A stretch of 32,570 bases of DNA from Guillardia theta CCMP2712. Its lineage: Eukaryota; Protista; Cryptophyta. Where the stretch lies: contig NW_005434594.1 in the NCBI RefSeq assembly GCF_000315625.1, forward strand, positions 375,946 to 408,515, read 5' to 3'. The translations under genes and the position numbers were made by a program. Under the pieces are notes generated by a model. That model ran no database searches. It was not told the DNA's origin and worked only from the letters and a program-made list of their open reading frames with translations. Positions 1-32,570 of the stretch are shown here, one piece after another (position 1 is the stretch's first letter; every line of letters starts with the position of its first letter).

Positions 1-58
1 CCTCCTCCTCCTCCTCCTCCACTTCCTCCTCCTCCTCCTCCTCCTCTCCTCCCCTCAC

Positions 59-2527
59 CTCAGCAATCCGTTGATGATGCTGGGGACGGAAGTCGAGGAG
101 GAGCGATCCCTCCACCAGATCTCCGTTGACCTCTCGACGAGACCTCGGGGCAGCCTGCCGATACAATGGAGGGAGAGGAGGGGGGGACGAGGACGAGGAC
201 GACGAGGAGCGAGGAGCGAGGAGCGAGGACAAGGATGACAAGGACGAGGACAAGGATGACGAGGAGGAGGACGACGAGGAAGAGGAGCGAGGAGGAGGAG
301 GAGGAGGAGCGAGGAGGAGGAGGAGGAGGAGGAGCAAGAAATGTGACCGTGAGCAACTTATCAGACACAGAGGAGACAGACCTGCAGCAGAGGTCGCGTG
401 CTTGTGGAGGTAGAGGAAGAAACAAATCCAGCGTTCGGGTGGGAGAGCACAAGGTCAGAGGAAGGGGAAGCATCGCAAGGAGCGAAGAAGGAGAAGGAGG
501 AGGAGAGGGTGAAAACTGGCGGACGGCGGTCGTTGTAGGGAGGGAAGAGAGTAGTCTGAAATCAGCAGGTGAGAAAAGCAAAGGAGGATATGTGACATTT
601 GTTAGACATGTAACATTCTGACATCTTTGCGTTGTCGTTCAAACATCGCGGACACGTCCAACATCTCAAAGATACAAGAGATGAGACCTCCTCACATCTG
701 CAAACTATCTGATTGCATACAAGAAACATGTCCTCTAGCATAGCAGGTATGATCGAAACGTCAATGCCCTTCGACGTGTCTCCTCCATCATTGCGGGATA
801 GACAATCTCACCTCAACATGTCGAGATCCCTTGCGCCAGCATGTCATCGAAGGGAGAGAATGACAAAGTATTCTATCCTCTCTTTCTATCCCCAACAAAT
901 CATTCAACCACTCTTCCTGCACGTTGAAGTCCTGAACACTGTTCGACATGTCAGGTGCTGACGAAGACAAGAGAGAGAGAGAAGGAGCAATCTGTGTGAG
1001 TTGTGTAGCGTGAAGAAACAAGAAATTGGCAGCAAGGGGCGTGAAAGTGAATGATGTCAAGTGTACAAGTGAAAGTTTCGCCAGATTCAAACGAACATGC
1101 GACATCAACAGGAGAAATCAGACGAAACCAGCGAACTGAGACACATACAAAGTCACGAGATCAATCGTCATCAAGACAGACAAACAAGTCAAGTCAAGTC
1201 AAGTCAAGACAAGTCAAGTCAAGTCAAGTCAAGTCAAGTCAAGTCAAGTCAAGTGAAGACAAGTCAAGTCAAGTCAAGTCAAGTCAAGACAAGTCAAGTC
1301 AAGTCAAGTCAAGTGTTGTATCCTCACCAAAGGAAGATGATTGTCTTGTTACGATGGCGAGCAAGCGCCATCTCCGTGTAGCATCGGATGTTCAGCTCAA
1401 AGTTGCGGCTGAGAAAGGCTACAAGGTAGTCGCATCTCTCGATAAGGTCGCAGAAGCTCGAGGACCTTCTGTCGTCTGCCACTTGCTCTCCTCGAGCCGC
1501 CAGCAGCTGATAGCAAGTGAGGGGCAGGAAGCGGAAGAGGAGAATGGAGGGGAAGAGAAGAGAGAGGAGGAGGAGGGGAGGGGAGGGAAGGGAAGGGGAG
1601 AAGGAGGGGAGAGAAGGAGAGGAAGGGAGGGAAGAGGAGGAGGAGAGGAGAAGCAGAGGATCAGGTGAGCAGCGGAGCTGACCTGCCTCACTTGTCTTGC
1701 TACATCAACATCAACATCGTCGTAGACGAGGAGCGCGCCGACATGTTCCTCCACCATGCCCCTGTGCCGCTCGCCGCTGAGAAGAAGTGCTCCGATCGCG
1801 TTGATGCAGGAGGAGGAGGAGGAGGAGGAGGAGGAGGAGGAGGCGATGGAACGGAGGGCCTTGAAGACTTGTTGTCTCATAAGATAGGAGTCTTTCCATC
1901 TGAGGTGCGAGGAGCGCAAGAACTCCTCCGACTGACTGTCCTGGAAGATGCGGAGGGAAGGGATATCTTCTATGACGGGGAACCTCACTGCTCTCCTCTC
2001 CTCCATCATCCGCCGGACGATGAGAGAGAAGGTCTGGTAGTTGACCGTTTCCCTCCCTGCTCCTGCTCCTGCTCCTGCTCCTGCTTCTGCTCCTGCTCCT
2101 GCACCCTCCTGCTCCTCAGCTCGTGCGTCCCGCGTTGCTTCCGCTAACCTCTCCTCAAGGTCCCTTGGCAGAACTGCGAGGCCGACACGATGGAGCTGCT
2201 CCAGCATACTAGAGGTGTCAACGGCACCCGAGTCGTTTGCCTGCTCCCTGAAAGTTTCGTCGATGAACTCGCTCAACGCCATCTCCCACGCGTCCTTGAA
2301 CGAGAGTCTCTTCTTCATGCTCAACATCGTGTAAGCTCTTTCCTCCACGACATCGTGCGGAGGAGCAGGAGGAGCAGGAGGAGCAGGAGGAGCAGGAGGA
2401 GCAGGAGGTTCGAGATCTGTCTCAGGAGCAGTATTGCTTCTCAGATCTTGGTAAGTGCACTTGATGATGTAGGAGAACACTTCCTCGTCCTGGCTGCTCC
2501 TGTCCCAGACGCAAATTTCTCTCCCAC

Positions 2528-2575
<48 letters not shown>

Positions 2576-5297
2576 GCCCAAGCTCCTCCTCCATCTCCAA
2601 CTTAAGCTCCTGCTCCTGCTCCCCCTGCTGTTTCTGTTCCTCCTCTTCCTGAACACGCTTCCGCTGCCGAATTTTCTGCTCTTGGTGAACGCGCCCGAAC
2701 ACTTGCTCCACTTCTTCTTTCTGCTCTAATCTCACCATGACCATCTTCACTGGCTGCCAGTCCCATCCTATCACATACACAGCAGCAGGAAAGTCGTGCA
2801 GTGCAAGAGGAGGAGTCTCTGGAGGACGAAGAAGAGCAGGAGAAGCAGCGGGAGGAGAAGGAAAAGCAGTAGGCTGAGGAGGAGAACTAGGAGAAGGAGG
2901 AGGAGAATCAAGAGGAGGAGGAGGAGGAGTTCGGTTCTTCCTGACAAGGCCCAGGACGTGAGAGGAGCAGAGGCGAGGGGAGCAGGCGAGCATCTCAATC
3001 CTGCGCACAGAATCGCCGATGCGCCCAAGGAAGTCCCAGGAGCTGGCGGAGAGGAAATCGAGCAGGTCATACTCCGTGACCTCGCTGCTTGACCGCAGGT
3101 TCTTCCCCCGAGCACTGAGACCGTCCCTGAGCTTCATGGCTCCTTCAAGGCAAACTGACGCCAGCTCCTGCACGAGGCCCGGGCTAGTCCCTTGGGCCAC
3201 CTCCGCCATCCAGGAGGAGAAGAAGGAGGAGAACTGCTGCGGGGTCAGCCCAGTCTTCATGTCTCTGTGCTGCTTCTTGACTAGACGGAATTGGCGAACG
3301 AAACTGTCAGTGAACTGCAGGAGGTTCAGGTTGGAGAGCCGTCGGTCCCATATGACCGTCATGGTTCGGATCTCAACGATCTGCTGCAGATGATCTGAAT
3401 GGAGGAGGGGTAGACATCCTTTGACTGGTTTCCCTCCAGCAGAGGAGGAGGAGGAGGAGGAGGATGAGGAGGAGGAGGAGAAGACAGCATGCAACCTAGA
3501 TCCAGCAGGGATCTGCCTGCGATCTGAAACAGGCACGCTGTCGAGGAGGAAGTAACATCGTATCATGCTATCTCCTGCTTCTCTCCCGTACACCTTGGGC
3601 GGATCCGCAACATCAACATGCTCATCTTGCAAGAACTGCCAGAAAATTCTCGTCAGGCCTCCCAAGGTTGCAGACTGTCTGGTTTCCTCGTCCTGCATAC
3701 AAAGTCATCACAGCTACCTCACAAAAGGGAACGTCAGCGGACCAAAATCAATCGCTCGACGAAGTCCAAGATGCCTTTCCCTCTGATTCGATCCCTGTTC
3801 CACCTGCTCCTCGTAGCCTCGACCATGGCGTTCACGCACCAACATCTCCGTTCGCTGTCGTCTTTGTGCAGGAGGAACATGTCGAAGAACAGGCGCGTCA
3901 GCAAGTCCAAGATGTCACGACGACGGACAAGACACATGTAAGACGGCCATGAGCCCGCACAGAGCAGCGACAGTCCCATCGTCGACAACTCTTTCACTGC
4001 AGACGACTTAGTTATGACTAGGACTCTGTACATCAGTTCGTTCACACGACTCTTCTTCAAGGCTTCCCGGCTTTCCTGGTGGCAGCACAACACAAGCAGA
4101 AGCTCAATGGTTGCTTTCAATTTGATCTCTCCCGTCTTCTCCTCCCCCTCGTCCACCACAACCCCAGCAGCACACCTCCCCAGCAGCTCGCACACCTTTT
4201 CCAGCAGGGTGTTGCCCTTGGACAGGAGAAACCTTGCAGCTGGTTGATAACACTGACAAACAACTTTCATGAGCTTCAACAAGGACAACTGAACTCTTGA
4301 CGACAAGTCAATCTCATGCATGACCGCGACGACATCTCGGAACGTGCCGCTCTCCACAAACTCACACGCCCCGTCGTCGTTGTCCCTCAAGACGGCAAAG
4401 AGACAGTTTGCTGCCCAGTGCTGCAGGTTCACGTCCTTGGATCTCAAGAGCTGAGCAAGAAGAGGAAGACAGGAGAGCTCTATGAACAAATTCTGCCTCC
4501 TCCTCCTTATCTCAACGTCAGAATGCCAACTTATCGAACAAATCTGAGACAGTGTGAGTGGAGAAGGAAGTCATCACATACTTCACCTTGCTGAACAAAC
4601 TCTCTCTAGCTATCTGCCTCTTCCCGTCCTTCTCTTCAATCTTCGCCATGATTAATGGCATCCACTTCCGCCGACCCGAGTCGATCGCACCCATCACGAA
4701 GCCTTCATTGCCCTTCAAAGAGCCATGCACGCATTCAACAAGTTTCCTCGACCAGTGAACGATCTCGAGGAAGACATCACAGCCCAGCTCGAGAAATGTC
4801 TCCATGCTCAGGCAAACATAGCAGGCCGCAGCCTCCACATCCTCCTCCCCCCGCATCCGCTCCCACCACCTCCCGATCTCCCTTGCCGCCCTGCCATCCT
4901 GTTCTGCATGTACAGATGCAGCCCCGGCAAACTTGAGCAAGAACACGTCCAGCACTTCATGTCGGAAGGTTCGAACCAGTCGCTGGCATCTCTGAAACGT
5001 GTGCGTCCTGACGTCCATGTTGGCTTGCATCCCAACCCACCTCCCCACAGCCGACACCTCTGCCAGGGGTTCTGCATGCTCCGAGCTCCGTTCGACCGTG
5101 TCGACTAGCCATGTGACAACCTCTGCGACTGAATTTTGTTCTGACATGCTGTCTATGACGTCTTCAAATCATTTCTCGTGGTCACATCGACGCCAGAACA
5201 ACCTCTCGACAACTTTGGGATAGTGGAGTGAAGACTCTGAAACAGCCTTGTGGAGCATGCAAGCTCCCATGGTTCCCACCAGGAAACGCTGGTACAT
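59..5297 (-). CDS. Large multi-exon ARM-repeat / EF-hand-like / TIR-domain protein; 3' end lies beyond the left edge of the window
   Basis: Manual spliced model on the minus strand, exons 5297-5203, 5148-4587, 4543-3743, 3692-1683, 1506-1328, 938-812, 768-688, 555-382, 154-59. All introns are GT..AG (54, 43, 50, 176, 389, 43, 132, 227 nt) with compatible phases, giving an open frame of 1375 codons that joins track ORFs 4518..5147, 3734..4489, 1419..3698 and 788..1108. The start codon (5297, 5357 or 5270) and the last three exons are less certain. Confidence 0.7.
174..334. repeat. GGA/GAC/GAG-rich low-complexity repeat, intronic in the minus-strand gene model; similar tracts at 1-56 and 1535-1660
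   Basis: Visible (GGA)n and (GACGAG)n runs lying between predicted GT/AG sites. Confidence 0.85.
890..1739 (-). other. TIR (TIR_2-like) domain encoded across three exons (1739-1683, 1506-1328, 938-~890)
   Basis: Spliced translation GALLVYDDVDVDVARQVRQ|LLAARGEQVADDRRSSSFCDLIERCDYLVAFLSRNFELNIRCYTEMALARHRNKTIIFLC|VQDFNVQEEWLNDLLG follows the TIR pattern: betaA-Y, alphaA ending L..RG, betaC 'LVAFLS', alphaC 'C..E', betaD 'KTIIFL'. The Glu codon is at 1374-1372. Branch-point-like CTCAC and CTGAC precede the two acceptors. Confidence 0.75.
1185..1314. repeat. (CAAGT)n pentanucleotide microsatellite inside intron 939..1327
   Basis: About 26 tandem CAAGT units with a few CAAGA/GAAGA variants. Confidence 0.95.
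1809..3481 (-). repeat. In-frame coding microsatellites of the large exon: poly-Ser (1809-1843, 3441-3481), (GA)n (~2057-2103), (PPA)n (~2360-2408), (EQ)n (~2529-2575)
   Basis: 3-, 6- and 9-bp unit repeats that keep the 670-codon exon in frame. Confidence 0.85.
3743..4543 (-). other. Armadillo/HEAT-like repeat region within the minus-strand gene
   Basis: ARM-like helical repeats: 'LFIELSCLPLLAQLLRSKDVNLQHWAANCLFAVL', 'CEFVESGTFRDVVAVM', 'SREALKKSRVNELMYRVL..SSAVKELSTMGLSLL', 'RDRIRGKGILDFVERLI'. Confidence 0.65.
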
Positions 5298-5706
5298 CCT
5301 CTGTCTCTTGTCTTCCCTTCCATTCATCTCTCTTCCCGTCTTCCTCCCTTCCGTCATCCCTCATCAATCTTAGTTTCCCGGCATACGAGCATGTTGGTTG
5401 AAAATTGAAGTATTTCAAGCCCGCCTAGGCTCAGCGGCTGTCAACAGGAGTCACTTTGCCTTCGGAGCGCCGGTGAACCGTCTTGCGCGGCGGAGGCTGC
5501 CAGGCAGCCCGGCCCGTGCCCCGGGGGCCGGGCCCGGGCTGCCGGGCGGGCGGGCGGGCGGGTGGGCAGCCGCCGGGCAGTGCTGAGCCTGTACGCCCGC
5601 CGGCGCCGGCCCCTGCCACTGTGATCAGTTAACTTAAATCGGAAATAGTAACTTGAAGTCATGATGATCGCCGGAGTCGGCGGCCCCGGATGGAGTCAAA
5701 GCTCAG

Positions 5707-5746
5707 CCGCTAGCCCGGGCCCGCTAGCCCGGGCCCGCTAGCCCGG
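5707..5746. repeat. 14-bp tandem repeat CCGCTAGCCCGGGC, about 3 copies
   Basis: Seen directly; each unit contains the palindromes GCTAGC and GCCCGGGC. Confidence 0.9.
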
Positions 5747-6271
5747 CGCCATTGCAATGAGTTAAGTGAAGGTATCAGTTAAATTTGGGGGACAGTAGTT
5801 GGCATGCTGGGTTCACTGAGTGGCTCTCCGAGCTGTCCGGCGCCGGACTCGCGTCGGCGAGGCTTTTCTTTTGGAGTCGGTTTCGCCTCACTGAGGCCGG
5901 GAATGAACTGAGGCCCTGTGCGACCGCCGGGACAAGTACGAACGAGGGTGCGGCACGAGGGGTCCTTGAACAGGTACAAGAGGGGGTGGGGCACGAGGGG
6001 TCGGACGGTCCGTCATGTCCGGGTCTGTCCGAAGGCTCATCATCGGATATGCCTGCCTCTAAGACCGTCGCACAAGGAGATAGAAACGTGACACCACTGA
6101 CCACCCTCCTCTTACTGGGATATTGGACCCCTCCCTGATAGATCGTCCGCATCTGGCTGGCCGGCTACTCGAGTTGATTCGGCGGGCCAGGCCGTTCAAC
6201 GGTTCTCAAGGTCTTAAGGTAACGTGACTACCGGGTCTCAGCAAGTTGACGCTGTGATAGTCCATGACATA

Positions 6272-6355
6272 CTGTAGTACCATCCTACCCCCTTTTCATA
6301 CCGAGTCACCACCCCACCGCTGGCAAGGGAATTTGACCCCGTATCTTTACTACAG
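6272..6355. mobile_element. Possible 84-bp MITE-like element
   Basis: 8-bp terminal inverted repeats CTGTAGTA (6272-6279) and TACTACAG (6348-6355), flanked by an imperfect direct repeat ACATA/ACATG. Only one copy is present in the window. Confidence 0.3.
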
Positions 6356-6415
6356 ACATGTCGTTGTCTCCGAGACTCCGAGCTACCGGCAAATCCTGCG
6401 ATTCTTTGATCTCTT

Positions 6416-6433
6416 TACTCAAAGTTAAGTTAA
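6416..6433 (+). promoter_or_regulatory. Recurrent intergenic motif TACTCAAAGTTAAGTTAA
   Basis: Exact copies at 6416, 11879, 15774, 23574 and 31521; variants at 27450 (one substitution) and 8146 (TACTCATCAAAGTTAGTTAA). The regulatory role is inferred from position only. Confidence 0.5.
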
Positions 6434-6707
6434 AATCAGTACGAGGACGATGAGTATTGGTACATAATCAAAGGGGTATGCATTGAATAAGGAACGATGG
6501 CAGCACCGTGTACCCGAGCTAGCGTTTGACTGTCTACACGAATCGATGCAAGGTGAAACCTGCATGGGACGATATGTTGTCAGCAGCCTTCTAATAATCC
6601 CTCGTCTTCCCGTCTCCCTCCTAGATATCCACCCTCCATCGCCATCGCCTCGACCAGCCCTCTGTTTCGTCGCTTCGCACTCGCTCTCAAACCTGTCAGT
6701 TATCAGC

Positions 6708-7282
6708 ATGAATCAAGACCGTATGGAACATCTTTCAGATCAATCTACCTCCTCCAAACCTTCTCAGAAACCGCCCTCTAGTATGCAGCACAAGATCGTC
6801 GTCGTCAAGGCTAGACGCTACTGCACACTTCGTTGCAAGCCTCGCACGCTGGATCTCAGCATGGAGACCATGTCCTCCTACTTTCACATGCCCCTCGATG
6901 AGGCGGCGAAGAAGCTGGTGAGTCAACTGATACTAGCGCATGCTATTTTTCTTGACTCAAGGCACAGGGGATCGCTTCTACCACGCTCAAGCTCATCTGC
7001 CGCAAGCTTGGAGTTCCTCGATGGCCCTACCGAAACGTTCAGAAGGAGCAGAGACGATCCTTGGATCATTCGATTGGCGTTCAACCTTCCTTCATGTCGA
7101 CTAGCTCGTTGCCGGATAGAGGAACGGCAGTTGAGGACAAAAGGGGAGTGGCGGCCGGAGCAGTGTGTTTGATGGAAAGAGGGAGAGAGGAGTGGAGACG
7201 GGTGCGTGAGCTTCTCGGGGCTGAAGCACTTTTTGAGGAGGCGATGGAGCATGTGGGAGGGCGGGGGAGGTCAGGAAGGTAG
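6708..7282 (+). CDS. RWP-RK domain transcription factor (RKD/minimal type), 174 aa, join(6708..6917,6968..7282)
   Basis: Removing a 50-nt GTGAGT..CAG intron (6918-6967) gives 'LSMETMSSYFHMPLDEAAKKL|GIASTTLKLICRKLGVPRWPYRN', the RWP-RK signature. This joins track ORFs 6483..7172 and 7061..7282. Confidence 0.92.
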
Positions 7283-8843
7283 GGGTGAAAGGAATGGATG
7301 GGGCAAGGAGGAAGAGTGATTTCGCGGATTGTGTTAATAGCTGTGAGTTCGACAAACAAGAGAATAAACGATCAATACCTGCAAGTCATAACAGCAGACG
7401 TACAATCGAGAACTCACTATAACATCAGCTCGTGGGTTCAAAAGGGCTCCGGGAGTCTCATAGCAAACATTTAATTCATGTTCTGTATTGTTGTGATCAG
7501 CGTTGTTCCAGTGAGCGCAAGATTAATTCCTTTTGATCAACTTTTGGCATTAGGATGGTGGTTGAAATTATGAGTTAGGCACGTGAGTTTCCGTATGCAA
7601 GAAATATGACAGTGAGTCTTTCTCATTGTCAAAACTTTGCGCACTTGAAACGAGCTCAGCCTGAGAATCTTTCTAGCCCGAGAAACTTCGATTTGAAGAA
7701 GCTGAACTTGCCAAGTGGCTTAAACTTGACAAGCGGCCTGAGAACATCAAGTACCGTGCCGTTGCCAACCCGACGGTTGCCAACTTCGGTTGAGAATGAC
7801 AATGGCCGACAGTGAGCCGCCGCGGCGCTGCCGGGCCCGGGCCCGCCGGGCCCGGCGGGCCGCCTTGAAGGCCGTCCGACGGTCCGTGCGCTTGACTCAC
7901 TGAGTTAGTGGCGACTCGAAGTTCGGGCTCATTTGGCATGATCATCGGATCGCCGGAGTAAATAAGTGCCAGCCGGAGCCTCGGTCCGGCCCGGGCCGTA
8001 CGGAGTACAGTACCGTGCCCGGCCCGCCGGCGGGCCGGCCGCGTGACTCGTTGACCCCGGGCCCGGGGGCCGCCGGGGCGGCGGGGGGCACTGAGTCTCA
8101 GCGTAACGGCGGAGGCTACCCCCAGCGACCGTACCACTGTGACTTTACTCATCAAAGTTAGTTAACCAACTGATAGTACACTCAGTGGCACGGGCCGTCA
8201 TTTTAAGTTACCCGGAGTCCTCCGCCGCGACTGACTCAGTGAGGCTCCGGCGTAGGCTAGCGGCCACCGTCTCCGAGTCGCCCGGAGCCCGGGGCCCGTC
8301 CCGGACTCGCCGCCCGGGCCCGGATGTGCCCGGCCGCCGCCGGCCCGGCGAAACTGTCAGACGAACTAGAGCAGGCCCGCCGAGGTGAGGACTCACTCAG
8401 ACCCACAAACAACTTGACCGATTGGACCACAAGAGCAATTTCCACTTGGATCTTCCTGGTACTACCCCCTACCCCCTGCTTGTCCCCAGGAACGCTCCTT
8501 CGTTCTCCTTATTCTCTTGTCTATGCATACCGGTGGATCTATCGTCTCTCGCTGCCTGCAAAAATACCCTACCTCCTTACCTTGCCTCAATCAACTACCT
8601 ACCTCCCGTCTCTTCATACCCCCCACCCCTACATATCTCTCTCCCCACCCCTCTAGACCCACCATTTCTTACCTACAGTTTCCCTTGGTATATCCCCCAA
8701 CCTGCTTCCCGCTCCAAGCAAACCCCCTGCTCGAGCTCCCTCCCTCTACATCTCCCTCCCTTCCCTATCTTCGGCTCTTCTTCAATCAAGATCTTCATAG
8801 CTCTCCTACTTGCATTTGCGATCAGAAAGCCTCTTCCTCCTCC

Positions 8844-11294
8844 ATGTCTGCTCCGAGCAGCTCCGAAACTCTGGCTGTGATGCCAATGAAACGGAAGTAC
8901 GAGTTCCTGCAGGAGGTCTGCAGCGAGGATGCTGCGAGGTACCTGATCCTTGCATGTGCTGGTATGAGAAGCTCACTGACGCGTGCTCGCAGCATATGGG
9001 ATCAGACGTGCGGAGACTCTGGTAAGATGACAGACCTCCTCAGCCAGCGCTTTGTGGACTGCAACACATGCTCCTCCCAGCAGCATATCGACGACGACGA
9101 GGAGAAGGAGGAGGAGTCAGGCCGCGAGTACTTCTGCGTGATCTGCCAGGAGACAGACTTTGACATGAGCAACAAGGTGAGCTTGACCTGCCGTCACATG
9201 TTCCATGCCTCTTGCTTCAAGAGGCTGCTTGAGCACGTCCTCCATGACGAGCAAGAGTCCCTGGTGCCCCCTACCTGCCCTCATCCCGGATGCAGCACCA
9301 TAGTCGGCTACAACATCCAAGCTCTGCTCCTCATCTACGCTGACGATGAGCAAGCGCAGCGTCTGCTCAAGGCTCACGATAGCAAGAAGAGCAAGTACGA
9401 CGCTTGGAAGTTGGGTCACCTGCCCTGCTTGTCCCCTTGCTGCCAGGCCGTCTCGAGGCTGGTGTTGATTGGACATGCGGCGAGCGAGGCTACGGTCAAG
9501 TGCGACAGCTGCATGGCCACCTACTGCGCTGCTTGCTCGATGGCGTCCGGAAGCTTGGTTCCCTCCCACATTCTCGTCGGCTGCGAGCAGCGAGTCCTGA
9601 CTGAGGAGGGGTTGCGAGCTCTCGATCAGGTGTACGATGCGACGGGTGATGAGCTGAGACGAATGAGACTGCGCGACCCTCCCGCAGCGCTCAGACGGTA
9701 CCCTCGCCCGCCGCCCGCCGCCCGCGACCCTCGCCCGCCCACAGTTGACGGCAGTCAAACGCATGTGGCGGCAGCAGACACGAGGACGCAGGAGGTCGAG
9801 GCGCAAGGGACCGAGCAGGAAGACAGAGGCGCTGAAGCCCAGCAAGACCCCCGGCTGCGAGCACGACTACTTTGGATGGATCTGTACAGGGGGGAAGACC
9901 GACTGGAGGGCGAGGAACGCCTTGAGCTCCATGAACACGTGCGCTGGAGGATGAGGAGATTTGAGGAGGAAGGCGACTACGTGGACGAGGAGCTGCAGCA
10001 GACTATGCAAGGCATGCGAGACCGGCTCAGCAGCATCAAGAGGAGGGAGGAGCTAGAGATCTCCGCCATTTCCCGGCAGCTCCATGCTCGTCCTGCCGAC
10101 AAGGTCGCCGTCGAACTGCTCGATGCGCGTCTGCGGATCGTCGAGCAGAAGCGTGAGCTGTTCGAGAGCACGCGACAGACGCTCGAGGGCATGATCCGCA
10201 ACCCGGCGGTAGAGGACCCGCAGCACCGTGCTCCGCCGGAGGCGACGACGTCGCTGAGCCTTCAAGACATCCACAGCATGTGCGATAAAGCTTTTCTCAC
10301 CTCCCTGAAGGCGAGGATTAGCAGGATCGCCAGCGGCGAAGAGCGCGAGGAGGCCCGAGCAGAGGCTCGCAGTGACCAGGAGGAGATCGCAAGGACCTCC
10401 AAGCCCTGCACCAAGTGCGGGTACCGCATCGTCAAGATGGGAGGATGCGACCACATGACGTGCAGGAAGTGCCGGCACGAGTTCTGCTGGAGGTGCCTCA
10501 AACCAACGATCGACCACTTCCACAGCAGCTGTCAGGGGAAGCCAGACCTGCTGTCGTTCTCTGAGGAGCTACAGCCTGCCATCAAGGACGTCATCGACAA
10601 GTACCGCGGAGTCGAGTCGCCTATCGAGAGCAGCCTAGTCGAGTACGCGCACAGGCACTTGGCTCCCGGCCAGCCTGTCGACGAGGACAGGAAGAGAGCG
10701 GACTCGCAGCGGATCTCCGCAATGCTGGAGCGGCGCGAGCCCTTCATGCTCAGATACTTCGACCCCCGCGAGGTCAGACGCAGAGCGGAGATGAGGAGAC
10801 TGCAGGATATGCAGCGGGAGGTTGAGCAAGAGAGGATCGCCTGCTCCTTTGTGCTCCGTCAAGTCCGCGACAGCAGTCGCAGCCCCGTCAGCAAGGACGC
10901 AGCCCTCCGAGTCTGCTCGGACCCCTCCAAGCAGTACCTCAAGTACCGGGCCGCCAAGCGCAGCCTCTTGGACGCGCAGGAGAAGATGAGGAGGGAGACA
11001 CGTGAAGCCCCGGCTGACTACGTCGAGCGTCAGCGCCGCATGATCGACTGTCAGTGCCACGTCATCGACGTGGATCTTGCTCGCCTGGAGATGCAGAAGC
11101 AAGCTTGCGTCCTCATGGGCATGGACGTGCCTCCCTGGCTCCTGTCATGCTCCGAGCGGCTCTCGGATGCCAAGGAGCAGCAGGCGCAAGACATCAGCCA
11201 GGCTGTCTGCACCAGGACCTTTCTGGACGCTCATCGAGACTACATGCTCTCGAGGATGAGCCAACGAGTAGAGCCGAGAGTCCTAGAATGGTGA
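8844..11294 (+). CDS. RBR (RING1-IBR-RING2) E3 ubiquitin ligase, Ariadne-like, copy 1 (816 aa)
   Basis: RING1 CVIC..CRHMFHASC..CPHPGC (9135-9293), IBR CLSPCC..CDSC...YCAAC..H....C (9426-9584), RING2 KPCTKC..IVKMGGCDHMTCRKCRHEFCWRC (10407-10532) with the catalytic Cys at 10446. The start is set at the first ATG shared by all copies (MSAPSSSETL). Confidence 0.9.
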   Translation: MSAPSSSETLAVMPMKRKYEFLQEVCSEDAARYLILACAGMRSSLTRARSIWDQTCGDSGKMTDLLSQRFVDCNTCSSQQHIDDDEEKEEESGREYFCVICQETDFDMSNKVSLTCRHMFHASCFKRLLEHVLHDEQESLVPPTCPHPGCSTIVGYNIQALLLIYADDEQAQRLLKAHDSKKSKYDAWKLGHLPCLSPCCQAVSRLVLIGHAASEATVKCDSCMATYCAACSMASGSLVPSHILVGCEQRVLTEEGLRALDQVYDATGDELRRMRLRDPPAALRRYPRPPPAARDPRPPTVDGSQTHVAAADTRTQEVEAQGTEQEDRGAEAQQDPRLRARLLWMDLYRGEDRLEGEERLELHEHVRWRMRRFEEEGDYVDEELQQTMQGMRDRLSSIKRREELEISAISRQLHARPADKVAVELLDARLRIVEQKRELFESTRQTLEGMIRNPAVEDPQHRAPPEATTSLSLQDIHSMCDKAFLTSLKARISRIASGEEREEARAEARSDQEEIARTSKPCTKCGYRIVKMGGCDHMTCRKCRHEFCWRCLKPTIDHFHSSCQGKPDLLSFSEELQPAIKDVIDKYRGVESPIESSLVEYAHRHLAPGQPVDEDRKRADSQRISAMLERREPFMLRYFDPREVRRRAEMRRLQDMQREVEQERIACSFVLRQVRDSSRSPVSKDAALRVCSDPSKQYLKYRAAKRSLLDAQEKMRRETREAPADYVERQRRMIDCQCHVIDVDLARLEMQKQACVLMGMDVPPWLLSCSERLSDAKEQQAQDISQAVCTRTFLDAHRDYMLSRMSQRVEPRVLEW

Positions 11295-12698
11295 CCGTCG
11301 GACCGAGCGACAAGGCAGCGAGACTAGGAGAGCAGCAGAGCTCTGCAGGACTTTGAGGACGAGCGGTCAGGGACAGTAGTACCCCGAGCCTGCAAGGTTG
11401 GAAGTCATCTTTGAGCTCTTAACGTGACTGCGCTACTCAATACATAGAGAAACAAGTTGAATGAGGCCTGAGGGGAGGGGCCGCTGACTCTAATCAGCCA
11501 TCATGGCAGCAGCGAACTGACACAGTCTGAGCCATCTGAGCCTGAAGAGAAACTAACAAGGATCCCCCTAGTGACGGCGAGTGAAGCGGGAAGACTCAGA
11601 GGCTCAAGCAGAGACTCATGATTGTCGGAGCCACGGTTGAGGCGGCGGGGGGCGGGCGCGCGGTCCGGGGATCGGACTTTGGCACCGTACTGTACTACGG
11701 TACCCAGTGACGGTACGGTAGCCAGTGCGGCGGAGTCCCGGGGGCGGCCTGCCCGCCGCGGCCCGGGGAGTTGCCCAGCCGGGCCGGTGACCGGCGTCAC
11801 AGTCACTACGCCGCCGGGCCCCGGCGGCGTACAATAGTCCCTCCTAGGCTCCAGCGGTCGCCGTTTCTTAAGTTACTATACTCAAAGTTAAGTTAATCAT
11901 TGGCATCAGTACGATAATGTTGATTATGCGAAGAACCATTCCGAGGCTCCCGCGCAATGCCAGCGATGTCCGGTGATCGCTGTGCCAGGCGAGCCGACGA
12001 GTCAGAGCGGGCGGCGGCCCGGCCCGGGAACTTGAACCGTCAAGGTCCGTACGGCGTCCGGTCACCGTCCGACTTCGCGGCCGGCCGGGTTCCGGGCCGG
12101 GGGGATCTTCGGAACTTAGTTCGGCGCCGGGGCCCGGGCCGTCCCGGACTCAGGGCCCGGATTCATGTTGCGGGCGCCCTCGGACACTCAAGTGACTATC
12201 AGCCTTAAACTTGAGTAAAGGATCCGAGACGGTGGTGGGTTTAGTTAGGGTTTAAGTTCAGTCCCACAAACAACTTGACCACAAGAGCAAGTTCCACTTG
12301 GATCTTCCTGGTACTACCCCCTACCCCCTACTTGTCCCCAGGATCGCTGCTTCGTTCTCCTTATTCTCTTGCCTATATATACCTGTGGAAACATCACCTT
12401 GCGCTGACTGCAAAAATACCCTACCTCCTTACCTTGCCTCAATCAACTACCTACCTCCCGTCTCTTCATACCCCCCACCCCTACATATCTCTCTCCCCAC
12501 CCCTCTAGACCCACCATTTCTTACCTACAGTTTCCCTTGGTATATCCGATCCCAACCTGCTTCCCGCTCCAAGCAAACCCCCTGCTCGAGCTCCCTCCCT
12601 CTACATCTCCCTCCCTTCCCTATCTTCGGCTCTTCTTCAATCAAGATCTTCATAGCTCTCCTACTTGCATTTGCGATCAGAAAGCCTCTTCCTCCTCC

Positions 12699-15161
12699 AT
12701 GTCTGCTCCGAGCAGCTCCGAAACTCTGGCTGTGATGCCAATGAAACGGAAGTACGAGTTCCTGCAGGAGGTCTGCAGCGAGGATGCTGCGAGGTACCTA
12801 ATCCTTGCATGTGCTGGTATGAGAAGCTCACTGACGCGCGCTCGCAGCATATGGGATCAGACGTGCGGAGACTCTGGTAAGATGACAGACCTCCTCAGCC
12901 AGCGCTTTGTGGACTGCAACACATGCTCCTCTCAGCAGCATATCGACGACGACGACGAGGACGAGGAGGAGGAGTCAGGCCGCGAGTACTTCTGCGTGAT
13001 CTGCCAGGAGACAGACTTTGACATGAGCAACAAGGTGAGCTTGACCTGCCGTCACATGTTCCATGCCTCTTGCTTCAAGAGGCTGCTGGAGCACGTCCTC
13101 CATGACGAGCAAGAGTCCCTGGTGCCCCCTACCTGCCCTCATCCCGGATGCAGCACCATAGTCGGCTACAACATCCAAGCTCTGCTCCTCATCTACGCTG
13201 ACGATGAGCAAGCGCAGAGTCTGCTCAAGGCTTACGATAGCAAGAAGAGCAAGTACGACTCTTGGAAGTTGGGTCACCTGCCCTGCTTGTCCCCTTGCTG
13301 CCAGGCCGTCTCGAGGCTGGTGTTGATTGGACATGCGGCGAGCGAGGCTACGGTCAAGTGCGACAGCTGCATGGCCACCTACTGCGCTGCTTGCTCGATG
13401 GCGTCCGGAAGCTTGGTTCCCTCCCACATTCTCGTCGACTGCGAGCAGCGAGTCCTGACTGAGGAGGGGTTGCGAGCTCTCGATCAGGTGTACGATGCGA
13501 CGGGTGATGAGCTGAGACGAATGAGACTGCGCGACCCTCCCGCAGCGCTCAGACGGTACCCTCGTCCGCCGCCCGCCGCCCGCGACCATCGCCCGCCCAC
13601 AGTTGACGGCAGTCAAACGCATGTGGCAGCAGCAGACACGAGTACGCAGGAGGTCGAGGCGCAAGGGACCGAAGCAGGCAAACAGAGGCGGCTGAAGCCC
13701 AAACAAAGACCCCCGGCTCAGAGCACGATACTTTGGATGAATCTGTTACAGGGGGGGAAGACCGACTGGAGGGCGAGGAACGCCCTTGAGCTCCATGAAC
13801 ACGTGCGCTGGAGGATGAGGGAGATTTGAGGAGGAAGGCGACTACGTGGACGAGGAGCTGCAGCAGACTATGCAAGGCATGCGAGACCGGCTCAGCAGCA
13901 TCAAGAGGAGGGGAGGAGCTAGAGATCTCCCGCCATTTCCCGGCAGCTCCATGCTCGTCCAGCCGACAAGGTCGCCGTCGAACTGCTCGATGCGCGTCTG
14001 CGGATCGTCGAGCAGAAGCGTGAGCTGTTCGACAGCACGCGACAGACGCTCGAGGGCATGGTCCGCAACCCGGCGGTAGAGGACCCGCAGCACCATGCTC
14101 CGCCGGAGGCGACGACGTCGCTGAGCCTTCAAGACATCCACAGCATGTGCGATAAAGCTTTTCTCACCTCCCTGAAGGCGAGGATTAGCAGGATCGCCAG
14201 CGGCGAAGAGCGCGAGGAGGCCCGAGCAGAGGCTCGCAGTGACCAGGAGGAGATCGCAAGGACCTCCAAGCCCTGCACCAAGTGCGGGTACCGCATCGTC
14301 AAGATGGGAGGATGCGACCACATGACGTGCAGGAAGTGCCGGCACGAGTTCTGCTGGAGGTGCCTCAAACCAACGATCGACCACTTCCACAGCAGCTGTC
14401 AGGGGAAGCCAGACCTGCTGTCGTTCTCTGAGGAGCTACAGCCTGCCATCAAGGACGTCATCGACAAGTACCGCGGAGTCGAGTCGCCTATCGAGAGCAG
14501 CCTAGTCGAGTACGCGCACAGGCACTTGGCTCCCGGCCAGCCTGTCGACGAGGACAGGAAGAGAGCGGACTCGCAGCGGATCTCCGCAATGCTGGAGCGG
14601 CGCGAGCCCTTCATGCTCAGATACTTCGACCCCCGCGAGGTCAGACGCAGAGCGGAGATGAGGAGACTGCAGGGATATGCAGCGGGAGGTGAGCAAGAGA
14701 GGATCGCCTGCTCCTTTGTGCTCCGTCAAGTCCGCGACAGCAGTCGCAGCCCCATCAGCAAGGACGCAGCCCTCCGAGTCTGCTCGGACCCCTCCAAGCA
14801 GTACCTCAAGTACCGGGCCGCCAAGCGCAGCCTCTTGGACGCGCAGGAGAAGATGAGGAGGGAGACACGTGAAGCCCCGGCTGACTACGTCGAGCGTCAG
14901 CGCCGCATGATCGACTGTCAGTGCCACGTCATCGACGTGGATCTTGCTCGCCTGGAGATGCAGAAGCAAGCTTGCGTCCTCATGGGCATGGACGTGCCTC
15001 CCTGGCTCCTGTCATGCTCCGAGCGGCTCTCAGATGCCAAGGAGCAGCAGGCGCAAGACATCAGCCAGGCTGTCTGCACCAGGACCTTTCTGGACGCTCA
15101 TCGAGACTACATGCTCTCGAGGATGAGCCAACGTGTAGAGCCGAGAGTCCTAGAATGGTGA
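12699..15161 (+). pseudogene. RBR E3 ligase copy 2, frameshifted (pseudogene or sequencing-error artefact)
   Basis: Split into track ORFs 12537..13829 and 14058..15161 by a cluster of mostly 1-bp insertions at ~13670-13935, plus a compensating +1/-1 pair at ~14672-14690. Confidence 0.6.
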
Positions 15162-16601
15162 CCGTCGGACCGAGCGACAAGGCAGCGAGACTAGGAGAGC
15201 AGCAGAGCTCTGCAGGACTTTGAGGACGAGCGGTCAGGGACAGTAGTACCCCGAGCCTGCAAGGTTGGAAGTCATCTTTTGAGCCCTTAACGTGACTGCG
15301 CTACTCAATACATAGAGAAACAAGTTGAATGAGGCCTGAGGGGAGGGGCCGCTGACTCTATTCAGCCATCATGGCAGCAGCGAACTGAAAGAGTCTGAGC
15401 CGTCTGAGCCTGAAGAGAAACTAACAAGGATCCCCCTAGTGACGGCGAGTGAAGCGGGAAGACTCAGAGGCTCAAGCAGAGACTCATGATTGTCGGAGCC
15501 ACGGTTGAGGCGGCGGGGGGGCGCGCGGTCCGGGGATCGGACTTTGGCACCGTACTGTACTACGGTACCCAGTGACGGTACGGTAGCCAGTGCGGCGGAG
15601 TCCCGGGGGCGGCCTGCCCGCCGCGGCCCGGGGAGTTGCCCAGCCGGGCGGCCCGGCGCCGCCTGTGCCGGTGCCGGGCCGGTGACCGGCGTCACAGTCA
15701 CTACGCCGCCGGGCCCCGGCGGCGTACAATAGTCCCTCCTAGGCTCCAGCGGTCGCCGTTTCTTAAGTTACTATACTCAAAGTTAAGTTAATCAGCAGTA
15801 CGATAATGTTGATTATGCGCAGAACCATTCTCCCGCGCAATGCCAGCGATGTCCAGTGATCGCTGTGCCAGGCGGGCCGACGAGTCAGAGCGGGCGGCGG
15901 CCCGGCCCGGGAACTTGAACCGTCACTGAGTCAAGGTCCGTACCGTCTGGTCACCGTCCGCCGTCGGCGGCCGGCCGGGTTCCGGGCCGGGGGGATCTTC
16001 GGAACTTAGTTCGGCGCCGGGGCCCGGGCCGTCCCGGACTCAGGGCCCGGATTCATGTTGCGGGCGCCCTCGGACACTCAAGTGACTATCAGCCTTAAAC
16101 TTCAGTAAAGGATCCGAGACGGTGGTGGGTTTAGTTAGGGTTTAAGTTCAGTCCCACAAACAACTTTGAGACTCGGCTGGAAGGCAAGAGCGAGTTCCAC
16201 TTGGATCTTCCTGGTACTACCCCCTACCCCCTACTTGTCCCCAGGATCGCTGCTTAGTTCTCCTTATTCTCTTGCCTATACTGGTTGATCTATCTCCTTG
16301 CGCTGAGTGCAAAAACACCCTACCTCCTTACCTTGCCTCAATCAACTACCTACCTCCCGTCTCTTCATACCCCCCACCCCTACATATCTCTCTCCCCACC
16401 CCTCTAGACCCACCATTTCTTACCTACAGATTCCCTCCTTCCTTGGTATATCCCCCAACCTGCTTCCCGCTCCAAGCAAACCCCCTGCTCGAGCTCCCTC
16501 CCTCTACATCTCCCTCCCTTCCCTATCTTCAGCTCTTCTTCAATCAAGGTCTTCATAGCTCTCCTACTTGCATTTGCGATCAAAAAGCCTCTTCCTCCTC
16601 C

Positions 16602-19058
16602 ATGTCTGCTCCGAGCAGCTCCGAAACTCTGGCTGTGATGCCAATGAAACGGAAGTACGAGTTCCTGCAGGAGGTCTGCAGCGAGGATGCTGCGAGGTAC
16701 CTGATCCTTGCATGTGCTGGTATGAGAAGCTCACTGACGCGTGCTCGCAGCATATGGGATCAGACGTGCGGAGACTCTGGTAAGATGACAGACCTCCTCA
16801 GCCAGCGCTTTGTGGACTGCAACACATGCTCCTCCCAGCAGCATATCGACGACGACGACGACGAGGACGAGGAGGAGGAGTCAGGCCGCGAGTACTTCTG
16901 CGTGATCTGCCAGGAGACAGACTTTGACATGAGCAACAAGGTGAGCTTGACCTGCCGTCACATGTTCCATGCCTCTTGCTTCAAGAGGCTGCTTGAGCAC
17001 GTCCTCCATGACGAGCAAGAGTCCCTGGTGCCCCCTACCTGCCCTCATGCCGGATGCAGCACCATAGTCGGCTACAACATCCAAGCTCTGCTCCTCATCT
17101 ACGCTGACGATGAGCAAGCGCAGCGTCTGCTCAAGGCTCACGATAGCAAGAAGAGCAAGTACGACGCTTGGAAGTTGGGTCACCTGCCCTGCTTGTCCCC
17201 TTGCTGCCAGGCCGTCTCGAGGCTGGTGTTGATTGGACATGCGGCGAGCGAGGCTACGGTCAAGTGCGACAGCTGCATGGCCACCTACTGCGCTGCTTGC
17301 TCGATGGCGTCCGGAAGCTTGGTTCCCTCCCACATTCTCGTCGGCTGCGAGCAGCGAGTCCTGACTGAGGAGGGGTTGCGAGCTCTCGATCAGGTGTACG
17401 ATGCGACGGGTGATGAGCTGAGACGAATGAGACTGCGCGACCCTCCCGCAGCGCTCAGACGGTACCCTCGCCCGCCGCCCGCCGCCCGCGACCCTCGCCC
17501 GCCCACAGTTGACGGCAGTCAAACGCATGTGGCGGCAGCAGACACGAGGACGCAGGAGGTCGAGGCGCAAGGGACCGAGCAGGCAAACAGAGGCGCTGAA
17601 GCCCAGCAAGACCCCCGGCTGCGAGCACGACTACTTTGGATGGATCTGTACAGGGGGGAAGACCGACTGGAGGGCGAGGAACGCCTTGAGCTCCATGAAC
17701 ACGTGCGCTGGAGGATGAGGAGATTTGAGGAGGAAGGCGACTACGTGGACGAGGAGCTGCAGCAGACTATGCAAGGCATGCGAGACCGGCTCAGCAGCAT
17801 CAAGAGGAGGGAGGAGCTAGAGATCTCCGCCATTTCCCGGCAGCTCCATGCTCGTCCTGCCGACAAGGTCGCCGTCGAACTGCTCGATGCGCGTCTGCGG
17901 ATCGTCGAGCAGAAGCGAGAGCTGTTCGAGAGCACGCGACAGACGCTCGAGGGCATGATCCGCAACCCGGCGGTAGAGGACCCGCAGCACCGTGCTCCGC
18001 CGGAGGCGACGACGTCGCTGAGCCTTCAAGACATCCACAGCATGTGCGATAAAGCTTTTCTCACCTCCCTGAAGGCGAGGATTAGCAGGATCGCCAGCGG
18101 CGAAGAGCGCGAGGAGGCCCGAGCAGAGGCTCCCAGTGACCAGGAGGAGATCGCAAGGACCTCCAAGCCCTGCACCAAGTGCGGGTATCGCATCGTCAAG
18201 ATGGGAGGATGCGACCACATGACGTGCAGGAAGTGCCGGCACGAGTTCTGCTGGAGGTGCCTCAAACCAACGATCGACCACTTCCACAGCAGCTGTCAGG
18301 GGAAGCCAGACCTGCTGTCGTTCTCTGAGGAGCTACAGCCTGCCATCAAGGACGTCATCGACAAGTACCGCGGAGTCGAGTCGCCTATCGAGAGCAGCCT
18401 AGTCGAGTACGCGCACAGGCACTTGGCTCCCGGCCAGCCTGTCGACGAGGACAGGAAGAGAGCGGACTCGCAGCGGATCTCCGCAATGCTGGAGCGGCGC
18501 GAGCCCTTCATGCTCAGATACTTCGACCCCCGCGAGGTCAGACGCAGAGCGGAGATGAGGAGACTGCAGGATATGCAGCGGGAGGTTGAGCAAGAGAGGA
18601 TCGCCTGCTCCTTTGTGCTCCGTCAAGTCCGCGACAGCAGTCGCAGCCCCATCAGCAAGGACGCAGCCCTCCGAGTCTGCTCGGACCCCTCCAAGCAGTA
18701 CCTCAAGTACCGGGCCGCCAAGCGCAGCCTCTTGGACGCGCAGGAGAAGATGAGGAGGGAGACACGTGAAGCCCCGGTTGACTACGTCGAGCGTCAGCGC
18801 CGCATGATCGACTGTCAGTGCCACGTCATCGACGTGGATCTTGCTCGCCTGGAGATGCAGAAGCAAGCTTGCGTCCTCATGGGCATGGACGTGCCTCCCT
18901 GGCTCCTGTCATGCTCCGAGCGGCTCTCAGATGCCAAGGAGCAGCAGGCGCAAGACATCAGCCAGGCTGTCTGCACCAGGACCTTTCTGGACGCTCATCG
19001 AGACTACATGCTCTCGAGGATGAGCCAACGTGTAGAGCCGAGAGTCCTAGAATGGTGA
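16602..19058 (+). CDS. RBR E3 ubiquitin ligase copy 3 (818 aa)
   Basis: Intact ORF with the same RING1/IBR/RING2 motifs as copy 1. Confidence 0.9.
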   Translation: MSAPSSSETLAVMPMKRKYEFLQEVCSEDAARYLILACAGMRSSLTRARSIWDQTCGDSGKMTDLLSQRFVDCNTCSSQQHIDDDDDEDEEEESGREYFCVICQETDFDMSNKVSLTCRHMFHASCFKRLLEHVLHDEQESLVPPTCPHAGCSTIVGYNIQALLLIYADDEQAQRLLKAHDSKKSKYDAWKLGHLPCLSPCCQAVSRLVLIGHAASEATVKCDSCMATYCAACSMASGSLVPSHILVGCEQRVLTEEGLRALDQVYDATGDELRRMRLRDPPAALRRYPRPPPAARDPRPPTVDGSQTHVAAADTRTQEVEAQGTEQANRGAEAQQDPRLRARLLWMDLYRGEDRLEGEERLELHEHVRWRMRRFEEEGDYVDEELQQTMQGMRDRLSSIKRREELEISAISRQLHARPADKVAVELLDARLRIVEQKRELFESTRQTLEGMIRNPAVEDPQHRAPPEATTSLSLQDIHSMCDKAFLTSLKARISRIASGEEREEARAEAPSDQEEIARTSKPCTKCGYRIVKMGGCDHMTCRKCRHEFCWRCLKPTIDHFHSSCQGKPDLLSFSEELQPAIKDVIDKYRGVESPIESSLVEYAHRHLAPGQPVDEDRKRADSQRISAMLERREPFMLRYFDPREVRRRAEMRRLQDMQREVEQERIACSFVLRQVRDSSRSPISKDAALRVCSDPSKQYLKYRAAKRSLLDAQEKMRRETREAPVDYVERQRRMIDCQCHVIDVDLARLEMQKQACVLMGMDVPPWLLSCSERLSDAKEQQAQDISQAVCTRTFLDAHRDYMLSRMSQRVEPRVLEW

Positions 19059-19300
19059 CCGTCGGACCGAGCGACAAGGCAGCGAGACTAGGAGAGCAGC
19101 AGAGCTCTGCAGGACTTTGAGGACGAGCGGTCAGGGACAGTAGTGCCCCGAGCCTGCAAGGTTGGAAGTCATCTTTTGAGCTCTTAACGTGACTGCGCTA
19201 CTCAATACATAGAGAAACAAGTTGAATGAGGCCTGAGGGGAGGGGCCGCTGACTCTATTCAGAAGTTCTATGTCTAAGGTCGAACTGAAAGAGTTTGAGC

Positions 19301-20002
19301 NNNNNNNNNNNNNNNNNNNNNNNNNNNNNNNNNNNNNNNNNNNNNNNNNNNNNNNNNNNNNNNNNNNNNNNNNNNNNNNNNNNNNNNNNNNNNNNNNNNN
19401 NNNNNNNNNNNNNNNNNNNNNNNNNNNNNNNNNNNNNNNNNNNNNNNNNNNNNNNNNNNNNNNNNNNNNNNNNNNNNNNNNNNNNNNNNNNNNNNNNNNN
19501 NNNNNNNNNNNNNNNNNNNNNNNNNNNNNNNNNNNNNNNNNNNNNNNNNNNNNNNNNNNNNNNNNNNNNNNNNNNNNNNNNNNNNNNNNNNNNNNNNNNN
19601 NNNNNNNNNNNNNNNNNNNNNNNNNNNNNNNNNNNNNNNNNNNNNNNNNNNNNNNNNNNNNNNNNNNNNNNNNNNNNNNNNNNNNNNNNNNNNNNNNNNN
19701 NNNNNNNNNNNNNNNNNNNNNNNNNNNNNNNNNNNNNNNNNNNNNNNNNNNNNNNNNNNNNNNNNNNNNNNNNNNNNNNNNNNNNNNNNNNNNNNNNNNN
19801 NNNNNNNNNNNNNNNNNNNNNNNNNNNNNNNNNNNNNNNNNNNNNNNNNNNNNNNNNNNNNNNNNNNNNNNNNNNNNNNNNNNNNNNNNNNNNNNNNNNN
19901 NNNNNNNNNNNNNNNNNNNNNNNNNNNNNNNNNNNNNNNNNNNNNNNNNNNNNNNNNNNNNNNNNNNNNNNNNNNNNNNNNNNNNNNNNNNNNNNNNNNN
20001 NN
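19301..20002. other. Assembly gap (702 N) covering the third spacer
   Basis: Run of N. Confidence 1.
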
Positions 20003-20504
20003 CTTGAGTAAAGGATCCGAGACACAAGTACCATCTGTGGTGGGTTTAGTTAGGGTTCAAGTTCAGTCCCACAAACAACTTGACCACAAGAGCAAGTTCC
20101 ACTTGGATCTTCCTGGTACTACCCCCTACCCCCTACTTGTCCCCAGGAACGCTCCTTCGTTCTCCTTATTCTCTTGCCTATATATACCTGTGGAAACATC
20201 ACCTTGCGCTGACTGCAAAAATACCCTACCTCCTTACCTTGCCTCAATCAACTACCTACCTCCCGTCTCTTCACACCCCCCACCCCTACATATCTCTCAC
20301 CCCACCCCTCTAGACCCACCATTTCTTACCTACAGTTTCCCTTGGCATATCCCCCAACCTGCTTCCCGCTCCAAGCAAACCCCCTGCTCGAGCTCCCTCC
20401 CTCCCTCTACATCTCCCTCCCTTCCCTATCTTCGGCTCTTCTTTCATCAAGATCTTCATAGCTCTCCTACTTGCATTTGCGATCAGAAAGACTCTTCCTC
20501 CTCC

Positions 20505-22961
20505 ATGTCTGCTCCGAGCAGCTCCGAAACTCTGGCTGTGATGCCAATGAAACGGAAGTACGAGTTCCTGCAGGAGGTCTGCAGCGAGGATGCTGCGAGG
20601 TACCTGATCCTTGCATGTGCTGGTATGAGAAGCTCACTGACGCGCGCTCGCAGCATATGGGATCAGACGTGCGGAGACTCTGGTAAGATGACAGACCTCC
20701 TCAGCCAGCGCTTTGTGGACTGCAACACATGCTCCTCTCAGCAGCATATCGACGAGAACGACGACGAGGAGGAGGAGGAGGGGTCAGGCCGCGAGTACTT
20801 CTGCGTGATCTGCCAGGAGACAGACTTTGACATGAGCAACAAGGTGAGCTTGACCTGCCGTCACATGTTCCATGCCTCTTGCTTCAAGAGGCTGCTTGAG
20901 CACGTCCTCCATGACGAGCAAGAGTCCCTGGTGCCCCCTACCTGCCCTCATCCCGGATGCAGCACCATAGTCGGCTACAACATCCAAGCTCTGCTCCTCA
21001 TCTACGCTGACGATGAGCAAGCGCAGCGTCTGCTCAAGGCTTACCATAGCAAGAAGAGCAAGTACGACGCTTGGAAGTTGGGTCACCTGCCCTGCTTGTC
21101 CCCTTGCTGCCAGGCCGTCTCGAGGCTGGTGTTGATTGGACATGCGGCGAGCGAGGCTACGGTCAAGTGCGACAGCTGCATGGCCACCTACTGCGCTGCT
21201 TGCTCGATGGCGTCCGGAAGCTTGGTTCCCTCCCACATTCTCGTCGACTGCGAGCAGCGAGTCCTGACTGAGGAGGGGTTGCGAGCTCTCGATCAGGTGT
21301 ACGATGCGACGGGTGATGAGCTGAGACGAATGAGACTGCGCGACCCTCCCGCAGCGCTCAGACGGTACCCTCGCCCGCCGCCCGCCGCCCGCGACCCTCG
21401 CCCGCCCACAGTTGACGGCAGTCAAACGCATGTGGCGGCAGCAGACACGAGGACGCAGGAGGTCGAGGCGCAAGGGACCGAGCAGGCAGACAGAGACACT
21501 GAAGCCCAGCAAGACCCCCGGCTGCGAGCACGACTACTTTGGATGGATCTGTACAGGGGGGAAGACCGACTGGAGGGCGAGGAACGCCTTGAGCTCCATG
21601 AACACGTGCGCTGGAGGATGAGGAGATTTGAGGAGGAAGGCGACTACGTGGACGAGGAGCTGCAGCAGACTATGCAAGGCATGCGAGACCGGCTCAGCAG
21701 CATCAAGAGGAGGGAGGAGCTAGAGATCTCCGCCATTTCCCGGCAGCTCCATGCTCGTCCTGCCGACAAGGTCGCCGTCGAACTGCTCGATGCGCGTCTG
21801 CGGATCGTCGAGCAGAAGCGTGAGCTGTTCGACAGCACGCGACAGACGCTCGAGGGCATGATCCGCAACCCGGCGGTAGAGGACCCGCAGCACCGTGCTC
21901 CGCCGGAGGCGACGACGTCGCTGAGCCTTCAAGACATCCACAGCATGTGCGATAAAGCTTTTCTCACCTCCCTGAAGGCGAGGATTAGCAGGATCGCCAG
22001 CGGCGAAGAGCGCGAGGAGGCCCGAGCAGAGGCTCGCAGTGACCAGGAGGAGATCGCAAGGACCTCCAAGCCCTGCACCAAGTGCGGGTACCGCATCGTC
22101 AAGATGGGAGGATGCGACCACATGACGTGCAGGAAGTGCCGGCACGAGTTCTGCTGGAGGTGCCTCAAACCAACGATCGACCACTTCCACAGCAGCTGTC
22201 AGGGGAAGCCAGACCTGCTGTCGTTCTCTGAGGAGCTACAGCCTGCCATCAAGGACGTCATCGACAAGTACCGCGGAGTCGAGTCGCCTATCGAGAGCAG
22301 CCTAGTCGAGTACGCGCACAGGCACTTGGCTCCCGGCCAGCCTGTCGACGAGGACAGGAAGAGAGCGGACTCGCAGCGGATCTCCGCAATGCTGGAGCGG
22401 CGCGAGCCCTTCATGCTCAGATACTTCGACCCCCGCGAGGTCAGACGCAGAGCGGAGATGAGGAGACTGCAGGATATGCAGCGGGAGGTTGAGCAAGAGA
22501 GGATCGCCTGCTCCTTTGTGCTCCGTCAAGTCCGCGACAGCAGTCGCAGCCCCATCAGCAAGGACGCAGCCCTCCGAGTCTGCTCGGACCCCTCCAAGCA
22601 GTACCTCAAGTACCGGGCCGCCAAGCGCAGCCTCTTGGACGCGCAGGAGAAGATGAGGAGGGAGACACGTGAAGCCCCGGTTGACTACGTCGAGCGTCAG
22701 CGCCGCATGATCGACTGTCAGTGCCACGTCATCGACGTGGATCTTGCTCGCCTGGAGATGCAGAAGCAAGCTTGCGTCCTCATGGGCATGGACGTGCCTC
22801 CCTGGCTCCTGTCATGCTCCGAGCGGCTCTCAGATGCCAAGGAGCAGCAGGCGCAAGACATCAGCCAGGCTGTCTGCACCAGGACCTTTCTGGACGCTCA
22901 TCGAGACTACATGCTCTCGAGGATGAGCCAACGTGTAGAGCCGAGAGTCCTAGAATGGTGA
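20505..22961 (+). CDS. RBR E3 ubiquitin ligase copy 4 (818 aa)
   Basis: Intact ORF with the same motifs as copy 1. Confidence 0.9.
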   Translation: MSAPSSSETLAVMPMKRKYEFLQEVCSEDAARYLILACAGMRSSLTRARSIWDQTCGDSGKMTDLLSQRFVDCNTCSSQQHIDENDDEEEEEGSGREYFCVICQETDFDMSNKVSLTCRHMFHASCFKRLLEHVLHDEQESLVPPTCPHPGCSTIVGYNIQALLLIYADDEQAQRLLKAYHSKKSKYDAWKLGHLPCLSPCCQAVSRLVLIGHAASEATVKCDSCMATYCAACSMASGSLVPSHILVDCEQRVLTEEGLRALDQVYDATGDELRRMRLRDPPAALRRYPRPPPAARDPRPPTVDGSQTHVAAADTRTQEVEAQGTEQADRDTEAQQDPRLRARLLWMDLYRGEDRLEGEERLELHEHVRWRMRRFEEEGDYVDEELQQTMQGMRDRLSSIKRREELEISAISRQLHARPADKVAVELLDARLRIVEQKRELFDSTRQTLEGMIRNPAVEDPQHRAPPEATTSLSLQDIHSMCDKAFLTSLKARISRIASGEEREEARAEARSDQEEIARTSKPCTKCGYRIVKMGGCDHMTCRKCRHEFCWRCLKPTIDHFHSSCQGKPDLLSFSEELQPAIKDVIDKYRGVESPIESSLVEYAHRHLAPGQPVDEDRKRADSQRISAMLERREPFMLRYFDPREVRRRAEMRRLQDMQREVEQERIACSFVLRQVRDSSRSPISKDAALRVCSDPSKQYLKYRAAKRSLLDAQEKMRRETREAPVDYVERQRRMIDCQCHVIDVDLARLEMQKQACVLMGMDVPPWLLSCSERLSDAKEQQAQDISQAVCTRTFLDAHRDYMLSRMSQRVEPRVLEW

Positions 22962-24414
22962 CCGTCGGACCGAGCGACAAGGCAGCGAGACTAGGAGAGC
23001 AGCAGAGCTCTGCAGGACTTTGAGGACGAGCGGTCAGGGACAGTAGTGCCCCGAGCCTGCAAGGTTGGAAGTCATCTTTGAGCTCTTAACGTGACTGCGC
23101 TACTCAATACATAGAGAAACAAGTTGAATGAGGCCTGAGGGGAGGGGCCGCTGACTCTATTCAGCCATCATGGCAGCAGCGAACTGACACAGTTTGAGCC
23201 GTCTGAGCCTGAAGAGAAACTAACAAGGATCCCCCTAGTGACGGCGAGTGAAGCGGGAAGACTCAGAGGCTCAAGCAGAGACTCATGATTGTCGGAGCCA
23301 CGGTTGAGGCGGCGGGAGGCGCGCGGTCCGGGGATCGGACTTTGGCACCGTACTGTACTACGGTACCCAGTGACGGTACGGTAGCCAGTGCGGCGGAGTC
23401 CCGGGGGCGGCCTGCCCGCCGCGGCCCGGGGAGTTGCCCAGCCGGGCGGCCCGGCGCCGCCGCTGTGCCGGTGCCGGGCCGGTGACCGGCGTCACAGTCA
23501 CTACGCCGCCGGGCCCCGGCGGCGTACAATAGTCCCTCCTAGGCTCCAGCGGTCGCCGTTTCTTAAGTTACTATACTCAAAGTTAAGTTAATCAGCAGTA
23601 CGATAATGTTGATTATGCGCAGAACCATTCTCCCGCGCAATGCCAGCGATGTCCAGTGATCGCTGTGCCAGGCGGGCCGACGAGTCAGAGCGGGCGGCGG
23701 CCCGCCGGCCCGGGAACTTGAACCGTCACTGAGTCAAAGTCCGTACCGTCTGGTCACCGTCCGCCGCCGACAGTCGCGGCCGGCCGGGTTCCGGGCCGGG
23801 GGGATCTTCGGAACTTAGTTCGGCGCCGGGGCCCGGGCCGTCCCGGACTCAGGGCCCGGATTCATGTTGCGGGCGCCCTCGGACACTCAAGTGACTATCA
23901 GCCTTAAACTTGAGTAAAGGATCCGAGACGGTGGTGGGTTTAGTTAGGGTTTAAGTTCAGTCCCACAAACAACTTTGAGACTCGGCTGGAAGGCAAGAGC
24001 AATTTCCACTTGGATCTTCCTGGTACTACCCCCTACCCCCTGCTTGTCCCCAGGATCGCTGCTTCGTTCTCCTTATTCTCTTGCCTATATGTACTGGTTG
24101 ATCTATCTCCTTGCGCTGACTGCAAAAACACCCTACCTCCTTACCTTGCCTCAATCAACTACCTACCTCCCGTCTCTTCATACCCCCCACCCCTACATAT
24201 CTCTCTCCCCACCCCTCTAGACCCACCATTTCTTACCTACAGATTCCCTCCTTCCTTGGTATATCCCCCAACCTGCTTCCCGCTCCAAGCAAACCCCCTG
24301 CTCGAGCTCCCTCCCTCTACATCTCCCTCCCTTCCCTATCTTCAGCTCTTCTTCAATCAAGGTCTTCATAGCTCTCCTACTTGCATTTGCGATCAAAAAG
24401 CCTCTTCCTCCTCC

Positions 24415-26865
24415 ATGTCTGCTCCGAGCAGCTCCGAAACTCTGGCTGTGATGCCAATGAAACGGAAGTACGAGTTCCTGCAGGAGGTCTGCAGCGAGGA
24501 TGCTGCGAGGTACCTGATCCTTGCATGTGCTGGTATGAGAAGCTCACTGACGCGCGCTCGCAGCATATGGGATCAGACGTGCGGAGACTCTGGTAAGATG
24601 ACAGACCTCCTCAGCCAGCGCTTTGTGGACTGCAACACATGCTCCTCCCAGCAGCATATCGACGAGAACGACGAGGACGAGGAGGGGTCAGGCCGCGAGT
24701 ACTTCTGCGTGATCTGCCAGGAGACAGACTTTGACATGAGCAACAAGGTGAGCTTGACCTGCCGTCACATGTTCCATGCCTCTTGCTTCAAGAGGCTGCT
24801 TGAGCACGTCCTCCATGACGAGCAAGAGTCCCTGGTGCCCCCTACCTGCCCTCATCCCGGATGCAGCACCATAGTCGGCTACAACATCCAAGCTCTGCTC
24901 CTCATCTACGCTGACGATGAGCAAGCGCAGCGTCTGCTCAAGGCTTACGATAGCAAGAAGAGCAAGTACGACGCTTGGAAGTTGGGTCACCTGCCCTGCT
25001 TGTCCCCTTGCTGCCAGGCCGTCTCGAGGCTGGTGTTGATTGGACATGCGGCGAGCGAGGCTACGGTCAAGTGCGACAGCTGCATGGCCACCTACTGCGC
25101 TGCTTGCTCGATGGCGTCCGGAAGCTTGGTTCCCTCCCACATTCTCGTCGACTGCGAGCAGCGAGTCCTGACTGAGGAGGGGTTGCGAGCTCTCGATCAG
25201 GTGTACGATGCGACGGGTGATGAGCTGAGACGAATGAGACTGCGCGACCCTCCCGCAGCGCTCAGACGGTACCCTCGCCCGCCGCCCGCCGCCCGCGACC
25301 CTCGCCCGCCCACAGTTGACGGCAGTCAAACGCATGTGGCGGCAGCAGACTCGAGGACGCAGGAGGTCGAGGCGCAAGGGACCGAGCAGGAAGACAGAGG
25401 CGCTGAAGCCCAGCAAGACCCCCGGCTGCGAGCACGACTACTTTGGATGGATCTGTACAGGGGGGAAGACCGACTGGAGGGCGAGGAACGCCTTGAGCTC
25501 CATGAACACGTGCGCTGGAGGATGAGGAGATTTGAGGAGGAAGGCGACTACGTGGACGAGGAGCTGCAGCAGACTATGCAAGGCATGCGAGACCGGCTCA
25601 GCAACATCAAGAGGAGGGAGGAGCTAGAGATCTCCGCCATTTCCCGGCAGCTCCATGCTCGTCCTGCCGACAAGGTCGCCGTCGAACTGCTCGATGCGCG
25701 TCTGCGGATCGTCGAGCAGAAGCGTGAGCTGTTCGAGAGCACGCGACAGACGCTCGAGGGCATGATCCGCAACCCGGCGGTAGAGGACCCGCAGCACCGT
25801 GCTCCGCCGGAGGCGACGACGTCGCTGAGCCTTCAAGACATCCACAGCATGTGCGATAAAGCTTTTCTCACCTCCCTGAAGGCGAGGATTAGCAGGATCG
25901 CCAGCGGCGAAGAGCGCGAGGAGGCCCGAGCAGAGGCTCGCAGTGACCAGGAGGAGATCGCAAGGACCTCCAAGCCCTGCACCAAGTGCGGGTACCGCAT
26001 CGTCAAGATGGGAGGATGCGACCACATGACGTGCAGGAAGTGCCGGCACGAGTTCTGCTGGAGGTGCCTCAAACCAACGATCGACCACTTCCACAGCAGC
26101 TGTCAGGGGAAGCCAGACCTGCTGTCGTTCTCTGAGGAGCTACAGCCTGCCATCAAGGACGTCATCGACAAGTACCGCGGAGTCGAGTCGCCTATCGAGA
26201 GCAGCCTAGTCGAGTACGCGCACAGGCACTTGGCTCCCGGCCAGCCTGTCGACGAGGACAGGAAGAGAGCGGACTCGCAGCGGATCTCCGCAATGCTGGA
26301 GCGGCGCGAGCCCTTCATGCTCAGATACTTCGACCCCCGCGAGGTCAGACGCAGAGCGGAGATGAGGAGACTGCAGGATATGCAGCGGGAGGTTGAGCAA
26401 GAGAGGATCGCCTGCTCCTTTGTGCTCCGTCAAGTCCGCGACAGCAGTCGCAGCCCCGTCAGCAAGGACGCAGCCCTCCGAGTCTGCTCGGACCCCTCCA
26501 AGCAGTACCTCAAGTACCGGGCCGCCAAGCGCAGCCTCTTGGACGCGCAGGAGAAGATGAGGAGGGAGACACGTGAAGCCCCGGCTGACTACGTCGAGCG
26601 TCAGCGCCGCATGATCGACTGTCAGTGCCACGTCATCGACGTGGATCTTGCTCGCCTGGAGATGCAGAAGCATGCTTGCGTCCTCATGGGCATGGACGTG
26701 CCTCCCTGGCTCCTGTCATGCTCCGAGCGGCTCTCGGATGCCAAGGAGCAGCAGGCGCAAGACATCAGCCAGGCTGTCTGCACCAGGACCTTTCTGGACG
26801 CTCATCGAGACTACATGCTCTCGAGGATGAGCCAACGAGTAGAGCCGAGAGTCCTAGAATGGTGA
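24415..26865 (+). CDS. RBR E3 ubiquitin ligase copy 5 (816 aa)
   Basis: Intact ORF with the same motifs as copy 1. Confidence 0.9.
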   Translation: MSAPSSSETLAVMPMKRKYEFLQEVCSEDAARYLILACAGMRSSLTRARSIWDQTCGDSGKMTDLLSQRFVDCNTCSSQQHIDENDEDEEGSGREYFCVICQETDFDMSNKVSLTCRHMFHASCFKRLLEHVLHDEQESLVPPTCPHPGCSTIVGYNIQALLLIYADDEQAQRLLKAYDSKKSKYDAWKLGHLPCLSPCCQAVSRLVLIGHAASEATVKCDSCMATYCAACSMASGSLVPSHILVDCEQRVLTEEGLRALDQVYDATGDELRRMRLRDPPAALRRYPRPPPAARDPRPPTVDGSQTHVAAADSRTQEVEAQGTEQEDRGAEAQQDPRLRARLLWMDLYRGEDRLEGEERLELHEHVRWRMRRFEEEGDYVDEELQQTMQGMRDRLSNIKRREELEISAISRQLHARPADKVAVELLDARLRIVEQKRELFESTRQTLEGMIRNPAVEDPQHRAPPEATTSLSLQDIHSMCDKAFLTSLKARISRIASGEEREEARAEARSDQEEIARTSKPCTKCGYRIVKMGGCDHMTCRKCRHEFCWRCLKPTIDHFHSSCQGKPDLLSFSEELQPAIKDVIDKYRGVESPIESSLVEYAHRHLAPGQPVDEDRKRADSQRISAMLERREPFMLRYFDPREVRRRAEMRRLQDMQREVEQERIACSFVLRQVRDSSRSPVSKDAALRVCSDPSKQYLKYRAAKRSLLDAQEKMRRETREAPADYVERQRRMIDCQCHVIDVDLARLEMQKHACVLMGMDVPPWLLSCSERLSDAKEQQAQDISQAVCTRTFLDAHRDYMLSRMSQRVEPRVLEW

Positions 26866-27780
26866 CCGTCGGACCGAGCGACAAGGCAGCGAGACTAGGA
26901 GAGCAGCAGAGCTCTGCAGGACTTTGAGGACGAGCGGTCAGGGACAGTAGTACCCCGAGCCTGCAAGGTTGGAAGTCATCTTTGAGCTCTTAACGTGACT
27001 GCGCTACTCAATACATAGAGAAACAAGTTGAATGAGGCCTGAGGGGAGGGGCCGCTGACTCTAATCAGCCATCATGGCAGCAGCGAACTGAAACAGTCTG
27101 AGCCGTCTGAGCCTGAAGAGAAACTAACAAGGATCCCCCCAGTAACGGCGAGTGAAGCGGGAAGACTCAGAGGCTCAAGCAGAGACTCATGATTGTCGGA
27201 GCCACGGTTGAGGCGGCGGGAGGCGGGCGCGCGGTCCGGGGATCGGACTTTGGCACCGTACTGTACTACGGTACCCAGTGACGGTACGGTAGCCAGTGCG
27301 GCGGAGTCCCGGGGGCGGCCTGCCCGCCGCGGCCCGGGGAGTTGCCCAGCCGGGCCGGTGACCGGCGTCACAGTCACTACGCCGCCGGGCCCCGGCGGCG
27401 TACAATAGTCCCTCCTAGGCTCCAGCGGTCGCCGTTTCTTAAGTTACTATACTCGAAGTTAAGTTAATCATCAGTACGATAATGTTGATTATGCGAAGAA
27501 CCATTCCGAGGCTCCCGCGCAATGCCAGCGATGTCCGGTGATCGCTGTGCAGTGCCAGGCGAGCCGACGAGTCAGAGCGGGCGGCGGCCCGGCCCGGGAA
27601 CTTGAACCGTCAAGGTCCGTACGGCGTCCGGTCACCGTCCGACTTCGCGGCCGGCCGGGTTCCGGGCCGAGGGGATCTTCGGAACTTAGTTCGGCGCCGG
27701 GGCCCGGGCCGTCCCGGACTCAGGGCCCGGATTCATGTTGCGGGCGCCCTCGGACACTCAAGTGACTATCAGCCTTAAAC

Positions 27781-27880
27781 NNNNNNNNNNNNNNNNNNNN
27801 NNNNNNNNNNNNNNNNNNNNNNNNNNNNNNNNNNNNNNNNNNNNNNNNNNNNNNNNNNNNNNNNNNNNNNNNNNNNNNNN
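27781..27880. other. Assembly gap (100 N, probably an unknown-size placeholder)
   Basis: Exactly 100 N where spacer 1 has only 43 bp (12211-12253). Confidence 0.95.
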
Positions 27881-28323
27881 AAGTTCAGTCCCCACAAACA
27901 ACTTGACCACAAGAGCAAGTTCCACTTGGATCTTCCTGGTACTACCCCCTACCCCCTACTTGTCCCCAGGAACGCTCCTTCGTTCTCCTTATTCTCTTGC
28001 CTATATATACCTGTGGAAACATCACCTTGCGCTGACTGCAAAAATACCCTACCTCCTTACCTTGCCTCAATCAACTACCTACCTCCCGTCTCTTCATACC
28101 CCCCACCCCTACATATCTCTCTCCCCACCCCTCTAGACCCACCATTTCTTACCTACAGTTTCCCTTGGTATATCTCCCAACCTGCTTCCCGCTCCAAGCA
28201 AACCCCCTGCTCGAGCTCCCTCCCTCTACATCTCCCTCCCTTCCCTATCTTCGGCTCTTCTTCAATCAAGATCTTCATAGCTCTCCTACTTGCATTTGCG
28301 ATCAGAAAGCCTCTTCCTCCTCC

Positions 28324-30774
28324 ATGTCTGCTCCGAGCAGCTCCGAAACTCTGGCTGTGATGCCAATGAAACGGAAGTACGAGTTCCTGCAGGAGGTCTG
28401 CAGCGAGGATGCTGCGAGGTACCTGATCCTTGCATGTGCTGGTATGAGAAGCTCACTGACGCGCGCTCGCAGCATATGGGATCAGACGTGCGGAGACTCT
28501 GGTAAGATGACAGACCTCCTCAGCAAGCGCTTTGTGGACTGCAACACATGCTCCTCCCAGCAGCATATCGACGAGAACGACGAGGACGAGGAGGAGTCAG
28601 GCCGCGAGTACTTCTGCGTGATCTGCCAGGAGACAGACTTTGACATGAGCAACAAGGTGAGCTTGACCTGCCGTCACATGTTCCATGCCTCTTGCTTCAA
28701 GAGGCTGCTTGAGCACGTCCTCCATGACGAGCAAGAGTCCCTGGTGCCCCCTACCTGCCCTCATGCCGGATGCAGCACCATAGTCGGCTACAACATCCAA
28801 GCTCTGCTCCTCATCTACGCTGACGATGAGCAAGCGCAGCGTCTGCTCAAGGCTTACGATAGCAAGAAGAGCAAGTACGACTCTTGGAAGTTGGGTCACC
28901 TGCCCTGCTTGTCCCCTTGCTGCCAGGCCGTCTCGAGGCTGGTGTTGATTGGACATGCGGCGAGCGAGGCTACGGTCAAGTGCGACAGCTGCATGGCCAC
29001 CTACTGCGCTGCTTGCTCGATGGCGTCCGGAAGCTTGGTTCCCTCCCACATTCTCGTCGACTGCGAGCAGCGAGTCCTGACTGAGGAGGGGTTGCGAGCT
29101 CTCGATCAGGTGTACGATGCGACGGGTGATGAGCTGAGACGAATGAGACTGCGCGACCCTCCCGCAGCGCTCAGACGGTACCCTCGCCCGCCGCCCGCCG
29201 CCCGCGACCCTCGCCCGCCCACAGTTGACGGCAGTCAAACGCATGTGGCAGCAGCAGACACGAGGACGCAGGAGGTCGAGGCGCAAGGGACCGAGCAGGC
29301 AGACAGAGGCGCTGAAGCCCAGCAAGACCCCCGGCTGCGAGCACGACTACTTTGGATGGATCTGTACAGGGGGGAAGACCGACTGGAGGGCGAGGAACGC
29401 CTTGAGCTCCATGAATACGTGCGCTGGAGGATGAGGAGATTTGAGGAGGAAGGCGACTACGTGGACGAGGAGCTGCAGCAGACTATGCAAGGCATGCGAG
29501 ACCGGCTCAGCAACATCAAGAGGAGGGAGGAGCTAGAGATCTCCGCCATTTCCCGGCAGCTCCATGCTCGTCCTGCCGACAAGGTCGCCGTCGAACTGCT
29601 CGATGCGCGTCTGCGGATCGTCGAGCAGAAGCGAGAGCTGTTCGAGAGCACGCGACAGATGCTCGAGGGCATGATCCGCAACCCGGCGGTAGAGGACCCG
29701 CAGCACCATGCTCCGCCGGAGGCGACGACGTCGCTGAGCCTTGAAGACATTCACAGCATGTGCGATAAAGCTTTTCTCACCTCCCTGAAGGCGAGGATTA
29801 GCAGGATCGCCAGCGGCGAAGAGCGCGAGGAGGCCCGAGCAGAGGCTCCCAGTGACCAGGAGGAGATCGCAAGGACCTCCAAGCCCTGTACCAAGTGCGG
29901 GTATCGCATCGTCAAGATGGGAGGATGCGACCACATGACGTGCAGGAAGTGCCGGCACGAGTTCTGCTGGAGGTGCCTCAAACCATCGATCGACCACTTC
30001 CACAGCAGCTGTCAGGGGAAGCCAGACCTGCTGTCGTTCTCTGAGGAGCTACAGCCTGCCATCAAGGACGTCATCGACAAGTACCGCGGAGTCGAGTCGC
30101 CTATCGAGAGCAGCCTAGTCGAGTACGCGCACAGGCACTTGGCTCCCGGCCAGCCTGTCGACGAGGACAGGAAGAGAGCGGACTCGCAGCGGATCTCCGC
30201 AATGCTGGAGCGGCGCGAGCCCTTCATGCTCAGATACTTCGACCCCCGCGAGGTCAGACGCAGAGCGGAGATGAGGAGACTGCAGGATATGCAGCGGGAG
30301 GTTGAGCAAGAGAGGATCGCCTGCTCCTTTGTGCTCCGTCAAGTCCGCGACAGCAGTCGCAGCCCCATCAGCAAGGACGCAGCCCTCCGAGTCTGCTCGG
30401 ACCCCTCCAAGCAGTACCTCAAGTACCGGGCCGCCAAGCGCAGCCTCTTGGACGCGCAGGAGAAGATGAGGAGGGAGACACGTGAAGCCCCGGCTGACTA
30501 CGTCGAGCGTCAGCGCCGCATGATCGACTGTCAGTGCCACGTCATCGACGTGGATCTTGCTCGCCTGGAGATGCAGAAGCAAGCTTGCGTCCTCATGGGC
30601 ATGGACGTGCCTCCCTGGCTCCTGTCATGCTCCGAGCGGCTCTCAGATGCCAAGGAGCAGCAGGCGCAAGACATCAGCCAGGCTGTCTGCACCAGGACCT
30701 TTCTGGACGCTCATCGAGACTACATGCTCTCGAGGATGAGCCAGCGAGTAGAGCCGAGAGTCCTAGAATGGTGA
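28324..30774 (+). CDS. RBR E3 ubiquitin ligase copy 6 (816 aa)
   Basis: Intact ORF with the same motifs as copy 1. Confidence 0.9.
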   Translation: MSAPSSSETLAVMPMKRKYEFLQEVCSEDAARYLILACAGMRSSLTRARSIWDQTCGDSGKMTDLLSKRFVDCNTCSSQQHIDENDEDEEESGREYFCVICQETDFDMSNKVSLTCRHMFHASCFKRLLEHVLHDEQESLVPPTCPHAGCSTIVGYNIQALLLIYADDEQAQRLLKAYDSKKSKYDSWKLGHLPCLSPCCQAVSRLVLIGHAASEATVKCDSCMATYCAACSMASGSLVPSHILVDCEQRVLTEEGLRALDQVYDATGDELRRMRLRDPPAALRRYPRPPPAARDPRPPTVDGSQTHVAAADTRTQEVEAQGTEQADRGAEAQQDPRLRARLLWMDLYRGEDRLEGEERLELHEYVRWRMRRFEEEGDYVDEELQQTMQGMRDRLSNIKRREELEISAISRQLHARPADKVAVELLDARLRIVEQKRELFESTRQMLEGMIRNPAVEDPQHHAPPEATTSLSLEDIHSMCDKAFLTSLKARISRIASGEEREEARAEAPSDQEEIARTSKPCTKCGYRIVKMGGCDHMTCRKCRHEFCWRCLKPSIDHFHSSCQGKPDLLSFSEELQPAIKDVIDKYRGVESPIESSLVEYAHRHLAPGQPVDEDRKRADSQRISAMLERREPFMLRYFDPREVRRRAEMRRLQDMQREVEQERIACSFVLRQVRDSSRSPISKDAALRVCSDPSKQYLKYRAAKRSLLDAQEKMRRETREAPADYVERQRRMIDCQCHVIDVDLARLEMQKQACVLMGMDVPPWLLSCSERLSDAKEQQAQDISQAVCTRTFLDAHRDYMLSRMSQRVEPRVLEW

Positions 30775-31605
30775 CCGTCGGACCGAGCGATAAGGCAGCG
30801 AGACTAGGAGAGCAGCAGAGCTCTGCAGGACTTTGAGGACGAGCGGTGAGGGGCAGCTACCCCGAGCCTGCAAGGTTGGAAGTCATCTTTTGAGCTCTTA
30901 ACGTGACTGCGCTACTCAATACATAGAGAAACAAGTTGAATGAGGCCTGAGGGGAGGGGCCGCTGACTCTATTCAGCCATCATGGCAGCAGCGAACTGAG
31001 ACAGTTTGAGCCATCTGAGCCTGAAGAGAAACTAACAAGGATCCCCCTAGTGACGGCGAGTGATGCGGGAAGAGCTGAAAAGCTGACTCAATTGGAGCCC
31101 GATGATAGTCTGTGACTCACGGGGAGCTCCCGCGCCAGTCACTGTAACCGCCGGTACTATACTAGTACGGTCACTGCCAAGTGACATGACGCGGCTGTTG
31201 GCCCCGGCGACACTGCCGTGCGGGGCGGCCGTGCCGGGCTGGGCCGGCCCCAGAGTCCGACGGGGCGCGGCCCCCCGCCGGGATGGTGAGCCGGCCATGC
31301 CCCCGTACGGTGGGCGTCCAGCCGGACTCGGGGCGGACCCGGCACGGTCACCCCCCCCGGGGCGGGGGGGCTACCGTACACTGGGCTCAACAAACTCGGC
31401 GTACCGTACGGTACAGTGGCAGGTCCGAGTCGGTGAGTCCGACTCAGACCGCCGGGCCGCCGGGCCCCGGCCGCCCGGGCCCGGCGGGCGCGGACTCCTG
31501 TGACCGCCGATCGGATCTTTTACTCAAAGTTAAGTTAACTCGGATCCTGTACCGGCGTTCCCGGGGCTACCGGCGGCGCTACTGAAGAGACTGGCCAAGG
31601 CGACG

Positions 31606-32523
31606 ATGGCGGCGGCAGGTGGGGAGACGCTGGAGGAGGGTGGAAGAGGAAGCGCTGAACATGGATGGAGTGAGAGGAGGAGAGCAAGTGGAGGTAAGGA
31701 GCCAGAAGAGCAGAGCAGAGCAGAGCAGCAGATGATGGCAGAGGGGAGGAGAGCAGACTGACAGCGAAAGAGAAGAAGGATAAGAACGGGCGAGAGGAGA
31801 GGAAAGAAATGCAAGTGAGGAGAACAACCCAGACATCTGCCCTTGAACTTGGAGTGAGACATAGGGAAGTGAGGCTTGTGGAGCACTGCAGGCCGAGAGG
31901 ATCAGCATAGCCTTGTATTATGGATAGAAAGACGTGCAGGACAGATAGGGCTGTGAATGGCATGTTAGATAGCTTGTCTCCAGTTGCTCTTGTCTCTAAT
32001 GCCCTGGAGAGGAGATAGTTGAAGAGTCCTGAAGCATGTTGGAGATGATAGACAGGACGGGTGTGATGGTAGAGTCCCTCACGGCACTTGACAGGTGTAG
32101 GGCTGCTAATGCAGTTCGATCCGACTGCTCTTTGTGTTGTGATCAAGGGATGCGTCAAGGGAGGAGCAGCCGATCGCGACGGGAGGATAGAGGTTCAATG
32201 CTCCTCTAGCTCAGGCACGCGGGCTGACGAGGGTGTAGGCGAGCGATGTGATCGTTGCCGTGGACGGGGTGGAGGCGCGGGACAAGAGCATCGAGCAAGT
32301 GCGCGAGATGATCATCGGACCCCAGGGCTCCTCCGTGACGCTCAAACTCAAGAAGGCGCAGGGAGAGACGCTGGAGGTCTGGCGAGCGCATGGCAGCAGC
32401 TGGTAACGGTGACGGCAGAGCGTGCTGGTGCGAGGAACGCCGGAGTACCTCGACTCCCTGGGAGGTCGAGCAAACCAGACGGTCGGGGAGGTCTCAGCGT
32501 CTACTGCACGGGAGGGCGAGCAG
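31606..32523 (+). CDS. PDZ-domain protein, 5' part, join(31606..31618,32095..32192,32239..32376,32419..32523), continuing past the window
   Basis: Spliced translation MAAAG|VGLLMQFDPTALCVVIKGCVKGGAADRDGRIE|ASDVIVAVDGVEARDKSIEQVREMIIGPQGSSVTLKLKKAQGETLE|SVLVRGTPEYLDSL... is a typical PDZ fold (GVGL loop, GGAA..DGRI..D.I.AVDG). Introns are GT-AG, 476, 46 and 42 nt. The first micro-exon is less certain. Absent from the ORF track. Confidence 0.85.
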
Positions 32524-32570
32524 GTGGAGAGGAGGAAGGGGAGGGAGGGAGGAGGGGGAGGGAGGGAGGG

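Follow-up and report, generated by a model that had tools for sequence, protein, structure and literature searches.

A minus-strand gene at the edge of an assembly gap

The window, which is the whole 32,570-nucleotide stretch of Guillardia theta CCMP2712 DNA analysed here, carries on its minus strand a gene with its start codon at ATG 5147 and a product of at least 1335 amino acids; at base 1 the gene leaves the window, its 3' side running into an assembly gap of 1901 N. The spliced coding sequence comprises seven exons and 4005 nt without a stop, which corresponds to 1335 amino acids, and an in-frame stop is found eight codons 5' of the ATG within one contiguous transcript contig. The initial annotation had placed the gene at 890-4543, a span that lies inside the real gene but is too narrow on both sides. 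The features are given below in the direction of transcription (X1 and X2, RNA runs; P0002, an environmental homologue).

4587-5147, minus: exon 1, aa 1-187, start ATG at 5147-5145; open frame, X1 contig contiguous over 4587-5400
4544-4586, minus: intron 1, 43 nt, GT..AG; joint 4543 to 4587 in X1 and X2 contigs
3743-4543, minus: exon 2, aa 188-454, ARM-like helical repeats (Pfam, phmmer against PDB, Atlas)
3693-3742, minus: intron 2, 50 nt, GT..AG; joint 3691 to 3742 (cut +1) in X1 and X2 contigs
1683-3692, minus: exon 3, aa 455-1124; unbroken open frame, X1 transcript contigs over most of it
2151-2264, minus: degenerate EF-hand-like segment, aa 931-968; colinear blastp with the P0002 EF-hand
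890-1736, minus: TIR-type domain, aa 1107-1200, exons 3, 4 and 5 (coding parts 1736-1683, 1506-1328 and 938-890); hhalign, local HMM, MAFFT
1507-1682, minus: intron 3, 176 nt, GT..AG, 90% C+T; joint 1506 to 1683 in X2 contig
1328-1506, minus: exon 4, aa 1125-1183, TIR core; Pfam TIR_2, identity with P0002
1372-1374, minus: GAG codon of Glu1169, motif C-Y-T-E; aligned with the TIR catalytic Glu
939-1327, minus: intron 4, 389 nt, GT..AG, (CAAGT)26 on the plus strand; joint 938 to 1328 in X2 contig, TRF
812-938, minus: exon 5, aa 1184-1226; X2 contig, P0002 alignment
556-811, minus: intron 5, 256 nt, GT..AG; joint 555 to 812 in X2 contig
382-555, minus: exon 6, aa 1227-1284, conserved C-terminal region; X2 contig, colinear with P0002
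155-381, minus: intron 6, 227 nt, GT..AG; joint 153 to 381 (cut +1) in X2 contig
1-154, minus: exon 7, aa 1285-1335 and beyond; L-D-F-R-P motif, then a poly-Glu microsatellite into the gap

Two microsatellite-filled introns had been proposed from the genomic sequence, 1682-1507 and 1327-939, and both have GT..AG termini on the minus strand. A 971-nt X2 contig reproduces the joints 1683/1506 and 1328/938 exactly, with the skipped segments ending in CT..AC on the plus strand; the hand-spliced exon is real, and the peptide quoted for it is recovered from the spliced coding sequence. The microsatellite description also holds, being (CAAGT)26 at 1185-1314 in the second intron (TRF) and a 90% C+T composition in the first. 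Four more GT..AG introns are present in spliced transcript contigs, two of them (811-556 and 381-155) in the same 971-nt contig and two (4586-4544 and 3742-3693) in contigs of both X1 and X2. The spliced joints are exact in transcript contigs from two studies, the TIR exons being assembled from one run alone (X2), and the raw RNA reads of X16 give the gene hardly any coverage. In run X9 the introns are retained, and therefore this run corresponds to genomic DNA. None of the transcript contigs examined spans both the ARM part and the TIR part, since the contigs break at microsatellites.

Independent support for the splicing comes from P0002, an intron-less metagenome ORF: in blastp, aa 1059-1308 of the spliced protein match 326-576 of P0002 (34% identity, E 2e-37) in a single colinear alignment that is unbroken over four exon junctions. 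Moreover, the TIR exon has one locus genome-wide and is therefore no retrocopy. The gene is an expressed nuclear gene of Guillardia theta CCMP2712 with seven or more exons.

The TIR domain and its catalytic-position glutamate

The evidence supports residues 1107-1200 as a genuine but divergent TIR domain. The TIR-type domain proposed initially is expressed and correctly spliced, with support from HMM, hhalign and MAFFT comparisons. Exon 4 alone (59 aa) has Pfam TIR_2 as its sole match (E 0.0061, 17.5 bits, profile positions 37-87 of 122), and so has the corresponding P0002 domain (E 6.2e-5, 23.9 bits, positions 3-93 of 122). The suggested profile search thus returned the expected family and no other, but with both scores under the Pfam gathering cut-off of 28 bits. 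A comparison of the family with 17 canonical TIR_2 domains from the same genome by hhalign gives a probability of 96.9% (E 2e-10) over 94 columns, spanning betaA to the Trp helix, and an HMM built from 17 canonical Guillardia theta TIRs yields 28.0 bits versus at most 10.8 in 5000 shuffles. Also, the language-model neighbours of P0002 365-500 are nearly all TIR_2 clusters (0.93). Searches with PADLOC and NCBIfam gave no match, and the family profile, which is thin, found no TIR by sequence among solved structures.

Within the domain, exon 3 contributes the first strand and helix, exon 4 the elements betaB, short BB loop, alphaB, betaC, alphaC and betaD, and exon 5 the end of the domain (a helix with the conserved Trp) together with the start of a conserved C-terminal region. 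The sole usable structure model, of modest confidence, is that of the homologous P0002 domain, which adopts the TIR beta-alpha order (AF2, core pLDDT 70-83, mean 63.5; a first AF2 model had a pLDDT of 36). This fold is not independent evidence because the alignment was seeded with canonical TIRs. The best Foldseek matches of the model are the TIRs of MyD88, RPS4, SARM1, SPARTA and RUN1; TIR folds were found as anticipated, but SARM1 is one among many matched about equally, no better than those of MyD88, plants and SPARTA.

Glu1169 is encoded at 1374-1372, as claimed, and falls in the C-R-x-E column of canonical TIRs in the HMM, MAFFT and hhalign alignments. A Glu at this position is kept in all three family members, including P0002 and P0004. 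The shortened BB loop noted at the outset is borne out by MAFFT and hhalign, in which the BB-loop/alphaB region falls 8-12 residues short of its usual TIR length, and the residue four before Glu1169 is Arg, where Asn or Trp is usual (MAFFT). In NADase TIRs, both the active site and the head-to-tail contact take their shape from the BB-loop/alphaB region.

The Guillardia theta genome contains at least 22 TIR_2 loci. Canonical TIR_2 (PF13676) proteins of G. theta and other protists belong to the same superfamily, have the same strand and helix order, and align in the C-x-x-E motif with its alphaC Glu and in the Trp helix after betaD. However, the domain studied here differs from them in scoring below the Pfam cut-off, in the 8-12 missing residues, in the Arg and in its flanking domains. 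Moreover, introns split this gene, whereas many TIR paralogues are frames of about 1300 aa without introns.

Flanking regions and environmental relatives

No domain was recognised in exon 1 (aa 1-187), which has no Pfam match. The ARM-like helical repeats predicted upstream of the TIR, in the same long open frame, are supported for aa 188-454 by sequence comparison: exon 2 matches Pfam Arm below the cut-off (E 0.031), phmmer against PDB finds the designed armadillo proteins 4rzp (E 7.9e-5) and 4rv1 (E 0.0026) and also PF16, and the Atlas neighbours are ARM/HEAT/KAP clusters (0.95-0.96). The repeats and the TIR are separated by about 650 residues, partly of low complexity, and exon 3 holds microsatellite-coded runs (poly-S, EQ, PPA, GA) and no Pfam domain. 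An EF-hand-like segment had been proposed here; aa 931-968 do align with the canonical P0002 EF-hand, aa 160-198, in a colinear blastp HSP (E 0.058; P0002 against Pfam EF-hand_7, E 4e-4), but the loop here has Gln at position 1 and Ser at position 12, and a Pfam search of the Guillardia theta protein gave no EF-hand match. This weakly supports a putative degenerate EF-hand pair.

The expected conserved sequence C-terminal to the TIR is a region of about 110 aa after the domain, colinear with P0002 and ending in the L-D-F-R-P motif; its exon 6 part has no Pfam match and Atlas neighbours only at noise level. The X2 contig extends 305 letters past what fits the window, and exon 7 has a possible alternative donor at 58, GTGAGG. 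On the far side of the gap, an adjoining 206-aa charged open frame on the same strand is present in the same RNA runs, and in P0002 a coiled-coil tail follows the same conserved region. A coiled coil thus probably follows the conserved region beyond the gap, and this frame is a candidate link across it.

Genuine relatives among 1.84 billion representative proteins are only P0002, P0003 and P0004, unnamed ORFs of the metagenome assemblies GCA_041447075.1 (= JGI 3300059473) and GCA_041443025.1. They share with the G. theta protein a W-x-W motif segment, the EF-hand position, a short-BB-loop TIR with its Glu (exon 4 is 45% identical to P0002 394-451) and the 110-aa region ending in L-D-F-R-P followed by a charged tail. 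In contrast, they are intron-less ORFs of 811-826 aa, called without the ARM part (P0002 begins after it), and their first EF-hand loop is canonical (D-x-D-x-S-G...E), whereas that of G. theta is degenerate.

Comparison with SARM1 and possible function

SARM1 is an animal NADase with the arrangement ARM-SAM-SAM-TIR, and the initial annotation had read the gene as SARM1-like. The likeness is that a single polypeptide carries ARM-type helical repeats on the N-terminal side of a TIR that bears the Glu. However, the G. theta protein has no SAM domains by Pfam, as had been anticipated, and has instead a 650-aa linker with the degenerate EF-hand pair; oligomerisation through SAM rings would have its counterpart in the probable coiled coil, extra conserved sequence lies at the C-terminal side, and past the level of the superfamily, no sequence relation to SARM1 is detectable in either the ARM or the TIR part. 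When PDB sequences were searched with the ARM exon and the TIR-family profile, no SARM1 chain came up at E up to 10. The protein falls outside the SARM1 family, and its ARM-plus-TIR combination would be at most an analogous arrangement. An enzyme whose N-terminal ARM repeats autoinhibit the TIR NADase until a metabolite or partner releases it is unlikely; the shared long reading frame and the presence of SARM1 among the Foldseek matches speak for it, but the absence of SARM1-specific similarity, the missing SAM domains, the unprivileged rank of SARM1, the ARM-TIR spacing with its EF-hand-like sequence and a homologue ORF that begins after the ARM region speak against it.

A stronger alternative, which we regard as a substantial minority possibility, is that the TIR has no enzymatic role and serves protein-protein interaction, and that the protein is an adaptor bringing partners together by TIR-TIR contacts; the Glu would then be kept for structural reasons or, the family being very small, by chance. 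This reading agrees with the shortened BB-loop/alphaB region, with the lack of the usual Trp four before the Glu and with a Glu conservation judged from two independent lineages only. Also, in a published screen of Glu-bearing TIRs, activity was seen for only 4 of 29 from unicellular eukaryotes outside the animals, and no product was obtained from 25 of the 29 protist and 49 of the 61 animal TIRs (bioRxiv 10.64898/2026.04.20.719644). Nonetheless, this screen used isolated domains in E. coli and undercounts enzymes that need activation, and for another G. theta TIR, L1IYH1, whose gene lies on contig C63 (the present gene being on C80), cADPR production and NAD+ depletion were shown in E. coli (bioRxiv 10.64898/2026.04.20.719644). 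Moreover, the Glu and the C-x-x-E motif survive at 34% overall identity to P0002. Far less probable is a TIR/nucleoside-deoxyribosyltransferase fold whose Glu serves a non-NAD+ substrate, for example in a nucleotide N-glycosidase or a nucleic-acid-directed activity. Nucleoside 2'-deoxyribosyltransferases and the CMP N-glycosidase BcmB, which share the fold and a catalytic Glu, occupy Foldseek ranks 5, 6 and 13, but sequence profiles match TIR_2 only, the Atlas neighbours are TIR clusters and hhalign aligns canonical TIRs. That the segment is no TIR and the resemblance is due to chance is the least credible reading: every Pfam score is below the curated cut-off, no solved TIR was found by sequence and the first AF2 model was poor, yet two homologues, 34% identical, each match TIR_2 alone at corresponding profile positions, and the hhalign E value, the margin over shuffled sequences and the Atlas clusters all point to a TIR.

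The reading preferred here, to which we give an even chance as a whole, is an expressed multi-domain effector signalling protein with a divergent TIR, outside the SARM1 family. The protein would be cytosolic and would consist, in order, of the N-terminus, the ARM-like repeats, the linker of about 650 aa, the TIR, the region of about 110 aa and a probable coiled coil. In this scheme, the helical repeats would serve to sense or dock a partner, and TIR domains would be clustered by the C-terminal region together with the coiled coil; once assembled, the TIRs may cleave NAD+ through Glu1169, leading to a cADPR-type signal or to NAD+ depletion. NADase activity of this divergent TIR is a plausible prediction, and the enzymatic step at Glu1169, by which the protein is a candidate NADase, is somewhat doubtful, at about the same odds as a TIR that only scaffolds. 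In Guillardia theta, the gene product would act as a TIR-effector signalling protein in a cell-autonomous pathway of immunity or stress.

Gene model and transcripts

The TIR gene encodes an expressed multi-domain protein whose divergent TIR domain keeps the aligned catalytic Glu. A comparison of four public sequencing runs with positions 1-5400 of the window showed that a 971-nt contig of run X2 omits precisely 1507-1682 and 939-1327, the two introns proposed in the initial annotation, and additionally omits 556-811 and 155-381. Also, introns 4544-4586 and 3693-3742 are absent from X1 and X2 contigs. Run X9 retains the introns and therefore corresponds to genomic DNA, so that X1 and X2 behave as RNA. 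Both proposed introns start with GT and end with CAG on the minus strand, the microsatellites described within them are real, and all six introns of the gene are GT..AG on its strand. The seven joined exons form a stop-free frame of 4005 nt (1335 residues), which reproduces the peptide read previously and the Glu codon at 1374-1372.

The start codon is the ATG at 5147, with an in-frame stop eight codons upstream, within an X1 transcript contig that is unbroken over 4587-5400. At the other end, the gene exits the window at base 1 into a gap of 1901 N. Because of this start and this exit, the limits first given to the gene (890-4543) were too narrow at both ends. In all runs, contig depth is very high and false joints are numerous at 2341-2520 and 2881-3060, the first of these bins taking nearly all X16 raw reads. 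This depth was rejected as expression of the gene, being due to cross-matches of coding microsatellites (PPA and P-rich runs). Past the gap, one open reading frame is of interest:

C80:373427-374044 (L009:7428-8045), minus strand: 206-aa, highly charged, coiled-coil-like ORF abutting the far edge of the 1901-N gap

This ORF begins at the gap edge, in the GAG/AGG microsatellite shared with the TIR gene, closes with a stop and is present in the same RNA runs, and the homologue P0002 carries a coiled-coil tail at the corresponding place. It would probably represent the 3' end of the TIR gene, linked to it across the gap. A tblastn search with P0002 against the DNA past the gap gave nothing significant.

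P0002, an intron-less ORF of 811 residues located on a 12-kb metagenome contig, was the one real relative (45% identity) of the 59-residue core exon (exon 4) among 1.84 billion representative proteins. The best match of that search, P0001, was dropped as a 1956-aa perfect-repeat artefact. P0002 is not encoded in the G. theta genome, where the TIR exon is a single locus. The spliced protein and P0002 give a single colinear blastp match (residues 1059-1308 against 326-576, 34% identity, E 2e-37), which runs unbroken over four exon junctions, with weaker colinear matches upstream, at the EF-hand and at a G-W-x-W motif. At the level of sequence comparison, this colinearity is an independent check of the splice model. 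Relatives are scarce. Only two environmental ones were found in all in large protein collections, a metagenome scan with P0002 as the query returned none, and the sole match to the ARM exon was P0005, an 86%-identical fragment on an ENA contig. A word-index protein search with the 759-aa ORF also gave no relative, the candidates being swamped by low-complexity words.

The TIR domain

The core exon alone matches a single Pfam family, TIR_2 (PF13676; E 0.006, 17.5 bits, profile positions 37-87), and TIR_2 is also the best family for the whole domain of P0002 (E 6.2e-5, 23.9 bits, positions 3-93). Both scores lie below the TIR_2 gathering score of 28 bits, and the flanking TIR pieces (window 1683-1802 and 812-937), each taken alone, have no Pfam match. 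The language-model neighbours of P0002 365-500 belong almost throughout to TIR_2 clusters (score 0.93). PADLOC and NCBIfam gave no matches.

The domain was also compared with other TIR domains of the same genome. A six-frame scan of 87,145,349 bases in 669 contigs gave at least 22 TIR_2 matches, and an HMM built locally from 17 of them scored 28.0 bits on the spliced domain, against at most 10.8 bits in 5000 shuffles, placing C-Y-T-E on the C-R-x-E motif. Moreover, when an alignment of the TIR-gene protein, P0002 and a second environmental homologue, P0004, made locally from the spliced sequence, was compared by hhalign with the 17 genomic domains, a probability of 96.9% was obtained (E 2e-10, 94 columns). 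The match extends from betaA (A-L-L-V-Y on v-f-i-S-Y) up to the Trp helix that follows betaD, with an identical register in MAFFT. At the profile level, these data show the domain to be homologous to genuine TIR domains over its whole length, and they bear out the hidden TIR domain proposed initially. On the other hand, the thin family alignment (A3) found no solved TIR among PDB sequences, which places the domain at a distance from all solved examples; a PsbX match in that search was attributed to chance.

The homologue was also modeled structurally. An AF2 model of P0002 340-600 from a five-row alignment reached a pLDDT of only 36 and was kept out of the fold search. When canonical TIRs were added to the alignment, the model of residues 362-500 showed the E-H-E-H-E-H-E-H order found in TIR domains, with a core pLDDT of 70-83. 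Foldseek with this model placed TIR domains on top (probability 1.0, TM 0.45-0.54), the best matches being the MyD88, RPS4, SARM1, SPARTA and RUN1 TIRs, plus the related deoxyribosyltransferases. Since the model is that of a homologue and its alignment was seeded with canonical TIRs, the result is consistent with a TIR fold and is not independent proof of it.

Two details of the domain noted at the outset also hold. Glu1169 (codon 1374-1372), read there as the alphaC Glu, falls in the C-R-x-E column in the HMM, MAFFT and hhalign alignments and is kept in P0002 and P0004. The BB loop is indeed short, with 15 residues from the betaB Asp to betaC compared with 23 in the paralogues of the genome, and alphaB is partly missing too (deletions of 5+7 columns by hhalign and of 8-13 by MAFFT). 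In NADase-class TIRs, the BB loop and alphaB serve as active-site lid and assembly contact, and the usual length of these elements, which marks that class, is not found in the present domain.

Flanking regions and the comparison with SARM1

Exon 2 scores 14.8 bits against Pfam Arm, below the cut-off of 20.6. Its phmmer matches in the PDB are designed armadillo proteins (E 7.9e-5 and 0.0026) and PF16, and its neighbours in a language-model map (Atlas) are ARM/HEAT/KAP proteins (0.95-0.96). By these comparisons, exon 2 appears to be ARM-like. The EF-hand-like segment described between this part and the TIR domain stands in so far as it aligns with a canonical EF-hand of P0002, for which EF-hand_7 is matched at E 4e-4. 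However, Pfam finds no EF-hand in exon 3 and the loop is not canonical. The residues aligned to positions 1 and 12 of the P0002 loop are Gln and Ser, so Ca2+ binding would probably have been lost in the TIR-gene protein. As had been expected, there is further sequence C-terminal to the TIR domain, where 110 residues are conserved with P0002; this region has no Pfam match and no Atlas neighbor above noise.

The likeness to SARM1 put forward in the initial annotation is restricted to the presence of helical repeats upstream of a TIR domain. SARM1 has the order ARM - SAM - SAM - TIR, whereas the TIR-gene protein has low-complexity and EF-hand-like sequence between its ARM and TIR parts, which are about 650 residues apart. 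The absence of SAM domains was recognized from the start, and a search at E up to 10 gave none in the exons covered. No specific relationship to SARM1 is seen for either part. Although many SARM1 chains are present in the PDB, none was matched by the ARM exon or by the TIR-family profile at E up to 10, and in the Foldseek comparison with the P0002 model SARM1 ranks alongside MyD88, RPS4 and SPARTA. Also, the P0002 ORF, as called, is without the ARM part. This indicates that, as judged from sequence, the protein is not a member of the SARM1 family, and the only point in favor of ARM autoinhibition is that both parts lie in one reading frame.

Other loci and possible function

The G. theta genome has at least 23 TIR loci, the TIR gene included. 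A different TIR of this organism (UniProt L1IYH1) is reported to make cADPR and deplete NAD+ (bioRxiv 10.64898/2026.04.20.719644), and its sequence, taken from the supplement of that preprint, locates it and a paralogue in the assembly:

C63:189350-189529, plus strand: L1IYH1 TIR locus, 60 residues matched at 100% identity, within an open frame of 1392 residues
C33:44211-44390: paralogue of the L1IYH1 TIR, 77% identical

Near-identical intron-less ORFs of about 1300 residues are present in multiple copies (L001-L008, on contigs C150, C149, C23, C92, C184, C221, C228 and C33), each with Cys-rich C-x-x-C motifs followed by a canonical TIR_2 domain (E about 1e-16). Their copy number and near-identity suggest a recent expansion or a mobile unit. 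Within the window, positions 8500-32570 contain a 3.9-kb unit repeated in tandem at least six times, the copies being 96-100% identical and reaching the contig end, with N runs at 19301-20002 and 27781-27880. Each unit carries a long ORF of up to 928 residues (for example, 16272-19058 on the plus strand) with RING finger and IBR domains (IBR_1 E 7.8e-11), and these ORFs are predicted to be RBR-type E3 ubiquitin-ligase-like genes. A tandem array of such near-identical genes adjoining the TIR gene is unusual. One further ORF lies between the two:

6483-7172, plus strand: 229-aa ORF with a weak RWP-RK match (E 2.6e-4, below cut-off)

TIR domains are immune and cell-death modules of bacteria, plants and animals. 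The product of the TIR gene would act as a TIR effector in an immune or stress pathway, its TIRs being assembled by the C-terminal region and the coiled coil, and control being exerted through the helical repeats. Whether this TIR cleaves NAD+ or serves as a scaffold is an evenly balanced choice. Caution about cleavage is called for by the short BB loop and alphaB, and because a screen found activity in only 4 of 29 protist TIRs that carry the Glu (bioRxiv 10.64898/2026.04.20.719644). A more ambitious reading, unlikely when taken as a whole, is that the TIR gene and its two environmental relatives form a rare clade of eukaryotic TIRs, whose distinguishing features are a truncated BB loop, a neighboring pair of EF-hands, a C-terminal domain that is new and conserved, and a coiled coil. 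In this case, Glu-dependent NAD+ cleavage by the TIR domain would be switched on by Ca2+, in those relatives whose EF-hand is intact, or by a partner that binds the ARM-like repeats. If true, a cryptophyte would link Ca2+ and cADPR-type signaling by means of a domain arrangement that differs from those of SARM1, TNLs and Thoeris.

The combination of ARM-like repeats, a degenerate EF-hand, a TIR domain, a conserved domain and a probable coiled coil is an architecture not described elsewhere in the literature found, nor is the short-loop TIR described there. To our knowledge, the measurement of protist TIR enzymology has only just begun. The TIR gene adds a domain that would be missed with the Pfam gathering cut-off, in which the catalytic Glu is kept and part of the BB-loop/alphaB region is lost. 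It provides a natural case in which to ask whether NAD+ cleavage is still possible for a TIR with a short BB loop, and it means that counts of algal TIR proteins made by domain scan are lower bounds.
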